From sequence record NC_135729.1: 64,000 bases of DNA. One strand, 5' to 3'. How positions within the stretch are numbered: position 1 is the stretch's first letter; the number at the start of each line of letters is the position of its first letter. This stretch comes from a phage. This document shows positions 1 through 64,000 of the stretch, piece by piece. Below the pieces are notes generated by a model. That model was not told the DNA's origin, made no database searches, and saw only the letters and a program-made list of their open reading frames with translations. The translations under genes were made by a program, and so were the position numbers.

Positions 1-344
1 CCAGCCTCAATAACAAACTGGATAGCTTTGGCCCCTGTGTCCCCCATCTGCTTAAGAATAGCCTCTGCACTTGATCCTCTAGCCATAGCTCTCAACAATT
101 TTTCTGTCAAGGTCTGTAGTTGAGTGCTGTGAAATGCAAAAGCTGTCTCCATGAAATTGCGAACAGGCAGCCCGTTCCAACCGAAGTTGTGAATGGCTGC
201 CAATGTTGCCATATTTAAGCCTGACGGGTGAGGTTCGTCATAAAAGCCGTAGGTTATTGTTTTACTTTCAAGTCTCACAAGTTCTTTGTAGAAGCGATCT
301 AAACGCTTTAGGTTGAACTTTGTTTGACATTTAACCTTTAGCAT
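1..344 (-). CDS. hypothetical virion-module protein, partial (C-terminus lies beyond window edge)
   Basis: Minus-strand ORF running off the window edge; ATG at 344 preceded by GAGGGA; absent from ORF track because truncated. Confidence 0.3.
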   Translation of the reverse strand, partial: MLKVKCQTKFNLKRLDRFYKELVRLESKTITYGFYDEPHPSGLNMATLAAIHNFGWNGLPVRNFMETAFAFHSTQLQTLTEKLLRAMARGSSAEAILKQMGDTGAKAIQFVIEA

Positions 345-397
345 TATATCCCTCACTAATGTATTTTACCACAAAGATACATCAAAAGCAACAATTT

Positions 398-1075
398 TTA
401 AAAACTGCGTTTGCGTCTTGGGTGGCGAGGAGGTTGGTTATTTAGACCACTGATAGGTGTAATCCCCTGGACATCGAACGGTCCGTTGCTGTTTTCATTA
501 AATTTAACCCGAATTCCTTCATCTACACGAACACCACCAATGATAATCATTCTGCTGTAAGCATCTAGCTCAGAATCTACATAGTCTGGGTGTGCCAGCA
601 GCCAATCAAGGAAATCTTTCCATTGGGCGTAGGAAGATCCACCACGAATCTCTATGGTCTCATCACCTATTTTTTCCAGACGGGAAGTTATACTTGCATT
701 ACCGCTGGACACTTCCTGCATCATTAGCCACCGCACAAGCTGCACAAGCACATTGTACTTAAGCAGAGGTAGCTTATCAGGGTCTGCCGGATAATTTAGT
801 TTCAACTTCTCCATGTCAAGGAATGTTTTAATTACCTCATCAGGGAGAGTTTCCTCATCAACATTGCCGAGCAACAACCTCATAATATTAATAAGAGGTT
901 GGTCTGGATCAGGTTCCGGAAGTACAGGATCTTCTTTTGGTGGTTCTTCTGGGGTATCGACTACACCATCATGGTTAGGCGGTGACGGGATAATCTCTTC
1001 ATCTTCATACCATGCCATTTGAAAATACCTCGTAAAAATAAAGCCCCATTCCTGATTTGGAAGGGGCCTTAACAA
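398..1075 (-). CDS. hypothetical structural-module protein
   Basis: 225-aa ORF tightly packed in the minus-strand late operon downstream of capsid gene. Confidence 0.45.
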   Translation of the reverse strand: MLRPLPNQEWGFIFTRYFQMAWYEDEEIIPSPPNHDGVVDTPEEPPKEDPVLPEPDPDQPLINIMRLLLGNVDEETLPDEVIKTFLDMEKLKLNYPADPDKLPLLKYNVLVQLVRWLMMQEVSSGNASITSRLEKIGDETIEIRGGSSYAQWKDFLDWLLAHPDYVDSELDAYSRMIIIGGVRVDEGIRVKFNENSNGPFDVQGITPISGLNNQPPRHPRRKRSF

Positions 1076-1077
1076 AA

Positions 1078-1923
1078 TTATGCCAGTGCAGCCTCAAAAT
1101 CTTTCATCATATTTTGGAAAGTTTTTGCCTTACTTAAGGTAACACCGTGCTCTTTGGCGAAGGTTTGGAGTGCATCTTTTGAACCACTTTTGTCATCTTC
1201 GTTGTTAAGAGCTGCGGCCTGCTGCAGTATGGCATCAATATCACTGCGAGAAGATCTTGATTCTTGTGCCTGTTCAGGATCCTGCTCAGTGCCTCCCGGT
1301 GCAGCCGGATCTGGGGATTCTTCACCGTCACCACCAGGTTCAGTAGGACCTACAGGCGGCTCCGGTTCTGGTTCAGGCGGTGGAGCTATCGTAGAAACCA
1401 GTCCAAGATTTACAACCTGAGAACGTTTCTTAGGCCACTCAATGGTGAAAGTTTGGGTATCTTCTTCATAAACAATGTTGCATTGCTCATCGTTTATGGT
1501 CACTTTTTTAGGCATCCCTACAGGGTCCCATAGATGCCCCTCTGCCACGGAAACTTGGAAAGCAGCATCTACCTCTTTAAACACTGACGGGGTGAGGGTG
1601 ATATTGACATCCCCGCTTTGCAGTGTTAAAGTGCTTTCATCAAGGTTCTCTGTGAAGAACAGAAGAATAACACCCATACGGATAGTTGAAATACCAGTAT
1701 CAATTGGCAGGCCTGTATGTTTTGCAATCTTCTCAAAGAAGTCTACAATCGTTCTACATGGATAGTGAACACTGCCAATAACGAATTCTGTTGGTGGCAG
1801 CAGGGCTGATAAACCAACATTGATTTCTGGGTTATATTGTGCTAAAAATTGATAAAAACTTAACTGATTGTTGAAAACTCTTAATAGCGGATCATACTCA
1901 ACTGGATATACGGCTCTCTTCAC
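1078..1923 (-). CDS. hypothetical structural-module protein with Pro/Glu-rich linker
   Basis: 281-aa ORF; PPPEPEPEPP linker between two domains; 3-nt gap to next gene. Confidence 0.45.
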   Translation of the reverse strand: MKRAVYPVEYDPLLRVFNNQLSFYQFLAQYNPEINVGLSALLPPTEFVIGSVHYPCRTIVDFFEKIAKHTGLPIDTGISTIRMGVILLFFTENLDESTLTLQSGDVNITLTPSVFKEVDAAFQVSVAEGHLWDPVGMPKKVTINDEQCNIVYEEDTQTFTIEWPKKRSQVVNLGLVSTIAPPPEPEPEPPVGPTEPGGDGEESPDPAAPGGTEQDPEQAQESRSSRSDIDAILQQAAALNNEDDKSGSKDALQTFAKEHGVTLSKAKTFQNMMKDFEAALA

Positions 1924-1944
1924 GGGACACTCCTGTTAAACCCT

Positions 1945-1979
1945 AATAAATAAAAAGGGGAGGGGAGAACCCCCTCCCC
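1945..1979 (-). terminator. rho-independent terminator after putative capsid gene
   Basis: Perfect GGGGAGGGG / CCCCTCCCC stem followed on minus strand by TTTTTATTTATT. Confidence 0.6.
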
Positions 1980-2003
1980 ATATGGGATGAATCACCTTAG
2001 TGA

Positions 2004-3011
2004 TTATTCACCTTTCAGAGTTGCTTTAACAACCAGCTCTGGACGGGTGTTAACTGCCAGCATGGAAGTTTCAGATTCAATCTTCTCTTCACGCAGGTAT
2101 GCAGAGTGTTTATACCACATATACAGTTCCTGTGCTGGGGTATTTGCTTCGTTAACATCATCTGCCGGAGCAAAGTGCAGCTGGAACATCTGATCAATAC
2201 CCATCGGCAGAATGCGAGCTTCTTTCTTAGGAATATTGCCAGAGATATCTTCGATAAAGGTGATACCTTTATGTTCGAACACACGATAAACGCTGTCCTG
2301 ACCGCCAGCACCCAGACGACGACGCAGAGGTTCCTGAGCAGAGCCGTAGTAGGTGTATGCCAGTTCTACCAGCGGGTGGTGAGTGATTGCACTGAAGAAC
2401 TCAGGAGAGCACAGAGCCACGATACGGTAGCCAGCAGCGTTGTCACCAGCTTGCAGGGCGATATGCAGACGAGCGTCTTCCAGAACTTCCATCGGGTCCT
2501 GATCTGCTTTCGCTGGATCAATTTCTACAGATTTCTGGGACACACCCCACAGAGTGTAGTAATCATACTGACAGGTGGTGTCACCTGGTGCATAGGATTT
2601 ACCCAGAATAGCCTGGAACAGCGCTTTCTCACGCAGTGCTTCATGAGAAACACGGATACGGCGAACAACGCGGGTTACTACGTCCTGAACAGTTTTCGGA
2701 GCATCAGGGGTGAAGTAACGACGGAAGTTCTGAACATCTGCTGCGGTGATGCCTTTGTCCAGAGGGAAGAACGGGATGTTCAGGTTTTTAACCTGAGCAC
2801 GTTCACTACCAACGTAATTACGCTCACCACCACGACGGCGTGCCGGAATGTCGGTTACAACTTCATCAACACGCTCGATCTGAGCAATCGTTGAGGTGCC
2901 GAGACGGGTTTCGAACAGATCCATACCAGTAATCAGTCGGAATTGGCGCGGAACAAGGTCCAGAGTAGCACCTAAATCAACAATGCCAAATTCATCTTTA
3001 CGAGTAATCAT
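2004..3011 (-). CDS. putative major capsid protein
   Basis: 335 aa; sits after portal-scaffold-small protein in lambda-like order; followed by the strongest terminator in the block; no motif-level proof. Confidence 0.5.
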   Translation of the reverse strand: MITRKDEFGIVDLGATLDLVPRQFRLITGMDLFETRLGTSTIAQIERVDEVVTDIPARRRGGERNYVGSERAQVKNLNIPFFPLDKGITAADVQNFRRYFTPDAPKTVQDVVTRVVRRIRVSHEALREKALFQAILGKSYAPGDTTCQYDYYTLWGVSQKSVEIDPAKADQDPMEVLEDARLHIALQAGDNAAGYRIVALCSPEFFSAITHHPLVELAYTYYGSAQEPLRRRLGAGGQDSVYRVFEHKGITFIEDISGNIPKKEARILPMGIDQMFQLHFAPADDVNEANTPAQELYMWYKHSAYLREEKIESETSMLAVNTRPELVVKATLKGE

Positions 3012-3059
3012 TTATTTCTCCAAAGTAAAACTTAAATATTTTCCCGAACAATTTAGGGC

Positions 3060-3449
3060 TTACTCTTCACCAAGAGTCTGGACCTGAACCTTGTTACCCA
3101 GAGCCTCAAGCTTGTCTAACACAGCCTGTTCTGCTTTAGCACCACCAGTTGCCAGCAATTTATCCTTGGCAAAAGTAACACCACGCACAGCAACAACCAG
3201 TTTATATTTCTTTGTGCCAAGAGGTTCAGCGATATGTACTTTACCAGCAGCGTCCGGAATTAAAGCACGATCCACCAGAACGCCATAGGCGTCTGAACCG
3301 TCCTGATTGGCAATGCTACCATCTTTGGTCACAACCGTGCCAGCATGATGGTGCTCTGTCAGTGTAATTTCCATCTCTTTAAAATTGTAGCCAGCATCGC
3401 TAGAATCAACTTTGCCGAGCACGATATCAGAATATTGAGCGGTAATCAT
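3060..3449 (-). CDS. putative head decoration / capsid accessory protein
   Basis: 129-aa ORF between scaffold and capsid genes; assignment by position only. Confidence 0.3.
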   Translation of the reverse strand: MITAQYSDIVLGKVDSSDAGYNFKEMEITLTEHHHAGTVVTKDGSIANQDGSDAYGVLVDRALIPDAAGKVHIAEPLGTKKYKLVVAVRGVTFAKDKLLATGGAKAEQAVLDKLEALGNKVQVQTLGEE

Positions 3450-3469
3450 TTATTTCCCCCGTTAATGTC

Positions 3470-4447
3470 TTATTTGTTAGATTCTGCACGTGCACGAGCA
3501 AGTGCTTTTGCAACGTTTTCAGCAAGAATTTCTTCTGCGGATTTTGCAATATCATCCACAACAGGTTCGCCATCATTACCATGTTCAGTGGTGGCAAACT
3601 CTTCTTTAGTTTTATGCACCTCTGCTTCCAGCTCTTCAATTTTTGCTTGAGCTTTCTCCAGCATAGCTACGATAGGTTCGTTAGCTTTTTCCAGCATGAA
3701 GTCAACCAGTGTTGCGTGATCTTCTTCACCAACAAAGCTTAAAGCTTGAGCCTTAGTCAGCATTTTAGCTTTTTCAACTTCAACCTGGGCCTTGATGATT
3801 TCTTCAGCTTTACTCTGGGTTGCTTTCAGCTCTTCTACTTGCTTCAGCAGATCCAGATACTCTTTAGTTTTGGTTACGTCCACCGGATTCTCCTCGGTAT
3901 TTGCGGATTTTGCAACATCATCCACCTCGGTAGTTTTATCCACCTCAGCAGGTTCCTGTACCGCCTTGATCAGGTTCCCTTCTTTATCGAAGAGATCAGC
4001 GGTTACTTGTTCAAAAATCTGTTGTGTTTTTAACAGACTGTACTGATCTACCACACTAAGCTGCTTGCCTTCTTTTGCAGCCTTATGAATGGTCACGTTA
4101 TCACAACGCTCTTCCAGCCATGCAATACAAGACTCTGCGTCAGCTTGCGCCCATTCCCAATCAGGATGCTCTTTAGCCCAAGCCTCCTCTTCAATCTCAA
4201 AACCAAGCATGTGTGCAAGTGCTTTAGCATCATCATACCACATATCGAAGAAACGACGCAGGTATTCTTCAAAACTAAGCTCCACAGTAACTTGGCGAAG
4301 TGCCTTAACAATATCGTCTGTTAACTGCTCAGGCTTAAGATCACTCTTCATCAAAAGAGATACAGGTCTGTTGTTAGCGCTATAGCCTTGCGCCTTGTGG
4401 CACAGGGCAATCCCCTTCTCTTTAATAGTAATCGTTTTTTCAGACAT
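3470..4447 (-). CDS. putative scaffolding protein
   Basis: 325 aa, strongly acidic, Glu/Lys/Ala-rich predicted coiled coil, between portal and capsid genes. Confidence 0.5.
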   Translation of the reverse strand: MSEKTITIKEKGIALCHKAQGYSANNRPVSLLMKSDLKPEQLTDDIVKALRQVTVELSFEEYLRRFFDMWYDDAKALAHMLGFEIEEEAWAKEHPDWEWAQADAESCIAWLEERCDNVTIHKAAKEGKQLSVVDQYSLLKTQQIFEQVTADLFDKEGNLIKAVQEPAEVDKTTEVDDVAKSANTEENPVDVTKTKEYLDLLKQVEELKATQSKAEEIIKAQVEVEKAKMLTKAQALSFVGEEDHATLVDFMLEKANEPIVAMLEKAQAKIEELEAEVHKTKEEFATTEHGNDGEPVVDDIAKSAEEILAENVAKALARARAESNK

Positions 4448-4866
4448 TATTCATTGCCCTCTTCTACAACACTGATCCCGAAGTTTACGTTGGTAATTTC
4501 ACCAGTTTCTTCATCAACATTACCTGTTGCCTGAATGCTTAGGCCACCAACAATGCCAGCCTTCTTAGCTTCCCATAGTTCAGGATTATTGTATTTAACT
4601 TTAGCAACCCAAGAGCCAGCCTTGATGACCTGCTCAGTGCCAATTACTACAACATCAAACTCTTCTTGAATCCACGTCTTTTCAATGGTGAAAGCATCTG
4701 TAGAGGTCAAGTGGAAAAGGTTCTCAGAAACTAGGCCTGCGGCGTATGCTGCGTCCCAGTTATCTTTGGCCTTTTTGATGGTGTCTTTACTCATCCACTC
4801 ACCGTGAGCATCTTTAGTGTCAGGTTCGTAGATGATTTCGTAGGAAATCATTTCTTCCTGTGGCAT
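4447..4866 (-). CDS. head morphogenesis protein (possible prohead protease)
   Basis: ORF between portal and scaffold; start moved to internal ATG at 4866 with GGGGA Shine-Dalgarno because the track start overlaps the portal gene. Confidence 0.3.
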   Translation of the reverse strand: MPQEEMISYEIIYEPDTKDAHGEWMSKDTIKKAKDNWDAAYAAGLVSENLFHLTSTDAFTIEKTWIQEEFDVVVIGTEQVIKAGSWVAKVKYNNPELWEAKKAGIVGGLSIQATGNVDEETGEITNVNFGISVVEEGNE

Positions 4867-4933
4867 CTTATTCCCCATGTGGATTATTTTATCACGCCAA
4901 AGGAGGTTTTGCAACCCCCTGTGTTGATAATTT

Positions 4934-6490
4934 TTAATTTTCCATGTTGGATATGGAATTATCTCTGGTTGATGACATCTTAGAAGTGCCGTTGCCAGTG
5001 GATCCTGCAGCCATTCCATCACCAGCCCTACTGATGTCCTGGCCCAAGAGCTTCATCAGCTCTTCCTGATCCATGTCCTCGTCAAATCTTTCATCAAACC
5101 CGCCTACTTCAAGAATCTTATTAATTACTGCAGGAGTTTTTGGCAAGTAACCTACAGCACCGATCCTCTGGACAAACTTGGAGAAGCTCTCCATGTCCAC
5201 CTCTTCAATCAGACCAGGTTTCAGTTTAGGCATATCATCATCTTCAAGGATGATACCATTCAATGCCAGAAGCTGTGGAATAAGATCTTTATTGAAGGCC
5301 TCAGTGATAATATCTATATCACGCTGAACAAAATGACCATGGATAGACTGTTTTGACTCAGACAGAGAGAAGGATCCAACGTTATCGTTACCGAGGTTAA
5401 TAAAGCCAGCACCGAAACGGTCAAGAATCGCCTTCTTACGGGCATCAATCAAATCTTTAGTGGAATACTGCTTACCCATACCGTCAACCCCCTTCAGGGT
5501 CATGGAGTAAAGCTCTTTACCAGACTTATCTCTGTCAGACGGAAGTATAAAGAAACTTTGCTCACCACTATGGGCGTTTGCTGCGTCAAGCATAAGGTCT
5601 GCAACCATTCTCCCTTCCATTGAATTCGGGTCAATGCTGGCCTTGTTCAAAATATTGGAAGGAATTTTCAGCTCAAGCACACCACCAAGGTCTTTGGAAC
5701 AGCCAACAACCTCAAGGTTTTCAATCAGAACTTTCTCACGGAAAGATCTGTAGCAACCTATCATCGGTGACACACCTGCAGGGTTAGATTCTGTTCCTGA
5801 CAGGGTCATGAGCATAAGCTTTTTAGCAGGGATGAAAATTTCAGGCTCATTAAAGCCTTTTGAAGGCATTGCAGCAAGAGGTCCAGCCCAGCGTGCATTC
5901 TGAGTGTTTAGAAATGCATTAGGTGACTGATAAATACCTGTCAGTGTTCTACTATTCTTGTCAAAAACAAACGGCTCTGATCTGGACAAACTAGCCTGAG
6001 GTCGGAATGCAATTTTATCAATAAGAAGCATCCCGGCATATTTACCTTCTCTCTCTCTGCGGTATACTTTCTCAAACAGTGAAAAACCATACTCGTTAAA
6101 GGTAGCTGCGCTTCTTGCAATATCTCGAAGAGTTTGTTGGTTTGCCAAATTACGCAAAGAATACTCTATAAGCTCGGCAGCTTTCTTAGAGTCTTCACTT
6201 TTAACATTATAAAGGATCTTAAAATCATTAAATGCTTTCGTGATGAAAACATATTTTGTATCTAAGGCAGTAGCAACTGTGGAATCACATTTCATAGTCT
6301 CCACTGTAGCAATCAGCTGAGGCCAACGCAATTCCTCAACCATCATAGATTGCGACTCTGCCATAATTTGGGAAAGTGCGCCAGAACCGATCTCACTCAT
6401 ACGAACATTATGAGTTGGTGCGCCTGCGTTCCCAGATTTATTCACAGTTTTGGCTGTGGCGTTGTGTTTCCTGCGGTTCTTTTTGGACAC
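4934..6490 (-). CDS. portal protein
   Basis: 518 aa; size and position immediately downstream of large terminase. Confidence 0.65.
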   Translation of the reverse strand: MSKKNRRKHNATAKTVNKSGNAGAPTHNVRMSEIGSGALSQIMAESQSMMVEELRWPQLIATVETMKCDSTVATALDTKYVFITKAFNDFKILYNVKSEDSKKAAELIEYSLRNLANQQTLRDIARSAATFNEYGFSLFEKVYRREREGKYAGMLLIDKIAFRPQASLSRSEPFVFDKNSRTLTGIYQSPNAFLNTQNARWAGPLAAMPSKGFNEPEIFIPAKKLMLMTLSGTESNPAGVSPMIGCYRSFREKVLIENLEVVGCSKDLGGVLELKIPSNILNKASIDPNSMEGRMVADLMLDAANAHSGEQSFFILPSDRDKSGKELYSMTLKGVDGMGKQYSTKDLIDARKKAILDRFGAGFINLGNDNVGSFSLSESKQSIHGHFVQRDIDIITEAFNKDLIPQLLALNGIILEDDDMPKLKPGLIEEVDMESFSKFVQRIGAVGYLPKTPAVINKILEVGGFDERFDEDMDQEELMKLLGQDISRAGDGMAAGSTGNGTSKMSSTRDNSISNMEN

Positions 6491-6592
6491 AAGCTTTACC
6501 CCTCAAAACAGTATAACAAAATAGCCCTCGTGTTAGAGGGCTAGTATCTCCGATTACTCTATTCTACCACATCTAATTAAGATTGGCAACAC

Positions 6593-8140
6593 TTAGATAA
6601 AACGCTTGAACATAGAAGGTGATGAGATTGATGGAATCACACAAGGAAGTGCTACCTCCTCTTTCTCCAGGAAATTAATCGCAGAAGCTACACAGTCGGC
6701 CCAGTCGTCTTTCCTGTTAAATGTTGATCTTTCCCCGTTGAATTTTTCAAGTTCAGTCAGAAATGCTTCCAGAGTATCAGGATGGAAACTGGATTTTACA
6801 ATCCTAACCATTCCTTGTTGGGCAAGATTGGCAAAAGGTGAGAACCTTGTCAGTTTAGATTTGTTGGAAGGCATTGGGTCTTCTTCAACCCTAAACCCTT
6901 CGGCGAGCAAGGATCTGGAGGATGTTAAGAACTCACTCTTACCTGCCTGACCGGGGTCCACAGAGAATACGATTATACAATCATCACCATCAAACTGCGC
7001 CTGTTTCCTGATGATCACATCTCGTTCACCAGCCTTTTTACAGAACTTGCCTTCCAGACCTGTGGAATACCTCCCGTCATCCACGTTCTCAGGACAATAA
7101 TCACCGGACAGGTAATAAAAGCCGTCGCTATCTTTACTTACCTTAACACTGGCGGTAAAGTCAGGAAATTTATTACCGGAAGTTCTCTCGGTTCCTGCCT
7201 TATCCCATGCCCTGCAAGATACTGATCCAAGGGGTACTCTATCGGCATCACGAAGGAAAGATCTTTGAAAATAGTTTGCACCCTCAGGCTTTGCAAACCA
7301 GTTGCCATGAAGAAGCTGGGCTTTTTCAAGCTCGGGCAGACCTTCAAGAAAAGCAAGGTATTCTGGGTTGTCTCTCAAGCAGACAGGATTATCGAAGATT
7401 GTTGCGCCTATAAACGAGAATGACAACGGTCTTGGCTTGATCTCCACACCCAGTCCGTTAACCGTGGTGTATTTCTCTATCAACTCTTCTTTAGAGTCTC
7501 CCCAGATAAATTCACCGTCGCGTCGGATAAAATATCTTTTCTTACCGCATTTCTCCGGATCTGGATACCCTTCATCGTCCAACCACCATCTAACCAGTTT
7601 GGCAAGCATGTGTTCTGAATCTGGGTTACAGCTGATAACCATTCTTGATGGATACTTTGACTGAGATCGCAGACGAGACATCAGATAGTCTATCTGCTCC
7701 CATTCGAACTGCGTTCCCTCATCGAAGCAAACCATGGTGTACTCAAGCCCTTGATGGTTAAGCTTATCTTGTACATACTCCATGTGGCAGTATTTTACAA
7801 CAGCTCCCTTTTTGCTCCTATCCCACTTGCCAGTGTTCGGATCAAACCGTGGAAAAATGAACTTATGATCCTTCTCTCTGAACTTTGGCTTAATGTTTTC
7901 AGGCAGATCACTATAAATAGCTACTGCTTTAGGCCATAGTCCACCCTCACCTTCCAACTGTGGGGTTGTTCTTCGGAACATAACCACAGAGCTGTGGGGG
8001 TCATCAATAATTTTAAGTGGCATCAACTGCAAGAGGAACGACTTGCCAGACCCTGCGGCACCGCCGATTACCAAAATATCTGCATCGTTTTCTAGGATCA
8101 TCTTCTGCTTTTCAGAACACGGTCCGTAAATCTTAGACAT
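6593..8140 (-). CDS. terminase large subunit
   Basis: Walker A GGAAGSGKS near N-terminus; 515 aa; C-terminal nuclease-sized domain. Confidence 0.8.
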   Translation of the reverse strand: MSKIYGPCSEKQKMILENDADILVIGGAAGSGKSFLLQLMPLKIIDDPHSSVVMFRRTTPQLEGEGGLWPKAVAIYSDLPENIKPKFREKDHKFIFPRFDPNTGKWDRSKKGAVVKYCHMEYVQDKLNHQGLEYTMVCFDEGTQFEWEQIDYLMSRLRSQSKYPSRMVISCNPDSEHMLAKLVRWWLDDEGYPDPEKCGKKRYFIRRDGEFIWGDSKEELIEKYTTVNGLGVEIKPRPLSFSFIGATIFDNPVCLRDNPEYLAFLEGLPELEKAQLLHGNWFAKPEGANYFQRSFLRDADRVPLGSVSCRAWDKAGTERTSGNKFPDFTASVKVSKDSDGFYYLSGDYCPENVDDGRYSTGLEGKFCKKAGERDVIIRKQAQFDGDDCIIVFSVDPGQAGKSEFLTSSRSLLAEGFRVEEDPMPSNKSKLTRFSPFANLAQQGMVRIVKSSFHPDTLEAFLTELEKFNGERSTFNRKDDWADCVASAINFLEKEEVALPCVIPSISSPSMFKRFI

Positions 8141-8427
8141 TAACCTCTCTCCTTTGGAAACAGTGTTCTAATATAGTCTTGCAAAATGATCAATTTAGCT
8201 CTATCATTGCTACAAGACAGATTATTATCCCTCATAATGCCAGAGTTCACTGCATCTGGCGCACCTTTCTTCAAAGGCATAGCTTTAGCAGGTGGTTTCA
8301 TGGCACCTTCTGGGGGTTTAACAATCAACCTTCCTACATCTGGAGGGTCAATCTTGTATTCTTTCTCAACACTGGTTGCACACCCACATAATAACAAGCA
8401 CGCAATAAACAGTGTGGCAACTCTCAT
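8140..8427 (-). CDS. o-spanin (Rz1-like outer-membrane lipoprotein)
   Basis: Signal peptide with lipobox-like LLLCGCAT, Pro-rich mature part, 95 aa; overlaps upstream partner by 4 nt. Confidence 0.6.
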   Translation of the reverse strand: MRVATLFIACLLLCGCATSVEKEYKIDPPDVGRLIVKPPEGAMKPPAKAMPLKKGAPDAVNSGIMRDNNLSCSNDRAKLIILQDYIRTLFPKERG

Positions 8428-8822
8428 CGATCCTCCTGATTGATACTCTCATTATAAATATCTATAAGCTGATCAGGAAGTGTTGACTTCTTACCTTCAG
8501 GTGATTGGAGGTAGATAATCTGCTTTTCTCTACCTGCCCTCTCAGCTATATTTAATTTATCCTGCAAATCAGAAAGAGATTTTTCAAGGTTTTTAACCTC
8601 CTCTGCGTGGCCCATTTTAATTTTGTCGGCCTGCTTTTGTTGCTGATCAAGGATCCGTTCCCACTTTAACTCTGTTGCTGACACACCCTCTTGGTAGGCA
8701 TCATTAAGCTTAGAGTTAAACCAATACACGGCCCCAAGATAAGCTGCACCTATAGCCGCTGCAAAAACTAAACCTTTTATGATCCCTCTATACCTACTCA
8801 GCCATGTTAAACCTGAAATCAT
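8424..8822 (-). CDS. i-spanin (Rz-like)
   Basis: N-terminal transmembrane segment then coiled-coil periplasmic domain; 132 aa; coupled to lipoprotein gene. Confidence 0.6.
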   Translation of the reverse strand: MISGLTWLSRYRGIIKGLVFAAAIGAAYLGAVYWFNSKLNDAYQEGVSATELKWERILDQQQKQADKIKMGHAEEVKNLEKSLSDLQDKLNIAERAGREKQIIYLQSPEGKKSTLPDQLIDIYNESINQEDR

Positions 8823-8841
8823 TTTAAGGCTCCAGAAACGA

Positions 8842-8876
8842 AAAAACCCCGCAGCTATACAGCTAACGGGGCGGGT
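8842..8876 (-). terminator. rho-independent terminator
   Basis: CCCCG...CGGGG stem with inner palindrome, followed on minus strand by TTTTTTCG. Confidence 0.55.
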
Positions 8877-8927
8877 TAAAATTGAGTAACCTAAATAGAT
8901 CGAAACTAACTAAAAGGAGACTAATAC

Positions 8928-9197
8928 TTATCGAGGCACTCGGTGGATGATTCTAACAGTAACTGCATTTTCATTCATCAAGTATGCATCTACATCTCTG
9001 TAAATATAAAACTTCTGCTCACTATCAACAACACAAGCTACCGCCCCTTCAGAGTTGTCTTCAAAAAAGACCACCACTGCATCGCAGCTGAGTTCATGAT
9101 ATGACTCTCGAAGATTTACAGCCAGAGGATTGAAATCGTCACGAAAATCTACGGTATGGGTTGGATTTACACGCTCTACAATTTTAAGTGTATACAT
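8928..9197 (-). CDS. hypothetical protein
   Basis: ORF trimmed to ATG at 9197; the track's longer start would run into tRNA-Pro. Confidence 0.4.
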   Translation of the reverse strand: MYTLKIVERVNPTHTVDFRDDFNPLAVNLRESYHELSCDAVVVFFEDNSEGAVACVVDSEQKFYIYRDVDAYLMNENAVTVRIIHRVPR

Positions 9198-9243
9198 TTT
9201 AAAGGTTCCTTTTGTTTGTATATGTTTAAAGTATAACTGAAAG

Positions 9244-9320
9244 TGGTCTCCACGGAGTGATTCGAACACTCGACCTCCTGATCCCAAATCAGGCGCTCTA
9301 CCAAGCTGAGCTACGCGGAG
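9244..9320 (-). tRNA. tRNA-Pro (anticodon UGG)
   Basis: Cloverleaf read by eye on minus strand; anticodon loop UUUGGGA; T-loop TTCGAAT; C1:G72 pair; CCA encoded. Confidence 0.8.
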
Positions 9321-9331
9321 TATCTACTATT

Positions 9332-9406
9332 TGGTGGCCCTGGGTGGAATTGAACCACCGTCTGGCGATTATGAGTCGCTTGCTTGAACCTTCCAGCTAC
9401 AGGGCC
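9332..9406 (-). tRNA. tRNA-Met (anticodon CAU; could be Ile2/lysidine type)
   Basis: Acceptor GGCCCTG/CAGGGCC; anticodon loop CTCATAA; T-arm GGTGG-TTCAATT-CCACC; CCA encoded. Confidence 0.7.
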
Positions 9407-9407
9407 A

Positions 9408-9483
9408 TGGTGCTGATGGCAGGACTTGAACCCGCAACCTATTGATTACAAATCAATTGCACTACCAATTGTGCTACATCAGC
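9408..9483 (-). tRNA. tRNA-Thr (anticodon UGU)
   Basis: Acceptor GCTGATG/CATCAGC; D-arm GCAC-AATTGGTA-GTGC; anticodon loop TTTGTAA; CCA encoded. Confidence 0.8.
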
Positions 9484-9488
9484 AAAAA

Positions 9489-9587
9489 GGTGCTAGGCGG
9501 TGGAATCGAACCACCTATGTATTCAACGACTACCTCGTCTATTTTCAGGATTAAAAATCCTCGCCCTTGCCAAAGGGCTTACCTAGC
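9489..9587 (-). tRNA. atypical tRNA-like element (99 nt; candidate anticodon UUU)
   Basis: Canonical acceptor, D-arm, anticodon-like hairpin and T-arm (GGTGG-TTCGATT-CCACC), but about 29 nt separate anticodon stem and T-stem; ends in CC not CCA. Confidence 0.35.
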
Positions 9588-9685
9588 TCAATATGTTGAC
9601 CATGTTGCTAGTCGGCGATGACGACTGTAACATTTGATAATCCGGTTCTGCTTCCGGCTTTCGCTTAATTGCAAGGTCAACAATG

Positions 9686-9776
9686 TGGCGGAGAGTAATG
9701 GAATCGAACCATCATCGAGTCATCCTCAACGGGACGGTTTTCAAGACCGCTTGAGCACCATTGCTCCCTACCCTCC
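9686..9776 (-). tRNA. tRNA-Ser (anticodon UGA), type II
   Basis: Acceptor GGAGGGT/ACTCTCC; anticodon loop CTTGAAA; long variable arm; 91 nt; CCA encoded. Confidence 0.7.
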
Positions 9777-9891
9777 TTTATAAATTATACTGATAATGAC
9801 ACTGATTTTCGAGCAGTTAGTGACTAGTATAAACGACGATAAATATCAATGCCATTATCTGTATTATTTATGCATCTAAAAAATATAAATT

Positions 9892-9978
9892 TGGTGGGGA
9901 GTGGTGGAGTCGAACCACCCGAGTCGCAATGACAATAGATTTACAGTCTACACCGCTACCTCTACGGGATAACTCCCC
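9892..9978 (-). tRNA. tRNA-Tyr (anticodon GUA), type II
   Basis: Acceptor GGGGAGT/ACTCCCC; anticodon loop CTGTAAA; T-arm GGTGG-TTCGACT-CCACC; 87 nt; CCA encoded. Confidence 0.75.
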
Positions 9979-9982
9979 AATT

Positions 9983-10057
9983 TGGCACCCCGTACTGGAC
10001 TCGAACCAGTGTCAACGGCTTAGAAGGCCGCTGCTTTATCCACTAAGCTAACAGGGC
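9983..10057 (-). tRNA. tRNA-Arg (anticodon UCU)
   Basis: D-arm GCTT-AGTGGATA-AAGC; anticodon loop CTTCTAA; T-arm ACTGG-TTCGAGT-CCAGT; CCA encoded. Confidence 0.75.
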
Positions 10058-10153
10058 ACTGGGTGGCTTTCTTTTACACCTTAGCCGCCAGAAAAGGTGG
10101 GAGACCATGTTTACAATATTACACTGTTAAGCAAAGTTTGTCAAGAAAATATT

Positions 10154-10492
10154 TTAGCTATTGCTAACAGGCTGTATTTCTGTAGTAAATGGCATAAAAG
10201 GTGCTGGTTTTTCAGCCTCTTCCACTACCACCTCTTCCTCTTCACCAAACATCTCATCATATTCTTCCTGCATTCGGTCTGCCTTATCAAGAACATACTC
10301 TGCAATGCTTTGACGAATATTTTGTTTGGTTTTCGGGTCCAACATCAGCTCTCTTAAAACTTTGTGAGCTTCTGGAACCATCGCTATAAAAGATTCCTTC
10401 ATATCAAGGATGTTCTTCTCTAGCTGAATGGCGTTGGACTCCTCTTTCAGAGGTCTGCCTCTACGGCGACGCTTTTTAGTTGTATCCGCCAT
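10154..10492 (-). CDS. hypothetical protein with basic N-terminus and acidic C-terminus
   Basis: Start set at ATG 10492 with GGAGGAAACATG; KKRRRRGRPLK N-terminus; ATCACGTGAT palindrome sits at the start codon. Confidence 0.45.
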   Translation of the reverse strand: MADTTKKRRRRGRPLKEESNAIQLEKNILDMKESFIAMVPEAHKVLRELMLDPKTKQNIRQSIAEYVLDKADRMQEEYDEMFGEEEEVVVEEAEKPAPFMPFTTEIQPVSNS

Positions 10493-10826
10493 GTTTCCTC
10501 CATTATCACGTGATAGGTGGATTTTATCACAGCAAATACTGATTGTCAAGTTCGCCGCAGGGTGGTGTTCCCTGCGACTTGTCCAGCGTCCTGGACCAGC
10601 AAGTTTTCCAGCTATACCCATTACCGCGCTCAGGCTCGACCTTATTACAGGTTGGCTGGGGTCACATCGTCATGTGCTGGCTGCCCCTACCATTTTAAGT
10701 GTGGTGCACTATCAAGCCCTCTAAGGGGAACTCAGTCTTCTCCGAACCCTGTTTCAAAGCATCCGGAGATAAAGCCATCAAATTCATCTTTAAATTGGAT
10801 ATTCATCATGATACACGAAAACAACC

Positions 10827-11069
10827 TCATTGTAAAGCGCAAATAAATAAAACATACTTAATTTGTTTGTTATCAGGCTCAGGGTAGAAGTAGAAGATCT
10901 TGCTATCACCGATCTGAACACCACCATCCCAACAGCATAGCCCATAACCTGTATTCATACAAGCTAGGTCGTTGGCAAAATCTATTGCATCATCCAGTGC
11001 ACGAAATTCACCTTCATCTTCTAAATAATCCTCATTCATGGAACGAAAAACGAGCTTAACCTTAAACAT
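10827..11069 (-). CDS. hypothetical protein
   Basis: 80-aa ORF in the minus-strand operon. Confidence 0.35.
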   Translation of the reverse strand: MFKVKLVFRSMNEDYLEDEGEFRALDDAIDFANDLACMNTGYGLCCWDGGVQIGDSKIFYFYPEPDNKQIKYVLFICALQ

Positions 11070-11145
11070 AGCATTACCTGTAGACCTCGTAAGTTAAAAT
11101 TGCATCACATCATATTGCAGATCTTATCAGGTAACACTATTTTTG

Positions 11146-11355
11146 TCAACAGATTCCGGCCTTATCCTTCCTGTCTGCGTATTCTTTAATCGCAACCTCA
11201 TCTGCATTAGTGACCAGGTATTCAAAGTAACTCTCAAGCTCCTCGTCAATGTCAGGAGACCAGCTCTTTTTCCTGTCAGTGTGAATTGCAGACTTGTTGA
11301 ACTTATTACAGTTCTTTGCTACCGGGTTGTTCATTAAGCGCTCCTCAGCGTTCAT
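11146..11355 (-). CDS. hypothetical protein
   Basis: 69-aa ORF overlapping the upstream gene end by 11 nt. Confidence 0.35.
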   Translation of the reverse strand: MNAEERLMNNPVAKNCNKFNKSAIHTDRKKSWSPDIDEELESYFEYLVTNADEVAIKEYADRKDKAGIC

Positions 11356-11923
11356 AGTAAATTTTATTTAACATTACCTCATCCTTTGCAGAAAGGATAT
11401 CTAGATATGCATCACCGAATCTACCTGCAACAACCTCTGCATGATACATCACTTCGTTAATATCGTCAAGAGTGATAACTGGATGACCGTATCTCTCTGA
11501 GTATTGTCTCAGAGTGCGATGTAGGGAGTCATCATCATAGGCAGACTTTTTAATATCGCAAACACGACGAATAGCCTTGATGTCGAAAAACCCTGTACGA
11601 TACCAACCAAGAAAAAGGTTTCGTGCAGTGTCAACATCTACATCAATACCATTAAGAACCTTATCTACAAGATAGCTGTCATCCTTTGGACCAGCTTCCT
11701 TAGTGCGAATGTAGTTGCCATCTTTTCCAGGTGACATCTCCTTCTCATCACCAACCTGCATGCCATCATTTGGCGGTGTTAGCCACTTATCCGGATGCTT
11801 ACGATCACGAGCGTTAGAATGATTACGCTGGAAACCAGGCTTCCACTTGAAAGTTTTCTCCATCTGTTCTTCATTCTGATAACGTTTTGCAATCTTTTCA
11901 CGGTCATCTTTGCGTGAACCCAT
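11345..11923 (-). CDS. hypothetical protein
   Basis: 192-aa ORF with GAGGAGG Shine-Dalgarno before ATG. Confidence 0.45.
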   Translation of the reverse strand: MGSRKDDREKIAKRYQNEEQMEKTFKWKPGFQRNHSNARDRKHPDKWLTPPNDGMQVGDEKEMSPGKDGNYIRTKEAGPKDDSYLVDKVLNGIDVDVDTARNLFLGWYRTGFFDIKAIRRVCDIKKSAYDDDSLHRTLRQYSERYGHPVITLDDINEVMYHAEVVAGRFGDAYLDILSAKDEVMLNKIYYER

Positions 11924-12039
11924 AGCTGCCTCCTCTTCAAGTTATAGAAAAACTCACTGTATCACTTTGTAACGAGCTTTTCTATCAAACTGGTGCGATT
12001 GCATTACCTGGTATAGTTCATATAGCTGTGGAGCGATTT

Positions 12040-12290
12040 AGGGGCCTTCTTGTCAGTTTCCACACATAAACTTCATCCAAGCTCGCGCGGGAGACTCTCA
12101 ACCGACTCCTTACGGCGCTGGCAAGCTTTCGTCGGTGGTCCACATCAGTGCTCGGCCTTTGGCCTGCGCTATCGCTTCGCTCCCACACATGTTAACAGAC
12201 CTGCATGTATGCACTTCTGTTATTGTGTGCACCAAGGAGGCCCGGCATCTCGCCCCTCGTAGGCGAGTGCCAATGAAGGGCCGACACTAC
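12040..12290. other. GC-rich structured island (candidate ncRNA or DNA structural element)
   Basis: About 250 bp much more GC-rich than flanks; many local hairpins; distal segments GGGGCCTTCTTG and CAAGGAGGCCC are complementary; track ORF 12050-12262 has no RBS. Confidence 0.3.
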
Positions 12291-12426
12291 CTATAGTAAG
12301 TAATAATTTTAAAACATGGTACTTAGGATCTAGTATATTCTACATAAGTTAAGTATATGTACTTAGTACCATAAGTACTAGATCTTTTATTTTTTATTAT
12401 TTAGTTATTTTAGTTATATTCTTTAT

Positions 12427-12509
12427 GTGTCCGTATCACGGACAGTTAGTGTCCGTATTACGGGCAGATGTGTCCGCGTGACGGACAGTAGTGTCCGTAT
12501 CACGGGCAG
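12427..12509. repeat. four tandem 19-bp iterons with internal dyad (GTGTCCGTATCACGGACAG-like), about 21-bp spacing
   Basis: Units start at 12427, 12449, 12470, 12491; each holds the inverted repeat TGTCCGT..ACGGACA. Confidence 0.7.
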
Positions 12510-12583
12510 TTACTGACCTCTGTTCCAGAGCGAACATAAAACATACGAATCCTTATAGTACAGATATTTAAGTTTTTACTGGT

Positions 12584-12934
12584 CTAACCAGTTGTTGACA
12601 TTCGAATAACCTCTTCTGGTGGCAAAACTTTGGAAAATGTACATCTTTTACCTCTCCCTTGTGTGGATATTTCAACCACTCCTGCACATTCTAAAGTTTT
12701 AACGCACGCTGCTGCTTTTGTTTTCTTTATCCCAACATCTGCTGCAATTTTCCTTGTGCTTGGTGTGAAGCGTGAATTTCCTCCAAGCTTATACCAGTTG
12801 TGCAGGTAGCAGTATACGATCTTGTCATATAAGTCAAGAACAACAGCCTCCCCAGTTGTGTCATTCAAAACTTTTGACATAGACAGTATTTCAAGGGGGA
12901 CTTTAAGATATAGCAGCTTATCCCCATCTTTCAT
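12584..12934 (-). CDS. putative winged-helix DNA-binding protein
   Basis: 116 aa; helix-turn-helix-like segment STRKIAADVGIKKTKAAACVKTLECAGVV; lies next to the iteron array. Confidence 0.4.
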   Translation of the reverse strand: MKDGDKLLYLKVPLEILSMSKVLNDTTGEAVVLDLYDKIVYCYLHNWYKLGGNSRFTPSTRKIAADVGIKKTKAAACVKTLECAGVVEISTQGRGKRCTFSKVLPPEEVIRMSTTG

Positions 12935-12981
12935 ATCTCCTGATTCTCCTTGTGTGGCAATTTTCTTTAAAATAGCAGGGA

Positions 12982-13536
12982 TTACTCCCCGCTGTCAATA
13001 GCAAGACTCATTGCAATACGGTATGCCTCTTCTAATGGTAAGAGTCTCCCCCACACATCCCAACCGACATCAAACTGCCTGCCAAACAACTGCTGTGTGG
13101 TTCCGTGAGCATGACCGAACAGTTGGACTGATCCGTGAGGCTTTCTGTTCCACTTTGCAAACTGGTAATGGCTCATACAGATCAAATTCTTGTTGTGGCG
13201 AAGCTCGTAATAATCTACAACCTCATGACCGAACTCTTTCATAATTCTGACAGTCGTCCTTGTGTCATGGTTACCACGAACAAGAATAATATGTCCGTTC
13301 AACATATTTAGAACATCTGGGAGCAATTTGTTGATATTCTTATCATTAGTGCACGCAATATCTCCCAAGTGAAACACAGTGTCTGCAGGTGACACAACAG
13401 AGTTCCACTCGGCGATGATTCCCGCATTCATACTGTCAAGATTGTGATCATACTGAGATCTGTGTTTTTGACATGAATCAAACTCCATGACCCGCTGGTG
13501 GAGAAAGTGTGTGTCGCTTGTTACAAAGTATTTCAT
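12982..13536 (-). CDS. calcineurin-like metallophosphoesterase
   Basis: Motifs SDTHF, GDIACT, GNHD, HAHG; start set at ATG 13536 with GAGGAA. Confidence 0.6.
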   Translation of the reverse strand: MKYFVTSDTHFLHQRVMEFDSCQKHRSQYDHNLDSMNAGIIAEWNSVVSPADTVFHLGDIACTNDKNINKLLPDVLNMLNGHIILVRGNHDTRTTVRIMKEFGHEVVDYYELRHNKNLICMSHYQFAKWNRKPHGSVQLFGHAHGTTQQLFGRQFDVGWDVWGRLLPLEEAYRIAMSLAIDSGE

Positions 13537-13543
13537 ACATTCC

Positions 13544-13953
13544 TCATTTAAGTTTAATGCAGTTTTTAAGCTGGCGTTCCATACGATCCACAACCTTGTC
13601 TGGAACATCATGAATGCTTTTATTACCGTGGCGGTTTTCAACCACGATCACGGTATAACTATACCCGTGACTGATTGCCATGTCAACATATTCCTGCACA
13701 TGTTTTTCTTTTGTAAACGTATTACTTACCACGATACGGTCGTATCCCGTACGCATCATATCTTCTACGTTATCTTTGCACCATTTTGCTGCGAGTGTTA
13801 CTTTACTTGCATCCCAGTTGTAATTGCCGTCATCGTCATACCAGAACATGTCGTTCTCAAAATGTGGATACAGACCTTCTAAAGATAGCGCATTTGCCAG
13901 TGTTGATTTGCCAGACCCTGGCAGACCACGCACGATATATAGCATTTTAGACA
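13544..13953 (-). CDS. P-loop kinase (polynucleotide 5'-kinase-like)
   Basis: Walker A GLPGSGKST eight residues from N-terminus, as in the T4 Pnk kinase domain; start at ATG 13953 with GGAGG. Confidence 0.5.
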
Positions 13954-13982
13954 TAGCAACCCTCCGTTTTAATTTTAATGAT

Positions 13983-14011
13983 AGTATACCTAACTGTTTT
14001 GTTAATTTCAA
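13983..14011 (-). promoter_or_regulatory. sigma70-like promoter for the kinase/phosphoesterase operon
   Basis: TTGAAA - 17 nt - TATACT on minus strand. Confidence 0.5.
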
Positions 14012-14014
14012 GTG

Positions 14015-14045
14015 TTGACACTAGGTTATTTGTGTGGCATGATAG
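14015..14045 (+). promoter_or_regulatory. sigma70-like promoter heading the plus-strand block
   Basis: GTTGACA - 18 nt - ATGATA; the -35 context is shared by other plus-strand promoters. Confidence 0.45.
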
Positions 14046-14072
14046 ACTGACAAAATGACAAATGAGGAACGT

Positions 14073-14990
14073 ATGATGAAGTATTTTAATGCAGATGACC
14101 TAGTAGACAAAGGTCTTGTAACCAGTCGGTATTATCCAGATCTTGGATTAAAGATCTATAAATATGCCAGAAAAGTATTCTACAACAATCTGTGGCATTT
14201 GTCTCCGCGTTTACTGGAGTGCCGAGGTATTGTTGTTGGCAATGAGGGGAATGTTGTGGCATGGCCTTTCACAAAAGTATTCAACTTAGGAGAAAACTCC
14301 ACCAACCTACCGGACAGTAAACTTGTTACTGCGGTAGAGAAAAAGAACGGATTCCTCGGTGTGGTATCATCTCATAAAGGTGAACTATTGTTCTCAACAA
14401 CCGGGTCTCTTGATTCTCCATATTGTAACCTTGCAAAGGAAACCATCCAAGAGCAATGTGGTAATTTAGATCTTATCAAGAAGGTTATGGGCAATGAAAA
14501 CATGACATTCATGTTTGAAATTTGTCACCCTTCAGATCCGCATATTGTTCAGGAAGATCATGGCGCATATTTGATAGGTTGCAGATATAATGATTCTGGA
14601 ATAATGCTACCAGAAGCAGCTTTAGATGGGATTGCCAAATACCTTGGTGCAAAACGTCCTCACACTGTGCGTGAAATTCCGTTCAGCTATGCAAAAGAAT
14701 TAGCTGCAGAAACAAGAGGTGAAGGGTATATGATTCGTAAGCCTTACTACCCTTATGATCTGCAGCTGAAGATCAAGTCTCCATACTATCTGGCACGGAA
14801 GGCCGTAATGAGGGGTAAAGCTTGGAAGATTTGGGATGATGATATCTTTAAACGTGTTGACGAAGAGTTTTACGGCATGGTAAACTTCATTCGTAGCAAT
14901 TACACAGAGGATGTGTGGAACTGCCTCCTGGAGCAGGAACGCCGTGAGATACTTGATTACTATTTCCACAACGAGAACTATATGCAATGA
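14073..14990 (+). CDS. RNA ligase (Rnl1/Trl1-type nucleotidyltransferase)
   Basis: Motif I KKNG (KxNG), motif IV EGYMIRK, motif V LKIKS; start at ATG 14073 with GAGGAA. Confidence 0.55.
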   Translation: MMKYFNADDLVDKGLVTSRYYPDLGLKIYKYARKVFYNNLWHLSPRLLECRGIVVGNEGNVVAWPFTKVFNLGENSTNLPDSKLVTAVEKKNGFLGVVSSHKGELLFSTTGSLDSPYCNLAKETIQEQCGNLDLIKKVMGNENMTFMFEICHPSDPHIVQEDHGAYLIGCRYNDSGIMLPEAALDGIAKYLGAKRPHTVREIPFSYAKELAAETRGEGYMIRKPYYPYDLQLKIKSPYYLARKAVMRGKAWKIWDDDIFKRVDEEFYGMVNFIRSNYTEDVWNCLLEQERREILDYYFHNENYMQ

Positions 14991-15337
14991 AGAAGTTGAT
15001 TGTGTGGCTAGATGACTTAAGAGATCCGTCAAATTACGGGCTCCCAGACGCTGTTTGGCTGAAGAATTCCTCCGAGTTTATGGATTTTATTAACGATAAG
15101 GGAAAGCTCTACAGACGCGTTTCTGAGTGGCATATGGACAACGACCTAGGAGAAGTATTCGAAGGATACGATTGCCTATCCATGTTGGAGGAAAAATTTG
15201 TATTCGGTAAGCCTCCCGTGGTTGACAACGTGAAGATTTTCGTACATACTTCTAATCCATCAGCGGCTCGTAAATTCATGCTTGCAGCTGACTCGTTTAA
15301 AAAGTTTGGAATAGAGATTAAACAAAACATCTACTGA
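14987..15337 (+). CDS. hypothetical flavodoxin-fold (CheY-receiver/TIR-like) protein
   Basis: IVWLDD N-terminus, SEWHMDNDLGE and IFVHTSNP segments resemble receiver-domain landmarks; weak. Confidence 0.3.
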   Translation: MKKLIVWLDDLRDPSNYGLPDAVWLKNSSEFMDFINDKGKLYRRVSEWHMDNDLGEVFEGYDCLSMLEEKFVFGKPPVVDNVKIFVHTSNPSAARKFMLAADSFKKFGIEIKQNIY

Positions 15338-15345
15338 GGGCACTT

Positions 15346-16107
15346 ATGCGACGACTGATTATTATCTCCGGTGCTGGTTTGAGCGCTGAATCTGGTATTC
15401 CCACTTTCCGATCTGGTAGTACTGCAATGTGGGAGAATTTCAGCATAGATGAGGTGTGCAACATCCACACCTTCGCCAAGAACTACTATAAGGTGCATGA
15501 CTTTTACAATGCACGTCGTGTAGCTCTGGGCAGTGTTGATCCTAACCTTGCACATCTCCGGATCGCTGAGTGGTATTCCCGCTGGTCTGGTCGTGTGATC
15601 AACCTGACCACCAATGTAGATGATTTGCTGGAGCGTGCTGGTGTAAAACATGAAGATATTTTACATGTCCACGGGTATTTGCCTGAAATCACCTATGAAG
15701 ATACTGAAGGTAATGATGTAATTAAAAATATAGGGTACACGGAGGTAGATACAGGCAAGTATACCTGGGTTAAGCCCAATGTAGTGTTCTTCGGTGAGGT
15801 TGCTCCTAAGTATACAGACATGTATGACCTGTTGACATCTCTTACCAGCAATGATATGGTGATCCTGGTAGGTTGTTCTAACACAGTTATTAATTTTAAC
15901 TGGGAATTGTTTCCTGCTACTTGTAAAGGCACAAAACTGCTGATTGTAAACAAGTATGATTCGCAGAGTGCAGATGGAAGTGGCATTTCACGTAGCGACC
16001 TTTATCAATATGAGGATCGCGGGATCCCTGTATGGTTTAACGGTGCTGTTGACGCTTTCTCTGATAAAGCATTTATTGAAACTGTAGAAAACTTTATGGA
16101 ACTGTAA
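15346..16107 (+). CDS. Sir2-family NAD-dependent protein (zinc-ribbon-less sirtuin)
   Basis: GAGLSAESGIPTFRS NAD-binding motif, TTNVDDLLERAG, HVHG catalytic His; no Cys tetrad. Confidence 0.7.
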   Translation: MRRLIIISGAGLSAESGIPTFRSGSTAMWENFSIDEVCNIHTFAKNYYKVHDFYNARRVALGSVDPNLAHLRIAEWYSRWSGRVINLTTNVDDLLERAGVKHEDILHVHGYLPEITYEDTEGNDVIKNIGYTEVDTGKYTWVKPNVVFFGEVAPKYTDMYDLLTSLTSNDMVILVGCSNTVINFNWELFPATCKGTKLLIVNKYDSQSADGSGISRSDLYQYEDRGIPVWFNGAVDAFSDKAFIETVENFMEL

Positions 16108-16121
16108 GAGGTGACCTTTTA

Positions 16122-16835
16122 ATGCTAAATACTAAACTGATCGACAACCTGGAAAAACTGTCTCAGCCAGAAAACTACCTTTGGTCTGCCAGTTGGGTGG
16201 AAAATTGGAACCGTGTAGCAGCTAAAGTGAAAAAATCATACACACCATTCGAACTCCAGCTCAGTTTTATTGAAGAAGAGTTTAATGAGGTTCTTGAAGA
16301 GTTGGAGAAAGGTGATGGTGGAGATCACCTGCTAAAAGAGGCCTGTGATCTGCACGTTGTTACAAGTTATGCCGCTTATCTTGTCAACGATAACTACGAA
16401 AAGTGGACAAGTCTGTTTGATAATTCGCGAGATATTAAGTTTAAGATTGGGGAGTTCTATGATACACTGATCGCTGCTAAAAACACACCAAAGCAAAAAG
16501 CGTCTGCTTACCGACTAGCGGAGTTATCAACAGCTTTGCTGTTCCAGCTTAGCGGGGATGTGTGTGGGATGATGCGGAAGGTTCTCAAATCTAATGACAG
16601 TAAGTTTGCGCGGATCAACCATCTACGGCATTCACACGGTGCTAGTGCAGATATGCCTGCTGAACAACTCATAGAGTTGGAGATTAAAGATCTTGAGCGA
16701 CGCTTTGATGGTCGCTACGAAGGTTTTGTTGCTAAGGAAGAGTTCTACAACGGTAATAAAGTTATCATATTCCTTGACAGTAAAGGTAAGATCATGAAGC
16801 CTTCGAGCTTCAAGGATGTAACAGAGTATATTTGA
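16122..16835 (+). CDS. putative MazG-like NTP pyrophosphohydrolase domain protein
   Basis: EEEFNEVLEELEKGDGGDHLLKEACD resembles the EExxE...ExxD metal-binding helices; weak. Confidence 0.3.
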   Translation: MLNTKLIDNLEKLSQPENYLWSASWVENWNRVAAKVKKSYTPFELQLSFIEEEFNEVLEELEKGDGGDHLLKEACDLHVVTSYAAYLVNDNYEKWTSLFDNSRDIKFKIGEFYDTLIAAKNTPKQKASAYRLAELSTALLFQLSGDVCGMMRKVLKSNDSKFARINHLRHSHGASADMPAEQLIELEIKDLERRFDGRYEGFVAKEEFYNGNKVIIFLDSKGKIMKPSSFKDVTEYI

Positions 16836-16841
16836 CAACAT

Positions 16842-16868
16842 AGCCGGGTAATCCCGGCTTTACTTATT
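16842..16868 (+). terminator. putative rho-independent terminator
   Basis: AGCCGGG-taat-CCCGGCT stem followed by TTACTTATT. Confidence 0.4.
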
Positions 16869-16897
16869 ATGGAAAGTATGCAGCGAGGTAGTTAGTT

Positions 16898-17206
16898 ATG
16901 TACAAGCATTCCAGAGATCTTGAAAAAGATGCTGTGTTTGGCGACCAGATGAAGGAGCTGATCAAACTTATAGGTAGAATGGAAGATAAGTTTGACACTA
17001 AAATCTACATCGATAGCAAGATCTTCAACCACAAAATATGGACAAATGTGTGTGTTGGGCTACATGGTGATAAAGATATTGTAAATTTGGTTGTAATAAA
17101 GTTCATAGTGTGGCAGAATAAGACTATACGTTATTCCGATCCACACTTACTTGTTTATCCTATAAAAGACCTACTACAGAAGGAGGACTGCAATGCCGTT
17201 ATTTAA
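16898..17206 (+). CDS. hypothetical protein
   Basis: 102-aa ORF. Confidence 0.35.
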   Translation: MYKHSRDLEKDAVFGDQMKELIKLIGRMEDKFDTKIYIDSKIFNHKIWTNVCVGLHGDKDIVNLVVIKFIVWQNKTIRYSDPHLLVYPIKDLLQKEDCNAVI

Positions 17207-17462
17207 TCTTGCTAAACCTGTAGAAGCCCACCAGTTTGACGGAAGCTCTTCATCAGTATCTGATCTGCAACGGTGGATTGATACAGGTGTGTTTACATCG
17301 TCACCTGTTCGGACCAGAGATCTTCGTCGCATGTGTGAGCTTGTCGAGCCTTTTGGTAACCTTGTCTTGTACCAGGGAGATTGGCTAGTTGACTTTATGG
17401 GAGACTGGTTGGTAATGAGTAAAGAAGAGATGTTTAAAATTTTTAAGGAAGAGGCCGAGTAA
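17193..17462 (+). CDS. hypothetical protein
   Basis: 89-aa ORF; stop overlaps the ligase start. Confidence 0.35.
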   Translation: MPLFNLAKPVEAHQFDGSSSSVSDLQRWIDTGVFTSSPVRTRDLRRMCELVEPFGNLVLYQGDWLVDFMGDWLVMSKEEMFKIFKEEAE

Positions 17463-18745
17463 TGCATCAAATCAAAACAACACTGTACGCACTGAACAAA
17501 GATGGCAGCTACCAACAGTGGAAAGTATTCACTGATGGCGAAAAGGTTATCGTAGAGTTTGGCAAGCTTGACGGTAAATTGCAGTACAAAGAGACGGTAT
17601 GCACACCTAAGAACGTAGGTCGTGCCAATGAGACTACAGCTGAGCAACAGGCCGAGCTTGAGGCTATCAGCAAGTGGGAAAAACAAGTCCGTCTGGGGTA
17701 TGTTGAAAACATGGAAGATTGCGAGCAGGGTGTTGATCTTTTACCCATGCTGGTGCATGACTACCTGAAGCGTGGCAAGGCACTTAAACTACCTTGCTGG
17801 ATCTTGCGTAAGTTAGATGGCCTTCGTCTGCTTGTTGTTTTCCAAAATGGTGAGCCTAAATTTATTTCCCGTGGTAATAAGTCCTACCCTATTCAAGGAA
17901 AGCTTTTAGAGCAACTTCGTTCTTTCCATTCTACCACTGGGATTAAACAACTTGATGGGGAACTATACATTCATGGTCTTCCTTTGCAGAAAATAGTGTC
18001 TCTTGCTAAACGGTGGCGCACACAGGAAGAGATTCAGGCCGAGATCGATAAAGACTATGAGGCAGATAAAAAACGCCGTCATGCCGCAATTAAGTCCGGC
18101 TTATCAACATATAAAAACTTCAACAAGGTAGATATTCCTGTCGATGTTGAGCCTGTTCGTGATGATTTGCGTTACGGTGGGTACTGTAGCTACGATCTGG
18201 AGTATCACATTTTTGATATTCCTAGCGACAAGGTGTGGTGGGATCCCGAAACAGAGTCTGGACGCTGCAAGGATCTTATGGATGCAGAGGATACCGTTAC
18301 CACTCTGATGCTTGACCATATCAAGGTTGTTGACGCAGAGCTTGCGTACACAGTTGATCATTGCGAAGAATCTGTTGGTATATTCATGTCCGAAGGATAT
18401 GAAGGTACCATTATGCGTAACTTCTGTGGTAAATATGAGTACGGTCAGAGAACATCTGAAGCATTGAAATGGAAAAAGTTCAACGACGCAGAGGTGAAAG
18501 TTATTGACGTTGAGAAAGATAAGAATGATGAAGGTGTTCTTATCTGTGTTGACAAGGAAGGTATTGTTGTTAAAATGAAGATGAAAGGTACGCACGAGGA
18601 GCGTAGCTATGACAGAATGCAGGAAATGATCGGCAAGTTTGTCACCTTCAAATATCAAGCAAGGACAGAAGACAACAACTACCAATTCCCTGTCGGTATC
18701 TGCGTCCGAAATGTTAACCCAGACACTTGGGAGGTGCTGGAATAA
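17462..18745 (+). CDS. ATP-dependent DNA ligase
   Basis: Motif I KLDGLR, motif IV EGTIMR, motif V KWKK; 427 aa. Confidence 0.7.
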   Translation: MHQIKTTLYALNKDGSYQQWKVFTDGEKVIVEFGKLDGKLQYKETVCTPKNVGRANETTAEQQAELEAISKWEKQVRLGYVENMEDCEQGVDLLPMLVHDYLKRGKALKLPCWILRKLDGLRLLVVFQNGEPKFISRGNKSYPIQGKLLEQLRSFHSTTGIKQLDGELYIHGLPLQKIVSLAKRWRTQEEIQAEIDKDYEADKKRRHAAIKSGLSTYKNFNKVDIPVDVEPVRDDLRYGGYCSYDLEYHIFDIPSDKVWWDPETESGRCKDLMDAEDTVTTLMLDHIKVVDAELAYTVDHCEESVGIFMSEGYEGTIMRNFCGKYEYGQRTSEALKWKKFNDAEVKVIDVEKDKNDEGVLICVDKEGIVVKMKMKGTHEERSYDRMQEMIGKFVTFKYQARTEDNNYQFPVGICVRNVNPDTWEVLE

Positions 18746-18887
18746 TTTAGGTATGTTTAGTAGCCAATTGAATAAGTGTTTTCAATTTGCACCTACATAT
18801 GCCCTGATGTATGAACTGTGCAACCTAGCCACACCACACAGTGGTGCTGATCGGGGCTCGTTATGAGTGAACTGGAGAGTATGAAAA

Positions 18888-19358
18888 ATGAAACTTGATA
18901 AAAATGTTCAACGAAAGGCTTTCTTGGATATGATCGCATATTCGGAAGGCACAGATAATGGTAGACAACCTACCAAGGATCGGGGATACGATGTCATAGT
19001 CGGAGGCAAGCTGTTCAGCGATTACAGCAAGCATCCCGGTGTTTACGTTAAGCTAAATGCTAAACTTACCTCCTCCGCTGCTGGGCGTTACCAGGTTTTG
19101 GAGAAGTTTGCTAAACACTACATGGAACAGTTAGGATTGCCAGATTTTGGCCCTGCCAGTCAGGACAAGATTGCGTTGCAACTGATCCGTGAGTGCAAGG
19201 CTCTCGCCGACATTGACGAAGGGCGTATCCACGAGGCTATCCATAAATGCCGTTCCCGCTGGGCTTCGTTGCCTGGTGCTGGATATGGTCAGCATGAACA
19301 GAAGATTGAGAAGTTGATCGAGGTGTTTAAAAAGGCAGGCGGTGTTGTCCTTGATTGA
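18888..19358 (+). CDS. endolysin, lambda R-like lytic transglycosylase
   Basis: Near-colinear recalled match to lambda R: QRKAFLDM..SEGTDNGRQ..GYDVIVGG..AGRYQ..WASLPGAGYGQ. Confidence 0.8.
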   Translation: MKLDKNVQRKAFLDMIAYSEGTDNGRQPTKDRGYDVIVGGKLFSDYSKHPGVYVKLNAKLTSSAAGRYQVLEKFAKHYMEQLGLPDFGPASQDKIALQLIRECKALADIDEGRIHEAIHKCRSRWASLPGAGYGQHEQKIEKLIEVFKKAGGVVLD

Positions 19359-19362
19359 TCAT

Positions 19363-19390
19363 TGACATAACCACACGGACGTGGTATTGT
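19363..19390 (+). promoter_or_regulatory. sigma70-like promoter
   Basis: TTGACA - 16 nt - TATTGT. Confidence 0.45.
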
Positions 19391-19421
19391 TACCTCATAA
19401 AATGTTTAGGAGGGTTTAACC

Positions 19422-19628
19422 ATGAAAGACTTTCTGTTGGCAATTTTGTTCATGGCAGCATGTCTGGCCTGTGGTGTCGTGTTTGCAGGTGAAACAGCGT
19501 ATCTTGTCGATGTATATCGGGACAATGGTAAACGTATTTGCCTTTATGAGACAAGTCAAGGTGAGCTCTACGAGCTTGTGAAACAAGGCGAGGCTGGATC
19601 TTGTCCTCGCACCCATTTCTTTGAGTGA
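19422..19628 (+). CDS. small secreted protein
   Basis: Signal peptide with VFA-G cleavage-like site; 68 aa; directly downstream of endolysin. Confidence 0.4.
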   Translation: MKDFLLAILFMAACLACGVVFAGETAYLVDVYRDNGKRICLYETSQGELYELVKQGEAGSCPRTHFFE

Positions 19629-19637
19629 GGAGAATAC

Positions 19638-20102
19638 GTGGAAGACGGACGTTTAATGAAGTCTGAACGCAGGCTTATTGTGCAACTGATCCCAGAAACA
19701 GCTTGGTATAATAACCTCCGAAACGCTGTGAAGAAGAGTGAGTGGGATAAGATCCGCAAGAAGTGCTATAGAGAAGCCAACTACACCTGTGAGGTGTGCG
19801 GCGGTAAAGGCAGCAAACACCCAGTGGAGTGTCATGAACTTTACACTTTCGAAGAGGGAGTGATCCGGCTTGTCGGACTGATAGCGTTGTGCCCAGATTG
19901 TCACACATCAGTGCACCCTGGGTTAGCAAATATCCGTGGAAAGTATGCTCAGGCAGTTAGTCAGTTAGCTAAGGTGAATAAGATCACCAAGGGTATGGCA
20001 GAGGCCTATTACCGAGACTGCTTTGCAGAGTGGCGTGAGCTTAGTAAAGTTCCAGAATGGAAGACTGACTTTTCGTGGATAGAGGGTTACCTTGATGGCT
20101 AA
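19638..20102 (+). CDS. HNH endonuclease
   Basis: CEVCGG...ECHELY...CPDCH arrangement (CxxC...H...CxxCH). Confidence 0.5.
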   Translation: MEDGRLMKSERRLIVQLIPETAWYNNLRNAVKKSEWDKIRKKCYREANYTCEVCGGKGSKHPVECHELYTFEEGVIRLVGLIALCPDCHTSVHPGLANIRGKYAQAVSQLAKVNKITKGMAEAYYRDCFAEWRELSKVPEWKTDFSWIEGYLDG

Positions 20103-20385
20103 GAAACCTGTAAAAGAGAAATTCGATAAGACAGCTTTTGTATTCGATACACCTCTGGACGATATCATCAGAGGTATGCAAGCCTTGTATCGGAAGGCTG
20201 AATCTGAGCAGTTGTCTGAATCAGAACTTTACTGGCTTGGTTGGTGGGAGTTAAACCTGCCTAAAGCTGAAAGTTCTTGTCTGAGAACTGTTAAAACGTG
20301 CGCCCAAGAAAACGCTGCACTTGGAATCTACCACAAAAGGAAAAGATCAACAAAAAGCTCTCCAAGAAAGACTAAAAAGTCTTGA
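20092..20385 (+). CDS. hypothetical protein with basic C-terminus
   Basis: 97-aa ORF; C-terminal HKRKRSTKSSPRKTKKS. Confidence 0.35.
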   Translation: MMAKKPVKEKFDKTAFVFDTPLDDIIRGMQALYRKAESEQLSESELYWLGWWELNLPKAESSCLRTVKTCAQENAALGIYHKRKRSTKSSPRKTKKS

Positions 20386-20411
20386 CAAAAGTGTTATTAA
20401 TCTGATATTAT
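20383..20411 (+). promoter_or_regulatory. sigma70-like promoter
   Basis: TTGACA - 17 nt - TATTAT. Confidence 0.5.
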
Positions 20412-20444
20412 CGGTCAGATATCTATAAACTAGGAGAACTAGAT

Positions 20445-20753
20445 ATGCTTAAAATTTTTATTATTGAAGATAAAGATATTGTCCAGTTGTATGCAAACGA
20501 GAATCATAAAGGTATGATTCTGAAGAAGGCAAGCAACCTTCATGAAAACACAATTCAACCTGGCGATGTAATTAAGATCTGTGGTTATATGATACCAGAC
20601 TCCTTGATGAAAATAACCCACCACTGGGGGTCTAATCCGTTCCTTTTTGAAAAGTATTGGGATGTTGAGTCACTTATTGCAGAGAGTGATGATGCATTCC
20701 ATTACAGCATCCAACCATCTTGCAGAATAACTAACAGGAGGGTCTTTGAGTAG
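20445..20753 (+). CDS. hypothetical protein
   Basis: 102-aa ORF with AGGAGA Shine-Dalgarno. Confidence 0.4.
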   Translation: MLKIFIIEDKDIVQLYANENHKGMILKKASNLHENTIQPGDVIKICGYMIPDSLMKITHHWGSNPFLFEKYWDVESLIAESDDAFHYSIQPSCRITNRRVFE

Positions 20754-21885
20754 AGAATATCCACTTATTGAGTCCATAGATTGTCTGGCTGATCTTCTTG
20801 AACCTGACGCTATAGTTTATTATGACTTCGATCAGGTTGCATATCAAGCTGCAGCAAGTTGTGAAAAAAGGACAATTGAGGTAACACACAAAGCCTCCGG
20901 ACGTAAGAAGATGTTTAAAACACGAACAGAGTTCTGGGGGCGGCAGAAGAACACCGTTGGTGGTTGGTTAAAAGCTGAGAATACCAACCGTGAAGCTGCA
21001 TGTAAAAAGGCTGGCAAGGAGTTTATTCCGTGGACACGAGAAGATTTCGATGTCTTGGATATCCAAACCCCAGATCCTGTAGAGAACTGCTTGCACACAA
21101 TTAAGTGTAAAGCTAATGCAGTCCTTAATTATCTCGGTATTCCGGAAGATCGGTGCGTTGGGGTGCTGGGAGGCACAGGTAACTTCAGACTAGATCTCCC
21201 AATGCCGGAAAGATATAAAGCCAACCGTAACAATACTCTTCGACCACTGCTGCTTGGAGATGCAAGACAGTATCTCCAAAAGCAGTATAATGCTCAAGTG
21301 ATCAACGGTATCGAGGCTGACGACTGGTTAGCTATCCAGCAATTTGAAGGTTGGAACCACTACCAAAAAACAGGTAAGTTCAACAAGTTTATTATCTCTA
21401 TTGATAAGGACCAAAGAACACTACCGGGGCTTGTGTTCGATCCCATGCGAAACGATAAGGGAGATTTTGTAAGGGAAACCCCTATGCTGATCGATAACGG
21501 TATGGGGAACATCTTCATGAAGCCTAATGGAGAGGTTGGTGGTTACGGAATGCTGTTCTTCGGATACCAAATGCTGTGTGGTGACTCTGCCGACAATATT
21601 AAGCCGTATCAAGGACTTATCGGTAAGGGTAAGTTCGGGGATGCCTCAGCATTCTACCTACTGTCTCAGTGCAGCACTCCAAAGGAGATGTGGGTGGCTA
21701 TTATTGATCAGTACAAGAAGTGGTTCCCGAAAGGTGTTGTTAAGTATACTGACTTCAACGGTATTGATCGTAGAATTTCCGTAGGTCAGTGGATGAGTAT
21801 AATTTTTGACTGTTTGTATATGAAGCGAACATTCAATGATCAAACAAAACTTGTTAACGTTCTTAGAAATGTTGGAGCAATTTGA
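20746..21885 (+). CDS. 5'-3' exonuclease / flap endonuclease (T4 RNase H-like)
   Basis: N-terminal YYDFDQVAY, GIEADDWLAI and GDSADNIKPYQGLIGKGKFG resembling the helix-3-turn-helix region of FEN nucleases. Confidence 0.55.
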   Translation: MSREYPLIESIDCLADLLEPDAIVYYDFDQVAYQAAASCEKRTIEVTHKASGRKKMFKTRTEFWGRQKNTVGGWLKAENTNREAACKKAGKEFIPWTREDFDVLDIQTPDPVENCLHTIKCKANAVLNYLGIPEDRCVGVLGGTGNFRLDLPMPERYKANRNNTLRPLLLGDARQYLQKQYNAQVINGIEADDWLAIQQFEGWNHYQKTGKFNKFIISIDKDQRTLPGLVFDPMRNDKGDFVRETPMLIDNGMGNIFMKPNGEVGGYGMLFFGYQMLCGDSADNIKPYQGLIGKGKFGDASAFYLLSQCSTPKEMWVAIIDQYKKWFPKGVVKYTDFNGIDRRISVGQWMSIIFDCLYMKRTFNDQTKLVNVLRNVGAI

Positions 21886-22217
21886 TGACTAAAAATTCTG
21901 TAGATAATGCAATTATGGAAGCTGTTTTTGAGGATGATCATACAACAGGGACCATTAAAACAAAAAATACATTTATTGTTGCCACAGGTATGTGGCGGTT
22001 GTATGAAGATGACACTATTTCATACATCCTGTACACAGATGATTACGCAGATGACCGTGTATGGTCTGCTGTTTTAAAAGAGGATTGTGAGTTGATTGAG
22101 GGCGAGCGGTTATGCATGTTCACCAGTGTGGAAACAGATGTTAAGCTTTGCTCTCTCGTCTTGTTCAAAGATAAGGCTTATGCTCCTGATGAAGGAGAGG
22201 AGGATGAGGAAGCATGA
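21882..22217 (+). CDS. hypothetical acidic protein
   Basis: 111-aa ORF; acidic C-terminus. Confidence 0.4.
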   Translation: MMTKNSVDNAIMEAVFEDDHTTGTIKTKNTFIVATGMWRLYEDDTISYILYTDDYADDRVWSAVLKEDCELIEGERLCMFTSVETDVKLCSLVLFKDKAYAPDEGEEDEEA

Positions 22218-22843
22218 GAGAGCGTCTATTATCCATAGACCAGTCGTTGACACACACAGCTTGCGTTGTATGGGACGATGGAAAGCCTGTTCATAAGGTT
22301 GTGTTACGAACTCAAAGCTCATCTGCAAAAGAGAAGAAACCAGGGACGGTTTCTTTTGCAACAGCTGCTGAGCGTATTGACTGGATCTGCAAACAGGTCA
22401 GATATTATATCCACACGCATCACGTTGACACCGTGGTTATGGAAGGGCTTTCCTTTGGATCACGCGGGGATGCCACACGTGAACTGGCTGGGTTGTTTTA
22501 CGGTCTTGAAATTATGCTTTGGGATGCCTTAGCTGATTGTGAAAATGACGGCCTGTTTAAGGTCCACACAGTGACACCAACAACTGCCAAAAAGTTTGCT
22601 CGTAGTCATCTTCCTGAAGAACTTGCTTTTGAGGAGAAGAAAAAGCTTGACAAAAAGACAGGTAAAGAGCATACTGTGAAGAAACCTGTTACAATGGATA
22701 AAAAGTTGATGGTTAAGGCCTGCGAAGTATCTGAACCTGGGTTCCTAGACGGGATCAATTTGGTACAAGGTAAGGCCGATCTCGCAGATGCTTATTGGAT
22801 AGGCAGGGCTCATCTGGAGGGATTATCGCAAAGCGTAAAATAA
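22214..22843 (+). CDS. RuvC-like Holliday junction resolvase
   Basis: LSIDQS N-terminal Asp, VVMEGL Glu, DLADAYWIG acidic motif in RuvC order. Confidence 0.5.
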   Translation: MRERLLSIDQSLTHTACVVWDDGKPVHKVVLRTQSSSAKEKKPGTVSFATAAERIDWICKQVRYYIHTHHVDTVVMEGLSFGSRGDATRELAGLFYGLEIMLWDALADCENDGLFKVHTVTPTTAKKFARSHLPEELAFEEKKKLDKKTGKEHTVKKPVTMDKKLMVKACEVSEPGFLDGINLVQGKADLADAYWIGRAHLEGLSQSVK

Positions 22844-23400
22844 GAAAGAAAGCTGTCAAAGCCCCAGTTCATAACGGGTGGTTAAAAGATTCTAAGGACA
22901 TAGCCAACTTTCGAAAAGAATTGTCAGAGGAGCAGGATGGTCTTGATCCGATCTTGTGCGAGCCACTTCGTAAGCCTTGTTTAGATCATGATCATCTGAC
23001 TGGTCGTTGCAGGGGTGTTTTGTCTCAATGCACTAATACCTTTGAGGGGTATGTGCTTAAATACTGGATGAAATACTGTAACGAGTATACAGATTGCAGT
23101 TTATCAGAGGCGTTGCGCCGGATGGCTGACTATTTGGAGAAAGACTACAGCGACTTCCCGCTCCACAAAAACTACAGAGATGATATGACAAAGTTCTTGA
23201 GGAGATGCTCTAAAGCTACGATTATTGCACGAGCAGAATCAGATCTCAATCTTGTCATTGATCCGGAGTGCACCAAGCATGAGGCTATTGAGTTCTACAT
23301 GCAAGAGTTTATAAAGAAAACTGAGGAGAGAGATTTCTATGGGGATGAAAAAGGTATTCAATCCTTGCGACTCAGTCCTGATCAGGATGAAATACCGTAA
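22795..23400 (+). CDS. endonuclease VII-like (His-Me finger) resolvase
   Basis: CLDHDHLTGRCRGVLSQCTN matches the T4 endo VII HLDHDH..RGLLC..CN core. Confidence 0.6.
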   Translation: MDRQGSSGGIIAKRKIRKKAVKAPVHNGWLKDSKDIANFRKELSEEQDGLDPILCEPLRKPCLDHDHLTGRCRGVLSQCTNTFEGYVLKYWMKYCNEYTDCSLSEALRRMADYLEKDYSDFPLHKNYRDDMTKFLRRCSKATIIARAESDLNLVIDPECTKHEAIEFYMQEFIKKTEERDFYGDEKGIQSLRLSPDQDEIP

Positions 23401-23560
23401 CTGGAAAGGTGTTGTTGCAGATCGCTGCGTTACTGAGCCTAATTTATGGTTTGGCTCTACAGAGTATCATAAAGAAGAGCAGTGGTTGATGCGTGCCTTC
23501 GATGTAGACAAGGGCGAATATCGTGACTTCGCTTTAAAAGACATTCTTCAGTTTTACTAA
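23339..23560 (+). CDS. hypothetical protein
   Basis: 73-aa ORF; GAGGAGAGAGA precedes ATG; overlaps upstream gene. Confidence 0.35.
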   Translation: MGMKKVFNPCDSVLIRMKYRNWKGVVADRCVTEPNLWFGSTEYHKEEQWLMRAFDVDKGEYRDFALKDILQFY

Positions 23561-23572
23561 GGAATCTTAACG

Positions 23573-24556
23573 ATGATGACAAAGTTAACTCTTGAGCAAA
23601 TTTTAACACTAAAGCAACAAGGATACACTAATAGACAAATTGCTCGTGAATTTTTAGGCCGTGAGTCACGTGAGAGCTGGATCCGACTACAGCTTAAACG
23701 TGCACAAGAGAATATGTCAGAGATTGTAGGAGAAGCAACGGAGCGCTTCCTTGAAGAGCACAAAGGTGCTAAAGTTTGGGTGTATGATACAGAGACATCC
23801 CCAACAAACGGCTGGTTCTTTGGGCACTATAAGACCAACATTCAAACCTGCGGTATTGAAATTATGCCCTACATGCTAACTTTCGCAGGTAAGTGGTTAG
23901 ACAGTCCTAGTGTGGTTGACTGCGCTCTTCCTGATTACAAAATGTGGGATGAGGATATTCACAATGATCTCGAATTGATTCAGGATTTGTGGTATTATCT
24001 GGATAAATGTGATGTCGCAGTAGCCCACAATTCAGGTTTTGACTGTGGGTGGGCCAACCAACGATTTGCATTTCACGGATTGCCTCCAACAAGCCCCTAC
24101 AAAGAGGTTGACACCCTTAAAATGATCAAGAAGGCATTCCGTTTGAATGCAAACACTTTGGAGTATGCATGCAAATACTTCCAACTTGCCCGACAGAAAC
24201 TGATTGACCACACATTTGAAATGTGGATCAAGTGTGTTCACGGTGATCTTGAGGCGTTTAAACAGATGCGGGAGTACAATGTTGGCGATATCCTATCTCT
24301 GGAAGGCCTGTATTTGCTGGCTCGCCCGTTTGCTAAGCAGCACCCCAACATGTCATTGTACTACCAGGATGAGGAGCCAAAAGTTCGTTGCCCACGCTGT
24401 GGTGGAGAACACCTTCACGAGGAAGAAGCTTTGGCGTATACTCAACTGAGTGCATTTAAAACATACCGCTGCGAAGGTTGTGGATCTGTTGTTCGTGACC
24501 GTAACAACATCCGCACCAGAGAAGAAATGAAAAATACCCTGATTCAGATAATCTAA
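23573..24556 (+). CDS. DnaQ-like 3'-5' exonuclease with N-terminal HTH
   Basis: Exo I VYDTETS, Exo II HNSGFD, Exo III YNVGD; C-terminal CPRCGG...CEGCG zinc ribbon. Confidence 0.55.
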   Translation: MMTKLTLEQILTLKQQGYTNRQIAREFLGRESRESWIRLQLKRAQENMSEIVGEATERFLEEHKGAKVWVYDTETSPTNGWFFGHYKTNIQTCGIEIMPYMLTFAGKWLDSPSVVDCALPDYKMWDEDIHNDLELIQDLWYYLDKCDVAVAHNSGFDCGWANQRFAFHGLPPTSPYKEVDTLKMIKKAFRLNANTLEYACKYFQLARQKLIDHTFEMWIKCVHGDLEAFKQMREYNVGDILSLEGLYLLARPFAKQHPNMSLYYQDEEPKVRCPRCGGEHLHEEEALAYTQLSAFKTYRCEGCGSVVRDRNNIRTREEMKNTLIQII

Positions 24557-24564
24557 CAATTATA

Positions 24565-24590
24565 GGGAGGCTTGCGCCTCCCTTTTCCTT
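24565..24590 (+). terminator. rho-independent terminator
   Basis: GGGAGGC-ttgc-GCCTCCC stem followed by TTTTCCTTTT. Confidence 0.6.
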
Positions 24591-25420
24591 TTGGAGGCAC
24601 TTTGAGCAAGAAAGAGTCCAACGACAAATACTACACAAACCCTGAGTATGCAGAATATCTTGTTGGTAAAGTAAAAGATAAGTATGGGAATTGTGCATAC
24701 GTTGAGCCTTCTGCTGGAAGGGGTTCTTTTTCAAAACTATTTTCAGAGATACTGTCGTACGATTTAGTACCAGATCCTGAATTTGAAGGACCAACACCGT
24801 GCATTCAGGCAAACTTCTTGGAGGTGCATCCCAAGGCAGATGTCTTCATAGGTAACCCACCATTTGGCAAGAATTCATCCTTAGCTTGCAAATTCTTTAA
24901 CCATTGTGCATCATTGCTAGAGCTTGGAGGGGCTATAGCCTTCATCTTGCCACGGACATTTGAAAAAATATTTTTTGCAAACAAACTGGACATGTCGATG
25001 CACCTTGTCTACAGCGAAAGGTGCCCTAAGAATTCGTTTTTACTTAATGGCAAACCTTATGACGTGCCATGTGTTTTCCAAATTTGGGAGAAAAAGGCGT
25101 GCAATAGGGATCCTGTAGAGATTGGAGAGAATAAGTTATTTTCTTTTAGCACACCAGATGACTACGACTTCTGTGTAAGACGTGTTGGGTATAATGCTGG
25201 AAAAGTATTGGGGGATGATGACCCAAAATCTGAAGAATCAACATATTTCATAAAATCTTTAGTTAACGGTGTTGACAGAGTGTTTGCTGAATGCTATTCT
25301 TCTTTTCAAGAAGAAGCAGGTAAGACTGCTGGAATGAAGAGTATAGGTAAGAAAGAACTACAATACATTTTGGAGACCAGGTATGATCAAAAGCATAGAC
25401 TTGACCAAAGAACTTACTGA
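24572..25420 (+). CDS. orphan N6-adenine DNA methyltransferase
   Basis: Motif I VEPSAGRGSF then motif IV GNPPFG; true start probably TTG at 24602 after GGAGG, since the track start lies inside the terminator hairpin. Confidence 0.6.
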   Translation: MRLPFPFGGTLSKKESNDKYYTNPEYAEYLVGKVKDKYGNCAYVEPSAGRGSFSKLFSEILSYDLVPDPEFEGPTPCIQANFLEVHPKADVFIGNPPFGKNSSLACKFFNHCASLLELGGAIAFILPRTFEKIFFANKLDMSMHLVYSERCPKNSFLLNGKPYDVPCVFQIWEKKACNRDPVEIGENKLFSFSTPDDYDFCVRRVGYNAGKVLGDDDPKSEESTYFIKSLVNGVDRVFAECYSSFQEEAGKTAGMKSIGKKELQYILETRYDQKHRLDQRTY

Positions 25421-25841
25421 TGCAAAAGCTTTTGGTGAGACAGCGGTACAAAGAGGACAGGCGATGGGACTGGCACTACCTTTCGTCTTAAAAGAGCACT
25501 TTACAGATTTTCAACTTATCAAAGGTGATAAGGGAATGCTTATCCTGGAGCATAAGTTGAGTAAGAAACGCTATAAAGTCGTTTTTAATTCTAAAGCTCC
25601 AACAAAACTGGGATTCAGAACTTACAATCTTAACCCATCCTACACTAAGGGTGTTGGAAGGGTAGAACAACAGCATTTCAGTGCCAGAGCTTCTTTAGCC
25701 CCTTTGATGCTAAATTTCTCAGGGGTGGCTTTAGGATACCTTGATAAGAAAAGGGTTCTTCATGTTCGTTTCACAGACTTTGTAACGCTTTTAGCTAACA
25801 ACGAGGTTGATGAGAAGGGACGTGTAAAAACAAACTTCTAA
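25383..25841 (+). CDS. hypothetical protein
   Basis: 152-aa ORF. Confidence 0.4.
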   Translation: MIKSIDLTKELTDAKAFGETAVQRGQAMGLALPFVLKEHFTDFQLIKGDKGMLILEHKLSKKRYKVVFNSKAPTKLGFRTYNLNPSYTKGVGRVEQQHFSARASLAPLMLNFSGVALGYLDKKRVLHVRFTDFVTLLANNEVDEKGRVKTNF

Positions 25842-25856
25842 TAACGCATAGTATGA

Positions 25857-26060
25857 TTGGAGACCGAAATGACACTAGAGTTAACAATTCCAGACAGCTT
25901 TTCAGAAAACTTTATCCCAGAAATGATGAGTAAGATGCGATCATTGCTTGATCAGATTGAGGAGGCTGTTTGGGAAGACGATGCTGTAGTGGCTAACGAG
26001 CTGGTAGATAAGTGTAAAAGTATTATTGATGCAGTTGAAGAATACCACGGAGGTTTTTAA
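25857..26060 (+). CDS. hypothetical acidic protein
   Basis: 67-aa ORF with GGAGA Shine-Dalgarno. Confidence 0.4.
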   Translation: METEMTLELTIPDSFSENFIPEMMSKMRSLLDQIEEAVWEDDAVVANELVDKCKSIIDAVEEYHGGF

Positions 26061-26674
26061 TGGATATTATTGTTCTTAACGCCCCACCCAGCAGTGGTAA
26101 GGATCACATTGCAGATCTCTTGTTGGAAGCTATTCCTAACTCACACCACCGTGAGGTTAAGGAAATGCTCTTCAGTGTGGCAATTAAGGCAGCTGGTGTA
26201 ACTCCTCAACTCTGGAATGCACTTTATGACCGCCACTACAAAGAAGAGCCTTGCCCTTTCTTAATGATAGACGGCAAGCATGTTTCTCCGCGAGAATGGA
26301 TGATCCATTGTAGTGAAAATCTGATTAAACCTATCTTTGGTGAAGATGCTTTCGGTAAAGCCGCAGTCGCATCTTTGAAGAAAGATTTCCCTGAAGGTAA
26401 AGGGGTTATTGTTTACTCCGATGGGGGATTCAAAGAGGAGCTGGCATGCCTTAGCGAGTACGCATACAGCACAGGTGGAGATCTGTTGTTGTTCCGTATT
26501 CACCGTGTAGGATATGACTGGGGAAATGATTCCAGAACCTATCTAAGTCTGGAAAAGAACGGAATAAAAGGGGTTGAGTTTGATGTTGTAAACCCTGAAG
26601 GTGCACCTTGGGAGTGTGCATCGGAGATTGTGTGCAAGTATATTGATGCTAAAGAGGCCCAAGAAGAATGTTAA
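26060..26674 (+). CDS. putative deoxynucleoside monophosphate kinase
   Basis: N-terminal LNAPPSSGKDHIADLL P-loop-like motif resembling T4 gp1. Confidence 0.4.
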   Translation: MDIIVLNAPPSSGKDHIADLLLEAIPNSHHREVKEMLFSVAIKAAGVTPQLWNALYDRHYKEEPCPFLMIDGKHVSPREWMIHCSENLIKPIFGEDAFGKAAVASLKKDFPEGKGVIVYSDGGFKEELACLSEYAYSTGGDLLLFRIHRVGYDWGNDSRTYLSLEKNGIKGVEFDVVNPEGAPWECASEIVCKYIDAKEAQEEC

Positions 26675-27261
26675 TCGGAATTGATGTAGATCTGACACTG
26701 GTAGATTCAGGAACAGCATGGTGGGAGTGGTTGGAGCGTTTGTATGGTCCAGCCAGTAAGACAGTAGCTAAACCTTCTAATGGGCTAATGTATTACGATC
26801 TGTCAAAGTATTGGCCTGATCGTCCCAAAGAAAACATCATAGGACCTTTTGATTTCTGGAGTGATCCGTTCCTCTACGACTTCCTTAAGCCTGAAGAGGG
26901 GGCTATTGAGGTTATGAAAGATTTGGTGGCTCGTGGTCACAAGCTTGCATTTATCTCGGTATGCAAGAAAGGTCACCTTGCATCTAAATCAAGGTTCTTA
27001 AAGCGTTGGACCAGTGATTTTATGGATCTGGACGATCACACCCAGGGCCACGGCTTCTACGCCACACATTTCAAAGGTAATGTGGCTGTAGATGTTATAA
27101 TTGACGACAGGCATGAATACCTGAACCAATTCGCTTCACGACCTGAAGTTATTAAAATCCTAAAAGACACACCTTATGAGCAATTCGAGGAGTTAAAGGT
27201 CAGTGTTGACTATACCACTAATAGCTGGTATAAAATAGGAAAGTTTTTAGAAGGTATTTGA
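26668..27261 (+). CDS. HAD-superfamily 5'(3')-deoxyribonucleotidase-like phosphatase
   Basis: GIDVDLTLVDS (DxDxT motif I) and IIDDR motif. Confidence 0.5.
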   Translation: MLIGIDVDLTLVDSGTAWWEWLERLYGPASKTVAKPSNGLMYYDLSKYWPDRPKENIIGPFDFWSDPFLYDFLKPEEGAIEVMKDLVARGHKLAFISVCKKGHLASKSRFLKRWTSDFMDLDDHTQGHGFYATHFKGNVAVDVIIDDRHEYLNQFASRPEVIKILKDTPYEQFEELKVSVDYTTNSWYKIGKFLEGI

Positions 27262-27262
27262 A

Positions 27263-27463
27263 ATGGGCAGATGTTCTAAAGGTGGCGATCCTGTAGTCAG
27301 ATACGGTGACTGGCTGGAGGTATATGATCTGGGTGGCAAGCTGGTGTATGCCTCCAGGATCACCCAAGACATGTGCTCCGATATGTTCAACAGATACCTT
27401 GCATTTAAGGCTAACATAAGCCCAGACGAAATTTCCAAAATTAAAACAAGGAGAGCTAAATAA
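27263..27463 (+). CDS. hypothetical protein
   Basis: 66-aa ORF. Confidence 0.35.
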   Translation: MGRCSKGGDPVVRYGDWLEVYDLGGKLVYASRITQDMCSDMFNRYLAFKANISPDEISKIKTRRAK

Positions 27464-28446
27464 TGCTAAAACTGTGCACTGCAAAGATCATTGCTGACAG
27501 CATTTCCGAGAAAGGTAAGCGTATCACCACTTTTGAGCTAGAGTATCCTCGAATTATTCACTCAGAGCTTATGACACATCGAGTGTTCAGCCGAAACGCC
27601 ATGTCTTCCCGTGCAGTGCCTGTCGGCAAGATGCTGCAACAGATTGTGGAGAATCCGGCAATGCCAGTTCGCTTCGGTGTAAATAAGCGAGGGATGGAAG
27701 ATGGTGGAGAACACGATCAAAAGATCCGTGTAGAGTACACTGACATGGAGTTAACTCCTGAAGAATTTTGGAAAGAAGCTGCAAAAAACGCCGCTTGGCA
27801 TGCAGAGAAGTTCGCCCTTGCTGGTTACCATAAGCAAGTATGTAACCGCTTAGTGGAGCCTTTTCAACGCATGAAAACAGTTGTAACAAGCACCGAGTGG
27901 AATAATTTTTTCCACCTCCGTTGCTGGCACGATGCGGATCCTACGATTCAGATGTTGGCTAATTGCATGTGGGAAGCTCTTGTGAATAGCACCCCTGAGA
28001 TCCTTAAACCGGGTCAATGGCACACCCCATATGTAGAGCACGTTTATTTGGACGGAGAGTTTAACTACGCTGTACGTGACACAGAAGGAAAGCTCTGCAT
28101 CCTCGATACTAAAGAAGCTCTGTCTATCAGTGCTAGTTGCTGTGCACAAGTATCTTATCGAAATATTGACAGCACGTTTGAAAAGGCAGACAGTGTGGCT
28201 AAAAAATTGATTGGTGGGGATCGTATTCATGCAAGCCCTTACGAGCACCAGGCAACACCTATGGATCACGATAACGCAATGGAACGTTTAAACTACTACC
28301 TGTCTTCATGTGAAATCACACAAGACATCAGTACTTGGCAGGAAGGTGTAACCCATCAAGATCGTGATGGTAAATTCTGGTCTGCCAACTTTTGTGGGTG
28401 GATTCAGCACAGACAACTGCTTAATAACCACTTCGTGAAAGGTTAA
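27463..28446 (+). CDS. thyX: flavin-dependent thymidylate synthase
   Basis: ThyX signature HRVFSRNAMSSRA (RHRx7SxR-type); 327 aa. Confidence 0.8.
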   Translation: MLKLCTAKIIADSISEKGKRITTFELEYPRIIHSELMTHRVFSRNAMSSRAVPVGKMLQQIVENPAMPVRFGVNKRGMEDGGEHDQKIRVEYTDMELTPEEFWKEAAKNAAWHAEKFALAGYHKQVCNRLVEPFQRMKTVVTSTEWNNFFHLRCWHDADPTIQMLANCMWEALVNSTPEILKPGQWHTPYVEHVYLDGEFNYAVRDTEGKLCILDTKEALSISASCCAQVSYRNIDSTFEKADSVAKKLIGGDRIHASPYEHQATPMDHDNAMERLNYYLSSCEITQDISTWQEGVTHQDRDGKFWSANFCGWIQHRQLLNNHFVKG

Positions 28447-28475
28447 TCCTATCACAGCGATAGGTAATTTTTGTG

Positions 28476-28504
28476 TTGACTAATAGTATTAGATAATCTA
28501 TAAT
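28476..28504 (+). promoter_or_regulatory. sigma70-like promoter followed by 5' stem-loop
   Basis: TTGACT - 17 nt - TATAAT, then hairpin GGCTCACT-ttgt-AGTGAGCC at 28508-28528. Confidence 0.55.
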
Positions 28505-28544
28505 AATGGCTCACTTTGTTAGTGAGCCAGAAATGGAGACAGAT

Positions 28545-29006
28545 ATGAGTAATGTTATGATTCCTAAAAAGACATTTATTTCAGTTACTTTGGATTTCCT
28601 ATCTACTGTTCCCGGGTTTAACGTTCGCACACGAAACGGTCTCCGAGCTGCACTCTTTGCCGTAGGGTTTGATTTAAAAAGTATTGATGTTCTTCGTGGA
28701 AAAAACGTTCGATGCAGAAATAAGCCAACACATTATCGAAAGGCAGATGTATTTGCTGGTGTTATGCGTGCAGACTTTAGATACCCGCAAATGTATAACG
28801 GTGTAGATATTTTAGATGTGGATAAAGCACCCGGTGAGGCAATGCTTGTTCAAGATCTTCCGTATGATATCCCTGTAGAGGATCGTGTTAATGTAAGAAA
28901 GTATACAAAACAATCTGAAAAGGCTGAAGATATTCATATTGTTGATGAACCTTTCAATTTTGAAGATCTGCATCGCCTGGAAAAATTATTCGGTATTGAA
29001 AGCTAA
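28545..29006 (+). CDS. hypothetical protein
   Basis: Start moved to ATG 28545 because the track start lies inside the leader hairpin. Confidence 0.4.
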   Translation: MSNVMIPKKTFISVTLDFLSTVPGFNVRTRNGLRAALFAVGFDLKSIDVLRGKNVRCRNKPTHYRKADVFAGVMRADFRYPQMYNGVDILDVDKAPGEAMLVQDLPYDIPVEDRVNVRKYTKQSEKAEDIHIVDEPFNFEDLHRLEKLFGIES

Positions 29007-29017
29007 GGTGGTGAAGA

Positions 29018-29247
29018 TGAGCCATAACTCCAAGTGGAAGGATCTTGGTTTTGCAAGTCGGGCAGAATATGTTGGTTGGCTTTGGTTCAACGGCCTGACA
29101 AACGATATTAAAATGTATGATGATGTTTATTATGACGAGTATACAGGTAAAATTATAAATATCTCTGTAGAAGAGGATACTTTTATCCAGCAAGATACTG
29201 ATACCTGCCTTGATAAATACGTTAGTGAAGTGGAGGAAGCAAATTGA
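29018..29247 (+). CDS. hypothetical protein
   Basis: ATG 29018 preceded by AAGGTGGTGAAG; stop overlaps nrdA start. Confidence 0.4.
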
Positions 29248-31559
29248 TCACCAAGGTAATTAAAAGCAACGGATGTGAAGTGGCATTCGATCCAGAACGT
29301 TTAAATAAGGCAGCTATTTTCGGTGACGACGGTAACGGCAATTGGTCACACATTGCACTGGATGCATACAAACGACTGTATGATGGATGTACAACCAAAG
29401 AAGTTAACCAAGCTATCATAGACTCCTGTGTTAGCCGTAAAGACGAAGAACATTCCCGTATGGCTGGTCGTGTTCTTATTGGTCAGATTTATAAAGAGGC
29501 TTTTGGAGGGTTTACAAAGATCCCTTCCTTACCATCATTTTACAATACCATGGTTGAGAAATGGTATTGGGAGGATATGGGCTATAGCTTTACCGAGCTA
29601 AACACTTTAGACGCTGTTATTGACCACAGTAAAGATCTCGGTTATGGCTATGCAGTCCTTAAACAGTTTCGCGACAAATACGGGATCAAGGATACTCTTA
29701 AAGACACCTTGTTTGAATCTCCCCAGATGATGTTTATGGGGATAGCAATGGCTGTCATGAAGAATATGCCGAAAGAACGTCGTATCAACGATGTTGTAAA
29801 ATTATACACTTATCTGTCCGACTTAAAGATCAATGCCCCGACACCGTACTTAAACGGGCTGCGCACAGGTAAGACAGGGTATGCATCTTGTTGTGTAATA
29901 AAAGCTGATGATACAGCAAAATCTATTGGTGTGGCACGTGAAGTTGCGTACACAATGACGGTTAACCAAGCAGGTATCGGCTACTATTTATCATCAAGAT
30001 CTGCAGGCGATGGTGTTCGTGGTAACACTATTAAACACATGGGTAAGATTCCATATTATCGAGGTATTGATGCTGGGGTTAAGGAGAACAGACAACAATC
30101 ACGTGGCGGTTCTGCAACAGTATCATTCCTTGCACTAGACCCGCAGATTGATGAGCTAATCCGTTTGAGAAACCCTATGACTGTTGCTTCAAAAAGAATC
30201 AACACCATGGACTACTCTATAGGTATTAATAGGTCGTTTATCAACCGTGTGGCTAAGAATTTAGATTGGATGCTTGTTTCTTATAAGCACGCGCCTCAAC
30301 TGCATGAAGGTATCTTCACCATGCCTATGGAGGAGTTTGATGCAGAGGTTGATCGTATCGCTAAAGATGACAGTATTCCTAAAACATGGATCCGAGCTAG
30401 AGATCTTGCTGTTGAACTGCTCACGCAGCGTATTGAGGTTGGAAGGCTGTTCGTATACTGGACAGACGAGATGAATAGACATACACCTTTTAAAGATGTG
30501 ATCTATTCAAGTAACCTGTGTGCAGAAATAGCCCTCCCGACAAAAGGCTATTCAGATATGCGTAATATCTTCAAGCACGATGTTGATGATGGCGAAGTTG
30601 CATTGTGCTTCCTGTCATCACTTGTAGCTGGAAGGGTTACCCCAGAGGAGTATGAGGATGTTGCATATTACACGGTGCTTATGATTGACAATGTTATGGA
30701 AATCATGACATATCCGTATGAAAATATGGAGAGCACTGTTAAAAAACGCAGATCCATCGGAGTTGGCCTTACCAATGTTGCACATTTTATTGCCAGCCAC
30801 AAGGTTACTTACGGATCTCCTGAAAGTAAACAGCTTGTTCACGATCTTGCAGAACTTCACAGCTACAGCTTGCATAAGGCAAGTTTACGGTTGGCAAAAG
30901 AGCGTGGTGTCTGCGAGTGGATGCATAAAACAAAATATCCAGAAGGTTGGTTACCAATCGACACCTATAACAAAGAGGTCGATAGCGTGGTGAAAGATCC
31001 TTCTCTTAAACAGGATTGGGAAGGGTTACGTAAAGAAATCATTGAAAATGGTGGGCTACGTAATAGCGTTCTTGAAGCATATATGCCTAATGAAAGCTCT
31101 TCGCTGGCAACAAACACCACTAATGGGGTTTATCCTGTCCGTGAGCACATTATCTTTAAAAAATCGCCACAAGGGCAGGTGCTGTTTATCGTTCCTGACT
31201 ATGATGAGTTGAAAGAGTATTACACCTCGGCTTGGGACGTTGATACTAACGACATGATCGATATGTATGCTGTGATTCAAAAATTCACAGGTCAGGCAAT
31301 CAGCGCGGATTTATACATAGACTACACCAAGTTGAAAGATGGTAAAATTTCAATGAAGGAGCAGCTAGGGTACCTTATCCGTGCCACTAAATTCGGGATG
31401 AAGACATGGTATTATTTAAACTCCAGGGTTGGTGCTGGTGACTCCTTGGCAGAGGAACTTCATGCCAAGAAACAGGCTGAAGATGAAACCAGAAAGAACT
31501 ATCCTTTGATTGCAGATAGTTCAGTTGAAGATCCGTATTGCGAAAGCTGTGCACTATAA
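29244..31559 (+). CDS. nrdA: ribonucleoside-diphosphate reductase alpha subunit (class Ia)
   Basis: 771 aa; ATP-cone-like N-terminus VIKSNGCEVAFDPERL; upstream of nrdB; TTG start. Confidence 0.85.
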   Translation: MITKVIKSNGCEVAFDPERLNKAAIFGDDGNGNWSHIALDAYKRLYDGCTTKEVNQAIIDSCVSRKDEEHSRMAGRVLIGQIYKEAFGGFTKIPSLPSFYNTMVEKWYWEDMGYSFTELNTLDAVIDHSKDLGYGYAVLKQFRDKYGIKDTLKDTLFESPQMMFMGIAMAVMKNMPKERRINDVVKLYTYLSDLKINAPTPYLNGLRTGKTGYASCCVIKADDTAKSIGVAREVAYTMTVNQAGIGYYLSSRSAGDGVRGNTIKHMGKIPYYRGIDAGVKENRQQSRGGSATVSFLALDPQIDELIRLRNPMTVASKRINTMDYSIGINRSFINRVAKNLDWMLVSYKHAPQLHEGIFTMPMEEFDAEVDRIAKDDSIPKTWIRARDLAVELLTQRIEVGRLFVYWTDEMNRHTPFKDVIYSSNLCAEIALPTKGYSDMRNIFKHDVDDGEVALCFLSSLVAGRVTPEEYEDVAYYTVLMIDNVMEIMTYPYENMESTVKKRRSIGVGLTNVAHFIASHKVTYGSPESKQLVHDLAELHSYSLHKASLRLAKERGVCEWMHKTKYPEGWLPIDTYNKEVDSVVKDPSLKQDWEGLRKEIIENGGLRNSVLEAYMPNESSSLATNTTNGVYPVREHIIFKKSPQGQVLFIVPDYDELKEYYTSAWDVDTNDMIDMYAVIQKFTGQAISADLYIDYTKLKDGKISMKEQLGYLIRATKFGMKTWYYLNSRVGAGDSLAEELHAKKQAEDETRKNYPLIADSSVEDPYCESCAL

Positions 31560-31565
31560 TTTTAA

Positions 31566-31588
31566 AGGGGCTTCGGCCCCATTTTAGA
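31566..31588 (+). terminator. weak terminator-like hairpin
   Basis: GGGGC-ttcg-GCCCC followed by ATTTTA. Confidence 0.3.
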
Positions 31589-31598
31589 GGTTAGAATA

Positions 31599-32687
31599 AT
31601 GGCTGTATTTAATGCTGAGAACACCGCTCATAAAACTGGTGACTATCCGCTGTTTCTGGGACAGCAAATGGGTATGTACGACTCTATCAACAAAAAATAT
31701 CCACAACTGTTTGAACTATACAAAAAACAAAAAGAACAAGACTGGGCAGAGGATGAAGTGGATTTGTCGCAATCTATTTCAGATTTTGTAACATGCTCAA
31801 AGTCAACTTATGACGTGATGGTGCAGACCTTGATGTGGCAATGGGAGGCTGATAGCGTTGCGGCAAGATCTATCATTTGTCTGTTTTCACCATTTATCAC
31901 CAATAGTGAGCTTTTCACTCTATTGATGAAACAGTCAGAGATTGAAGTTCTTCACGCACTAACTTACTCAGAGATTGTTAGACAATGCCTCCCCAATGCC
32001 CGTGAGATTATAGAAGAGATTCAGGAAAACCAAAACGTTCTGAGCAGATCCGGCGTTATTGTCAAATATATGCAAGAGCTTGAGGTTATTGGTGCAAAAT
32101 ACCGACTGGATCCTTCTAGTGTTGAAGAAGATGTTGTGCGGAAATGCATTCTTAGAGCGCTTTTTGCACTTTTAGCTCTGGAGAGTATTGAGTTTATTGC
32201 AAGTTTTGCATGCACTTTCGCAGTAGCTGAACAGGGTATCTTTGTTCAGGTGGCGCAGCTTGTTCAAAAAATCATGCTTGACGAAATGCTACATTCGAAA
32301 GGTGATTTTGCCATCATTGATATCCTGCTTAATGATCCCGCATGGGAGAAAAGCTTCCTTGAGATAAAAGGGGAGTTAAAAGAGATTCTTGATGAAGTAC
32401 GAACCAAAGAGTACGGTTGGAGTGACTATATTTTCAGCGAAGGAAGAGCGATTATAGGTCTTAACTCACCGTTGCTTAAAGAATGGGTTGACTATAACTG
32501 CTCACCGATTTATGATTACTACGACATCGACAAAGACTTTGTGCCGCCAACAAAGGACCCTCTACCGTTTATGCAGGTGTGGATGAAACCTTCATTGCAA
32601 CAGACGGCTAACCAGGAAATGTCGAACACTGACTACCGAGTCAACACAACTGTTAACGACGCTGAAGAAGAAATTTGGGAGTTTTAA
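31599..32687 (+). CDS. nrdB: ribonucleoside-diphosphate reductase beta subunit
   Basis: 362 aa directly after nrdA; ferritin-like helical protein with conserved Glu/His-containing helices. Confidence 0.8.
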   Translation: MAVFNAENTAHKTGDYPLFLGQQMGMYDSINKKYPQLFELYKKQKEQDWAEDEVDLSQSISDFVTCSKSTYDVMVQTLMWQWEADSVAARSIICLFSPFITNSELFTLLMKQSEIEVLHALTYSEIVRQCLPNAREIIEEIQENQNVLSRSGVIVKYMQELEVIGAKYRLDPSSVEEDVVRKCILRALFALLALESIEFIASFACTFAVAEQGIFVQVAQLVQKIMLDEMLHSKGDFAIIDILLNDPAWEKSFLEIKGELKEILDEVRTKEYGWSDYIFSEGRAIIGLNSPLLKEWVDYNCSPIYDYYDIDKDFVPPTKDPLPFMQVWMKPSLQQTANQEMSNTDYRVNTTVNDAEEEIWEF

Positions 32688-32690
32688 TAC

Positions 32691-32969
32691 ATGAGCTGTG
32701 AAAAATCTTTTTTCTTTATTATTTACGGTAAAGATAACTGCCCACATTGTGTAAGAGCAAAAGAATTTGCAGTCAGTAAAGGTCTGCCTTTTGTATATAA
32801 GACACTTGGAGAGGGATACACAAAAGAAGAGCTTATTGAGAAGTGTAGTCCAATCGTCCCAAGAACGTTACCGCAGATCTTCTTAGAAAGCGATCTTGAT
32901 AGTGTCCATGTAGGTGGTGCCGACGATTTCATCTCTTTTGTTAAGAATGATTTTGGAGAGAAAAAGTGA
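32691..32969 (+). CDS. glutaredoxin/NrdH-like redoxin
   Basis: CPHC active site (YGKDNCPHCVRAK); 92 aa; between nrdB and nrdD. Confidence 0.65.
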   Translation: MSCEKSFFFIIYGKDNCPHCVRAKEFAVSKGLPFVYKTLGEGYTKEELIEKCSPIVPRTLPQIFLESDLDSVHVGGADDFISFVKNDFGEKK

Positions 32970-35089
32970 AAGTTGTAAAACGGGACGGCAGAGAAGAGGT
33001 CTATAACGGAATTAAGGTGATCAAGGCGGCAGAGTCCGCCTTACTTGAGTCTGGACATACTGAAGAAGAAGCTTACCGGATCTCCTGTGCGGTTAATGAA
33101 GTTGTTGCTAACAATCTACCAACCGATCAGTGCACGATCTCTGTAAAAAATATCCATATCCTTGTTGAAGATGCTCTTATGGATATGGGTTTAAAATGTG
33201 CAGCCAGAGAATACATCCAGTATAGGCAGACAAGAGATAATAACAGAGAGGCAGGTGGAAAACTGCTTGCAGATATTAGTGGCTTCTTGGATCGCACTTG
33301 TGATGAATTTACAAAAGAAAACGCAAATAAGCCTACCAATCATGTACACACTCATCGTGACCTGCTTGCAGGCATCCTTAGCAAACACCTTGCATCAACA
33401 CAGATCCTGCCAGACCGTGTCTCAGAAGAGCACAATAAAGGCTTCATCCATGTGCATGATCTTGACTACTTGATCAGTCCGTTAACAAACTGTTGTTTGG
33501 TAAATTATCCAGATATGTTGGAAAACGGATTCAACATTGGCAACGCCCATGTCAGTAAGCCGAAGTCAATAGGGGTTGCAACAACAATCCTTAGCCAAAT
33601 CTCTAGTGCAGTAGCTAGTGCTCAATATGGAGGTCAGACTATGAGCCATATTGATCATTATCTGGCACAGTATGCTGAGGCGACCTATGAGAAGAATCTT
33701 AAATTTTGCCAGGAACACTGGTTGCCAGATGCTGAGACTGTTGCAATGCAAATGACAGATAAAGACGTATTTGACAGCATGCAGACTTTGCTCTATCAAA
33801 TCAATACGTTAACCTCTGTCAACGGGCAAACTCCATTCATCACATTAAGTTTAGGACTGGATACCTCGGTCTTTGGTAGAATGATTACCAAAAACTACTT
33901 GAAAGTCCACAAAATGGGTCTTGGTGAAGAACGTATCACACCTGTGTTCCCTAAAGTGCTGTTCTTCCTAGAAGAGGGTGTCAACATGAGCCCTGGAGAT
34001 CCCAACTATGATTTGAAACGATTAGCTCTGGAATGCTCTGCAGAGCGGATTTATCCTGACTTTGTTTCTGTTCCACTAAATCGTAAAGTGACAGGCTCGA
34101 CAGATGGCAAAGTAACGAGCATGGGTTGCCGGAGTTTTCTTAGCAAATACAATGACTTGGAAACAGGCGAGGAGAAATACCTTGGTAGATTTAACTTAGG
34201 CGTTGTTAGCCTTAACCTGCCAATGATTGCGGCAAAAGCTAAAACGGAAGGTGTTGATTTCTTTGCAGTTCTTGACGAATACCTGGATCTTGCATACGAG
34301 GCTCACCTTGTAAGGGTTAACCGTCTAAAAGGAACAAAGGCAGGGCAGAACCCTATCATGTGGTGTGAAGGCGCTCTTGCTCGCCTGGATCCTGAAGAGA
34401 GTATTGATAAACTCTTCTATGACGGGTACGCTTCCATCAGTATTGGGTATATTGGTGTGTATGAAACCTGTCAGATTTTGGGCAGAGAGGGTGACAAGGC
34501 TTTAGCTCTTGGAATCCTTCAGCACATGAAAGATGCTTGTGAGAGATATAAGAAGGAAAGTGGACTAGCATTTAGCTTGTACGGCACCCCTTCTGAGAGT
34601 TTATGCTATAAAGCTGCAACCTGTCTGGATCGTGAATATCCAGAAGTGTTGAAGCACGAGCATGAATACCTCACCAACAGTTTCCATCAGCCAGTATGGA
34701 TCAATAGTTCACCTTTTGATAAGTGGAAGTATGAAGAAGGTTTTGCTATGATCTCTTCTGGTGGCAACATTGGATATATAGAGACACCTAACCTGAAAAA
34801 CAACCTGGATGCTTTAGAGGCTCTTGTTGACTTCGGGTATAAACACATTATGTATTTTGGTATTAACCAACCTGTGGATAAATGTCTCAAGTGTGGTTTC
34901 TCTGGTGAGTTCAGTGCAACAGCTAAAGGCTTTGTATGCCCAGAGTGTGGAAACCATGAGGAGGGAACGATCAGTGTAATTAGACGTGTGTCTGGATACC
35001 TTTCCAGTCCTAACTCCCGTCCTTACAATAAAGGTAAGCAAGCGGAAGTTATAGAACGGGTTAAGCACTATGGAAGTTGTAGTTGCTGA
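32966..35089 (+). CDS. nrdD: anaerobic ribonucleoside-triphosphate reductase (class III)
   Basis: 707 aa; C-terminal zinc ribbon CLKCGF..CPECG and glycyl-radical motif RRVSGYL. Confidence 0.85.
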   Translation: MKVVKRDGREEVYNGIKVIKAAESALLESGHTEEEAYRISCAVNEVVANNLPTDQCTISVKNIHILVEDALMDMGLKCAAREYIQYRQTRDNNREAGGKLLADISGFLDRTCDEFTKENANKPTNHVHTHRDLLAGILSKHLASTQILPDRVSEEHNKGFIHVHDLDYLISPLTNCCLVNYPDMLENGFNIGNAHVSKPKSIGVATTILSQISSAVASAQYGGQTMSHIDHYLAQYAEATYEKNLKFCQEHWLPDAETVAMQMTDKDVFDSMQTLLYQINTLTSVNGQTPFITLSLGLDTSVFGRMITKNYLKVHKMGLGEERITPVFPKVLFFLEEGVNMSPGDPNYDLKRLALECSAERIYPDFVSVPLNRKVTGSTDGKVTSMGCRSFLSKYNDLETGEEKYLGRFNLGVVSLNLPMIAAKAKTEGVDFFAVLDEYLDLAYEAHLVRVNRLKGTKAGQNPIMWCEGALARLDPEESIDKLFYDGYASISIGYIGVYETCQILGREGDKALALGILQHMKDACERYKKESGLAFSLYGTPSESLCYKAATCLDREYPEVLKHEHEYLTNSFHQPVWINSSPFDKWKYEEGFAMISSGGNIGYIETPNLKNNLDALEALVDFGYKHIMYFGINQPVDKCLKCGFSGEFSATAKGFVCPECGNHEEGTISVIRRVSGYLSSPNSRPYNKGKQAEVIERVKHYGSCSC

Positions 35090-35092
35090 TAC

Positions 35093-36112
35093 TTGACAGA
35101 AGCCACAAGGATGTGGCATACTTGGCTAATCTATGAGAACCAAGAGGGATCAAAGATGCCTAGAGGAAAACAACTTACAACTGAAGAATTTACAAAAAGA
35201 GCTAGAGAAGTACATGGCGATAAATATGACTATTCAAAAACCGTATATAAAACTGCTAAAAGTAAGGTTGTAATTGTATGCCCTGTTCATGGTGAGTTTA
35301 CGCAGATCGCTGGACATCATATCCTTGACGGTAGTGGGTGTCCTAAGTGTGGTAGAGTGCCAGTAGGCAATAAGCTTAGAAACGATTCTAGTGATATTAT
35401 CAAAAAATTTGTAAAAATCCACGGTGACACCTATGATTATTCTAAGGTTGAATATGTTAACTATAAAACTCCTGTAAAAATTGTATGCCCTGAGCACGGA
35501 GTGTTCTTGCAATCCCCATCTAACCATTTGAAAGGCCAAGGGTGCCCTGAGTGTAGTAAACTCATTAGCGCAGCAAAAAGGAATAAAGGCCCTGAATTCA
35601 TAGAAAGAGCCAAAGAAATCCATGGCGATAAATATGACTACTCTTTTGTAGATTATATGACTTGCGAAGATAAGGTAGAGATAATCTGCAACACTTGTGG
35701 AAATCACTTCACCCAGACACCTTCTTGCCACCTGTCTGGTCGTGGATGCCCTAAATGTGCCAAAAACGGTTTCTTATCTCACAACTATGGGAAGCTTTAC
35801 CTCATGGTTGATAACTTAGAAGCGCCAACACTTATGAAGATCGGTGTGAGCGTCAATGTAGAAGCGAGGAAGGGAAGGATATTAAGAGCATCCAAGAAGG
35901 CTGGTGCAGGTATTTATGATCTCCACATAGTAAAAACATGGGGCGGATCGACTGAAAACATGCTGAGTGTAGAAAAATCTGTGCATGAAGCCTTCAATAA
36001 GTATAAAATAAACTTCTCTAAAGTATTTAGTGGAAGCACTGAATTCTTTCACTACAGACCTGAAGTGTTTAGCATAGTGGAAGCAGTATACAAAGAGATC
36101 TGTGGTAAATGA
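35093..36112 (+). CDS. homing-endonuclease-like protein (repeated Zn-ribbon modules)
   Basis: Four repeats of HGDKYDYSK..V.CP.HG.F.Q..H..G.GCP.C; C-terminal EFFHY segment; inserted between nrdD and nrdG; probable start ATG 35156. Confidence 0.45.
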   Translation: MTEATRMWHTWLIYENQEGSKMPRGKQLTTEEFTKRAREVHGDKYDYSKTVYKTAKSKVVIVCPVHGEFTQIAGHHILDGSGCPKCGRVPVGNKLRNDSSDIIKKFVKIHGDTYDYSKVEYVNYKTPVKIVCPEHGVFLQSPSNHLKGQGCPECSKLISAAKRNKGPEFIERAKEIHGDKYDYSFVDYMTCEDKVEIICNTCGNHFTQTPSCHLSGRGCPKCAKNGFLSHNYGKLYLMVDNLEAPTLMKIGVSVNVEARKGRILRASKKAGAGIYDLHIVKTWGGSTENMLSVEKSVHEAFNKYKINFSKVFSGSTEFFHYRPEVFSIVEAVYKEICGK

Positions 36113-36164
36113 TCGTAGAAAGATACACATGTCTTAAATATGCTATTAACTAAGGAGGTGCAGT

Positions 36165-36281
36165 ATGTCATCGGGTATCTATAAAATCTGCAAGTGCGGT
36201 TGTCATTGTAATCTTCGTTGGTGCAAGGCACTGGACGATTTTATTTGGCATTGCCCTAAATGTGATGCGGAGTATCTATGA
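36165..36281 (+). CDS. small zinc-ribbon protein (38 aa)
   Basis: TAAGGAGGTG before ATG; CKCGCHC and CPKC pairs; stop overlaps nrdG ATG; below ORF-track size cutoff. Confidence 0.35.
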   Translation: MSSGIYKICKCGCHCNLRWCKALDDFIWHCPKCDAEYL

Positions 36282-36751
36282 ATATTGCCGGATACACAGA
36301 AATATCTTACACCGAAGGGCCAGGTATTAGAACTGCCTTATGGGTATCTGGGTGCCCACACGCTTGCCCTGGTTGCTTTAATCAGGCATTTTGGTCAAAA
36401 GATAAGGGGAGAGAGTTTACTGAAGAAGACTTGCAAAAAATCTTGTCAGATTTAGATAACCCGTCTGTGTGCGGTATCTCTCTGCTGGGTGGAGAACCCT
36501 TAGCATACTATAATGAGCCAGATATTATTAGCCTGATGGAGAAAATTAAGGAAAAATTTGGTGACAAGAAAACTATTCTTGTATATACTGGGTTCACATT
36601 TGACCATATCTCTAGTGATGTTCTTAAACTGGCTGATATCATCATTGACGGTAAGTATGTAAAAGATTTACCAACCAAGAAACCGTTCCGAGGTAGCGAT
36701 AACCAAAGAATGTTTAAAAAAGTAGCAGGCGGTTGGGTCCAGGTAGACTAG
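36278..36751 (+). CDS. nrdG: anaerobic ribonucleotide reductase activating protein (radical SAM)
   Basis: CPHACPGCFN radical-SAM cysteine motif; 157 aa. Confidence 0.8.
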   Translation: MNIAGYTEISYTEGPGIRTALWVSGCPHACPGCFNQAFWSKDKGREFTEEDLQKILSDLDNPSVCGISLLGGEPLAYYNEPDIISLMEKIKEKFGDKKTILVYTGFTFDHISSDVLKLADIIIDGKYVKDLPTKKPFRGSDNQRMFKKVAGGWVQVD

Positions 36752-36754
36752 TTG

Positions 36755-36784
36755 TTGACAAAGCTTTGTTTAGATAGGTATAAT
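36755..36784 (+). promoter_or_regulatory. sigma70-like promoter
   Basis: GTTGTTGACAAA - 18 nt - TATAAT. Confidence 0.6.
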
Positions 36785-36815
36785 TATCGTAAAATGAAAG
36801 CAGAGGAGGTGCCAA

Positions 36816-36929
36816 ATGGCTAAAAAAGCCTTGAAGAAGGCGTACAAGAAAGAGATTGCGCTTGAGCTTAAGAAAAAACACAAGCGTGAAAAGAAACATC
36901 ATGAGGATGAAGAGGGGGTGCAACAGTGA
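36816..36929 (+). CDS. small Lys-rich protein (37 aa)
   Basis: AGAGGAGG Shine-Dalgarno; MAKKALKKAYKK...; below ORF-track size cutoff. Confidence 0.3.
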   Translation: MAKKALKKAYKKEIALELKKKHKREKKHHEDEEGVQQ

Positions 36930-37276
36930 CACAAGAACGTATCGATTTGGCTAATAAGTTTGTAGATCTCATTTTGCCACGGTTAGTTACTCAACATGCA
37001 GATGCTATTTCTACTAATCTTGATGGCTTACGCCTAATGCTGAATCGCACAGATGACCCTCGTATTCGGGCTGATTTAGAAGCCTCTGCCAACAAACTGG
37101 AAAAGTTCTTGCAAGTAGACACGCAAGAAGCCTTGCACAAGATTATGGTGGAAGGTTTCTCTAAAGAATTTACCATTAAAGAGCTTAAGGAGCTGATCCA
37201 CCAAGAAGAGATGAATATCCGAGTTCAGGCTGTTGCAAGCAGCATGGAAGCGGCTATTGAAAAACTGTTGCAGTAA
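36926..37276 (+). CDS. hypothetical protein
   Basis: 116 aa; GTG start after GAGGGGG. Confidence 0.4.
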   Translation: MTQERIDLANKFVDLILPRLVTQHADAISTNLDGLRLMLNRTDDPRIRADLEASANKLEKFLQVDTQEALHKIMVEGFSKEFTIKELKELIHQEEMNIRVQAVASSMEAAIEKLLQ

Positions 37277-37314
37277 AAGTACTTGGCACATCTCAATCTG
37301 AAAGGAGTCCCAAC

Positions 37315-38103
37315 ATGGGTCGAGCTAAAGAAACAAAACGCATGCGTGATGAAGCTAGAGAGGCTCGCAAATCTGATCGCCTGCGTAAGGCTGCTGAGAA
37401 ATTTGCTGACGAAAGAGAGCACACCGCTCCAGCTCTCCGACCAATGAATAAGAAGCAGCAAAAGTATCTTGATTATCTAGGGTCACGTAAGATTATTATT
37501 GTAAACGGTGTGTTTGGATCCGGTAAGACATTCATGGCATCTGCATATGCAGGTGATCTTCTGCGTAAGAACGAGATTGATAAGATTATTGTTGCACGTC
37601 CTTACGTTCAGACAGGAAAGACTTCAGGATTTAAACCTGGAAATGCAATGCAGAAACTGTGGCCCTATCTTCGAAGCATGATGGACACGATTTGTCGTCG
37701 TGTTGGCAAAGGTGCTTTTGCCGCAATGCTGGGAGACGGTCAGAACAGCCGTATCGAGATTTGTGAAGTTGAAAGCATTCGTGGTCGTAGTTTCGATGAG
37801 CGATGCTTTGTCCTGATTGACGAGGCACAGCAAACTAACCCTGAAGAAATGTTGTCAATTATCACAAGGATCTCTGATCAAGCCACCCTTGTAATTATGG
37901 GTGATAATAGCCAACGTGACATCCCTGGTAAATCTGGCCTTGCATGGGTGACGGATTTCTTTACTCGTCATCCAGATCCTGAGGTTGGAATGATCAGCTT
38001 TGATAGTCCAGACGATGTCGTTCGTTCTGGGTTGGGTCGTCAGATCGCACTCAATCTTATTGAGGATCGTGCAAATCATATTTGGACCCCTGTTTCCGAG
38101 TAA
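37315..38103 (+). CDS. phoH: PhoH-like ATPase
   Basis: Walker A GVFGSGKT, Walker B-like VLIDEAQ; 262 aa. Confidence 0.75.
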   Translation: MGRAKETKRMRDEAREARKSDRLRKAAEKFADEREHTAPALRPMNKKQQKYLDYLGSRKIIIVNGVFGSGKTFMASAYAGDLLRKNEIDKIIVARPYVQTGKTSGFKPGNAMQKLWPYLRSMMDTICRRVGKGAFAAMLGDGQNSRIEICEVESIRGRSFDERCFVLIDEAQQTNPEEMLSIITRISDQATLVIMGDNSQRDIPGKSGLAWVTDFFTRHPDPEVGMISFDSPDDVVRSGLGRQIALNLIEDRANHIWTPVSE

Positions 38104-38147
38104 TACAGAAGGGTGGTTATTCCACCCTTAAATATCTAAAACAGTTG

Positions 38148-38176
38148 TTGACAAATAGGTAAGCTTTAGATATTAT
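38148..38176 (+). promoter_or_regulatory. sigma70-like promoter
   Basis: GTTGTTGACAAA - 17 nt - TATTAT. Confidence 0.6.
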
Positions 38177-38204
38177 TATCGGACAAAACAGAGAGAAGGA
38201 CAGT

Positions 38205-38516
38205 ATGGCTACAATACAAGAGAAACTGAATAAAATATACTGCCTGTTTGTCTATAACGGCGAGACAATTTTGGCAAATAAGGGATCCAAGAATGTGTGG
38301 ACCAAGGACAGCGGTGGTAATATAATTAACTTAGCGTTGCTACGTGAGCGCCGACACAGATTCTTTATCGAGTCTCGAATTATTGAAAGCAGCACTTGCT
38401 ACAGAACAGGCGATAAAGTAATTGTTGACAATGATACGTGGTATGTGGTAGACTGGCAATCATTGAGCTGTGATGCTTCTGACAATCGTAAGTATTCCAT
38501 AGTGATTGCTAAATAA
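38205..38516 (+). CDS. hypothetical protein
   Basis: 103-aa ORF with GAGAGAAGGA Shine-Dalgarno. Confidence 0.4.
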   Translation: MATIQEKLNKIYCLFVYNGETILANKGSKNVWTKDSGGNIINLALLRERRHRFFIESRIIESSTCYRTGDKVIVDNDTWYVVDWQSLSCDASDNRKYSIVIAK

Positions 38517-38576
38517 AGGTAAATGTGAATCAGGTTTAAATAAATAGCTTTCAACTTCCAATATTAAGGATTTCTC

Positions 38577-39626
38577 ATGAATTTAACACCTCGCAGCACC
38601 ATGGTACACGGCATGAAAGAAAAACAGAACGGTTTCGAACCTATGAGTAATAAAATGTTTGGTATGCCGGGTGGTATTATGGAAACATACAGCTACCCAA
38701 CACCTGTTGTTGACCACGTTCTTTATATCGACGATTTGGAAGACTTACAAGATCATATGTCTCGTCTGCAGACGATCCGTATGGCTCAGCCGGAAGAAAG
38801 CATTCGGGTGATCATCAATAGCCCTGGGGGTTGCGTGCACATTGCAATGGCCTATCTGCAGGCATTCCGCGAGTCTCAGGCAAGCGTTGTTGCACATGCT
38901 GAAGGGATGTGCTGCTCTGCTGGAACAATCTTATGGCTTGGTTGTAAAGAACGTACTGTGGCTCCGGACACAGAGTTTATGTTCCACTACTATCAAGGTG
39001 GCACTTATGGTAACGGTGTGAACATGAATACTCAGGTCAGCTACTGGAAAAAACGTTTTGAACGCCTGATCGAAAAATACTACGGTGGGGTGCTAACAGA
39101 AGATGAGATCGCATCCATCACAGCTGGTGGCGAAGTGTGGTTGGACGGAGAAGAGCTGGCAGCACGCACTGGAGCTATTATTCTGGATGAAGGCAACATA
39201 CAACGCATCCAGAACGGACAAAAACCGAAAAAGCTTCTGGCAAAAGGTGATGAAGAAGGCGTGTTAGGTGAAGCAGGTCTTCCGGAGATTCACCAGTGCA
39301 CATCTTTAGATGAGTTAGTTCATGCTGTTGAATCTGCAAAAGCGGGTGGTTCGAAAGGTGATGTTCACACTGTGCTCCTGAATCTGCAGATGGAGAGTGG
39401 CGAGACCGTCAGAATTGCCCTGGGTGAGATTACTTCAGAAGATCTGCAGAGATTCTCTGTCGTTGAACTTCAGGATATTCTGTCTCAATTGAAGACTACT
39501 CTGAACGGCGGTGAAGAGGTTAAGGTGAAAGATAAGACGCGCAAGCGTCTGGTGGACAATATTATTAAAACAGCAAAAGAGCTCAATGAAAAAATCCTGG
39601 GTGCAGGAATTGTCGAAGAAGCTTAA
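38577..39626 (+). CDS. ClpP-like serine protease with C-terminal extension
   Basis: IINSPGG hallmark, Ser-containing GMCCSAGT, His-containing FMFHYYQG; 349 aa. Confidence 0.5.
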   Translation: MNLTPRSTMVHGMKEKQNGFEPMSNKMFGMPGGIMETYSYPTPVVDHVLYIDDLEDLQDHMSRLQTIRMAQPEESIRVIINSPGGCVHIAMAYLQAFRESQASVVAHAEGMCCSAGTILWLGCKERTVAPDTEFMFHYYQGGTYGNGVNMNTQVSYWKKRFERLIEKYYGGVLTEDEIASITAGGEVWLDGEELAARTGAIILDEGNIQRIQNGQKPKKLLAKGDEEGVLGEAGLPEIHQCTSLDELVHAVESAKAGGSKGDVHTVLLNLQMESGETVRIALGEITSEDLQRFSVVELQDILSQLKTTLNGGEEVKVKDKTRKRLVDNIIKTAKELNEKILGAGIVEEA

Positions 39627-39637
39627 ACATTAATTCT

Positions 39638-39662
39638 AAAGCCCTCTTCGGAGGGCTTTTAC
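39638..39662 (+). terminator. rho-independent terminator
   Basis: AAAGCCCTC-ttcg-GAGGGCTTT followed by T. Confidence 0.6.
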
Positions 39663-39677
39663 GATCTGGAGATTTGC

Positions 39678-40211
39678 ATGACTTGTGCTAGAAAACCTGA
39701 TGAACAACGTAACGCCTACGATGAGTATGTGACACCGGAGTGGTGTGCAGAAGGGCTGTATGACCTTATTCCGTTCCCAGAAGACTGGACCTACTTAGAG
39801 CCTTGCAGGAATAGTGCCTCAGGTGTGTTCTACTCCCGTATGCCGTTAGGATCTGCATGGGGAGAAATACAAGAAGGTGTTGACTATCTGAATACAGAAT
39901 ACAACCATGTTGACTGTATTATCACCAACCCACCATACAGCCTGGCTCGTGAGTTTGTAGACAAGGCGTTGAAAGATGCTGACGTAGTTATTATGCTTTT
40001 GCGTCTTAATTTTCTGGAAAGCAAAGCCAGATTTGAATGGTGGCTTGATAATGCACCTACTACTGTGATCACAATATCTAAGCGTCCATCATTTCAATCA
40101 AACGGCAGAACTGACGGGCAAGCATATGCATATTTTGTGTGGGATAAGAAAAACCGTTTAGACTTGCCGCCGTTTATGTGGTTGGCACCCCCAGAGGTAG
40201 ACCTGAAATGA
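39678..40211 (+). CDS. small N6-adenine DNA methyltransferase (phage Dam-like)
   Basis: ITNPPY motif IV; 177 aa. Confidence 0.55.
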   Translation: MTCARKPDEQRNAYDEYVTPEWCAEGLYDLIPFPEDWTYLEPCRNSASGVFYSRMPLGSAWGEIQEGVDYLNTEYNHVDCIITNPPYSLAREFVDKALKDADVVIMLLRLNFLESKARFEWWLDNAPTTVITISKRPSFQSNGRTDGQAYAYFVWDKKNRLDLPPFMWLAPPEVDLK

Positions 40212-40492
40212 AAATGAGTGCTAAGGACAAATTACACCAGCTGGCGCTAAAACGCCCTGTAACGCTCCCTGACGAGCTTAACTCCATTTATGATGCGATT
40301 GTAGGGGAGATACAAAATAAAGCGTTAGCAGGCTTTCTGGGGTGCGGATTTTCGATAAATCTACCCTCGCATTTCTCAGATTACTTCCCGCACATTGTTG
40401 GAGATTTAAGGGCAGGAGGTCTGCAGGTAGATGTTGTTGGCATCTCCCCAGAGAAAAATAATACGGTTGCCTACTTGACAGTAACCTGGTAG
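40208..40492 (+). CDS. hypothetical protein
   Basis: ATGA overlap with upstream gene; start at internal ATG of track ORF. Confidence 0.4.
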   Translation: MKMSAKDKLHQLALKRPVTLPDELNSIYDAIVGEIQNKALAGFLGCGFSINLPSHFSDYFPHIVGDLRAGGLQVDVVGISPEKNNTVAYLTVTW

Positions 40493-40528
40493 TTGTGTAT
40501 TGTTGTTTTCAACAAGAGGGGGTCATTT

Positions 40529-40768
40529 ATGTACAAGTCATTTTCAATCTACTCAAGACAGGCGAAACACTACACAGAGATCCTGATCACTCAGAAAAAA
40601 TCTGTAGAAGGTGAGTGGGAATATCACCATAAAATGTTGCGTCCAGACTGGGTTTTTGATAGACTTATTGCTATGATCCCTCTCGGAGAAGTATACCCTC
40701 TGACAGCCCATCGCGATGCTTGGGATTTAATTGATTACATAGATTCATTTAAGGAGCCTAGATTATGA
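40529..40768 (+). CDS. hypothetical protein
   Basis: ATG after GAGGGGG. Confidence 0.4.
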   Translation: MYKSFSIYSRQAKHYTEILITQKKSVEGEWEYHHKMLRPDWVFDRLIAMIPLGEVYPLTAHRDAWDLIDYIDSFKEPRL

Positions 40769-41163
40769 AGATTGAGATTACTAAAGAAGGTAAGAAAGTG
40801 TCCGGCAACTATGCAACAGTAATTCGGGATTTAATGTTTGAAGCCACCAAGATCGGTACATCTAAAGTTGGTCAAACTGTTAGTGTGAAAAGTAATATCT
40901 CCACAGGAGAGAAGGTATTCATTGTGGTCAAAGGGCAGGATCCCGTGGAAGGAACAGTGGGCCGAGGTGGCTACCTGTGCATTTCTGAAGAGCCGCGTAT
41001 GTTAGTGGCTGACGCTACTATGGGTGGGAAACGTGTGTGCGAGGCGGATGAGGTAATGATTATCCAACCTGTTGATCCAGATGACCCAGCAACTTGGGTG
41101 GTAGGAAATGAAATCTTCTCTTTAGAAGAGTTATCCTTCCCAGCACCGCGCTCTGTTCAGTAA
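40765..41163 (+). CDS. hypothetical protein
   Basis: 132-aa ORF; ATGA overlap. Confidence 0.4.
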   Translation: MKIEITKEGKKVSGNYATVIRDLMFEATKIGTSKVGQTVSVKSNISTGEKVFIVVKGQDPVEGTVGRGGYLCISEEPRMLVADATMGGKRVCEADEVMIIQPVDPDDPATWVVGNEIFSLEELSFPAPRSVQ

Positions 41164-41200
41164 TAATTTATCTTACCAGGGACGGTAGGTAGGAGGTAGC

Positions 41201-41434
41201 ATGAAAGTTAAATTTCTTACAGATTTAGGGTACCCTTCCTTGGTTGACTGTGTTGGTAAAATTGTGGAAGCAAAACGGCTATCTGCAAACGAGAATGTTG
41301 TCCTGGTTAAAGGGAAGGATTTACTAGCTGCAGGTGCAGAGTCTGGCAGGATCTCTCCTGATTATATGTATTACCTATCTTTAAGTAATCTGCCAGAGCG
41401 AGGCGGTAAAGGCCTTGAAGTTGTGGAGGAGTGA
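41201..41434 (+). CDS. small acidic protein, MKVK paralogue family
   Basis: MKVKFL N-terminus, VKGKDLLAAGA, C-terminal LEVVEE; GGAGG Shine-Dalgarno. Confidence 0.45.
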   Translation: MKVKFLTDLGYPSLVDCVGKIVEAKRLSANENVVLVKGKDLLAAGAESGRISPDYMYYLSLSNLPERGGKGLEVVEE

Positions 41435-41964
41435 CAGGTATGCTTCTGATTAACTGGGAAGACCTCTATGGGGACAAAGACCCTGTTGCGTTTGTTGATC
41501 GTAGGTGGAGATACACTGAAGAACAACTGGCGGCAAAAAATTTAACTGCAAAACGCAGAAAGATCATCCAGTGCAAGTACAAATACGCACAGTTTGCTGC
41601 AAAAGTGTCTCCACAAATCGAGAGCTTTGTGCTTAAATTGTATGACGAGTACCTCAAATTCAAATTGGATTTTGTGCAGGTGTACCGTGCACAGGTACGA
41701 CCAGATACCAACATATGTAGATGGAAGGTTGTTTGTGAAGGTAAAGATTTGCCGCTCAGCTTGACAATTGAGTGGCGTTATGGGTATCATGAGTGTGGTC
41801 TGTATGATATTTGGGATGTCATTGTAGATCCTGCTAAGCATCTGAACACAGAGGAGCTGGAATATATCAATAAGGTTATTCTCGATATGTTTTTCAGCTA
41901 CACACATGAAAACTCTGAGAAAGAACGGGATAATTTTCTTGACACCCTCAGCGACCATTTGTAG
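41431..41964 (+). CDS. hypothetical protein
   Basis: 177-aa ORF. Confidence 0.4.
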   Translation: MTGMLLINWEDLYGDKDPVAFVDRRWRYTEEQLAAKNLTAKRRKIIQCKYKYAQFAAKVSPQIESFVLKLYDEYLKFKLDFVQVYRAQVRPDTNICRWKVVCEGKDLPLSLTIEWRYGYHECGLYDIWDVIVDPAKHLNTEELEYINKVILDMFFSYTHENSEKERDNFLDTLSDHL

Positions 41965-41994
41965 TATACAATTTAACCTACAAAGGGAGGACCA

Positions 41995-42222
41995 ATGAGT
42001 ATAAATGTTGTGCTAATAGGTTACCTGGTAATGTCCGTTATAACAGCGGTATTCTTGACAGGTGTATGCATCGTGTCCAGACGAAGGGTGAAGTTTGATG
42101 ATTTTATCACCATCATCACTGCTGCACCTTTTTGGCCTGTTGTTATCTTCATCGTAATAATGTGCCTAGTTGATTACTACAAGAATATCAGGAAGGAGAG
42201 TAGGGATGGAGACCGCACCTAA
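41995..42222 (+). CDS. small membrane protein with two predicted TM helices
   Basis: Two hydrophobic stretches, charged C-terminus; GGAGGA Shine-Dalgarno. Confidence 0.4.
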   Translation: MSINVVLIGYLVMSVITAVFLTGVCIVSRRRVKFDDFITIITAAPFWPVVIFIVIMCLVDYYKNIRKESRDGDRT

Positions 42223-42358
42223 AACTATCTATACTGTTCTTAAAGAGATTGCGTTCTACGCAGATCTTAGCCAGGCACCTTTATGGGAAAAGAGCATGTA
42301 TTTAAAATGGTGCGTTAATTTAGGGAGACCTTCCAGTGTTTCAAGCCATGTTTATTGA
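42206..42358 (+). CDS. hypothetical protein
   Basis: Internal ATG with AGGAAGGAG Shine-Dalgarno. Confidence 0.35.
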   Translation: METAPKTIYTVLKEIAFYADLSQAPLWEKSMYLKWCVNLGRPSSVSSHVY

Positions 42359-42441
42359 GATGCTATCTGGGATATTGTTACTGGTAGCCATCTTAGGTGG
42401 TGCAGTTCTGATGTATAACTATCTTGAAAAAGGAGACAGCA

Positions 42442-42627
42442 ATGGTAAAAAATAAATCTTTAGAGCAGGCTGAAAACCTTCTCCACGAGCTGGTAAAGGA
42501 GTGGAAAGTTGAATACTCAGATTTTAATGCACGAGAGGGTGAAGATTATTGGCCTACGGAGCGCTCAGAGGGCGAATGGTATCAAGATTTTATAGAGTGG
42601 TTATATCAGACGTGCGATGAGGGGTGA
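42442..42627 (+). CDS. hypothetical protein
   Basis: ATG with AAGGAGA Shine-Dalgarno. Confidence 0.4.
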   Translation: MVKNKSLEQAENLLHELVKEWKVEYSDFNAREGEDYWPTERSEGEWYQDFIEWLYQTCDEG

Positions 42628-42629
42628 CG

Positions 42630-43094
42630 ATGTTTGTTAAATATGTAAAAACGTGCCTCAACAGTCTTGGCAGAGAGCATTGGTACACCTTGCTTGAAAA
42701 AGGGGAAATTTTAACAAAATCTGGAAAGATAACTTTGATACCTCTTGATAGTAAAGGTAAAGACCCGTCACGACTTGTTATAGATGATTACGTTACAGGT
42801 GTGACGTTCGAGGTCTCTGTGGATAGGTTAATACGCAGAGCTGGCGGCCCTTATGACCGAAGAGAGTATGTTTTCGATTCCGTTACAGAGATGGGGGAGC
42901 CTCCGTCTTTAATGTTCAGGATGGTAATCAGAGATATGAGGTCATCTATAGATAGGATCGTAAAGGACATTAAGGAACCTTTTAGAGTAAAAGTTAAGAA
43001 GTTTTTCGATTCTAAGATTAACATACTCGCCGTTGCACTAGGTGTAGTTCAACTTCTGTTAATTTTGCACTATTTTGAACTACTATTTAAGTAG
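42630..43094 (+). CDS. hypothetical protein
   Basis: ATG after GAGGGG. Confidence 0.4.
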   Translation: MFVKYVKTCLNSLGREHWYTLLEKGEILTKSGKITLIPLDSKGKDPSRLVIDDYVTGVTFEVSVDRLIRRAGGPYDRREYVFDSVTEMGEPPSLMFRMVIRDMRSSIDRIVKDIKEPFRVKVKKFFDSKINILAVALGVVQLLLILHYFELLFK

Positions 43095-43156
43095 TAGTTG
43101 AGATATGGCACAAAGGATGTGCCATAGTGAAATAAACTAAGAAAGAGGTAGAGAGA

Positions 43157-43504
43157 ATGCCAAAGATTAAAACGTTATTACTGTGGGTAGCTGTTTTAGC
43201 TTTTATAGGGTACTGGACTTGGGAAACTGAATTAAAAGATATCGGATATACCAGTCTTGAGAGCAAGGCGTGCATTGGCATAACCGATGCGTTCAGGCAA
43301 AATGCTATGGATCACGAATGTGTTGATGCAGATATAGATGAGAAACTGTCTAAGGACAAAGATTTTTACCATGGGCATGCTTTACTTGATAGTGGTGACA
43401 CTGTAGAGTTCTGGTCGTGGTTTCGTGAAGATGGAACAATAAAAACAGCAGTAAAGATCTCTAACAAAGAGTTAATGCTGTTGCAGCAAAAGGAGGCTCA
43501 ATGA
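43157..43504 (+). CDS. hypothetical protein with N-terminal signal anchor
   Basis: Hydrophobic N-terminus; leader hairpin ATGGCACA..TGTGCCAT at 43105-43127. Confidence 0.4.
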   Translation: MPKIKTLLLWVAVLAFIGYWTWETELKDIGYTSLESKACIGITDAFRQNAMDHECVDADIDEKLSKDKDFYHGHALLDSGDTVEFWSWFREDGTIKTAVKISNKELMLLQQKEAQ

Positions 43505-43788
43505 TCTGGATATCCTATGCTGATGGCACCATGCTGTATACTGCAGGTACCAGATATGAAGTTCAGGAGAACGATAAAAAATTTATCGTAAAAACATTTG
43601 ACAAGGACGACAACCTTTTGCTAGAATTGACTTACAAAGTTGGAGAGGTATCCAATATCCAGTTGGATTGTGGTCATAAAGATAATCCACTCAAAAAACC
43701 TGGAGTAGGTAAGGCTTCAGAAGAACGTCTGTCTCGTATTGCAGAAAGCGTTTCTCCCCAAAAATCTAAGAAGAGGACTAGAAAATGA
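43501..43788 (+). CDS. hypothetical protein
   Basis: 95-aa ORF; ATGA overlap. Confidence 0.4.
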   Translation: MIWISYADGTMLYTAGTRYEVQENDKKFIVKTFDKDDNLLLELTYKVGEVSNIQLDCGHKDNPLKKPGVGKASEERLSRIAESVSPQKSKKRTRK

Positions 43789-43979
43789 AAAACTTACGTT
43801 TTAACACTTATTACTACAACACATTGAATGATTTGTATTATATTGTTCGAAGTAAAAGTCCTGAAACAGTCCTATTCTGCCGCGAACCTTTCAAAGGGGA
43901 GGAAGTAGAGTCTGAGATGAATGTTAGCCAGATCACCTCTTTGTTGCTCTCAGGCGCAATGGAAGAAGCAATATTCTAA
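43785..43979 (+). CDS. hypothetical protein
   Basis: 64-aa ORF; ATGA overlap. Confidence 0.35.
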   Translation: MKNLRFNTYYYNTLNDLYYIVRSKSPETVLFCREPFKGEEVESEMNVSQITSLLLSGAMEEAIF

Positions 43980-43997
43980 ACCAGGCAGGAGGGTTTT

Positions 43998-44186
43998 ATG
44001 AAGCACTATTGCCTGTCTGGTAGAATGGGTGCAGATTGTGATTGGGTTTTCTTAAAACTTGTCAGCATTCGAGAGTTCATCCCAGAGGAAGAGCAAGAAA
44101 GCGAGCTGATGTCATGGATCAACCATTACGGTAACACTTTTCGGCATGTTAAGGTAGAAGAGTTGCCAAGCGAGGCTGAATTATGA
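43998..44186 (+). CDS. hypothetical protein
   Basis: 62-aa ORF with AGGAGG Shine-Dalgarno. Confidence 0.4.
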   Translation: MKHYCLSGRMGADCDWVFLKLVSIREFIPEEEQESELMSWINHYGNTFRHVKVEELPSEAEL

Positions 44187-44479
44187 AACTTTTTGAGTGG
44201 TTTAAAAAGTTTAAATATAAAGCTGTAGCCATCGTGCCGTGGTCCATTCAGTGGGTTGATGAAGGTGGTCTACCGATACCTGGTGACAAAGATACTGGGT
44301 ACTGGATTATGATGGAGAACGGGTTTGGAAAGCGAAAGTATACGTGCACAAACTCTACTCGATCTGCACTTAATAGAGTGCCTGGTTACAAACTTATGGT
44401 TGTGTGGAAAATGTCAGGCGTGCCTCCAGCCAATGCTCAATTTCTTACTGACAATCCGACCACGGTAGAGGGAGATTGA
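44183..44479 (+). CDS. hypothetical protein
   Basis: 98-aa ORF; ATGA overlap. Confidence 0.4.
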   Translation: MKLFEWFKKFKYKAVAIVPWSIQWVDEGGLPIPGDKDTGYWIMMENGFGKRKYTCTNSTRSALNRVPGYKLMVVWKMSGVPPANAQFLTDNPTTVEGD

Positions 44480-44481
44480 TA

Positions 44482-44763
44482 ATGAAAAAGATTAACAGTA
44501 GTGAAGTAGAGTTTAAACTTGTCGGAAAAGGCACTTACTGGGAAGTTCGTCAAAAGGTATATTTGTTCGGTCTTATTCCCTACTGGTCTAAATTCTACTG
44601 GGGAGCTAACGAGTTGGGAAGATACGCCACCAAATCAATGGCACTTATTGGTATAGCAGAGTACATTGCAGCCCGAGACAGGGTTGGAACCACTTATTAC
44701 TACACTGCTGACGATATTCGTAACAGTGTTTACGTCCCACAACCACCTGATGGAGACCGTTGA
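44482..44763 (+). CDS. hypothetical protein
   Basis: ATG after GGAGA. Confidence 0.4.
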   Translation: MKKINSSEVEFKLVGKGTYWEVRQKVYLFGLIPYWSKFYWGANELGRYATKSMALIGIAEYIAARDRVGTTYYYTADDIRNSVYVPQPPDGDR

Positions 44764-44987
44764 TGAAAGTTAAAGTTTTAGATTCAAGCTTCTATATTGG
44801 TCAGGAGCCTTTAGTAGGAAAAGTGTTTACTGCTGTCCCTAACGAAGATTACCCTGACCTTTTAAAAATAAAAGGAGCAGATCTTATTGCCGCTGGTGCA
44901 TCTCAGGAATGCTTTGACAGTCAGTGGACCTATAACTTTGCCCTAGGTGAGGATGTAGAGGTAGTGGAGGACGATCATGAAGGTTAA
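44763..44987 (+). CDS. small acidic protein, MKVK paralogue family
   Basis: MKVKVLD, KIKGADLIAAGA, C-terminal VEVVEDD. Confidence 0.45.
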   Translation: MKVKVLDSSFYIGQEPLVGKVFTAVPNEDYPDLLKIKGADLIAAGASQECFDSQWTYNFALGEDVEVVEDDHEG

Positions 44988-45231
44988 AATTCTTGATTCT
45001 AACGTCTACTTGGGACAATCCTTCCTGAATGGAAAGGTCGTTCCTGCGGTATACTTTGAAGGGTTGCCGTGGGATGATCCTGTGCGGCAACATCACAGTT
45101 ATGTAGGCCACAACGTGGTGTTTATCTTGGGATCAGACCTGATCACCGCTGGTGCACCTGAATATTATTTCGGGGAAGAGTCCTACTATGCCTTTGGGGT
45201 AGGGTCAGATGCAGATATTGTAGAGCTGTGA
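44977..45231 (+). CDS. small acidic protein, MKVK paralogue family
   Basis: MKVKILD, ILGSDLITAGA, C-terminal DIVEL. Confidence 0.45.
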   Translation: MKVKILDSNVYLGQSFLNGKVVPAVYFEGLPWDDPVRQHHSYVGHNVVFILGSDLITAGAPEYYFGEESYYAFGVGSDADIVEL

Positions 45232-45243
45232 TGGGTAACCGTT

Positions 45244-45642
45244 GTGAAAAATAAACTGTTCAAAGTTACAATGAAAATTCGCGGAGCTTGGAGCGTAAAG
45301 CAAGGGCGTATCCCAGAATTTGAGAAAGACTTCTACGTAGTCTCCACCTCGGAGGAGGCTGCATGCTGGCAGGCTGGCTATGCCTATGCAAGAACCTGGT
45401 ACGAAGGATACCAGACTGGGGGCTATGACGGAGAAATTGTCAGCAAGGGTGTAGAAGAAATTAATGTGTTGACAAGTGAAAAAGTTTTTGTTATAGTGCA
45501 TCCAGATTCCAGAGTGAAGCATTACTGGAATGCCAGAACAAAAACTTGGACACCGTTTGCAGATTCTGCTACTCCACTTTTAAACCAGAAAGCTCTTGAC
45601 TCTGCCCCAAGTTATGGGGTTGTTGAAGAAAAGCTAAACTGA
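45244..45642 (+). CDS. hypothetical protein (paralogue of 47457-47852)
   Basis: HPDSRVKHYWNARTKTWTP segment echoed by HPHSNIAYYWDVLNNEWTP in 47457-47852. Confidence 0.45.
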   Translation: MKNKLFKVTMKIRGAWSVKQGRIPEFEKDFYVVSTSEEAACWQAGYAYARTWYEGYQTGGYDGEIVSKGVEEINVLTSEKVFVIVHPDSRVKHYWNARTKTWTPFADSATPLLNQKALDSAPSYGVVEEKLN

Positions 45643-45659
45643 AACAGTGAGGTGTCACC

Positions 45660-45950
45660 ATGATGGATTTAATTCTAAATATTGATAACGCAGGAGAGTT
45701 TAAAGACGATGGTGTAACAAGCATGGACAAACCCTGCTCTGCTAAGGTTGACTCAAAATGGACCTATAAGTTTGATGGAGAGATCTTCGCAAATGATGAG
45801 AAGGTTGTAGATGCTGCAGCCATTTTGAACGCTCTAGGTTACGACCCTGTGAATTCTTTGATCAAGGATCCTGTTGAGTTTGCGGAGTATGTTCGAAAAA
45901 TGGCAGATCTTGCTGTAGATATTTTAAAAACTATCGACAACAAGCTATAA
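45660..45950 (+). CDS. hypothetical acidic protein
   Basis: 96-aa ORF. Confidence 0.4.
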   Translation: MMDLILNIDNAGEFKDDGVTSMDKPCSAKVDSKWTYKFDGEIFANDEKVVDAAAILNALGYDPVNSLIKDPVEFAEYVRKMADLAVDILKTIDNKL

Positions 45951-45955
45951 AACTG

Positions 45956-45984
45956 TTGACACAATGCTTCAGCTATAGTATTAT
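45956..45984 (+). promoter_or_regulatory. sigma70-like promoter with 5' leader stem-loop
   Basis: TTGACA - 17 nt - TATTAT, then hairpin AAAGAGAGA..TCTCTCTT at 45991-46018. Confidence 0.55.
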
Positions 45985-46036
45985 TGTTTTCAAAGAGAGA
46001 TGGTTGTTACTCTCTCTTCCTTAAAAGGAGCACGTT

Positions 46037-46354
46037 ATGCAAATTGAAATCACTGGCAACGTAGAAATCACTGAAGGTATGGTGTCTTTCATTTCCCACA
46101 AAATGTCTAAGCTGGAGCGTTTGCACCCATCTGCCAACTATGCACGTGTGAGTGTAAAAGTTGAAAATGATCACCAGGAAGTCATGGCGTTCATTTTTGA
46201 CACTTCCGGAAAAGAAGTTATTGCCAAAGCTAAAGGTAGTGACGCTTACGAGGCAACTGACCGTATGGTAGATGTTGCAGCACGTCAGCTGGCTAAATGC
46301 GGTGGAAAGAAAGGTAAGGGGAAAGGCAAAGTAAAGATTGACTTTGGAGAATGA
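46037..46354 (+). CDS. hpf: ribosome hibernation promoting factor homologue (HPF/RaiA family)
   Basis: MQIEITGNVEITEGM...KLERL...VKVEN...AKGSDAYEATDRMVDVAARQL colinear with recalled E. coli HPF; Lys/Gly-rich tail. Confidence 0.6.
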   Translation: MQIEITGNVEITEGMVSFISHKMSKLERLHPSANYARVSVKVENDHQEVMAFIFDTSGKEVIAKAKGSDAYEATDRMVDVAARQLAKCGGKKGKGKGKVKIDFGE

Positions 46355-46491
46355 GGTGCTACAATGGGCGTGATTAAGAAATTAGTCCCAAATGTAGAGA
46401 TTGCATGCTTTGAAATTATGTTTGCAATCGCAGTTGTAGTTAATGTGTTAGGTTACGGCTATTAATATCAAATAATTGAGGAGACCTCTAA

Positions 46492-46761
46492 ATGAAAATT
46501 AAATTATTCAAAACTGAGCTGGCAGACAAAAACTGTGGACTGGTTGAAGGCATGATCGTTGAAGCACAACCAGTGGACTACATGAAGGTAGTTCGTGATG
46601 CACTGGGTGAAGGCTTTGATCTGATGGAGCCAGCTCTGCGAGAAGATGTTATCGAGATGGCTAAAAAGCACACACCTGAAGGCTTGGTGGTGTTTGTTGC
46701 ACCGGGTAACGGAGAAGAGTTGATTGTAACTCCTGATGTGTATGAGATTGTAGAAGAGTAA
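46492..46761 (+). CDS. small acidic protein (MKIK subfamily)
   Basis: MKIKLF, IVEAQP, C-terminal YEIVEE. Confidence 0.45.
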   Translation: MKIKLFKTELADKNCGLVEGMIVEAQPVDYMKVVRDALGEGFDLMEPALREDVIEMAKKHTPEGLVVFVAPGNGEELIVTPDVYEIVEE

Positions 46762-46856
46762 TCCTGCTTGGATTAGCATACTTCTCTCAATAAAAAGAAA
46801 AGTTTGTAATTATTTGTGGGAAAGGAATCCCCATCTCTTGCCAGAGGTGATACTAT

Positions 46857-47120
46857 ATGATTGTTTATTTTAAAACTTCAGGTGGATACCCTGATTCTCA
46901 AAGCTTGATCGGAAAAACGTGCACAGCATACTCACCTTTTGATGAGGAGGTAAGCGATATCCTACGAGATATGTATCGGATTGATCCCCAAGAAGCTTTT
47001 GATCAAAACCTTGTATTTGTCAAGGGCTCAGACATGAAGTCTTTGGGAGCATTCCCTGAAGCAGATGATGATGCTGTTTATTCGTTCATGACTCCTTTTG
47101 AAGCTATGGTTGTTGGGTGA
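46857..47120 (+). CDS. small acidic protein, MKVK paralogue family
   Basis: FVKGSDMKSLGA; 87 aa. Confidence 0.4.
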   Translation: MIVYFKTSGGYPDSQSLIGKTCTAYSPFDEEVSDILRDMYRIDPQEAFDQNLVFVKGSDMKSLGAFPEADDDAVYSFMTPFEAMVVG

Positions 47121-47124
47121 GAAT

Positions 47125-47457
47125 ATGAAAGTACGATTTATTGGTGAAACAATTCCTGTGCATCTCCGGTCGCCTGAAGATTCTGCAGATCTTGCATCTC
47201 AGAAGGCGAGAGGTTATGATAAGAAAGTAATCTCAACCGATGTAGAGCTTGAGGCTACCAGTCTACCTGACCCTGCTGCATTCTTTAATCATTATGGGTA
47301 CTATTTCAGCAATCTGATGAATATAGGGGAGCTTGTGTTTATTAGTGGTGGAGAAATTGTTAGCAAGCTTGGCGGCGATCCGGATGTCTTTCATGAAACC
47401 TGTCCTTTTGCATTTGTGGTTGGTTCAGATGTGGAAGTTATTGAGGAGGTGCGGTAA
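47125..47457 (+). CDS. small acidic protein, MKVK paralogue family
   Basis: MKVRFIGE, C-terminal VGSDVEVIEE; ATG after GGGTGA. Confidence 0.45.
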   Translation: MKVRFIGETIPVHLRSPEDSADLASQKARGYDKKVISTDVELEATSLPDPAAFFNHYGYYFSNLMNIGELVFISGGEIVSKLGGDPDVFHETCPFAFVVGSDVEVIEEVR

Positions 47458-47852
47458 TGGTAAGCCTATACCGTGTTGAGTATAGCTCAGATACTGTGTA
47501 CAACGTAAGAAGTAAAGATCGCAGCGACAGAGTGCAAGAAATGTATGTTCTTGCCGACAGTCCGTTATCTGCAGCGTTCAAGGCAGGGGCTCTTGCATCT
47601 CGTTGGAAATTTGAAGGCGGATCTTTCTATGAAGAAACCCTTGAAGATTCTGTTGTTATTTCTTCTGTAGAGGTTTCAGATGACTACGAAGGGAAAAAGT
47701 TCGTAATGCGGCACCCACACAGCAACATTGCGTACTACTGGGATGTTCTGAACAACGAGTGGACCCCAGATCTTCAGAAGGCTACTGTGCTAACACCGTT
47801 TTTGGCAGATAAGTTCCCACCAGAAGGTAATTTATCCGCATTGTTTCAGTGA
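47457..47852 (+). CDS. hypothetical protein (paralogue of 45244-45642)
   Basis: Shared HPxS..YYW....WTP segment. Confidence 0.45.
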   Translation: MVSLYRVEYSSDTVYNVRSKDRSDRVQEMYVLADSPLSAAFKAGALASRWKFEGGSFYEETLEDSVVISSVEVSDDYEGKKFVMRHPHSNIAYYWDVLNNEWTPDLQKATVLTPFLADKFPPEGNLSALFQ

Positions 47853-47932
47853 TTTTCTTGCACACAGGTATTGACAACGCCAACCCTGTGTGCAATAATA
47901 CACCCATCTTAACAAAACAGGAGATTTTAATA

Positions 47933-48181
47933 ATGAAAATTAAACTTAAGAATATTGATGAGGCCGCTTTAGAAGGTATCGATTTCGATTTCCCATTTAA
48001 AAACGGGGATATCATTGAAGCACAAATTCCTACCCGAGAAATGGTAAATAGTTTTGCAGAAGATGGTGCGGCAACAATGATTATGCTAATTATGGACGGC
48101 ACTCTCTTCATTGGGGAAGAGGACGATCCAATCATGATTCCTGGTCATTTTTATGAATTAGTTGACGAAGAGGTGCTGTAA
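47933..48181 (+). CDS. small acidic protein (MKIK subfamily)
   Basis: MKIKLKNID, IIEAQIP, C-terminal YELVDEE; ATG after ACAGGAGA. Confidence 0.45.
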   Translation: MKIKLKNIDEAALEGIDFDFPFKNGDIIEAQIPTREMVNSFAEDGAATMIMLIMDGTLFIGEEDDPIMIPGHFYELVDEEVL

Positions 48182-48532
48182 ATGAAAGTAGAAATTACCG
48201 GTTTTGATGTGAATGTGGTTCCGGAAGATATTTTAGCTAAACTTCCGGAAGGTTTTGGTAACGGCGTTGTGGTGGATGCTGTTCCTCCTACCAAAGACAT
48301 TCTGCTGCAGTATGGTGTAGCAGAGGAAGATGTCGATAAAGTTCTTACAATGATGGCAATCGATCGTGTTGTCGTTGTTAAGGGTCTCGATAATTTTGAG
48401 AGTGATCCCCTGATTATTCGTGGAGATGACTACAAAATCATCGATAATGAAGGCCAAGAGTTCTATGAACCTTGTGCAGAAGATATTCTTAACTTATTAC
48501 TGGAAGCAGGCACCGAAGAGGAGGACGAATAA
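48182..48532 (+). CDS. small acidic protein
   Basis: 116-aa ORF; acidic C-terminus. Confidence 0.4.
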   Translation: MKVEITGFDVNVVPEDILAKLPEGFGNGVVVDAVPPTKDILLQYGVAEEDVDKVLTMMAIDRVVVVKGLDNFESDPLIIRGDDYKIIDNEGQEFYEPCAEDILNLLLEAGTEEEDE

Positions 48533-48861
48533 TGAAGATTGACCCGTTACTGAAGGCTCGTGCAGAAAAAGCGTACACCATTAAGCTGACCAACCTGGTT
48601 CCTACTTGTCATCCGGATGTAGGTTGGCCCGAAGGTTTGGTGGAGGGAACTGTAACAGCTGCATACCTTCCTAACATCAAATACCTTATGGAAATCTTAG
48701 AGATGGATGAGGAAACTGCAGAACAGTTCCAGTTGGATATGAAACAGAGTGGAACTCTGGTTATTCACGGGTGGTATAATACTAAAGATGCAGAAGACCC
48801 TCTGGTAACTTCTAATCTGGCATATGAAATCTTAGGGCCTTTGAACCTGGAGGAAGACTAA
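48532..48861 (+). CDS. small acidic protein
   Basis: 109-aa ORF; ATGA overlap. Confidence 0.4.
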   Translation: MKIDPLLKARAEKAYTIKLTNLVPTCHPDVGWPEGLVEGTVTAAYLPNIKYLMEILEMDEETAEQFQLDMKQSGTLVIHGWYNTKDAEDPLVTSNLAYEILGPLNLEED

Positions 48862-49148
48862 TGAAAGATCTGGTTAAGATTAAGATTAAAGATACCAATG
48901 GGGAGCTCAGCCATTTTGGAATTAATGATGGTGACGAGCTGATCGCACACCTGCCTACCAAGGAGGTTGTAAGCAAAGCAGTTGCCGGAGAAGAAGCTGC
49001 AATGCAGGCTGCAGGTGTGGATGAAAACTATGTAGCTATGTGCATGTGCCGAGATCAGGTTGTTCTGTATAAAGCGTATCGACCAAACGGAGCCACGGAG
49101 TGGCTTGTATTCCGACCCGAAGGATATGAAATCTTAGAGGCAATATGA
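48861..49148 (+). CDS. small acidic protein (MKIK subfamily-like)
   Basis: C-terminal YEILEAI. Confidence 0.4.
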   Translation: MKDLVKIKIKDTNGELSHFGINDGDELIAHLPTKEVVSKAVAGEEAAMQAAGVDENYVAMCMCRDQVVLYKAYRPNGATEWLVFRPEGYEILEAI

Positions 49149-49237
49149 TAAATATTGCCAAGGTTGCAACGGCACTGTTAATTATTTGCTGGTCAGTAAC
49201 CTTAACACTGTGTCTTGTATTTCAGTGAGGTGCTTGT

Positions 49238-49501
49238 ATGAACATCCTGATGTGGGTTATAGCAGTGGCGTTTGTTGCATGTTTTTGCTGCTGGGTTGCG
49301 GTGAGGATTTCTGTAGCTACCCTTCGGAAGTTGGGGTTCTCAGAATGGGATATTAATATCCTTTCTTTTCGCAATGAGACAATATCAGCCGCCCTGCTTT
49401 GTAAGAAATTCAAGTGGGAACCTTGTGAGGTCATGAACTATCTAAGAACGGGAGATATCCCTGAAAGATTTAAAAAAGTTCTTGACGGTAAGGATAAATG
49501 A
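49238..49501 (+). CDS. small membrane protein
   Basis: N-terminal TM helix MNILMWVIAVAFVACFCCWVAV. Confidence 0.4.
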   Translation: MNILMWVIAVAFVACFCCWVAVRISVATLRKLGFSEWDINILSFRNETISAALLCKKFKWEPCEVMNYLRTGDIPERFKKVLDGKDK

Positions 49502-49529
49502 TAGTATAGTGACTAACAAGAGGTGAGGA

Positions 49530-49670
49530 ATGACCGATTTTACTGAAGCTTTAATGATGGCCTTGTCTGTTTTAGCGCTATCGGTGTGTTTTGGGGCGTT
49601 ATTCACATCTCTGGTTAAAGTTTTACATACAGTATTATTACCCAAGGAGCGCAGTAATGACGAAGATTGA
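49530..49670 (+). CDS. small membrane peptide (46 aa)
   Basis: GAGGTGAGG before ATG; single TM helix; below ORF-track size cutoff. Confidence 0.3.
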   Translation: MTDFTEALMMALSVLALSVCFGALFTSLVKVLHTVLLPKERSNDED

Positions 49671-49908
49671 CTTGAATGCTGGCGACCATGTTGTTGTCAA
49701 ATGCATCGGAGATTATCTTGGATTCACAATCGGCAATACTTACGAGGCGGTAGTGGCGAAGGTTTATCATGATAAAGTCCTCAGTCTTGTATTTGACTGT
49801 GATGATGACGGAGATGACCGTTACGTCTGTGAGGTGCTGGCTCGTGACGATAGTGAAGACCAGAAATTCCTGGTTATTGAACTGAACGGTATTTTTGTAG
49901 AACGTTAA
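49657..49908 (+). CDS. hypothetical acidic protein
   Basis: ATG with AAGGAG Shine-Dalgarno inside the track ORF. Confidence 0.4.
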   Translation: MTKIDLNAGDHVVVKCIGDYLGFTIGNTYEAVVAKVYHDKVLSLVFDCDDDGDDRYVCEVLARDDSEDQKFLVIELNGIFVER

Positions 49909-49936
49909 TTTAAAACAACATAAGGAGACTCTTACT

Positions 49937-50242
49937 ATGGCTAAATCTAAAGTTGAACTGTTCACCTCTCTTCCTTCTGACACTGCAGAGCGTGATCGCC
50001 TTCGCAAAACAATCGAAGAACTGGTGGAACTCCAACTTCAGATTAAAGATCTGAAAGATGCCATTAAGGATATCATTCTCGTTGAGAAGCAGGATCACCT
50101 GTATTCTCCTAAATTCATCAAATCTCTGGTTGCTACCGAGTTTGATATTCGCTATGAGGCTGAAAAGCGTCGAGCTAAAATCGAAGAAGAGGTTGAGCAC
50201 ATGTCCGAGGCAGACATTCTGTTCAAACGCTCTGTAGAATAA
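49937..50242 (+). CDS. hypothetical coiled-coil protein
   Basis: 101-aa ORF with AAGGAGA Shine-Dalgarno; followed by terminator. Confidence 0.45.
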   Translation: MAKSKVELFTSLPSDTAERDRLRKTIEELVELQLQIKDLKDAIKDIILVEKQDHLYSPKFIKSLVATEFDIRYEAEKRRAKIEEEVEHMSEADILFKRSVE

Positions 50243-50248
50243 TGACAA

Positions 50249-50276
50249 AGAGGGGGGGCTTGGGCCCCTCTTTTTA
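50249..50276 (+). terminator. rho-independent terminator
   Basis: AGAGGGGGG-cttg-GGCCCCTCT followed by TTTTT. Confidence 0.6.
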
Positions 50277-50298
50277 CTATCTATGGAGGAGATTTGAG

Positions 50299-50631
50299 AT
50301 GGGTATACCGATCACTGTAAAAGAATTGAATGAACGTGATGCAGGTGGTCTATGGCCTGCACGAAAAATACGCTGCATCCGTATGAAAGAGAACCTTGAG
50401 CATCTTGAGCAACAGAAACGGATTGAGGTTGGCGATATTTTCGAAGTATTTTATTCTGATCGCCGTAACTGGGAAACCATTCAACCTTCCGGTTTTGTTC
50501 TTGCTAAGCTTGACACTGGAGAAGCGATTGTTCCTGGGTTGGATATTGTCTTCGAAATTATACAGGAGTGGGATCCGGACAAGATTAGATACGAAGAGCT
50601 ATTCGGTGAAGGTATTATCAAACCTGTGTGA
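50299..50631 (+). CDS. hypothetical protein
   Basis: ATG after GGAGGAG. Confidence 0.4.
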   Translation: MGIPITVKELNERDAGGLWPARKIRCIRMKENLEHLEQQKRIEVGDIFEVFYSDRRNWETIQPSGFVLAKLDTGEAIVPGLDIVFEIIQEWDPDKIRYEELFGEGIIKPV

Positions 50632-50639
50632 GGTGGATT

Positions 50640-50939
50640 ATGTCTACAAAGGCGGCTAAATACTCCTATATGCCATCAACCTCTGCAGAGGTAGACTTTA
50701 GTTTCGATGTGTTTCCACTGTTTGAGGTGGTTCTGGCATACCCAACAATACTATCTACTCCTGAATCACTTGTGCCTGTTAAGTTGCAGAACGCTATGCA
50801 TTCCATGCACTACAACAACAAATGTAGGCACAGATGGTGTCAGGACGAGGAAAAAGATTTGGATAGTTTGAGAGATTTTGACAGTCACCTTTTGACACCT
50901 TTCAGCTACTCCAACCTTGATAAGCCCTCGTGGGTATAG
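50640..50939 (+). CDS. hypothetical protein
   Basis: ATG after GAGGTGG. Confidence 0.4.
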   Translation: MSTKAAKYSYMPSTSAEVDFSFDVFPLFEVVLAYPTILSTPESLVPVKLQNAMHSMHYNNKCRHRWCQDEEKDLDSLRDFDSHLLTPFSYSNLDKPSWV

Positions 50940-50963
50940 CAAAATATCAAATTTAAGACACCT

Positions 50964-50990
50964 AGGACGCTCTGTGGCGTCCTTTTCTTT
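50964..50990 (+). terminator. rho-independent terminator
   Basis: AGGACGC-tctgtg-GCGTCCT followed by TTTCTTT. Confidence 0.55.
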
Positions 50991-51154
50991 ATCTGGTGCA
51001 CGATTGCATACCTTGGGTAGTTAATCTCATTACAGAGCGTTTAAGAGCTCCCTACAAACAACTCCATATTTCGAGCGTAGCGAGAACGCACGTCCGTTTT
51101 GACCCAAATCACCATACGCTCGGATTTTAACCAAACCCTCGCGGCGTTTCTGTT

Positions 51155-51183
51155 GACACATTGCCGCTCCAGTGATAGTATCC
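51155..51183 (+). promoter_or_regulatory. sigma70-like promoter
   Basis: TTGACA - 17 nt - TAGTAT upstream of small ORFs. Confidence 0.45.
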
Positions 51184-51201
51184 ACACATCGTTTGGAGAA
51201 T

Positions 51202-51303
51202 ATGGAATACACAATGAAAACATTGTCAGAGGTTTTGGTGGTGATCCTGATGATCATTACGTCCATAGTGGCTGTTGCCGGAATACTCACGGGTGGAACA
51301 TGA
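51202..51303 (+). CDS. small membrane peptide (33 aa)
   Basis: GGAGA Shine-Dalgarno; hydrophobic LVVILMIITSIVAVAGIL; below ORF-track size cutoff. Confidence 0.3.
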   Translation: MEYTMKTLSEVLVVILMIITSIVAVAGILTGGT

Positions 51304-51512
51304 TAAACACACATGCATCTGAAGAGACATCCAAAGGAGTGACTATATGTCCCTTGACTGAGCCAGTGCAAGAGGAAAACTTCGATTCTGAAGATTCTCC
51401 ATCTTCGCTCCAGGTAGACCCTGAGGCTGATGACCTAACGTGGGAAGACATCGTAGATATCTGGTTCTCTATTATGCCTGAGCACGAAGAGTTCAGAGGT
51501 GGTAGACTATGA
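51300..51512 (+). CDS. small acidic protein
   Basis: ATG after GGGTGG; 70 aa. Confidence 0.35.
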   Translation: MINTHASEETSKGVTICPLTEPVQEENFDSEDSPSSLQVDPEADDLTWEDIVDIWFSIMPEHEEFRGGRL

Positions 51513-51632
51513 AGCACCGAGCCCACACAGGTTCCTCATGCTAAAGCATGGCCTGAAGAGGCAAACGTGCATAATTCCAGTGCATTGGAACATATAAACC
51601 CTGTTCACATTCTCATTTCCAGAGGAGATTTC

Positions 51633-51848
51633 ATGAAGATAGAAATATTTGGTGGAGCTGACAACACTCGTGGCCTGATTTACCTTGAATTCGATGAATC
51701 ATACCTGCCAGAGGTGTTAAATATAGACTCTGTTGCTGAGGCTTTGGGAGTAAGTCCTAAAGATCTCTACTCTGGTGCTGAGATTGATGGTTGGGAGGAG
51801 ACCATGAACATTGATTTCAGTGAAGTAGGTGATGAACCACTGGACTGA
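51633..51848 (+). CDS. small acidic protein
   Basis: ATG after AGAGGAGA; last plus-strand gene before the non-coding region. Confidence 0.4.
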   Translation: MKIEIFGGADNTRGLIYLEFDESYLPEVLNIDSVAEALGVSPKDLYSGAEIDGWEETMNIDFSEVGDEPLD

Positions 51849-52023
51849 CACACAATTAGCTACCCGGCTAAAGTGCTGGGAGCACCTATAACACATCTTT
51901 CAACTAAATTTCCTACCACCACAATCACTTACCTCCCACACATGACTGTTTGCTTGTTTAGTGAGCAGTCATGCCTTGACATTCTTGCCTATCCTGATAA
52001 AATTAAGTTCTTCTCTTTTCTTT

Positions 52024-52050
52024 TACCGAGTAATTCGGGTTTTCTGTTCT
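52024..52050 (+). terminator. putative terminator closing the plus-strand block
   Basis: CCGAG-taat-TCGGG followed by TTTTCTGTTCTCTT. Confidence 0.35.
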
Positions 52051-53381
52051 CTTCGGTTTGAAGGGGTATAGAGATACACCTGAGTGAACAGGGTGAACAA
52101 CCGAACCATTAGCTATGGCATTAGCATGGCGAAGCGGACGGGTGACGAAAGAGGGGCCGGAGGACACCAGTCACTGCCATATGATATATGGGTGATAACC
52201 TGAAGAGTCTGAATAAGTGTTTAAGTACCAGTCAGAGGAAAAGGTGAATGGTAGCCGAAGGGGGGAGGGGGGTTTCTTGTATCTTTAATTTGTATATTAT
52301 GTATACACTTGTAAACCAATCTAATCTGAATCTGTTTACCACGCAAAGCGGATAGAGACAAATATTGCCTATTAAACTTGAATTATTTATAGAAAATACC
52401 ACAACACCCCTTAAGTCTTTGATTTTACACACAAATCCTACAGATATTCAACCTCCATATTTAACATACTTGTAACATATTCCATACTCTACCTGTCTGA
52501 TCAACTCACCCAACTACATCCTCCATATTTCCCCTGTCTGTACTACCCCTGCCCCGCCTGGAGTCCCGTCATATCTGGCTTTCCAGCAAATATCCCACCC
52601 ACAAATATCATTGCCTGAAGAGGGTTTCCTCCCATAATACATGCCTTACCTGAAGAGCGCTTCATATACCCCGTAAATTTTTTAATTGACACCCTCCCCG
52701 CCGCCGGAGGGGGTTGGCTTTTCCCACACAGACCTGAAGAGCCAGCCAGAAATATCTGAACAGGTCCAGTTATACCACGATTTTGACCTGACCGACAGGA
52801 GTGCTGCCAGGCGGACGAAATGGGAATACTTCTCATTCTTATAACAATTCTCAAATATCGAGGCAGTGAGGCAAATTAATAGGTGAGGCCGTTCACATAG
52901 TGGCACAACATTTGCAATCTATTTTGTGTGGGGAATGAGAATACATATCATTGTGAGAACCATTATCATTACGGGCAATTTAACATAATACCCATTATGC
53001 GCACCACTGGCGATCCATACAGGGATTGATAACATGAGTTACTGTTTACACACATAACAATTATATTTCTTACTATTTGTGTGGGATATAGTTAGCAGCC
53101 GATAGATTAGATATTGACCTGTGGACTTCCAACAGTCTAGACGTCTAAGCGCCCACACAACAAGGCTTATACATACACAACTGAATGTAAACAGGGCCGC
53201 AAAAATGCTACCATACCAGCTTGTAAATTTTTCATACAGCACTTGACAAAGAGGAGAAAAACTTGTCTGACACTTTAGACACCTTTGACACACTGGGCAT
53301 ACTAAACACTGGATATAATAACAATTGTTACTATTGCATGCCTCACTGTTCACGTATAGACTATTTGCTCAAAAATTATAA

Positions 53382-53669
53382 GCCATGCCATTCGTTTGCA
53401 TGATAACGATTAGCAAGTTAATAATCTTTCACTGGCTATGCCAGGTGACCTTTGGTCACCCCTTCGGGTGTTTCTATGACATAATATAAAAGCAGGGCAA
53501 CTATTAGAAGATCTATAGTTGCCTTGCTTGTTATGTCATGATTAACTAAATACAAGGCAACTATGATCTGATTAATAGTTTGCAGGCAAACTATCACGGG
53601 GGTGATGGTTACTGCTTTTATATTATGTCGCGACTCCGTCGCGCCATGCCATTCGTTTGCATAGTTGCC
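53382..53669. repeat. iteron / inverted-repeat array (GGCAACTAT x6, 18-bp inverted repeat, 20-bp direct repeat)
   Basis: GGCAACTAT at 53496, 53556, 53585 (GGCAAACTAT) and inverted at 53515, 53575, 53661; inverted repeat 53478-53495 / 53612-53629; direct repeat GCCATGCCATTCGTTTGCAT at 53382 and 53643. Confidence 0.7.
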
Positions 53670-54278
53670 TTATTGTTACAGGTAAAATAATCACATTATT
53701 AATTATTTCTTATCTTTCTCTTAGTCATCTAATGATTCCAGTCAGTATAGTAATGTACAGTAGACATTAGACGACTAAAGATTTCTCTGTTTATGATAAC
53801 TCATCGTGATAATTTCGGACTGTTTACGAAAAATGTTGACACCTGAGCTGATTTATGTTATGCAGTTTACACGAATAATTATTTTATGCAGGTATTGACT
53901 ATTCCGTTATTCTGTGGTTGGAATAAATACTTTGCAGGCTATAGAATGGCGTGCGTACGTGAATTCTTAGATCTGGCGGCTATAGTTATACTCGATTTTT
54001 CGCGTAGGACACGCTTTCTATGTTGTGTAAGTGTATGACTTATAAAGATTTTTAGTTGTTGACAAGATATTGGAGATGTGCATCAGGTTAAAATTTGTGC
54101 AATAGCGGCATTACGTGCACTTTTGGGAGAGAAAACGGGTAAAAATGGCCCTGCTACCACACAGTGAAAGATTATGCAATAGTTATTTTATATGTATATT
54201 TGTACAGTGTGTGGGATTAATGGCTAGTCAATTATTCCACTTGCCGGGTAGGGCCGTTTATGGTAGGAGAAGAGCAGA

Positions 54279-54305
54279 CAAAAAGAAAGGGGCCTTTAAG
54301 CCCCT
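54279..54305 (-). terminator. rho-independent terminator closing the minus-strand block
   Basis: AGGGGCC-tttaa-GCCCCT stem followed on minus strand by TTTCTTTTT. Confidence 0.55.
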
Positions 54306-54324
54306 TGATAATTCAGTTAAGAAA

Positions 54325-54744
54325 TTATAATGATTCGTATATTTCAAAAATCCGATTTGCCAGGTCGTTACGGTAGCGGAATTTTTCATCACGTTTGATC
54401 ATCAGATCTTTAAAGCCGTATTCTTTAAGCACTTCATTAACTTTATGGCGGCACACCTTCATATTGTCCTGAGCGTCACCAATAAACCTGTTGCTATGGT
54501 GCATGGCTTTAATTTCTTCTTCCAGGACCAGGGCAACTATGCGGACCGGATCAAGCTGATAGGCGGTAACATCAATGCGGCATTGTAAACGGCTTTTTAC
54601 GTCTGCCACCGGATATACTGCAACCTCTTCCCCGTCAACATTGACAATAATTAGTTTACCATCGATTTCGAATCCTTTCGCCGCCGGACCGTGACAAAAA
54701 GCGTTATCAAAGCTATATGCCGGATTATCAGATTTAATGTTCAT
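54325..54744 (-). CDS. hypothetical protein
   Basis: 139-aa ORF; AAGAGG Shine-Dalgarno; own promoter at 54794-54822. Confidence 0.45.
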   Translation of the reverse strand: MNIKSDNPAYSFDNAFCHGPAAKGFEIDGKLIIVNVDGEEVAVYPVADVKSRLQCRIDVTAYQLDPVRIVALVLEEEIKAMHHSNRFIGDAQDNMKVCRHKVNEVLKEYGFKDLMIKRDEKFRYRNDLANRIFEIYESL

Positions 54745-54793
54745 GGTGTTTTTACCTCTTAGTTAATTTTCTTACAACTTCCCTTCAAAAAAG

Positions 54794-54822
54794 AATATAG
54801 CAAAACTGCCGATCCCTGTCAA
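54794..54822 (-). promoter_or_regulatory. sigma70-like promoter overlapped by dyad
   Basis: TTGACA - 17 nt - TATATT on minus strand; -35 lies inside TCCCT..AGGGA inverted repeat. Confidence 0.5.
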
Positions 54823-54888
54823 CAAGGGATAGCATAATTTTTATGTGATCAAGGGGCTTTATTGCCCCTGACCATGTAACTTGTTGTA

Positions 54889-55151
54889 TTATTTGTTGCT
54901 CATCCAGTTTTCCCAAGCTGCCTGATAATCTGCCTCACTACGGCGGATCTCTTCTTGTTCTTCAAGCCGGATCTCTTCTTCCAGGTACCCCAAGATGTCA
55001 GCCTTTTTAGTCTGGCGTAACATCCAATCGTCTTTTTTGCGAGTAAAGATCTTGTACGCTTTCTCGCAAACTTCTTTTTTGCTACCTTTTTGGACTTCAA
55101 GAATTCTGTAAGCCATGTACTGAACTAGTTTGAGCTGGTCAAGACGTTTCA
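54889..55151 (-). CDS. hypothetical protein
   Basis: Start ATG 55151 after AAAGAGGAAAACATC; leader hairpin GGGCC..GGCCC at 55185-55198. Confidence 0.4.
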
Positions 55152-55213
55152 TGATGTTTTCCTCTTTATGTGGTCCTGGTTTAGTGGGCCTTTTGGCCCG
55201 TGTCATTATCTTA

Positions 55214-55486
55214 TTACTTACGGCGGCAGAATTCAAGCGTTTTTAATTGATAATCTTCCTCAGCCTGGAGTACAACCGCCTCGATCATTTCGTTGGCATT
55301 GTTGAAGCCATACCCTTTAGCGAACTCGTCCGCACCACCTTCGTGATCATGTTCTGCGTTCATCGCTTCCACAAAATGGAATTCAAGATTATTGAGGTAA
55401 GGGCTTGATGTTCCGTCCTCTTTTTCGATGAGATCCCATATAGCATTAAAACGTGATTCGACCTCTTGATTAATCCAGCTTGACAT
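55214..55486 (-). CDS. hypothetical acidic protein
   Basis: Start ATG 55486 after AGAGAGGAAAACATC; leader hairpin at 55516-55534. Confidence 0.4.
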   Translation of the reverse strand: MSSWINQEVESRFNAIWDLIEKEDGTSSPYLNNLEFHFVEAMNAEHDHEGGADEFAKGYGFNNANEMIEAVVLQAEEDYQLKTLEFCRRK

Positions 55487-55544
55487 GATGTTTTCCTCTC
55501 TTCTGGTTGTTGTGTGGGGCAAACGTCTTGCCCCTTCAAGATAA

Positions 55545-55573
55545 ATGTTACCCCACCCCATGGCAGATGTCAA
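55545..55573 (-). promoter_or_regulatory. sigma70-like promoter plus 5' stem-loop cassette
   Basis: TTGACA - 17 nt - TAACAT, then GGGGCAAGACGTTTGCCCC hairpin and CA-rich leader. Confidence 0.45.
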
Positions 55574-55655
55574 CGGTTTTTATAGTTCTTATATGACAGG
55601 CAGGCCCGGTGATTGTCTCCCCCCGTCGCCAGGTGCCTGCCGTGGAATAAGTATA

Positions 55656-55686
55656 ACAAAAAACAGGACCATTGCAAGCCCTGTTT
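55656..55686 (-). terminator. rho-independent terminator
   Basis: AACAGG..CCTGTT stem followed on minus strand by TTTTTGTTAT. Confidence 0.5.
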
Positions 55687-55701
55687 TGTAGTTTATAAAT
55701 A

Positions 55702-55893
55702 TTATATTTTTTCGCCTATGTAGTCCGGTCGGTTTTTCTCTGTCATGCGCTTTAGCAATTCTTGCATGTTACTTATGGCTTGTAGTGTATCCTCTTCCAG
55801 GCTTGAATCAACATAATCAGGATCGTCTATGACCTTTCTATGATTATGATAACGCAGTACCGCTAATACCTTTCTAACTTGTTCGATATTCAT
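55702..55893 (-). CDS. hypothetical protein
   Basis: 63-aa ORF. Confidence 0.4.
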   Translation of the reverse strand: MNIEQVRKVLAVLRYHNHRKVIDDPDYVDSSLEEDTLQAISNMQELLKRMTEKNRPDYIGEKI

Positions 55894-55905
55894 TTTTATC
55901 GCTCT

Positions 55906-56040
55906 TTAAAACAAGGTGCCAACCGTTTCCAATAGATCACTGACTATCAGGACAACACTGATCAGCACATACCTAACCATAAGGGGAAAGAGCGCCAGTA
56001 TTGCTACCACAATCCCCAAGGTGATGGTTATCTTTCTCAT
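55906..56040 (-). CDS. small membrane peptide (44 aa)
   Basis: Hydrophobic ORF MRKITITLGIVVAILALFPLMV...; start 3 nt after upstream stop; below ORF-track size cutoff. Confidence 0.3.
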   Translation of the reverse strand: MRKITITLGIVVAILALFPLMVRYVLISVVLIVSDLLETVGTLF

Positions 56041-56042
56041 GG

Positions 56043-56327
56043 TTAACGGTTTACGTAAGCTTTACCGTTTACGGTGATGGGTAGATCTTCCAGATCTGGA
56101 TCTTCCTTAAGGTCGCGAGCAAGCTCACCGCACCGGATACCCTCGAATCCGTAGTACTCTGTCGTGCCGTCCTGGAAAGTTTTAGCGGCAAGGCATAAGC
56201 GATAAGTAACCCCGATTTGATTGACGGCATGAATATCCGTTAGATTAACCTCTTTTGCCAGCTCTTTAGCCATTACAGGCGCATTAAGTCCAACAACCAG
56301 GGCAACCACTGCGATCATCTTTTTCAT
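56043..56327 (-). CDS. secreted protein with signal peptide
   Basis: MKKMIAVVALVVGLNAPVMA then KE; 94 aa; AGAGGA Shine-Dalgarno. Confidence 0.45.
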   Translation of the reverse strand: MKKMIAVVALVVGLNAPVMAKELAKEVNLTDIHAVNQIGVTYRLCLAAKTFQDGTTEYYGFEGIRCGELARDLKEDPDLEDLPITVNGKAYVNR

Positions 56328-56418
56328 TGTGTCTATCCTCTTTCTGCTACGTTTAAGGCGGCGGTAACCGCCTGTTTATGCTTTGTTGGTTAATTTTCGG
56401 GTATCGGTATAAATTAAA

Positions 56419-56634
56419 CTATGCTGTACGCTCAACTATAACAACGGTTTGGGGGATCTCACCTTCCACCACTAATAAGGCCTTTTTCTGCGTGATGGAT
56501 ATCTTTACCCGTTGCAGCGTGGCGGTGAAGTCTTTCATTTCGTCACGTGGTGTTTTAGTGCAATACCAGATCTCAGGCTTGCCGATCTGTAAGTTGCGTA
56601 AAAATTCTGTTTTGCCTGTTTTGTTAGTGATCAT
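56419..56634 (-). CDS. hypothetical protein
   Basis: 71-aa ORF. Confidence 0.35.
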   Translation of the reverse strand: MITNKTGKTEFLRNLQIGKPEIWYCTKTPRDEMKDFTATLQRVKISITQKKALLVVEGEIPQTVVIVERTA

Positions 56635-56643
56635 TTGCCAACC

Positions 56644-56748
56644 TCACCCGATACCGTTGGAAGACAAGATCATATTAGACATGGTTGCAATCAGGCCAAT
56701 ACCCAGGGCAATAACCAGGATCACCGCATCAATTAATTTCTGTTTCAT
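56644..56748 (-). CDS. small membrane peptide (34 aa)
   Basis: MKQKLIDAVILVIALGIGLIATMSNMILSSNGIG; AGAGGAAAACAAG before ATG; leader hairpin 56781-56802. Confidence 0.3.
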   Translation of the reverse strand: MKQKLIDAVILVIALGIGLIATMSNMILSSNGIG

Positions 56749-56838
56749 CTTGTTTTCCTCTTCTTGTTCCAGGTGGCGGACCATTCCACCGCCTTATGTA
56801 TTATGCTTTGTTAGATGGTTGTTCGTTGTCAAGCTATT

Positions 56839-57018
56839 TTAACGATAATCATCGTACGCTTTATTAACCTGGCGAATATAACATTCAAAAGCCAGATCAA
56901 TAGATTTATATTCACGGATATATTCACCATAGGAAACCACATACATTTCTATAGCTTCCTCATATGCGAGGAGAATAGAATCTAAGCCTACGATCTCAGT
57001 CTTTGCAATAATAGCCAT
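56839..57018 (-). CDS. hypothetical acidic protein (59 aa)
   Basis: AAAGAGGAT before ATG; promoter plus hairpin cassette upstream; below ORF-track size cutoff. Confidence 0.35.
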   Translation of the reverse strand: MAIIAKTEIVGLDSILLAYEEAIEMYVVSYGEYIREYKSIDLAFECYIRQVNKAYDDYR

Positions 57019-57070
57019 GATTTTTTATCCTCTTTGTGGTTGGTGGGGCTTGTTGCCCCCTTTGATTTAT

Positions 57071-57099
57071 ATTCTACAGTCTTATAAGGCCATGTCAAC
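57071..57099 (-). promoter_or_regulatory. sigma70-like promoter plus 5' stem-loop cassette
   Basis: TTGACA - 16 nt - TAGAAT, then GGGGGCAACAAGCCCC hairpin at 57045-57060 and CA-rich leader. Confidence 0.55.
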
Positions 57100-57329
57100 T
57101 ATTTTTCAAAAAATTTTTCTGCTGTGATATTCTTCCCGGTAGGGTTCGCTACTTTCAAAATTTTATCATGCACTGGACGCCCAAAAGAGTAAGCGCCGTA
57201 CACAGTAAACCAATAATCGCCGTCAGGCTGTACTATTACCGCCGCATATGGTACGCCTTTTTCGTTATTGCTGACAAAATAGATCACGTTGCCATTAATA
57301 GCCTCGGCGCGTTTAATTTGTTCCATCAT
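57099..57329 (-). CDS. hypothetical protein
   Basis: 76-aa ORF; intercistronic hairpin GGGGGGCC..GGCCCC at 57361-57379. Confidence 0.4.
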   Translation of the reverse strand: MMEQIKRAEAINGNVIYFVSNNEKGVPYAAVIVQPDGDYWFTVYGAYSFGRPVHDKILKVANPTGKNITAEKFFEK

Positions 57330-57385
57330 GATGATTTGCCTCTCTTTATTTTCATAATTGGGGGGCCTTTTCGGCCCCGCCAGGT

Positions 57386-57670
57386 TTATTTATTGATAGC
57401 GTGTAGCGGGAAAGGTACGCCAGGTTGATAGATAACTTTTACAACTTCATCCGGGCAAAAGAAGTTGCAGAACTCACCGCAATAAGCCTCATCCTCTTTT
57501 AATTCTTCATCAACATACTGGAAAAAGTAGTCAACGCTAGGATAATCCTGCCCAGGATTATAGTCAACCATAGTCAGCAACATTTCTTGATCGTTCCGAA
57601 GGATATGCATACCCGCTTTTAAGTATTTTGCTTCCATTTCCACTACATCGCCAACGGTAACAATAGCCAT
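57386..57670 (-). CDS. hypothetical acidic protein
   Basis: 94-aa ORF with GGAG Shine-Dalgarno. Confidence 0.4.
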   Translation of the reverse strand: MAIVTVGDVVEMEAKYLKAGMHILRNDQEMLLTMVDYNPGQDYPSVDYFFQYVDEELKEDEAYCGEFCNFFCPDEVVKVIYQPGVPFPLHAINK

Positions 57671-57727
57671 GGTTTTAACTCCTATCTATCCGGTTAATGA
57701 TTGGGGGCCGCCCCCCTGATGCGTCCT

Positions 57728-57755
57728 ATTATCCATATTGTCAGGAATGATGCAA
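57728..57755 (-). promoter_or_regulatory. sigma70-like promoter plus 5' stem-loop cassette
   Basis: TTGCAT - 16 nt - GATAAT, then GGGGGCGGCCCCC hairpin at 57703-57715. Confidence 0.5.
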
Positions 57756-57870
57756 GTACTTTTTAAAAATTTTTAAGCGCCCCGTATGCCGTTGTAACGC
57801 CAAAATAATAAAGGCCATGCAACCGCATAGCCTTTATGTGATTATATTGCTGCAGGCCCTGCTAGGGGCC

Positions 57871-58221
57871 TTATTTTGCATTCTTGCCTGTATTGCCGCC
57901 ACGGTACCAGCGTCTGCGGTGAAAATGGTAATAATCACCCTCGGCATTAAACATCAGATGATTTTCAATAACCAGCTTACGAAGGTAGGCCGGATCTTGT
58001 TCCATTCTTGCCAGATTCCAGCGGCTGTTACGTAAGCGTATAAATTCCATATTCAGGCCGTTGATTGCAGTATGGATGTCAAAGTAACCACCTTTGAGAC
58101 GTTCACGCATGGCGTTAAGCTCAACACAATATACAGATTTCTCACAAATCAAGGTATTAGCTATGGCGCGGACCTGGGCAAGGGGGTTAAGCTCATTAAG
58201 GTAATATAGTTTTACTTTCAT
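57871..58221 (-). CDS. hypothetical protein
   Basis: 116-aa ORF. Confidence 0.4.
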   Translation of the reverse strand: MKVKLYYLNELNPLAQVRAIANTLICEKSVYCVELNAMRERLKGGYFDIHTAINGLNMEFIRLRNSRWNLARMEQDPAYLRKLVIENHLMFNAEGDYYHFHRRRWYRGGNTGKNAK

Positions 58222-58238
58222 AAAATCACCTGCTGAAA

Positions 58239-58537
58239 TTAGTTTGAGAAAACATCGTTCACAATAGCGATCACAATGCCGCCCACCTTGTCACGGTCAA
58301 CAACGCACAAATCACCATAGATCATGTGGTAGTCTGGATGATCTTTCACAGAATAGTCGATAAGTGTTTTCTTGTCATCCAGCTTACTAACTTCCATTCT
58401 CATAACGATATGAGAATCATCAAAGGCATTATTCCGAAAAGTCATAACCTGACCGCCAGGGCACCCGGTGATTTCCACCTCCACGCCGTCTACGATCTGA
58501 CCATCAAAGAAATAAAGATTATTAGCCTGGATAAACA
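58239..58537 (-). CDS. hypothetical protein
   Basis: Start ATG 58537 with GGAG 8 nt upstream; conserved 60-bp element lies upstream. Confidence 0.4.
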
Positions 58538-58566
58538 TGATCATTACTCCTTTTTGCACTGATTAT

Positions 58567-58626
58567 TTTAACAGGGTTTAAATTTACTTTATTGATGGCC
58601 CTAGAGTCAAGGCCATCTAAAAATAA
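58567..58626. repeat. conserved 60-bp element, copy 1 (hairpin GATGGCC..GGCCATC with U-rich and A-rich arms)
   Basis: Near-identical to 62313-62370; hairpin core 58593-58616. Confidence 0.6.
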
Positions 58627-58629
58627 ATT

Positions 58630-58830
58630 TTACAGGCCTACAATCTCTTTGATTCGTTTAACCGCCGCCTCAGCGCCTTGGGGGTAAAAATTATGGTAAC
58701 CAATCACGCGAGTGATACTAATCGCCGTTTGATGATCTTCATAGTCGCCCTTGAAGATTTCTTGACCGTCAATCAGCACGGCAATTTTTTCTTCTTTTTT
58801 GAAGTTAATAACGCGGATATTGTTGCTCAT
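58630..58830 (-). CDS. hypothetical protein
   Basis: 66-aa ORF with AAAGGAGAAACAAAA leader. Confidence 0.4.
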   Translation of the reverse strand: MSNNIRVINFKKEEKIAVLIDGQEIFKGDYEDHQTAISITRVIGYHNFYPQGAEAAVKRIKEIVGL

Positions 58831-58886
58831 TTTTGTTTCTCCTTTCTGGTTTTTGTGTTGGTGGGGATGTTTCCCCGTTGATTGTT

Positions 58887-58914
58887 ATTATCCATATTCC
58901 GGACCGGATTGCAA
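58887..58914 (-). promoter_or_regulatory. sigma70-like promoter plus 5' stem-loop cassette
   Basis: TTGCAA - 16 nt - GATAAT, then GGGGAAACATCCCC hairpin at 58863-58876 and CA-rich leader. Confidence 0.55.
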
Positions 58915-58970
58915 CACCCGGGAAGAAAAATTTTTGAAAAAGTTAAGCCCCCAGGGATTGGGGGCCGTTA

Positions 58971-59090
58971 TCAGTTACTTACAGCGATAAAGTACATCCC
59001 TACGCCTAACAATATTTCAAGGGCGATGATCTCAAGCCATACCATAACACGGCGCACCTTATCGGTGCGGGGCTTATCCTTGGTTGTCAT
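58971..59090 (-). CDS. small membrane peptide (39 aa)
   Basis: MTTKDKPRTDKVRRVMVWLEIIALEILLGVGMYFIAVSN; terminator-like hairpin downstream at 58928-58952. Confidence 0.3.
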   Translation of the reverse strand: MTTKDKPRTDKVRRVMVWLEIIALEILLGVGMYFIAVSN

Positions 59091-59110
59091 CGTCTCCCCC
59101 TCCCCTCCTG

Positions 59111-59332
59111 TTAGCAGTGACGTGGTTTGCAATGGCCCCCAGGAGTATTATCACCACGCACATTACAAGAAAAATTATCTCTGTCGTTGTTCGATCCATT
59201 GTTATAAAATTCCTTAAGATCAGGCCTGAAAATAAAGCTTTCGTTATTGAATCCATCGCGCCAGGCGGCTGGCTTCAAATCTTCACTAAAGGGATTAATT
59301 AACGTGGCATTATTTAAACGGCTGGTCCACAT
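59111..59332 (-). CDS. hypothetical Asn/Gly-rich protein
   Basis: Start ATG 59332 with GAGAGG Shine-Dalgarno; competes with overlapping frame 59074-59256. Confidence 0.3.
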   Translation of the reverse strand: MWTSRLNNATLINPFSEDLKPAAWRDGFNNESFIFRPDLKEFYNNGSNNDRDNFSCNVRGDNTPGGHCKPRHC

Positions 59333-59681
59333 ATTTTCTATTCCTCTCAAATAGGCGATCCGCCTCAGTCAAACAAATCTCATGGGCGTGATCTCTGGTT
59401 TTAGCTTCATCGAAAACCTGTTGTGCAAGGCTGCAACGTAGGGAGACTGGAAGATCGCTGTAGTAGGCGTTGACAAATGTTTGAGCGTCGTACAGGTCTG
59501 AAAATACTTTACCCTTTCTATTATTCCCCTTGTCAACAATTGCAAGGATAACCAATACAATAGTTGCAACCACTCCCAGGAAAATAGATATAATAAACCA
59601 TAAAAAGGCGGATCTGCCCATCTTGCCAGCGATCCAGGCGTTAAACAAGGCAACTAATATAGCCAAAATAATAAATTCCAT
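59310..59681 (-). CDS. membrane protein with two predicted TM helices
   Basis: Start ATG 59681 with AGAGG; two hydrophobic helices then a soluble C-terminal domain. Confidence 0.4.
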   Translation of the reverse strand: MEFIILAILVALFNAWIAGKMGRSAFLWFIISIFLGVVATIVLVILAIVDKGNNRKGKVFSDLYDAQTFVNAYYSDLPVSLRCSLAQQVFDEAKTRDHAHEICLTEADRLFERNRKYVDQPFK

Positions 59682-59748
59682 TCTATGTACCTCTTTTACA
59701 GTTCTGATTAACAATAAGGCGGCAAATATGCCGCCGCCTGTTACCTGA

Positions 59749-60129
59749 TTAAAAATTATCGCCGTAAATCTTTCCGCTTTCTACCCATACCACCACGCGG
59801 GGCATACTATCCCACACATCTTGTTTTAGATTGAGCGCGTGCAATTCTTCGGTGGTGCTCATACCAGGCACGGGCTGATTGTATACTGCAAAACGACCAC
59901 CTGCATAATCATAGGCCAGAGTTAAATCACACTGAATCATCTTTTTGATCATGGCGTTAAGCATAGCGTTAGCCGCATATTGGTCACGTTTTAAAGGCAA
60001 CTCTTTGATTAGTTTGCGATAGTTTTCGATATGGTCGCACACAGTTTCACGTGGAAGATCTTTCATATCTTCACGGAATGTAACCAGGTTAAACATAACG
60101 GTGTCAATAGCCTTGGTGGTGTTTTTCAT
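59749..60129 (-). CDS. hypothetical protein
   Basis: Start ATG 60129 after AAAGAGGAAAACATC; hairpin 60154-60173. Confidence 0.4.
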   Translation of the reverse strand: MKNTTKAIDTVMFNLVTFREDMKDLPRETVCDHIENYRKLIKELPLKRDQYAANAMLNAMIKKMIQCDLTLAYDYAGGRFAVYNQPVPGMSTTEELHALNLKQDVWDSMPRVVVWVESGKIYGDNF

Positions 60130-60182
60130 GATGTTTTCCTCTTTGTTTTGTGTGGGGCAAGTCATCTCGCCCCTTGAGTTTT

Positions 60183-60210
60183 AATATAGCAGGTTTTTAG
60201 ATTATTGCAA
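60183..60210 (-). promoter_or_regulatory. sigma70-like promoter plus 5' stem-loop cassette
   Basis: TTGCAA - 16 nt - TATATT, then GGGGCGAGATGACTTGCCCC hairpin. Confidence 0.55.
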
Positions 60211-60218
60211 CACTTTAT

Positions 60219-60842
60219 TTATGAAAAACTCATCTCCCCATATTCATCCACATTAAACCGCCAATCATTGGCTTCAATAAGGCCGATCAGGTTTTCGGTA
60301 GTAAACTGTTCAAGATAGGCCTCCTCCAGGTCTACATAAACCTTGCGGGATAGCTCCCGTACCGTCTCGGTGATCAGCTCTTCCAGCTCTTCAACCTTAC
60401 TTTCTTGCTTGGCTGTCAGGTCTAGCCATGTAGTATCGATGTACCCGCTTACAGTGTTTTCGTGACTATAGCGGCTATATGGATCACGCTCAACACTTGC
60501 GGATAGCTCGCCATCGTGCATTGTGCCGAACAAGTGACGAATTGAGCGGAATTTAGTCAGAGACTTGACTTTACGCAAGAATTTTTCTAAATCCACGTTT
60601 TCCGCACTGATTGACGCGCCGTCGCCCTGGCACCAAAAGCCGGACCAATGTACCTTGGTATCTTCAAGGCCATACTCTGGAAAGATATGTTCTTTATAGT
60701 CTTCAATTACACTTTCTGCAAAAAAGTTATCCCCGCTGTGTTCTTCTCTTTCGCGGACCATTTCAATAGCTTTTTCTTTTTGTTCATCGGTCAGCACGTC
60801 GAAAGATAAATTGTAACCTGTGGTAATGTTAACGGTGGTCAT
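60219..60842 (-). CDS. hypothetical acidic protein
   Basis: 207-aa ORF; AATAGGAGAAAATATC leader. Confidence 0.45.
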   Translation of the reverse strand: MTTVNITTGYNLSFDVLTDEQKEKAIEMVREREEHSGDNFFAESVIEDYKEHIFPEYGLEDTKVHWSGFWCQGDGASISAENVDLEKFLRKVKSLTKFRSIRHLFGTMHDGELSASVERDPYSRYSHENTVSGYIDTTWLDLTAKQESKVEELEELITETVRELSRKVYVDLEEAYLEQFTTENLIGLIEANDWRFNVDEYGEMSFS

Positions 60843-60899
60843 GATATTTTCTCCTATTTTCTTTGTTAGTGGCGGGAAGTTTTCCCGCCTGTGTGTTTA

Positions 60900-60927
60900 A
60901 GTATACTTATCGAGATTTACTTGTCAA
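60900..60927 (-). promoter_or_regulatory. sigma70-like promoter plus 5' stem-loop cassette
   Basis: TTGACA - 16 nt - TATACT, then GGCGGGAAAACTTCCCGCC hairpin at 60871-60889. Confidence 0.6.
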
Positions 60928-61177
60928 CACTATTTTTTAAATTATTGTGGCGCAAAATGCTTAAAATCTCTTCAACGTCATCAACACGGCGGCAATTTTT
61001 AAACGCTACCAATTGCCCCATGATTTTAATCACTGGACGGCCTTGCCAGTGCCCTTGGAGAAAGCGCGCCTTAACTTTATCGGTGGAACTATCACGCCAC
61101 CAAACGGCTTTATTATTGCAGTAGTAAAAATTATTCAGTACTACATCTACCTTATCAAAATTTTTCAATTTACGCAT
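60917..61177 (-). CDS. hypothetical protein
   Basis: 86-aa ORF; GGAAGGAG Shine-Dalgarno; its stop abuts the next promoter. Confidence 0.4.
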   Translation of the reverse strand: MRKLKNFDKVDVVLNNFYYCNNKAVWWRDSSTDKVKARFLQGHWQGRPVIKIMGQLVAFKNCRRVDDVEEILSILRHNNLKNSVDK

Positions 61178-61212
61178 GGCGTTTACTCCTTCCTTCTTGC
61201 TTTGATGTGGTC

Positions 61213-61241
61213 AGTATATCCGGACTATTCCAAGGTGTCAA
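61213..61241 (-). promoter_or_regulatory. sigma70-like promoter
   Basis: TTGACA - 17 nt - TATACT. Confidence 0.55.
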
Positions 61242-61385
61242 GCTTTAAATAAAATCACTGTCAATAACATTTTTAACGCCATAAAACGGCCCTAGACGCT
61301 GTTTTCAGGTTAAGAAAGGGGATTGCATAGGTAGGGGCTTTTATGGCGCTTGTGGGGCCAACCGTGGGCGCTATTCGTAGGATAG

Positions 61386-61412
61386 AAATAAAAACCCCGC
61401 ACAATGGCGGGG
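61386..61412 (-). terminator. rho-independent terminator
   Basis: CCCCGC-cattgt-GCGGGG stem followed on minus strand by TTTTTATTTC. Confidence 0.55.
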
Positions 61413-61421
61413 CGTTGGTTG

Positions 61422-61619
61422 CTATTTGTCTTTGTGGCGGTATCGTTCCGCTTGTCGTTCACGTTCCAAAAGCAGGCTGGGTAATTTGCGATCATAGTGA
61501 TTTCGCCAGATCTTCCCAAATCTTTTCGGCTTATTCAGTTTATTGTTACGCTGGCGTCGTTCCGGCAGCTCTTTGGAATCATGAGATCGCTTTACAATCT
61601 TCTCAAAATTAATCTTCAT
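61422..61619 (-). CDS. small highly basic protein
   Basis: Start ATG 61619 with AGGGGGGAATAT upstream, overlapping the upstream stop (ATGAAGATTAA); Lys/Arg-rich. Confidence 0.4.
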   Translation of the reverse strand: MKINFEKIVKRSHDSKELPERRQRNNKLNKPKRFGKIWRNHYDRKLPSLLLERERQAERYRHKDK

Positions 61620-61962
61620 ATATTCCCCCCTTGCTAACTTCAATATTGGCCTGAATAGCCCGGATACGGCGCTTTATAACCTCCTGATCCTTGCAATCAT
61701 ATCCCCAAAAGTCTACGATTTTTGCGCCTCCAGCCTTTAGGCGGTATAGTGTTTCTTGCATCTTGTAAGCTGGGATCGGTCGCGGTGTTACCTGGTCGCC
61801 CTTCTCATTCTTGTACTTGATAATGTAGTCTTCATTGTCGTTGAATACCCAAAATGGGTATTCTGTGAGCGCGTTGCTCTCTTTTTCGTTTTTAGATTGG
61901 ATCTTGTTTACAATTAAAGCCGTAGCAATAGCGCCAATAATAAAACTTGCCCCGCTGATCAT
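61609..61962 (-). CDS. membrane-anchored protein
   Basis: Start ATG 61962 with AAAGGAGAAAGTA; N-terminal TM helix. Confidence 0.4.
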   Translation of the reverse strand: MISGASFIIGAIATALIVNKIQSKNEKESNALTEYPFWVFNDNEDYIIKYKNEKGDQVTPRPIPAYKMQETLYRLKAGGAKIVDFWGYDCKDQEVIKRRIRAIQANIEVSKGGIYED

Positions 61963-62037
61963 GTACTTTCTCCTTTCATTGTGTTGATAAACTGTCTTTA
62001 TAGATGGCCCTGCTACCAGGACCACCGAAAAAACAGC

Positions 62038-62283
62038 TTATTTGACGATACCGACAAAACAGATCCCGCCTTCCCCTATATAGGCAATGTCGGTAATTTT
62101 ATAATTTGTCAAGATCCGCGTGTTCAGATCATTAATAAAATCGGTCATCGCGTTGGTGTAGTTGTCTTCCGTGTCTAAGGCATAATCCCAGGTGTAAACC
62201 TTTTTACGTCCGAAGCCTTTTACCATGATACGGGCGCTTTTGGTGTTGGTAGGGGCATAATATTTGGTGATTAGTGCTGCCAT
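62038..62283 (-). CDS. hypothetical protein
   Basis: 81-aa ORF with GAGGAG Shine-Dalgarno; conserved 60-bp element upstream. Confidence 0.4.
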   Translation of the reverse strand: MAALITKYYAPTNTKSARIMVKGFGRKKVYTWDYALDTEDNYTNAMTDFINDLNTRILTNYKITDIAYIGEGGICFVGIVK

Positions 62284-62312
62284 GGTTTTAACTCCTCTGA
62301 ATTAGTTCAGTG

Positions 62313-62370
62313 TTAACAGTACAAAGTTTACTTTATTGATGGCCCTGAAGTCAAGGCCATCTAAAAATAA
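62313..62370. repeat. conserved 60-bp element, copy 2
   Basis: Hairpin core 62338-62361; near-identical to 58567-58626. Confidence 0.6.
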
Positions 62371-62372
62371 AC

Positions 62373-62777
62373 TTAGTAAGTTTTCAGTACTTTACCGTCC
62401 AACCTGTCAAGCTGGATCTCGATAGCTGCAGAAAACCTATTGTAAACCACATCGCCCATAGAATCCAACCAGTCTATGATATTATACACTTGCTCTTTGT
62501 TCTTGCAGGTCCGGATCCGTTTCATGATGTAAGCCGGATCAATATTGGTACTCTCGTTGGTGTTCCCCTGTACCTGGTTTGCCGTATTAGTTACATCTTT
62601 AATGGCCTTTACCACCACCTGGAATGGCTTTAAGGTACCTTTTGCGTTCATCTCACGCGCTTTTGCGGCGCGGTTGTTATATGTTACACAACGGCGGCAA
62701 ATGTTGATCAAATGCATGTCAATAATTTTTTCATCGTTTGCCAGCTCGTTCATGATGCGGCGTACGTTCTTATTCAT
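62373..62777 (-). CDS. hypothetical protein
   Basis: 134-aa ORF; AAAGGAAAAAGAT leader. Confidence 0.45.
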   Translation of the reverse strand: MNKNVRRIMNELANDEKIIDMHLINICRRCVTYNNRAAKAREMNAKGTLKPFQVVVKAIKDVTNTANQVQGNTNESTNIDPAYIMKRIRTCKNKEQVYNIIDWLDSMGDVVYNRFSAAIEIQLDRLDGKVLKTY

Positions 62778-62825
62778 GATCTTTTTCCTTTGTGCTGGCG
62801 GGAAACATTCCCGCCTTTTGTGTCT

Positions 62826-62853
62826 AGTTTACTTGAATTTTGCAGCGTGTCAA
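62826..62853 (-). promoter_or_regulatory. sigma70-like promoter plus 5' stem-loop cassette
   Basis: TTGACA - 16 nt - TAAACT, then GGCGGGAATGTTTCCCGCC hairpin at 62798-62816. Confidence 0.55.
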
Positions 62854-62864
62854 TAATTTTTTTT

Positions 62865-63263
62865 TTATTCGTGGGCACATGTTACAATGTGCTTTTTATA
62901 GCCTAGGTGGTCAGCAAGTGCTGACAAAAACTCTTCTTCGTAGATCCAGCCGTTGGCAGTGATCCCCATAGCATTTAATGCGCTCTCAAGTGCTGCGTTA
63001 GCTTTATCATAACCGTGACCGCTCGCCTTGCCGCCAGTATAGCCGTACTTATTGTTCTTGTTGTCGTGTATCCAAAAAACGCAGTAGTAAGTGTTCCCGC
63101 TGGCGGCGGCATAATACCGGATCTCAGCTACTTCGTGCAAATTATTGTCATCGTCCAGGCCCACCAGATTATAAGCCTTGTAAAATCCACGATCACGGCG
63201 GCAGTTCTTGACATCAGAAAAAGAAAAGTCTGCATTATCAAAATTAAAGGTAGTGGTTTTCAT
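62865..63263 (-). CDS. hypothetical protein
   Basis: 132-aa ORF with AAGAGGAT Shine-Dalgarno. Confidence 0.45.
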   Translation of the reverse strand: MKTTTFNFDNADFSFSDVKNCRRDRGFYKAYNLVGLDDDNNLHEVAEIRYYAAASGNTYYCVFWIHDNKNNKYGYTGGKASGHGYDKANAALESALNAMGITANGWIYEEEFLSALADHLGYKKHIVTCAHE

Positions 63264-63295
63264 GATTTTATCCTCTTAGTGTCTTTTGTGCTTTT

Positions 63296-63325
63296 AGTGT
63301 ATTTGGTGTCGGACTATATGTCAAT
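63296..63325 (-). promoter_or_regulatory. sigma70-like promoter
   Basis: TTGACA - 17 nt - TACACT, CA-rich leader. Confidence 0.5.
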
Positions 63326-63327
63326 AC

Positions 63328-63525
63328 TTATTTTTTATTAAACCAGTGGTTGATCTGACCTTTTGTCAGGGCGCAACGATTAAGCTGTTGCAGGGTATAG
63401 CTATGACCGCGACGAAATTTATAAAGGCCTTGCCCGTTGTTGATGGTTACATCCACCCGGCAAATCACTTGATTGGTGACCACCTGGCGAGTGTTGCGAC
63501 GTACTTTGATCCCGTATGCGTTCAT
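63328..63525 (-). CDS. small basic protein
   Basis: Start ATG 63525 with AAAGAGGATAAATTT leader. Confidence 0.35.
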   Translation of the reverse strand: MNAYGIKVRRNTRQVVTNQVICRVDVTINNGQGLYKFRRGHSYTLQQLNRCALTKGQINHWFNKK

Positions 63526-63575
63526 AAATTTATCCTCTTTACTGGTTAGTGCGGTGTTGTTCACCTTGTAGGGTA

Positions 63576-63603
63576 ATAATACCATGATTAACCTTGTTGT
63601 CAA
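63576..63603 (-). promoter_or_regulatory. sigma70-like promoter
   Basis: TTGACA - 16 nt - TATTAT. Confidence 0.5.
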
Positions 63604-63611
63604 CGACTATT

Positions 63612-63893
63612 TTAAATTATTTTTATGATAGAATCCACCTGCCGCCGCCCTGCCAGGTTAACCATCATTTTTTCGTACTCTTCTTTATGTTCCAACGCTC
63701 CCGCCATGGCCTTTTCAACCAGGGCGATAGCCTCAGCGTCATTAATAGCTACATTTTCCAGGCTGGCCCCGCCAGGTGGCACAATATACCTATCGAAAGG
63801 ACGGCAGGCACCGGTGACGGGGGAGACAACCACCGGGGATGGGCGCTGCATAAAATGAGAACGGTTATCATTATCATTTAAAAATTTATGCAA
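63612..63893 (-). CDS. hypothetical protein
   Basis: 93-aa ORF; upstream region continues past the window edge. Confidence 0.35.
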   Translation of the reverse strand: MHKFLNDNDNRSHFMQRPSPVVVSPVTGACRPFDRYIVPPGGASLENVAINDAEAIALVEKAMAGALEHKEEYEKMMVNLAGRRQVDSIIKII

Positions 63894-64000
63894 AAAATCC
63901 TTGCTTTCTTTGTCCTGTGTGATACTATAATAACAAGCCGGGGCAACAGGGGCCGGGAGACAATCACCGGGCCTGCCCGTTATTCTGCAAACGAGAATGA

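Follow-up and report, generated by a model that had tools for sequence, protein, structure and literature searches.

Gene ends and coding potential of the region

The DNA analysed, a window of 64,000 nucleotides, derives from a Vequintavirus, i.e. an rV5-like E. coli myovirus. Between two convergent sets of genes it contains a region, 51850-54330, which is the same locus as the box drawn between ORF163 and ORF164 in the rV5 genome map. The box is labelled "non-coding" in the rV5 genome paper, where its content or function is not given and no mention is made of termini, of a palindrome or of a promoter/RNA element (Kropinski et al. 2013). An initial annotation, made from the sequence alone, had listed gene ends, terminators and several kinds of repeats: nearly all of the repeats turned out to be real and non-random, while some of the functions proposed for them have to be revised.

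Position 51848 is the end of the plus-strand gene and 54325 that of the minus-strand gene, as annotated before and in agreement with the annotations of relatives. The interval is also confirmed as gene-free, no conserved internal ORF being found among 21 relatives. ORFs located beyond the ultra-conserved stretch (island A in Table 1) are intact in just 1 to 13 of the 21; a minus-strand ORF at 52003-52167 is intact in 20 of them, but lies inside near-invariant sequence. A conserved ORF in island A can be ruled out, because a 5-nt indel separates lineages and breaks the best-kept ORF. When relatives were compared, no third-codon-position bias was found in any internal ORF of 51850-54330, in contrast to the flanking 71-aa gene, where variable sites are distributed 3/4/22 by codon position. 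On these two grounds, ORF conservation and codon-position bias, a protein-coding reading of the region was rejected. The flanking proteins contain no Pfam domain and belong to PHROG families of unknown function; a neighbour gene annotated as 'DNA translocase FtsK' features no FtsK domain. A role of the region as a KOPS/FtsK site was considered and discarded: GGGNAGGG is modestly enriched, with 4 of its 10 window copies falling in the region, because of the G- and C-runs. No Chi sites were found in the region.

The predicted terminator of the minus-strand operon was found, and is an annotated terminator in HdK5, Murica and Alma. On the plus strand, the terminator previously placed at 52024-52050 is a weak 5-bp hairpin. 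A strong conserved promoter lies ~15 nt upstream of it, and judging from the sequence this hairpin more likely belongs to the 5' end of a transcript. The hairpin lying just past the last plus-strand gene is a better terminator candidate, and is probably the end of the plus-strand operon; at the equivalent position, the L005-type lineage has another hairpin (ATACCTAC/GTAGGTAT).

Table 1. Features of the convergent non-coding region (positions in the window)
Feature	Position	Strand	Remarks
Hairpin, 8-bp stem CATGACTG/CAGTCATG	51941-51973	+	just past last plus-strand gene; abuts promoter -35
Strong sigma-70 promoter, TTGACA-N16-TGaTAAAAT (extended -10)	51976-52003	+	points into the non-coding region
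Island A, ultra-conserved ~265-nt candidate structured RNA	52010-52272	+	pi 0-0.03; base-pair covariation
5' hairpins of island A	52026-52038; 52042-52075	+
G6AG6 end of island A	52260-52272	+
RCCTGAAGAG copies	52198, 52613, 52648, 52732 (span 52198-52741), plus 51551	+	upstream of left DTR boundary
GC-rich hairpin CCCTCC..GGAGGG, then short T-run	52692-52711	+	terminator-like; z -3.8 for 52640-52799
Direct terminal repeat (DTR), 458 bp	52810-53267	.	record ends of relatives
ATTCTCAAATATC, DTR interior	52847-52859	.
18-bp tandem repeat GAGAAYNNNTATCATT x2, DTR interior	52937-52972	.
(T)GACAC x3 array, 9-bp spacing	53268-53291	+	begins at first base past right DTR boundary
Hypervariable spacer	53292-53477	.	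pi 0.16-0.29; indels
Direct repeat, copy 1 (20 bp)	53382-53401	.	in spacer
Double-hairpin module, 30 bp	53441-53470	.	in spacer
Island B, nested palindrome, ~150 nt	53478-53629	.	predicted DNA fold: Y-shaped three-way junction
Stem P1 of island B	53478-53495 / 53612-53629	.
Stem P2 of island B	53496-53584	.	contains GGCAACTAT/ATAGTTGCC half-sites
Stem P3 of island B	53589-53610	.	GGGG loop
GC hairpin GCGAC-TCC-GTCGC with conserved GTCGCGCC	53630-53662	.	then direct repeat copy 2 (53643-53662)
AT-rich tract after palindrome	53663-53760	.	GC 0.37 in this area
Intrinsic terminator of minus-strand operon	54287-54306	-	8-bp GC-rich stem + T-run

Direct terminal repeat and adjoining repeats

Many sequence records of related phages begin or end inside the region. 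The first 459 bp of the HdK5 record are the same as its last 459 bp, and map to the interval reported as DTR in Table 1. The records of EdH4, YN3, Gotham, bov11CS3 and bov25_3 start at DTR position 1, that of ECP2303 ends on the last DTR base, and in CM1 the second DTR copy begins at the same base: at least 9 records start or stop at exactly the boundary bases. As in T7-type DTRs, the same sequence is thus present at both ends, with two copies found at the record ends of EdH4, YN3 and Gotham and an annotation as repeat_region in Gotham. The virion left end opens with GGCGGACGAAAT and the right end finishes with ...AAAAACTTGTC, boundaries that come from the relatives' records, the window itself containing a single copy, in line with a collapsed or concatemeric form. 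Since records start at 52810 and stop at 53267, and the interval is the DTR, the region appears to be a concatemer junction, and the presence of termini inside the "non-coding" box would explain why the box exists.

A 458-bp terminal redundancy has been described in EdH4 and HdK5 (Korf 2019), and published values for other phages are 328 bp in a phAPEC8-like phage and 514 bp, as a T7-type DTR, in the Vequintavirinae phage KPP-1. Against a DTR counts a PhageTerm run, reported in one paper, which scored a Vequintavirus as headful-packaged. The interior of the DTR contains the two elements listed in Table 1; DTR-internal motifs are common to the window type and the Phapecoctavirus DTR.

T7-type DTRs are also adjoined by arrays of short repeats, and such arrays are found here on both sides, with RCCTGAAGAG (x4) before and TGACAY (x3-5) after the terminal repeat. 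The four RCCTGAAGAG positions initially annotated are correct, and a fifth copy was located further upstream; the window contains 6 copies, versus 0.22 expected, every one on the + strand, and the L005/L032 lineage carries 4 or 5 + strand copies at equivalent relative positions. The GACAC copies past the right boundary are also real (53269, 53278, 53287), but their supposed helical phasing is not, the spacing being 9 bp rather than 10.5 bp. Relatives carry 4-5 TGACAY copies, spaced by 9-11 bp, at the same DTR junction; the array begins in all relatives at the first base past the boundary, while copy number varies, and AGGCATAC repeats take their place in the L005 type. In CM1 and HdK5 the repeat unit, TGACATAATA, coincides with the first 10 nt of the left arm of palindrome stem P1. 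Of the functions initially suggested, that of a packaging site thus agrees with the data, as physical termini fall within the region and the GACAC repeats begin at the right DTR boundary; no support was found for a protein-titrating locus.

Beyond the array, the hypervariable spacer holds, in addition to the elements in Table 1, one TGTTCACG motif. The hairpins previously noted at 53444-53470 correspond to its double-hairpin module, which is located at other positions in relatives; 5-10 TGTTYACR repeats occupy the equivalent spacer in these phages.

Large untranslated terminal regions are also known in T5, whose injection stop signal (iss), an extensive untranslated segment within the terminal repeat, features dense direct and inverted repeats, palindromes and 8 DnaA boxes, in an architecture conserved across relatives (bioRxiv 10.1101/866236). 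By analogy, the present region might work in DNA entry, by pausing, anchoring or protecting the incoming end until early functions are made: no genes occupy the first ~1.5 kb at one genome end or ~1.4 kb at the other, and DnaA boxes lie in the DTR of one lineage (L005/L032). However, the repeat is 458 bp long, not ~10 kb, and contains no pre-early genes; the palindrome lies outside of it, while the iss lies inside; and the ordered DnaA boxes found within the untranslated terminal repeat of T5 have no counterpart in the window, where DnaA boxes are absent. To our knowledge, two-step injection has not been reported for rV5-like phages, and we consider a role in entry quite improbable.

Nested palindrome

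Island B is the sole strong outlier in a sliding fold scan, and no second copy of it is present in the window. As DNA, it is predicted to fold into a Y-shaped three-way junction, with an energy of -45.4 kcal/mol and z values of -10.9 on the + strand and -10.2 on the - strand; its pi is 0-0.03. The outer stem, P1, is the perfect 18-bp inverted repeat reported by the initial annotation. Of the six motif copies claimed within 53496-53669, four are exact GGCAACTAT sequences, the other two corresponding to the one-off variant GCAAACTAT; 6 copies of GGCAACTAT are found in the whole window, versus 0.63 expected. These copies had been described as an iteron array: they are instead 9-bp inverted half-sites, which pair together as arms of the nested palindrome, and not same-orientation repeats.

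The palindrome is bracketed by the two copies of the 20-bp direct repeat, 261 bp apart, which had been correctly placed at 53382 and 53643; the last ATAGTTGCC (53661-53669) overlaps copy 2. In L005 this direct repeat is altered in concert (GCGCCATGTTATCGTTGCAT x2, 241 bp apart), a change which pairing within a stem cannot explain and which therefore points to putative protein-binding sites. GTCGCGCC comes after P1 in the window, L005 and A73. In L005 and L032 the AT content of the equivalent tract is much higher still, and in Mt1B1_P17 the tract is rich in T.

Since DNA beyond the genus cannot be aligned by blastn, comparison across genera was carried out by position and fold. The same topology, with other sequence, was found in L005 (z -7.1), in the Phapecoctavirus Mt1B1_P17 (z -10.1) and in the Septuagintavirus A73 (z -5.1); it persists in the four lineages even though their sequences have been completely replaced or show compensatory changes. 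In every case the palindrome is located on the 139-aa-gene side of this convergent non-coding region. In the window, Mt1B1_P17 and L005, whose DTR is either known or assigned from homology, it is found approximately 195-330 bp past the left DTR copy; in the window it is 211 bp inward of that copy. Identity of the L005 lineage with Septuagintavirus A73 was rejected on the absence of nucleotide similarity, and the palindrome occurs in A73 in a separate version. Phapecoctavirus belongs to another subfamily.

A very stable structure, whose topology is kept across lineages and which includes, on the + strand, a terminator-like hairpin plus T-run at 53589-53619, could also belong to a structured ncRNA, island B being transcribed and acting as RNA rather than as DNA. 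This is most improbable: the two strands fold equally well, P1 is paired by perfect Watson-Crick pairs, with no G-U pair in any of the four lineages, and neither a conserved promoter upstream nor an Rfam match was found; moreover, the co-variation of the flanking direct repeats is not a property of RNA stems.

Alternatively, the palindrome, its flanking repeats and the AT-rich tract could form a phage replication origin, either a duplex origin, with the AT-rich tract as the site of opening, or a set of single-stranded hairpins recognised by primase or RNA polymerase, the proximity to the termini being incidental or serving end replication. Repeated motifs adjoin the AT-rich tract in all lineages, as expected of an iteron origin with its unwinding tract, and strongly folded ssDNA elements typify single-strand origins, such as those of G4 and M13 and the sso of rolling-circle plasmids. 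In addition, 2-3 perfect DnaA boxes (TTATCCACA) lie within ~50 bp, inside the putative DTR, in the L005-type lineage (L005/L032). In contrast, no TTATCCACA-like DnaA-box cluster is found within 51850-54330 and no initiator-like gene beside it, while the half-sites of the palindrome do not resemble the iterons of lambda ori or plasmid oriV, where at least three repeats of ~17-22 bp follow each other in one orientation and at regular intervals. The GC skew does switch sign in the region, but the change, placed in rV5 at 104.4-105.5 kb, coincides with the switch in transcription direction (Kropinski et al. 2013). Finally, the motif that the palindrome has in common with the DTR boundary suggests a link to the cutting machinery. 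On balance, an origin is unlikely, though the most credible of the alternatives considered.

Promoter, candidate RNA and the probable junction

The promoter directed into the region matches the consensus at 11 of 12 positions, plus the TG; in a divergent lineage, at the equivalent position, it reads TTGCAA-N17-TGcTATAAT. Downstream of it, island A comprises two 5' hairpins and a long-range stem, TATGGCA/TGCCATA, and ends with a G6AG6 run, immediately past which conservation drops. In a comparison limited to two lineages, pairing is kept at 98.8% for the 41 predicted pairs, 9 of which feature compensatory changes, versus 0-1 in slid controls. Because the thermodynamic z is just -1.2, not significant, the case for an RNA rests on these comparative data: the compensatory changes and the G6AG6 end make island A a candidate ncRNA. 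The embedded ncRNA suggested by the initial annotation is therefore plausible, but its location, 52010-52272, had gone unflagged and had partly been called a terminator.

Searches of Rfam 15, at the gathering thresholds and at E<=10, gave no match within 51700-54500, the best hits being chance-level eukaryotic families; the only matches in the window are tRNAs, outside the region. No homolog of island A was found in 5,426 E. coli genomes, and mimicry of the host was rejected on this basis.

The last plus-strand and the last minus-strand genes converge on one copy of the 458-bp repeat, and no protein is encoded in the surrounding ~2 kb. On the whole, the sequence data make it fairly probable that this is the terminal, concatemer-junction region of a phage with a short DTR of the T7 type, carrying unusually complex cis signals for packaging and processing together with a promoter-driven candidate RNA. 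The packaging machinery would recognise the junction, cut both repeat boundaries and duplicate the repeat; the TGACAY/GACATAAT sites may serve to recruit a protein that binds in a sequence-specific way, the small terminase being the simplest candidate, and the palindrome could extrude, or snap back as a hairpin, during processing, as in the hairpin intermediate proposed for T7. From the strong host-type promoter, which precedes the repeat by 800 bp, a structured RNA of ~265 nt ending with G6AG6 would be produced; the simplest ideas are that transcription is directed at the junction, as it is from phiOR in T7, or that a primer or an R-loop is formed.

Both the need for repeat duplication and the hairpin intermediate are summarised for T7 in PMC4281155. 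The likeness is found at several points: T7 and T3 have a short exact repeat (160-bp or ~230-bp) at both virion ends and once per junction in concatemers; T7 carries CTAAAG x8 directly after its 160-bp repeat, where TGACAY is found here; a promoter, phiOR at 39229 in T7 and that at 51976 here, reads toward the junction; and an inverted repeat lies near the terminal repeat in both. In contrast with T7, the present phage is a myovirus with a genome of ~137 kb, whose promoters are of the host type and which lacks a phage RNA polymerase, and the junction lies between convergent operons, within 2.5 kb of non-coding DNA. The palindrome is a three-way junction of 150 nt with z about -10, on the left-end side of the repeat, while the structured site of T7 has z -3.6 and lies on the other side.

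The ITR of parvoviruses such as AAV is a T-shaped hairpin, functioning as origin and packaging signal. In fold shape it resembles island B, being a nested palindrome of ~125-150 nt with an outer stem and two inner hairpins; a short specific sequence after the palindrome and the location near a genome end are also shared. The AAV genome, however, is single-stranded and carries its element at the very ends, in opposite orientations, while the element described here is present as a single copy in dsDNA, ~210 bp past the left DTR copy. We know of no Rep/HUH nuclease in rV5-like phages.

More specific roles, either of the palindrome as a hairpin-priming or resolution element or of the G6AG6 RNA as an R-loop/quadruplex primer or packaging RNA, are doubtful, more so than the origin discussed above. 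In the first case, nicking would let the palindrome snap back, like a parvovirus terminal hairpin, and prime the copying of the 458-bp repeat, resulting in two copies per packaged genome. In the second, the early RNA would form a persistent R-loop or quadruplex, comparable to ColE1 RNA II or to the mitochondrial CSBII transcript, priming replication toward the junction. Either hairpin priming or priming/packaging by the G6AG6 RNA, if true, would be a mechanism undescribed in terminal-repeat myoviruses, spanning two subfamilies.

Phages of the rV5 type are among the commonest coliphage isolates, and are included in therapy cocktails and in the BASEL collection; we know of no study of their end replication and DNA packaging, and literature searches retrieved neither a described function of the region nor Vequintavirus transcriptomes. 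A junction organised as proposed would provide a compact set of testable cis elements: the boundary repeats, the Y-shaped palindrome, whose shape is conserved over Vequintavirus, an uncultured sister lineage, Septuagintavirus and Phapecoctavirus, and the promoter-driven candidate structured RNA. Such elements bear on the general question of how short terminal repeats are duplicated, aid the correct orientation and closure of assemblies, and offer engineering targets, since deleting or inserting sequence there may prevent packaging.

The GC-rich hairpin at 52692-52711 has a C-run complementary to the island A G-run; L005 too has a CCCTCCC..GGGAGG hairpin.

Genome ends within the non-coding region

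The gene-free stretch is matched, at 88-97% identity, by 121 phage records, all of them Vequintavirus (rV5-like E. coli myoviruses). The equivalent rV5 locus lies between ORF163 and ORF164 and is drawn in the 2013 genome paper as a grey box, "non-coding", with no function given; the same paper reports a skew change at 104.4-105.5 kb. Nineteen matching records, unverified and unannotated (GenBank MG0656xx), are named "Campylobacter phage": they are Vequintavirus genomes, 92-97% identical to the region, and this host label is likely wrong.

The DNA of the region is non-coding. Flanking genes end at 51848 and 54325, as initially annotated, and conserved ORFs are lacking between them: outside the near-invariant island A, internal ORFs are intact in just 1-13 of 21 relatives. 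The exception, a minus-strand ORF, is intact in 20 of 21 and is broken by a 5-nt indel between lineages. No ORF of the region features codon-position bias, in contrast with a flanking 71-aa gene, whose variable sites are distributed 3/4/22 by codon position.

Several relatives' records break within the region at identical bases. HdK5, published in 2019 with a 458-bp terminal redundancy, has identical 459-bp sequences at the start and end of its record; by alignment, its left end, GGCGGACGAAATGGG, corresponds to 52810 and its right end, ...AAAAACTTGTC, to 53267. The records of EdH4, YN3, Gotham (repeat_region annotated), bov11CS3 and bov25_3 start at position 1 of this direct terminal repeat (DTR), and its final base is where those of ECP2303, Pr121LW and several more stop. 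Given these record breaks and repeated ends, the termini map to the region, which is therefore a concatemer junction. In the Shigella phage CM1 (L015, MK962749) two repeat copies, 1611-2094 and 2154-2620, the second starting at the same base, lie about 60 bp apart, separated by post-repeat sequence; this doubling, which inflates the apparent size of the region, probably arose when the assembly joined the two ends. Among related subfamily members, KPP-1 has a 514-bp repeat, T7-type by PhageTerm, and another a 328-bp repeat; the record of the Phapecoctavirus Mt1B1_P17 begins and ends with an exact 328-bp repeat, followed by about 900 bp of gene-free DNA, then a homolog of a 139-aa protein.

Moving inward through the left terminal non-coding DNA of Vequintavirus and Phapecoctavirus, the first gene reached encodes this protein, phrog_12277 (about 89% identity); the gene also adjoins the equivalent region in the Septuagintavirus A73 (about 86%), each genus having it beside its own non-coding region. 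Such cross-subfamily conservation beside a genome end is unusual.

Features of the region, of the rest of the window and of relatives (window coordinates unless a relative is named)
Feature	Position	Strand	Description
Right-end non-coding DNA	51850-52809		First part of concatemer junction
DTR	52810-53267		Middle of junction
Left-end non-coding DNA	53268-54330		Last part of junction
Promoter	51976-52003		Predicted; 11/12 consensus matches, extended -10
Internal ORF	52003-52167	-	
Island A	52010-52272	+	Candidate structured RNA
G6AG6	52260-52272		
Module GGTGACCTTTGGTCACCCCTTCGGGTG	53441-53470		Double hairpin, ~45 bp
Module GGTGACCTTTGGTCACCCCTTCGGGTG, relatives	L025 10052, 11534, 12486; L028 1166-1207		
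Island B	53478-53629		Nested palindrome
P1			Outer stem, 17-18 bp
P2			Long hairpin from GGCAACTAT/ATAGTTGCC half-sites
P3			9-bp hairpin, GGGG loop
P1, L005			GACATAATAACGCTGAG/CTCAGCGTTATTATGTC; whole fold z -7.1
P1, Mt1B1_P17			GCTAATAATAAGCCA/TGGCTTATTATTAGC; whole fold z -10.1
P1, A73			GACACTATAAAACGAG/CTCGTTTTATAGTGTC, then GTCGCGCC; whole fold z -5.1
Short blocks	54040-54085; 53975-54003		TTGTTGACA...ATGTGCATCA; CTATAGTTATAC.CGATTTTTC
phrog_12277 gene	54325-54744	-	139 aa
HNH_3 gene	L005 8716-9486; L032 ~1500-2200 (window orientation)		Homing endonuclease, Pfam E 1e-18
GCTTCGCTCCTCGCGGAGTAGCTACGCTACGAC-like copies	L032 ~1400-1500, 2540-2600, 3697-3740, 3770-3870, 4200-4270 (window orientation)		GC-rich, ~45-95 bp
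DnaA boxes TTATCCACA	L005 and L032, ~3815-3860 and ~3025-3060 (window orientation)		Perfect
CCCACACA sites include	51522, 51935, 52723, 52925, 53078, 53152, 54208, 55511, 60149		
tRNA genes	9244-10057	-	Seven, predicted, clustered

A promoter and a candidate structured RNA

A stretch of about 265 nt downstream of the predicted promoter is almost invariant within the genus, and conservation ends directly past G6AG6. In an alignment of 21 sequences, pi is 0-0.03 in 51950-52250 (island A) and in 53500-53650 (island B), and reaches 0.29 in the hypervariable, indel-rich 53250-53500, directly past the DTR. An uncultured lineage (L005, L025, L026, L032, L039 and others), located via flanking protein and pattern scans and about 75-88% identical in neighbouring genes, has TTGCAA-N17-TGcTATAAT replacing the window promoter at the same position.

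Island A hairpins are kept between lineages by compensatory change (CCGA/TCGG to CCAGAA/TTCTGG), and a stem TATGGCA/TGCCATA is changed to TATCGCA/TGCGATG. The RNAalifold structure was scored on the sequences it was derived from, which represent two lineages only; pairing holds in 98.8% of cells, with double changes at 9 pairs versus 0-1 in slid controls. The many G-U pairs imply the plus strand. The single-sequence z-score is -1.2, and neither an Rfam match nor an E. coli homolog was found for the island.

The divergent lineage also carries an HNH_3 gene, absent from the window, inserted in non-coding DNA between island A and its CCTGAAGAG repeats. In the metagenomic relative L032, GCTTCGCTCCTCGCGGAGTAGCTACGCTACGAC-like repeats are scattered over the non-coding region, one inserted in the P3 stem-loop; they look like a small mobile element. 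Two short blocks of the window are 83-92% identical in this lineage, within DNA that is not alignable.

A nested palindrome and boundary repeats

As single-stranded DNA, 53470-53650 is predicted to fold at -45.4 kcal/mol (z -10.9), and its opposite strand at -43.4 kcal/mol (z -10.2), into a three-way junction, after which comes a GC hairpin containing GTCGCGCC. Island B is the sole strong outlier in a sliding fold scan of 51600-54700, and its topology, with replaced sequence, is found in three further lineages (Table). P1 pairing is perfectly Watson-Crick in all four which, together with the equal folding of both strands, favours an element acting at the DNA level rather than as RNA.

Most repeats of the initial annotation were recovered: the perfect 18-bp inverted repeat, the 20-bp direct repeat, the hairpins at 53441-53470, the minus-strand terminator and four RCCTGAAGAG copies, with a fifth at 51551 (6 in the window, all on the plus strand, versus 0.22 expected). 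Four of the six copies of GGCAACTAT claimed in 53496-53669 are exact, the other two reading GCAAACTAT, while the GACAC copies, described as helically phased, are spaced 9 bp apart. The bracketing 20-bp repeats are also direct repeats in L005, with both copies changed; this concerted change points to putative protein-binding sites.

A TGACAY array begins on the first base past the right DTR boundary, with 3 copies in the window and 4-5, spaced 9-11 bp, in CM1 and HdK5, where the unit TGACATAATA is identical to the opening 10 nt of the left arm of P1. Repeats of AGGCATAC take this place in the L005 lineage. On the other side, RCCTGAAGAG copies sharing one strand precede the DTR in both lineages; the corresponding position in Mt1B1_P17 is taken by TCATGGCAA repeats. 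Within the DTR, ATTCYCAAATATC and the motif AATGAGAAT..TATCATT are common to the genera. The same logic is seen in T7, where CTAAAG x8 comes right after the 160-bp repeat. The strongest fold around the T7 junction scores just z -3.6.

These elements, conserved in sequence or shape, are inferred to act in recognising the junction, in cutting the DNA at the two repeat boundaries and in duplicating the repeat; T7-type phages must duplicate their terminal repeat, and a hairpin intermediate is known. The main argument tying the palindrome to terminus formation, and not to replication, is the motif that the P1 arms have in common with the boundary array. An origin role is possible, an AT-rich tract following island B in every lineage and DnaA boxes occurring in one: the putative DTR of L005 and L032 holds two to three within about 50 bp. 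However, the region in the window has none, including at the homologous place, no initiator gene lies nearby, and the repeats initially read as an iteron array fall outside the definition of iterons. A T5-iss-like entry function would be a weaker analogy. The box itself had been described in 2013, and the 458-bp redundancy in 2019 as well as in GenBank records; literature searches of incomplete coverage returned no description of ends placed within the box, of a cross-genus Y-shaped palindrome or of a promoter-driven structured element.

Minor motifs and neighbouring features

Within the tRNA cluster, an ARAGORN call at 9489-9587 has a four-base anticodon (atcc) and no assigned identity; Rfam reports no tRNA there. 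The double-hairpin module, single-copy in the window, is found elsewhere in relatives, up to three times, and may be a movable terminator-like cassette. CCCACACA occurs 15 times in the window versus 1.8 expected, 7 of them in or beside the region; the last two tabulated sites precede the starts of minus-strand genes by about 20 nt and have the common context AAGGGGCRAGA..TTGC CCCACACA, and the motif may be regulatory or promoter-associated.

Follow-up and report, generated by a model that had tools for sequence, protein, structure and literature searches.

Promoter-hairpin-leader cassettes reiterated in a variable early-gene cluster of an rV5-like Vequintavirus

Promoter-early stem-loop (PeSL) cassettes have been described in the T4-like phages RB49/phi1, PST and nt-1 (Arbiol et al. 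2010, PMC2839356; Comeau et al. 2014, PMC4122927). The elements studied here resemble them in being intergenic, about 70-90 nt long and present in many copies within a variable region rich in ORFans. In both, the promoter is strong, sigma70-like and preceded by AT-rich DNA, the stem-loop is of the polyG/polyC type, an A/C-rich leader is followed by a conserved Shine-Dalgarno (SD) sequence, and the junctions of gene insertions, deletions and replacements fall in the cassettes. However, the phages that host them are unrelated (Straboviridae versus Vequintavirinae here), and the two sets, compared by inspection, show no sequence resemblance. In phi1, the stem-loop lies between the -35 element and the -10 or over the latter and is therefore absent from that promoter's transcript, whereas in the main class here it lies 10 +/- 1 nt past the -10. 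One PeSL subclass is matched by the class B element of this region, in which the -35 lies inside the hairpin. By analogy, the cassettes are best read as counterparts of PeSLs whose hairpin would have moved onto the 5' end of the transcript.

The second related group comprises 5' stabilisers, such as the ompA and papA 5' UTRs and synthetic 5' hairpins, in which, as here, a hairpin a few nucleotides from the 5' end precedes a strong, open ribosome site. The hairpin in the T7 gene 10 leader is a 5'-terminal stem-loop stabiliser of the same kind. Emory and colleagues reportedly found in 1992 that the hairpin must sit within 2-4 nt of the 5' end and that its sequence is unimportant. In ompA, the two protective elements are the 5'-proximal hairpin and the open, strong ribosome site (PMC7509114, PMC3997798); when the 5' end is base-paired, RNase E is slowed more than 10-fold, and RppH prefers single-stranded 5' ends (PMC3997798). 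Unlike these systems, the design described here recurs on about ten consecutive genes and across several phage lineages, and its 5' position is predicted.

We analyzed a window of 64,000 nt, the whole stretch of DNA under study, from an rV5-like coliphage of the genus Vequintavirus (Vequintavirinae; myovirus). The region of interest is a variable cluster of early genes that are small and uncharacterised (ORFans), most of which carry their own private, reiterated expression cassette. Each cassette runs from a sigma70 promoter through 2-4 free nt, a hairpin of the G-run/C-run type, an open A/C-rich spacer and a strong SD to the ATG; the start site is predicted, from promoter geometry, about 8 nt past the -10. 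An earlier note on this DNA had listed 11 minus-strand hairpins, and all 11 were found where it had placed them, with stems of 5-8 bp containing 4-6 G-C pairs each (4-10 bp in the wider cassette set). It had said that most begin about 10 nt past a near-consensus -10; eight lie 8-11 nt past a sigma70-type -10, the hairpin at 56790 follows a promoter with a crippled 21-nt spacer, and those at 56373 and 57378 are promoterless. The seven at 9-11 nt follow good promoters, with a -35 of TTGACA, TTGCAA or TTGCAT, a spacer of 16-17 nt and a -10 of TAAACT, TATACT, TATATT, GATAAT, TAGAAT or TAACAT. As the note had also described, the 3' spacer is CA-rich (A 54%, C 27%, G 8%, T 10%; background 32/20/22/26) and has no U-tract, none of these hairpins being called terminator-like on the minus strand, and the hairpins differ in sequence rather than in position (at least seven unrelated sequences occupy the same place). 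Several strong promoters of the cluster (63324, 61241 and 54822) have no hairpin, indicating that it is not obligatory.

Eight minus-strand cassettes constitute class A. At 62775-62853, in a cassette unchanged in 10 relatives, TTGACA-16-TAAACT is followed after 10 nt by the hairpin GGCGGGAATGTTTCCCGCC (62815-62797; MFE -14.6 kcal/mol, z -2.75) and then by the leader AGCACAAAGGAAAAAGATC and ATG 62777. The cassette at 60840-60927 consists of TTGACA-16-TATACT, 10 nt, the hairpin GGCGGGAAAACTTCCCGCC (60889-60871; z -4.5), an A/C-rich leader, AGGAG and ATG 60842; its L013 ortholog has GGTGGGAACAATTCCCGCC, in which pairing is kept through a coding-strand U.G wobble. At 60127-60210, TTGCAA-16-TATATT precedes by 9 nt the hairpin GGGGCGAGATGACTTGCCCC (60173-60154; z -4.3), replaced by GGGGCAAGACGTTTGCCCC or GGGGCAAACGTCTTGCCCC in orthologs, with the leader ACACAAAACAAAGAGGAAAACATC and ATG 60129. 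Two cassettes lie downstream of terminators: 58828-58914 (TTGCAA-16-GATAAT, 10 nt, hairpin GGGGAAACATCCCC at 58876-58863, ATG 58830), directly after the U-tract terminator 58966-58946, and 57668-57755 (TTGCAT-16-GATAAT, 11 nt, hairpin GGGGGGCGGCCCCC at 57716-57703, ATG 57670), after the terminator 57837-57808. The former hairpin has five ortholog variants, all foldable into a hairpin; the latter has eight, GGAGGTGATGCCTCC among them, and a z of only -0.15 because of its G/C-run composition. At 57016-57098, TTGACA-16-TAGAAT, 11 nt and the hairpin GGGGCAACAAGCCCC (57059-57045) lead to the leader ACCAACCACAAAGAGGA and ATG 57018; a homology block stops at the 3' edge of this hairpin, and the gene behind it is preceded by GGCGGCAATGGTGCCGCC in Phapecoctavirus. 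The cassette at 55484-55573 has TTGACA-17-TAACAT, 10 nt, the hairpin GGGGCAAGACGTTTGCCCC (55534-55516; z -3.4; the shorter GGGCAAAAGTGCCC in most relatives), the leader ACACAACAACCAGAAGAGAGGAAAACATC and ATG 55486. Finally, 55150-55236 has a weaker promoter (TTGAAT-17-TAAGAT) and, 8 nt on, the hairpin GGGCCAAAAGGCCC (55199-55186), with ATG 55152; a recombination junction coincides with its leader/SD (55158-55174).

The other minus-strand members are atypical. At 56746-56832, the hairpin GGTGGAATGGTCCGCC (56790-56775) follows TTGACA and CATAAT 21 nt apart (17 nt in SophiaRose and inoa); the promoter is therefore probably crippled in this genome. A promoterless hairpin and leader at 56325-56373 (AGGCGGTTACCGCCGCCT, 56373-56356) looks like a degenerate copy of that cassette, both carrying ACAAAGCATAA. 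The second promoterless hairpin, in 57327-57378 (GGGGCCGAAAAGGCCCC, 57378-57362; MFE -19 kcal/mol), lies right past a stop codon and upstream of ATG 57329 and has no U-tract. Being promoterless, neither can be 5'-terminal in a primary transcript. A twelfth, weak case, absent from the earlier list, lies at 63523-63603 (TTGACA-16-TATTAT, 10 nt, 4-bp hairpin GGTGAACAACACC at 63565-63553, z -0.75, ATG 63525). The class B element at 62324-62374 is a hairpin of about 47 nt (core GATGGCCTTGACTTCAGGGCCATC, 62361-62338), with the -35 (TTGACT) lying inside it and its AT-rich upstream part paired to the -10 region; as a direct repeat, it flanks a two-gene insert in relatives. Within repeat family D2, a second copy at 58580-58630 (core 58617-58594) is 92% identical to it, and a diverged class B-like copy at 61989-62039 (GGTGGTCCTGGTAGCAGGGCCATC, 62026-62003) is 67% identical. 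The pattern had also been claimed at three plus-strand sites, and its geometry was confirmed at one, 45956-46039 (TTGACA-17-TATTAT, 9 nt, hairpin 45994-46017, GGAG, ATG 46037), where an AG/CT-rich stem gives a weak fold (z -1.1). At 28476-28548 (TTGACT-17-TATAAT), the stem of the hairpin 28507-28529 begins 2-3 nt past the -10, so that the predicted start falls inside it, and the leader hairpin at 43104-43126 (TATGGCACAAAGGATGTGCCATA) has no convincing upstream promoter; neither belongs to class A.

Hairpins are coupled to promoters far above chance. When hairpins were randomly placed within the intergenic DNA of the window, 0.43 were expected 9-11 nt past an intergenic promoter scoring at least 9/12, compared with six observed (0/20000 permutations). 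Among unique cassettes, the distance from -10 to stem peaked at 10 nt (42/95) and was 10-11 nt in 65%. Position 7 past the -10 was usually a pyrimidine (62/78) and position 8 usually a purine (65/78), and 2-4 unpaired 5' nt were predicted in 61/78. All 11 leaders folded into a few free nucleotides, the hairpin and then an open SD and AUG, with z between -2.2 and -4.5 in 10 of them. Isolated G.U wobbles occurred in 10 unique hairpins (about six independent families) and only on the coding strand, compared with no A.C mismatches, and the sense fold was the stabler one in at least 17 cases versus 3.

The hairpins were kept in all 11 Vequintavirus genomes despite sequence replacements and indels. 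Diversity per column was highest in loops (0.29), with 0.07-0.09 for arms and 0.05 for the -10; stems thus come close to the -10 in conservation, and loops vary most. In the GGCGG-type family, 98.6% of cells were paired, three of eight pairs had changed on both sides, and the covariation score was 0.171 versus 0.081 after shuffling (0/500). Swapping arms between orthologous hairpins did not weaken them significantly (p = 0.13), since almost every stem consists of G-runs and C-runs that can stand in for one another, and strict ortholog covariation was weak. Judged from these comparisons, selection appears to act on pairing rather than on hairpin sequence.

We give a probability of roughly 0.5 to the reading that the cassettes are early-gene expression units in which a generic 5'-terminal stem-loop protects the mRNA and the cassette parts double as exchange patches. 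A strong host sigma70 promoter would drive a transcript whose hairpin lies 2-4 nt from the predicted 5' end, so that RppH and the 5'-end sensor of RNase E would find too little single-stranded RNA at the 5' end and early transcripts would be protected; the G- and U-poor spacer would keep the ribosome site open. The hairpin is most plausibly a stabiliser against RppH/RNase E, its effect and the start position being inferred. The earlier note had proposed such a role, and the anatomy supports it: a hairpin close to the predicted 5' end, free in sequence but kept in pairing, with wobbles confined to the coding strand, no U-tract and an open SD. Literature searches on these phages turned up no mapped transcription start and no half-life or reporter data. 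A match to the PHROG Srd family (E 1e-9) was obtained for gp11 of rV5_ev156; the Srd of T4 stimulates RNase E acting on host mRNA (PMC4980113).

The same design was found in Phapecoctavirus, Justusliebigvirus and jumbo Asteriusvirus phages, where the hairpin is annotated as "promoter" or "terminator". In Escherichia phage ASO2A (MZ726793), homologous hairpins are 'rho-independent terminators' called by WebGeSTer. They share with intrinsic terminators a short intergenic GC-rich stem-loop; however, the cassette hairpins have an A/C-rich tail in place of a 3' U-tract, lie downstream rather than upstream of the next gene's promoter, and coexist with genuine U-tract terminators. The authors who described PeSLs read their stem-loops as attenuators or terminators. 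That the hairpins here attenuate or terminate transcription arriving from the upstream gene, limiting the pile-up of read-through across strong promoters, is unlikely in our view. In a reporter assay (PMC2839356), the U-tract-less PeSL211/210 stem-loop did lower lacZ expression as a strong terminator would, and the WebGeSTer calls and the promoterless hairpins between cistrons at 57378 and 56373 fit the idea. It is opposed by the 10% T in the 3' flank and by the finding that none of these hairpins was flagged on the coding strand, whereas genuine U-tract terminators lie nearby, three of them (58966, 57837 and 55687) immediately upstream of a promoter and hairpin. Moreover, a terminator does not need a fixed 10 +/- 1 nt past the next gene's -10, and the phi1 PeSL stem-loop is variable in position.

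In phAPEC8 (JX561091), PHIRE yielded 'putative phage promoters', a 'phage-specific promoter' label akin to a regulator-site reading. The 20-mer in question, GTAGGGCGGCAATGGTGCCG, comprises the 3 nt preceding the homologous hairpin together with the hairpin's own 5' part; unlike a promoter, it contains no promoter-like hexamers, and a sigma70-type promoter stands directly before it. The label stems from repeat discovery, not function. The related view, which we regard as improbable, is that a regulator encoded by the phage and governing early-gene shut-off or timing binds the palindrome, either as a DNA operator (+3 to +22) or as an RNA target. Besides the repeated 20-mer picked by PHIRE, it can draw on conserved arms with a variable centre, which fit a two-half-site operator, and on the hairpin and preceding GTATCACGTAG / GTTTTACATCA, nearly identical across many Phapecoctavirus and PBECO4 cassettes. 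In Phapecoctavirus, the hairpin and preceding 10 nt are conserved far beyond the need of a bare structure, which is compatible with recent gene conversion and also with sequence-specific recognition. In this genome, however, the at least seven unrelated stems at one position and the freely varying loops make the sequence-specific regulator site of the earlier note unlikely, and the strand-specific wobbles (G.U 10, A.C 0) are not predicted for a DNA site.

Promoter escape can be limiting at strong, near-consensus promoters, and the elements occupy +3/+4 of such promoters. A role in initiation, in which the G-rich initial transcribed region or early nascent hairpin aids escape or blocks backtracking and leaves mRNA stability unaffected, is nevertheless very unlikely: complementarity of the 3' arm is conserved, although superfluous for an effect on hybrid stability, and hairpins are still present at sites with a crippled promoter or none (56790, 56373 and 57378).

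Genome comparison identified the cassette parts as junctions for gene gain, loss and exchange between phages, an aspect that, like the PeSL parallel, was absent from the earlier note. Indel breakpoints fall at 55158-55174 (the shared leader), 62325-62385 (the class B direct repeat) and 56733-56764; intergenus homology blocks are gene-sized and end at a stop codon or the 3' edge of the hairpin, and repeat families D1-D4 are cassette modules. These breakpoints and repeated modules, with the homogenised copies in Phapecoctavirus, could mean that the hairpins have no role in expression and are hitch-hiking palindromes or recombination scars spread with shuffled cassettes. We give this only a slight chance: stems are conserved like the -10 while loops drift, pairing is maintained through wobbles and double changes, and the spacing to the predicted start is constrained though the intervening sequences are unrelated. 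Processing by RNase III or a phage nuclease, as the earlier note had also suggested, is highly improbable: the hairpins are intergenic, and RNase III hairpins do serve as processing sites in the early mRNAs of T7, but RNase III needs roughly two helical turns, so that stems of 4-10 bp, far below this and with no conserved loop or bulge sequence, do not support it.

Alongside the protective role preferred here for the 5'-terminal hairpin, the promoter, the leader/SD and the class B hairpin may act as short homology patches at which genes are swapped between phages, the role also proposed for the PeSL cassettes of T4-like phages.

The region carrying the hairpins was 99.8% identical to the record 'Campylobacter phage C5', 97.9% identical to Escherichia phage phiWec191 and approximately 94% identical to numerous rV5-like members of the genus Vequintavirus. 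From 54.3 to 64 kb, it consists of about 27 consecutive small minus-strand genes, each of which is labelled hypothetical in all annotated relatives (ORFans, small genes of unknown function). The rV5 genome paper tabulates the sigma70-like promoters of this ORFan cluster (P168, P174, P185, P194 and others; Table S4, PMC3606486); it also lists 20 U-tract terminators and leaves hairpins 3' of the promoters unmentioned. In the literature on rV5-like and phAPEC8-like phages, we found no account of such a hairpin and no start-site or transcriptome data. Twenty-two GenBank records titled 'Campylobacter phage', with Campylobacter jejuni as the host, also matched the region, some at up to 99.8% (MG065659, MG065655, MG065666 and others). 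Their host label looks doubtful, because across this region these records read as typical rV5-like coliphage.

Mechanical scanning of the minus strand for hairpins recovered all eleven leader hairpins that the earlier note had located in the cluster; each is named here by the upstream end of its stem. The position claimed for most of them, about 10 nt after a near-consensus -10, was correct at seven sites (62815, 60889, 60173, 58876, 57716, 57059 and 55534), where the stem starts 9–11 nt 3' of a good -10; at the other four, promoters are weaker or absent. Hairpin 55199 starts 8 nt 3' of the weaker promoter TTGAAT-17-TAAGAT; at 56790, TTGACA and CATAAT are separated by 21 nt here and by 17 nt in two relatives; and 56373 and 57378 have no promoter. 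Some strong promoters of the cluster also occur without a hairpin. When the 21 intergenic hairpins were placed at random in the 2.2 kb of intergenic DNA, the expected number starting 9–11 nt 3' of an intergenic promoter with a score of 9/12 or more was 0.43, whereas six were observed (0/20000 permutations). The same pattern had been reported on the plus strand, where it held only in part: the spacing was correct at 45994–46017, but the AG/CT stem there is weak, the hairpin at 28507–28529 begins 2–3 nt after the -10, and that at 43104–43126 has no promoter. In a census of the window and the rest of an rV5 genome, the full design, hereafter the class A cassette, was limited to the ORFan cluster and one extra copy elsewhere. 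Each cassette runs from a strong sigma70-like early promoter, AT-rich upstream, through the hairpin and the Shine–Dalgarno sequence (SD) to the start codon of an ORFan. An Rfam search returned best matches at E 0.27–0.95, far under the gathering scores, and no family was assigned.

The best-supported reading of this arrangement is an early expression cassette complete in itself, whose hairpin would be the mRNA's first structured element. All leaders were folded from the predicted start up to the AUG, and each gave 2–4 free nt, a single hairpin and then a fully unpaired spacer, SD and AUG, with hairpin energies of -8.5 to -19 kcal/mol and z values of -2.2 to -4.5 in 10 of 11. In a set of 95 unique cassettes drawn from 12 genomes, the stem most often began 10 nt after the -10 (42/95), and this distance was 10–11 nt in 65%. 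Transcription from sigma70 promoters starts 7–8 nt after the -10, with a pyrimidine at -1 and a purine at +1. A pyrimidine at position 7 after the -10 was found in 62/78 cassettes and a purine at position 8 in 65/78, matching the expectation for a sigma70 start; with starts predicted from this geometry, the unpaired 5' end would measure 2–4 nt in 61/78 cassettes. Emory et al. are reported to have found in 1992 that ompA and heterologous mRNAs gain stability from a hairpin within 2–4 nt of their 5' end, irrespective of the hairpin's sequence. The constraint on spacing between the -10 and the stem is one that a mechanism of 5'-end protection predicts.

Alternatively, the hairpins may be terminators or attenuators, as the authors who described the promoter-early stem-loop (PeSL) cassettes of T4-like phages proposed for theirs; we rate this explanation lower. 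The stretch from hairpin to SD is composed of A 54%, C 27%, G 8% and T 10%, compared with a strand background of 32/20/22/26, in agreement with the CA-rich spacer and the absence of a U-tract described previously. None of the hairpins was flagged as terminator-like on the coding strand, where the scan did flag genuine terminators at 61413, 59739, 58966, 57837 and 55687. Moreover, three cassettes lie directly behind a genuine terminator and promoter, and a terminator does not need a fixed distance after the next -10.

The earlier note had also observed that the hairpins differ in sequence but not in position, and the relatives bear this out. Orthologous sites kept the hairpin in 11 Vequintavirus genomes at all sites, and its sequence was frequently replaced (GGGGCAAGACGTTTGCCCC versus GGGCAAAAGTGCCC; GGGGGGCGGCCCCC versus GGAGGTGATGCCTCC; five variants at 58876). 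A sequence-specific phage regulator that binds the hairpins, one of the roles suggested for them, may apply to the highly homogeneous copies of Phapecoctavirus; for this genome it is unlikely, given that the window has seven unrelated stems at one and the same position. Diversity per column was highest in loops (0.29), followed by the leader (0.12), the arms (0.07–0.09) and the -10 (0.05). We counted isolated internal non-Watson–Crick pairs only, leaving out stretches of A.C 'pairs' in the flanks, which are A/C-rich; every wobble was a coding-strand G.U pair (10 unique hairpins, approximately six independent families), and A.C mismatches, which would be wobbles on the other strand, numbered 0. 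The sense fold was more stable than the antisense fold by >1 kcal/mol in at least 17 unique hairpins, and the opposite was true in 3.

Plain MAFFT misaligned the 3' arms of a one-nt-shorter GGCGG subtype of the GGCGGGAAnnnTTCCCGCC (GGCGG-type) family; we used a covariance-model alignment of 35 matches instead. In this alignment, which was fitted to the model, includes a few antisense rows and gives figures that lean towards structure, 98.6% of cells were paired, both sides had changed in 3/8 pairs (G-C, G.U, A-U at the base), and the covariation score was 0.171 compared with 0.081 in shuffles (0/500) and at most 0.068 in slid controls. An arm-swap chimera test on orthologous hairpins gave no significant difference (p = 0.13), because most stems consist of G-runs and C-runs that can stand in for one another. 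Covariation among orthologs is weak, and we do not claim otherwise. Since the alignment is model-fitted and the arm-swap test was null, the case for selection rests mainly on persistence, position and strand-specific wobble, and covariation in the classical sense adds less to it. Unrelated stems, variable loops set against conserved arms, and pairing retained through wobble and double changes agree with a structure that matters and a sequence that does not, and the arm-swap result stands beside them.

RNase III processing sites, another suggested role, were rejected on stem length, which is 4–10 bp compared with the roughly two helical turns required. An antisense role as plus-strand terminators was judged unlikely: the scan had flagged five hairpins on that strand, but it carries no genes in this region, its T-rich tracts are simply the A-rich start region read in complement, and the wobbles favour the minus strand. 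Since the SD and AUG are unpaired in all of the folds, sequestration of the SD to repress translation was also rejected.

RNase E of E. coli cuts RNA much faster when it can bind an accessible 5' monophosphate; base pairing of the 5' end abolishes this stimulation, and RppH favours single-stranded 5' ends (PMC3997798). In ompA, the second element that protects the mRNA is a strong ribosome site (PMC7509114), and the class A cassette contains both elements of an ompA-type stabiliser, the hairpin, predicted to lie at the 5' end, and the strong ribosome site. The longer, RNase E- and RppH-dependent mRNA half-life that characterises 5'-terminal stabilisers is predicted here. The G- and U-poor spacer would be unable to pair with the SD or the C-rich arm, which would leave initiation open for any plugged-in gene. 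In addition, gp11 of rV5_ev156 matches the Srd family (PHROG, E 1e-9), and the rV5 genome paper likewise proposes Srd identity for the gp11-type protein (PMC3606486). T4 Srd stimulates RNase E on host mRNA (PMC4980113), and an Srd-like gp11 would fit a context of 5' protection. Separately, all class A leaders (e.g., 55515–55487 and 60153–60130) are rich in ACA triplets and bear a likeness to A-R-N repeats; ACA is the cleavage motif of the MazF toxin (PMC3997798).

PeSLs (PMC2839356, PMC4122927) are the known system nearest to the class A cassettes, with which they share their parts list, their genomic niche and a link to modular shuffling. As in PeSLs, the stem-loops are of polyG/polyC type (5' arms 68% G, 3' arms 63% C) and the cassettes cluster in an ORFan-rich, hyperplastic region. 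PeSL stem-loops sit between the -35 and -10, overlap one of the two boxes, fall in the AT-rich region or immediately precede the start; those of phi1 lie between the -35 and -10 or over the -10, and so are off the promoter's own transcript. Class A stems, which start 10 +/- 1 nt after the -10, differ from PeSLs in stem position because they follow the predicted start, whereas the phi1 stems lie within the promoter. Only the class B elements (62361 and 58617), in which a hairpin of about 47 nt encloses the -35 and the AT-rich upstream part is paired with the -10 region within a 51-nt element, have a PeSL-like stem position, and they fit a PeSL subclass. The minus-strand terminator at 55687–55660 is also like a PeSL subclass: its U-tract hairpin AAAACAGGGCTTGCAATGGTCCTGTTTTTTGT carries a -35-like TTGCAA in the loop, with TATACT 16 nt on, and terminator and promoter are thus superimposed. 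The stem-loops of PeSLs are reported to terminate or attenuate transcription, and flanking cassettes to recombine into mini-circles. PeSL phages are unrelated to rV5-like phages, and the cassette sequences are dissimilar by inspection, without formal alignment. The window cassettes resemble PeSLs in their evolution and probably differ from them in expression role.

As in PeSLs, indel and replacement junctions relative to other genomes fell in cassettes, as mapped by collinear comparison with nine relatives. The breakpoint at 55158–55174 is a AAAGAGGAAAACATC leader found in several cassettes, and at this site phiWec191 has an additional 72-aa gene flanked by two similar AAAGAGGAAAACATC-type leaders. 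That at 62325–62385 is the 51-nt class B element, which is single copy here and forms a direct repeat flanking a two-gene insert in most relatives. Other breakpoints (56733–56764; 56699/56825; 55661–55701/55906; 57881/58225) fall within intergenic cassettes or border them, except 56699, which is within the small minus-strand gene 56748–56644. Homology to the Phapecoctavirus Schickermooser takes the form of gene-sized blocks in a different order that end at or near gene boundaries, most clearly at 56837–57046, from stop codon to the 3' edge of a hairpin, and at 57099–57333, which ends 4 nt upstream of an ATG. One gene lies behind GGGGCAACAAGCCCC here and behind GGCGGCAATGGTGCCGCC in Schickermooser.

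Two further elements were observed in or near the cluster. The first, GGCAGGCACCTGGCGACGGGGGGAGACAATCACCGGGCCTGCC, is conserved, GC-rich and about 45 nt long; it lies at 55645–55598 (minus strand), between the hairpin at 55687–55660 and the next promoter, with inverted copies at approximately 63990–63940 and 63835–63790 and another in Schickermooser spacer 2499–2751. The copies at 55.6 kb and near 63.96 kb form a 29-nt inverted repeat (93%) 8.3 kb apart; the third, near 63.8 kb, was found by reading the sequence only. The element, which had no Rfam match, may bind a protein or encode a small structured RNA. A Fur-box-like GATAATGATAACCGTTCTC at 63857–63875 (minus strand), with 3 mismatches to the Fur consensus and 0.04 expected by chance, is located upstream of the ORFan cluster, in a gene-poor stretch. 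Several AATGAGAATGATTGTCATT repeats that resemble it lie after position 13955 in Schickermooser, in a long non-coding stretch. The rV5 genome paper calls the gene-poor stretch 'non-coding' (PMC3606486).

We compared GenBank phage records because an IMG/VR search with a 207-aa ORFan yielded only two close relatives, and cassettes of this kind were absent from six distant IMG/VR loci. This ORFan (60219–60842, minus strand) has homologs 58–60% identical in the jumbo Asteriusvirus phages PBECO4 and slurp01 and 34–47% identical in RaK2 and GAP32, one record annotating a homolog as 'putative YeeU-like antitoxin'; small early ORFans move among very different large phages. The ORFan region of Schickermooser has about 20 highly regular spacers of 80–90 nt, built as TTGACA-N16/17-TAAGAT or TAAACT, GTATCACGTAG, GGCGGCAATGGTGCCGCY or GGCGGGAATAGTTCCCGCY, an A/C-rich leader, AAGAGAGA and ATG. 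The design also occurs in TH18, of another Vequintavirinae lineage, and in PBECO4 (GTATAAT-GTTTTACATCA-GGTGGGGAATAGTTCCCCACT, among others). A search with a 93-nt Phapecoctavirus cassette gave 772 matching sites, spread over 155 phage records from Phapecoctavirus, Justusliebigvirus and some Vequintavirus, with 3–9 BLAST-detectable copies in each Phapecoctavirus genome. GenBank labels the hairpin as 'putative promoter determined with PHIRE' (phAPEC8) and as 'rho-independent terminator predicted by WebGeSTer' (ASO2A). Neither label is likely to be right, and they inflate the counts of promoters and terminators.

A wider proposal is that a single cassette is shared horizontally by Vequintavirinae, Stephanstirmvirinae and Asteriusvirus, and both resists RNase E and seeds ORFan swaps; we regard it as tentative and, taken whole, unlikely. 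Such a cassette would combine a sigma70 promoter, a cap-like 5' hairpin, an A/C-rich leader and an SD in at least three lineages of large virulent coliphages. It would allow early mRNAs to resist 5'-end-dependent decay by RNase E, itself boosted by the Srd-like protein, and would supply homology for ORFan swaps between phages.

If the hairpins are 5' caps, the cassette would provide E. coli expression systems with a compact promoter–5'UTR part of natural origin. If early messages are protected as proposed, this would explain how a phage that is probably speeding host mRNA decay preserves its own. If the cassettes are exchange points, the modular shuffling described for PeSLs would extend to rV5-like, phi92-like and PBECO4-like phages, which would help explain why unrelated large coliphages have the same small genes.

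Follow-up and report, generated by a model that had tools for sequence, protein, structure and literature searches.

What does a hairpin-forming repeat do when it stands directly behind the stop codons of small early genes in a phage genome? The window analyzed here, the whole stretch of 64,000 nt taken from NC_135729.1, derives from a Vequintavirus (an rV5-like E. coli myophage), and its minus strand carries every gene around the repeat. A first-pass annotation had described two near-identical copies of an element built on GATGGCC and GGCCATC, and had suggested a processing site, an alternative promoter or a protein recognition site. Both copies exist. The true unit is 51 nt long (copy A and a C/B hybrid copy, Table 1), and 47 of the 51 positions (92%) are identical between the two. 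Within the window a 45-nt pattern matches solely at 58583-58627 and 62327-62371, and the exact palindrome GATGGCC-N10-GGCCATC solely at 58594-58617 and 62338-62361, with no match to either expected in shuffled sequence. Extending the search, as the annotation had recommended, yields a third copy in the window that it had missed, the diverged copy D (67% identical), and four copies per genome in relatives.

The placement of the repeat is highly regular. The usual Vequintavirus set consists of four paralogous copies within a stretch of about 4.4 kb in the early region of small ORFs. On the minus strand each copy begins at the stop codon of its upstream gene, which overlaps column 1 or columns 1-2 of the unit in all copies, and the next ATG (58538 and 62283) lies 38-39 nt downstream of copy A and the hybrid copy, so that the position between a stop codon and the next gene described at first holds on this strand. 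Each copy also sits at the close of a one-gene unit that starts with a promoter: the 66-aa gene is preceded by its own promoter, TTGCAA-16-GATAAT at 58914-58887, and a 5' GC hairpin, and the 134-aa gene by a canonical promoter, TTGACA-16-TAAACT at 62853-62826. The significance of the element had been made to depend on its presence in related phages, and about 120 related phage records carry it. The 51-nt element is undescribed in the rV5 paper, no Rfam family matches the hairpin, and a search of the literature on rV5-like phages turned up no mapped RNA ends, cleavage assays or reporter measurements.

Table 1. Features of the repeat and its surroundings (window coordinates; aa, amino acids).
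Feature	Position	Strand	Remarks
Hairpin copy A, 51 nt	58580..58630	-	AAATTTATTTTTAGATGGCCTTGACTCTAGGGCCATCAATAAAGTAAATTT; the stop codon of the 66-aa upstream gene has its last base at column 1
Hairpin copy C/B hybrid, 51 nt	62324..62374	-	Upstream flank as in relatives' copy C, downstream flank as in copy B
Hairpin copy D, diverged paralog without TTGAC	61989..62039	-	AAGCTGTTTTTTCGGTGGTCCTGGTAGCAGGGCCATCTATAAAGACAGTTT
-35-like hexamer TTGACT, copy A	58605..58610	-	TTG paired atop the upper stem; ACTC forms the apical tetraloop
-10-like hexamer TAAATT, copy A	58581..58586	-	Within the 3' strand of the lower stem; predicted start ~58573-58578
-35-like hexamer TTGACT, hybrid copy	62349..62354	-	TTGACT-18-TAAACT, 9/12
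-10-like hexamer TAAACT, hybrid copy	62325..62330	-	Predicted start ~62317-62322
Upstream gene of copy A, 66 aa, rV5 ORF179 homolog	58630..58830	-	
Downstream gene of copy A, 99 aa	58239..58538	-	No Pfam match
Upstream gene of hybrid copy, 134 aa, rV5 ORF194 homolog	62373..62777	-	
81-aa gene, rV5 ORF191 homolog	62038..62283	-	Hybrid copy upstream, copy D immediately downstream
Gene downstream of copy D, 117 aa, rV5 ORF190 homolog	61609..61962	-	
Deletion junction	62325..62385	.	BLAST alignment to phage C5 (99.7-99.8% identical) splits into two pieces that share 61 nt

The window has three copies where relatives have four because recombination between two repeats deleted a gene cassette. The 623 bp that separate copies C and B in phage C5 are missing from the window; in relatives, a small membrane ORF is found in this segment along with promoter P192 and a 113-aa gene. 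The C/B hybrid is also found in ECP26 and in one IMG/VR contig, with differing flank haplotypes, and recombination within or adjoining the repeats has reassorted the ORF194 and ORF191 alleles among phages. A promoter-gene-hairpin cassette has furthermore been transferred into a phi92-like phage, a member of another subfamily: it is present in a Justusliebigvirus, where its 113-aa protein is 97% identical, and in phage KKE7M the transferred cassette has its right crossover within AATAAAGTAAAYT. The repeats thus provide portable homology, a role in deletion and cassette exchange that the first-pass annotation had also missed.

Recurrent cassette deletion between repeats, the movement of an element-bounded cassette into another subfamily and the mosaic allele boundaries at the element might all be taken as signs of a selfish or dedicated recombination sequence (a MITE-like repeat, a homing site or an integration site) that serves mainly to mobilize gene cassettes. 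We consider this extremely improbable, as there are just four copies per genome, all of them sharing one orientation and placed precisely at stop codons. The element has no associated recombinase, transposase or endonuclease gene, the proteins flanking it have no Pfam match, and 5,426 E. coli genomes contain no copy. The left junction of the KKE7M transfer, moreover, lies outside the element in an ordinary shared promoter, so that general homologous recombination is enough.

The sequence of the repeat is best understood through the RNA that it encodes. On the sense strand every copy has the same fold: an A/U-rich lower stem of 11 bp that begins at the upstream stop codon, a 2x3 internal loop, an upper stem of 10 bp and a tetraloop. 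As noted in the first pass, a T-rich 5' arm and an A-rich 3' arm are present on either strand, and by extending the helix they produce the long irregular stem that it had anticipated. Folding energies are -23 to -31 kcal/mol (z -4.2 to -7.4) for the sense strand and -17 to -20 kcal/mol (z -1.9 to -3.8) for the antisense strand. In copy D (sense -30.7 kcal/mol, z -6.2; antisense -17.1, z -2.6) the same geometry is kept by G.U pairs and compensatory changes, and its three transitions relative to A, B and C, all in the 5' strand of the upper stem, retain pairing solely as sense-strand RNA. Among 29 distinct copies from the window and its relatives, 97% of pair cells are paired, compared with 35-56% when partners are slid. 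Compensatory double changes occur at four lower-stem pairs, and the upper stem is paired in 100% of cases, four of its pairs varying through G.U alone. The observed covariation score was reached by 0 of 500 shuffles, and covariance-model scores are 67-80 bits for sense against 27-43 for antisense (copy A, 75.7 against 34.3; copy D, 67.6 against 31.5; the hybrid copy, 79.8 on the sense strand). Lower-stem pairs 1, 3 and 4 have uncompensated mismatches in some B and C copies, and copy A of genome C9 (unverified) lacks the 3' arm. These numbers come from a shallow phylogeny of one genus, in which orthologous copies are 91-98% identical, a mean pairwise identity above that of the adjoining coding sequence and UTR, and gene conversion between paralogs is likely, so that independent substitutions are few. 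The sense-strand pairing, the compensatory and G.U-only changes and the strand asymmetry of the covariance-model scores demonstrate that the hairpin is selected as an RNA structure and not as a DNA palindrome.

This bears directly on the protein recognition site suggested at first. As a DNA operator, GATGGCC and GGCCATC around the -35 would bind a dimeric regulator of phage or host origin that switches early promoters. These 7-bp half-sites are invariant across all A, B and C copies and bracket the -35 hexamer, and the 16-nt block AGGGCCATCNATAAAG hardly varies, copy D included. However, the left half-site of copy D is GGTGGTC, its transitions keeping G.U pairing while breaking the DNA palindrome, and complementarity runs 11 bp farther into the flanks with compensatory changes for which an operator has no need. 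The sense and antisense strands differ strongly, and the half-site centers, being 17 bp apart, would not lie on one helix face. G.U-only substitutions, by which pairing is preserved on just one of the strands, disfavor recognition as duplex DNA, and we regard an operator as very unlikely.

Whether the element is also a promoter is a more delicate matter. Three of the four copies (A, B and C) contain TTGACN-18-TAAAYT, with the -35 in the apical loop, where TTGACT is found on the minus strand as first described, and the -10 in the 3' arm; copy D lacks this arrangement. The 18-bp spacer is long. The alternative promoter proposed earlier is plausible from these boxes, although in a promoter scan those of copy A and the hybrid copy (TTGACT-18-TAAAYT) match only 9 of 12 consensus positions and matches of at least 9/12 are frequent by chance, with 32 found in 9 kb against 21 expected in shuffles. 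We treat copies A, B and C as candidate sigma70 promoters. Alternatively, the repeat would be purely an RNA-level 3'-UTR hairpin of early genes, acting in processing, stabilization or protein binding, with a coincidental likeness to sigma70 promoters and no transcription starts. Copy D retains the fold without TTGAC, and since the whole of TAAAYT is base-paired, as is TTG, much of the conservation of the boxes could be a consequence of structure alone. No terminator lies between the upstream canonical promoters and the downstream genes, so a promoter at the element is not required, and the rV5 authors called none here.

Against this, TTGAC is near-invariant among the A, B and C copies examined, including the A and C that are unpaired in the loop and differ in copy D. 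The exceptions are TTGATT in one copy and TTGATA in one divergent copy with indels; apart from these, variation near the -35 is limited to its sixth position and the next two bases. In A, B and C, furthermore, the 3' arm that holds the -10 is invariant while the 5' arm has uncompensated changes, whereas in D both arms vary and are compensated, which suggests that the -10 side is under additional constraint. Finally, AATAAAGTAAAYT, which is homologous to the -10 block of copy A, is the -10 region of a resident promoter in the phi92-like phage UAB_1, where it stands 11 nt ahead of a 5' GC hairpin (9-12 nt in other early promoters of these phages), and the KKE7M/UAB_1 junction places TAAAYT at exactly this resident -10 position relative to the 5' hairpin. 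The -10 hexamer of the hybrid copy, TAAACT, is also that of promoter P194 in the rV5 paper. On the other side, the Vequintavirus A, B and C copies lack the 5' GC hairpin that trails canonical early promoters. In view of these constraints on the boxes, a hairpin without a promoter is a possible but doubtful account.

A hairpin coupled to a promoter might instead be a terminator or attenuator that cuts read-through, with the promoter restarting transcription. Each hairpin closes a one-gene unit, and in the promoter-early stem-loops (PeSLs) of the T4-like phages RB49/phi1, T4/PST and KVP40/nt-1 (Arbiol et al. 2010, PMC2839356; Comeau et al. 2014, PMC4122927) the stem-loops lowered downstream lacZ expression to a degree comparable to rrnB T1 (PMC2839356). 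In bacterial promoter-coupled terminators (Fletcher et al., bioRxiv 2026, 10.64898/2026.08.19.745784), as here, one DNA stretch supplies both the stem-loop of the upstream transcript and the -35 of the downstream unit, with the -10 just past the hairpin. However, those terminators are intrinsic and their T-tract serves as the promoter spacer; the spacer here consists of the 3' stem strand and AATAAAG, which leaves no U-tract and gives no reason to expect termination. Behind the upper stem comes AAUAAAGUAAA, and behind the A/U-rich lower stem at most three U. The terminator scan does not call the hairpin, while the same row of genes contains canonical terminators with hairpin and U-tract at 59739-59717, 58966-58946 and 57837-57808. 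The hairpin is not a canonical intrinsic terminator, as the first pass had held, with no U-tract on either strand, and we think a terminating role unlikely.

We lean toward a PeSL-like cassette that combines a 3'-end processing or stabilizing RNA hairpin with a sigma70 early promoter. The module forms the 3' end of a one-gene early unit transcribed from the minus strand, and its RNA folds into the fixed hairpin. We hypothesize that this hairpin marks the upstream message and protects it at its 3' end, acting either as an RNase III-type site that is processed on a single strand in or adjoining the internal loop or as a plain obstacle to 3' exonucleases, and that RNA polymerase continues past it. 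At copies A, B and C transcription may also re-initiate a few bases beyond the hairpin. Early and late RNase III processing sites of phage T7, such as R1.1, and E. coli substrates are likewise intercistronic hairpins of about two helical turns with an asymmetric internal loop and a tetraloop; they are cleaved substrates, to which the element is likened by geometry alone, and it has no sequence similarity to the T7 sites. Several T7 RNase III sites adjoin promoters, whereas here the promoter boxes are within the hairpin-coding DNA. The REP/BIME palindromes of enterobacteria are imperfect, follow stop codons in operons, and can stabilize upstream mRNA against 3' exonucleases and serve as recombination substrates; the element differs from them in being phage-specific, absent from E. 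coli genomes and equipped with promoter boxes, and shares no sequence similarity. Asymmetric internal loops in RNase III substrates limit cleavage to one strand, leaving a 3' hairpin that protects the upstream mRNA (Pertzev & Nicholson 2006, PMC1540722), although the 10-bp upper stem here is at or just under the 11-bp minimum of minimal substrates (PMC1540722). From this geometry RNase III is a candidate for the processing enzyme.

The closest known system is the PeSL. Both are repeated composite intergenic motifs located between the stop codon upstream and the Shine-Dalgarno sequence downstream, amid the small ORFans of a hyperplastic early region, with an AT-rich stretch upstream of a sigma70-like -35/-10. 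The stem-loop may overlap the -35 in one of the five described PeSL subclasses, and recombination between neighboring copies, with crossovers inside the motif, deletes or inserts single-gene cassettes. In contrast to PeSLs, the element belongs to a Vequintavirus and not to a T4-like phage, has just four copies per genome, and forms a long interrupted helix of 21 bp with fixed geometry in place of a short G/C-run hairpin. It lacks terminator features, includes one paralog (copy D) that is a hairpin without a -35, and displays covariation which shows that its sense-strand RNA fold is under selection. For PeSLs, experiments have demonstrated promoter activity, attenuator activity and mini-circles, while the element is known from sequence alone. 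The original observation of the first-pass annotation is thus confirmed and its interpretation in part, and we view the element as a useful but fairly ordinary case of a promoter/stem-loop cassette.

The intergenic hairpin unit is real and conserved, and it had not been listed before. The first-pass annotation had described two near-identical copies, each between a stop codon and the next gene, and both points held: a 45-nt core occurs exactly twice in the window, as does the palindrome GATGGCC-N10-GGCCATC (none expected for either, for the core as judged by shuffles), and each unit begins at the upstream stop codon, with the next start 26-39 nt further on. A repeat finder returned a 51-nt family whose second copy has 92% identity and whose third member, the diverged paralog D, has 67%; relatives carry four paralogs, A to D, and the window has A, D and a hybrid of C and B. 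Read on the minus strand, the unit is AARTTTATTTTTA-GATGGCCTTG-ACNN-YAGGGCCATC-AAT-AAAGTAAAYTT. The stop codon covers its first column or first two columns, the downstream start is preceded by a GGAG-type Shine-Dalgarno (SD) sequence, and in copies A, B and C the AT-rich tract TTTATTTTTA lies directly upstream of the stem and of the -35 box. A long GTG-start reading frame over copy D was regarded as an artefact; relatives annotate an ATG with a good ribosome-binding site.

Coordinates of the element and of other features discussed (window positions unless a record or comparison locus is named)
Feature	Location	Strand	Remark
Copy A	58580-58630	minus	core 58583-58627; palindrome 58594-58617
Hybrid copy C/B	62324-62374	minus	core 62327-62371; palindrome 62338-62361
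Copy D	61989-62039	minus	
Boxes in copy A	58610-58581	minus	TTGACT-18-TAAATT
Boxes in hybrid copy	62354-62325	minus	TTGACT-18-TAAACT
ORF194 homolog	62373-62777	minus	
ORF191 homolog	62038-62283	minus	
ORF179 homolog	58630-58830	minus	
Rejected GTG-start frame	61609-62025		ATG in relatives at 61962
Model matches in rV5	110818, 114227, 114562, 115193		record coordinates
Overlap of pieces aligned to C5	62325-62385		61 nt
GC hairpins after early promoters	60871-60889, 62797-62815, 58861-58877	minus	
GC hairpins in KKE7M	L002 3305-3325, 4324-4344		
95-aa ORF in KKE7M	L002 3287-3573		unannotated
Cassette peptide ORF	L001 6300-6412	minus	rV5 ORF193
Truncated copy A in C9	L009 9863-9910		TGGTAAAAT box just downstream
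Copy A region in JES2013	L008 5510-5600		TGGTAAAAT box just downstream
116-aa gene	57871-58221		
28-nt repeat family	55147, 55481, 56743, 60124, 63258	plus	TTTCATGATGTTTTCCTCTT...
Direct-repeat pair	12427-12518		28-nt units, 64 nt apart
Direct-repeat triplet	35186-35643		50-nt units, ~200 nt apart

BLAST placed the element at 346 sites in 120 phage records, all but one of them Vequintavirus, and usually at three places per genome; copy D is too diverged for this search and was found in every relative examined. Searching with a covariance model made from 29 distinct copies gave exactly four matches in the complete rV5 genome, and a search of that genome and the 64-kb window revealed no copies beyond the four and three, respectively. 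In IMG/VR the exact upper-stem pattern occurs in two Vequintavirus contigs only. A looser 15-base pattern gave 67 loci, of which model re-scoring kept three, all from these two contigs; the remainder are chance matches by model score, including the spurious locus L024 at 28.8 bits. A host origin was rejected, with no match in 5,426 complete E. coli genomes. Searching Rfam at a permissive E-value over 57500-63500 yielded only three sub-threshold chance matches, and the nearest Rfam match, SurC, reached 25 bits against a gathering threshold of 80. The rV5 genome paper tabulates 33 promoters and 20 terminators, and the element is in neither table (PMC3606486); our literature search found no published transcript maps or transcript-end data for rV5-like phages or any Vequintavirus.

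More than 100 Vequintavirus (rV5-like) coliphage genomes match the 6 kb around the element at 94-99.8% identity, the closest being ‘Campylobacter phage’ C5 and C2 (99.7-99.8%), with phiWec191 at 97.8%. GenBank ‘Campylobacter phage’ records of the MG0656xx series (C5, C2, A12a, C9 and others) are near-identical to E. coli Vequintavirus or Justusliebigvirus genomes; several are flagged UNVERIFIED, and their host label is doubtful. Since the relatives' annotated genes all run antiparallel to the window's plus strand, the genes of this segment lie on its minus strand. They are small hypothetical early genes of the rV5 ORF164-238 block, and those beside the element are genus-restricted ORFans. Homologs of ORF194 and ORF179 were found in Vequintavirus only, while the ORF191 homolog has at least 90% identity within the genus and less than 47% in unrelated phages; a search for distant homologs of these three flanking genes that would deepen the covariation found none that were useful. 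Against Pfam the neighbouring proteins gave no match except two sub-threshold matches of coiled-coil type, both for the cassette protein described below.

As sense-strand RNA, every copy folds with an identical layout: a lower stem of 11 bp, rich in A/U, then a 2x3 internal loop and an upper stem of 10 bp capped by a tetraloop. This is the long irregular stem that the first-pass annotation had foreseen. On this strand copy A folds at -23.1 kcal/mol, C/B at -29.1 and D at -30.7 (z-scores -4.2 to -7.4), and the antisense strand reaches only -17 to -20 kcal/mol (z-scores -1.9 to -3.8); covariance-model scores are 67-80 bits for sense and 27-43 for antisense. In the ungapped 51-column alignment 97.0% of pair cells hold standard pairs, falling to 35-56% when the partners are slid, and no shuffle reached the observed covariation score. 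Both partners have changed in four lower-stem pairs. Pairing in the upper stem is 100%, with four pairs there varying through G.U only. Mean pairwise identity of the hairpin (0.91-0.98) is above that of the 60 nt of coding sequence before it and the 45 nt of leader after it, although the flank identities are lower bounds because the comparison was ungapped.

The most telling case for sense-strand RNA pairing is copy D. It has the same 3' stem strand as copies A-C, CAGGGCCAUC. Three transitions distinguish its 5' strand (A>G, C>U, U>C), and only as sense-strand RNA does the stem stay paired with each of them. In D orthologs, the series C-G/U-A/U.G and G-C/G.U/A-U are seen at two pairs of the lower stem. 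Uncompensated mismatches do occur at pairs 1, 3 and 4 in some B and C copies, and a seemingly clean A-U to G-C compensation between A and B is weakened by an A.C mismatch there in several B copies. The structural evidence all comes from one genus, with gene conversion between paralogs possible, and we consider the evidence for an RNA-level role to be good. A loss of 12 nt, TAAATT among them, has shortened the 3' arm of copy A in the unverified C9 genome. The box just downstream of copy A in C9 and JES2013 is like an extended -10 and the rV5 ‘late’ motif.

An intrinsic terminator, whose canonical form had already been discounted in the first reading, was rejected on both strands: what comes after the hairpin is AAUAAAG on the sense strand and UAAAAAUAAA on the antisense strand, and a terminator scan that does call canonical terminators nearby is silent at the element. 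Given the missing U-tract, termination at the hairpin is unlikely. Promoter-coupled terminators (Fletcher et al. 2026 preprint) likewise have a stem-loop that supplies the -35, but they require a T-tract as spacer with the -10 directly after it, whereas the spacer here is CTAGGGCCATCAATAAAG, without a T-tract. RNase III sites of the T7 R1.1 type offer a different comparison. One account of E. coli substrates gives about two helical turns of double-stranded RNA as the criterion (PMC1540722), and all four paralogs have about two turns (21 bp, 11 + 10). The minimum stated there is at least 11 bp from scissile bond to tetraloop, with permissive proximal and distal boxes; the 10-bp upper stem plus internal loop stands at this lower limit (PMC1540722). 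The conserved 2x3 loop (UA/AAU in A-C, UC/UAU in D) matches the strand-limiting internal loop of such sites in structure only, and U.G/U-A pairs near the top of the upper stem are found in A-C, not in D.

Promoter-like boxes are present in three of the four copies, the upper stem enclosing the -35 and the lower stem including the -10. Both pairs of boxes in the window score 9/12, a class common by chance (32 matches at 9/12 or better against 21.1 expected in 9 kb), with the region's canonical early promoters at 10-11/12 and spacers of 16-17. TTGAC is near-invariant in A, B and C, including two unpaired loop bases; a single copy reads TTGATT, a divergent copy with indels reads TTGATA, and otherwise only the sixth position and the two bases after it vary. 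TTGAC is missing from copy D. In A, B and C the 3' arm TAAAYT stays constant while its pairing partners change without compensation; in D both arms change and are compensated. A resident promoter of the phi92-like phage UAB_1, TTGCAA-16-TAAACT, has the AATAAAGTAAACT block in common with the element, 11 nt ahead of a 5' GC hairpin (9-12 nt for other early promoters of these phages). The near-invariant TTGAC, the constant 3' arm and the UAB_1 match argue for a real promoter; the pairing of most box bases, the long spacer and the possibility that read-through from upstream promoters serves the downstream genes argue against it. Weighing these sequence features, we lean modestly towards promoter activity.

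Canonical early promoters of this region, on the minus strand, are followed, 9-12 nt past the -10, by a short GC hairpin (GGCGGGAA..TTCCCGCC or GGGGAAACATCCCC), a layout also found in phi92-like KKE7M. These hairpins probably stabilise early mRNAs as stem-loops at the 5' end.

Among the kinds of element already described, the nearest is the promoter-early stem-loop (PeSL) of T4-like phages, a sigma70 promoter with an upstream AT-rich tract and a stem-loop that sometimes overlaps the -35, which lies between stop codon and SD in hyperplastic regions and mediates single-gene indels (PMC2839356; PMC4122927). Promoter and terminator or attenuator activity and the formation of mini-circles also characterise PeSLs. 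The element likewise has the AT-rich tract before the -35, a stable stem-loop overlapping the promoter boxes, a site between stop and SD or start in a hyperplastic region of small early ORFs, and a single-gene indel with its crossover within the motif. All PeSL sequence features are thus matched save the promoter boxes, at 9/12 only and without a -35 in copy D. It differs in phage lineage, long interrupted helix, lack of terminator character and possession of a promoter-less paralog. From its sequence, the element is best filed with promoter/stem-loop cassettes.

The indel is a deletion. The window aligns to C5 in two pieces that overlap at the hybrid copy, and 623 bp are missing from the window; in relatives this cassette lies between copies C and B and holds a small membrane ORF, the canonical promoter P192 and the gene for a 113-aa acidic protein. 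Upstream the hybrid is flanked as copy C is in relatives, and downstream as copy B is. ECP26 and an IMG/VR contig (L005) carry this hybrid too, each with a different flank haplotype, and phage A12a also has two element places, which suggests that cassette loss is recurrent. Identities to the window for ORF194 and ORF191 are 99.3% and 92.6% in ECP26, 87.3% and 100% in phiWec191, and 100% for both in C5, and, irrespective of ORF191, the ORF194 alleles form two classes, with identities to the window of at least 95% and of 86-89%. Because these allele combinations differ among phages, the element stands at a mosaic boundary. Directly after copy C and upstream of P192, the cassette encodes a hydrophobic peptide of ~36-39 aa that is unannotated in phiWec191.

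The cassette gene has also moved further afield. KKE7M, a Justusliebigvirus of another subfamily, has a single copy of the element; the 113-aa gene that immediately precedes it is 97% identical to its counterpart in the Vequintavirus cassette. Relative to UAB_1, the unit [promoter - 5' hairpin - gene - element] stands in place of another gene, with the left crossover in the shared promoter and the right in AATAAAGTAAA. A 95-aa ORF that has a promoter and a 5' hairpin of its own lies just upstream of the transferred cassette.

Other repeats and indels were seen in the window. The 116-aa gene downstream of copy A, also in ECP26 and S127 and missing in rV5, JES2013 and EPFV3, is a further indel of the same hyperplastic region, without a flanking element. 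In five minus-strand genes the 28-nt family spans the leader, the ribosome-binding site and the start codon; these genes therefore have a common conserved translation-initiation context. The three direct-repeat units at 50 nt resemble a repeated coding motif.

Four one-gene units open with a promoter and have the conserved sense-strand RNA hairpin at their 3' end. We propose that the hairpin would define or protect the 3' end of the upstream mRNA. A bolder and rather unlikely proposal is that the 51 nt carry a dual code, with the RNA of read-through transcripts cut in the internal loop by RNase III or a phage factor and the DNA acting as a sigma70 promoter that starts ~15-20 nt further on. Under such a dual code, mRNAs of the downstream gene would have almost the same 5' leader whether processed or newly initiated, and the upstream mRNA would retain a protective 3' hairpin. 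The 3' block AGGGCCAUCNAUAAAG is nearly invariant, even in the promoter-less paralog D, and under the same proposal might be what a dedicated RNA-binding or RNA-cleaving protein recognises.

Phages of the rV5-like group are widely used as therapy and biocontrol candidates. Their early region is a row of unannotated ORFans with promoters predicted by hand, and the element is a conserved, structure-supported signal missing from the reference annotation, supplying precise coordinates where RNA ends are predicted. For engineering, the repeats are natural sites of instability, as in the apparently recurrent loss of the 623-bp cassette. Promoter/stem-loop cassettes appear to serve as linkers in single-gene exchange outside the T4-like phages too, including transfer between two subfamilies, from Vequintavirinae to Stephanstirmvirinae.
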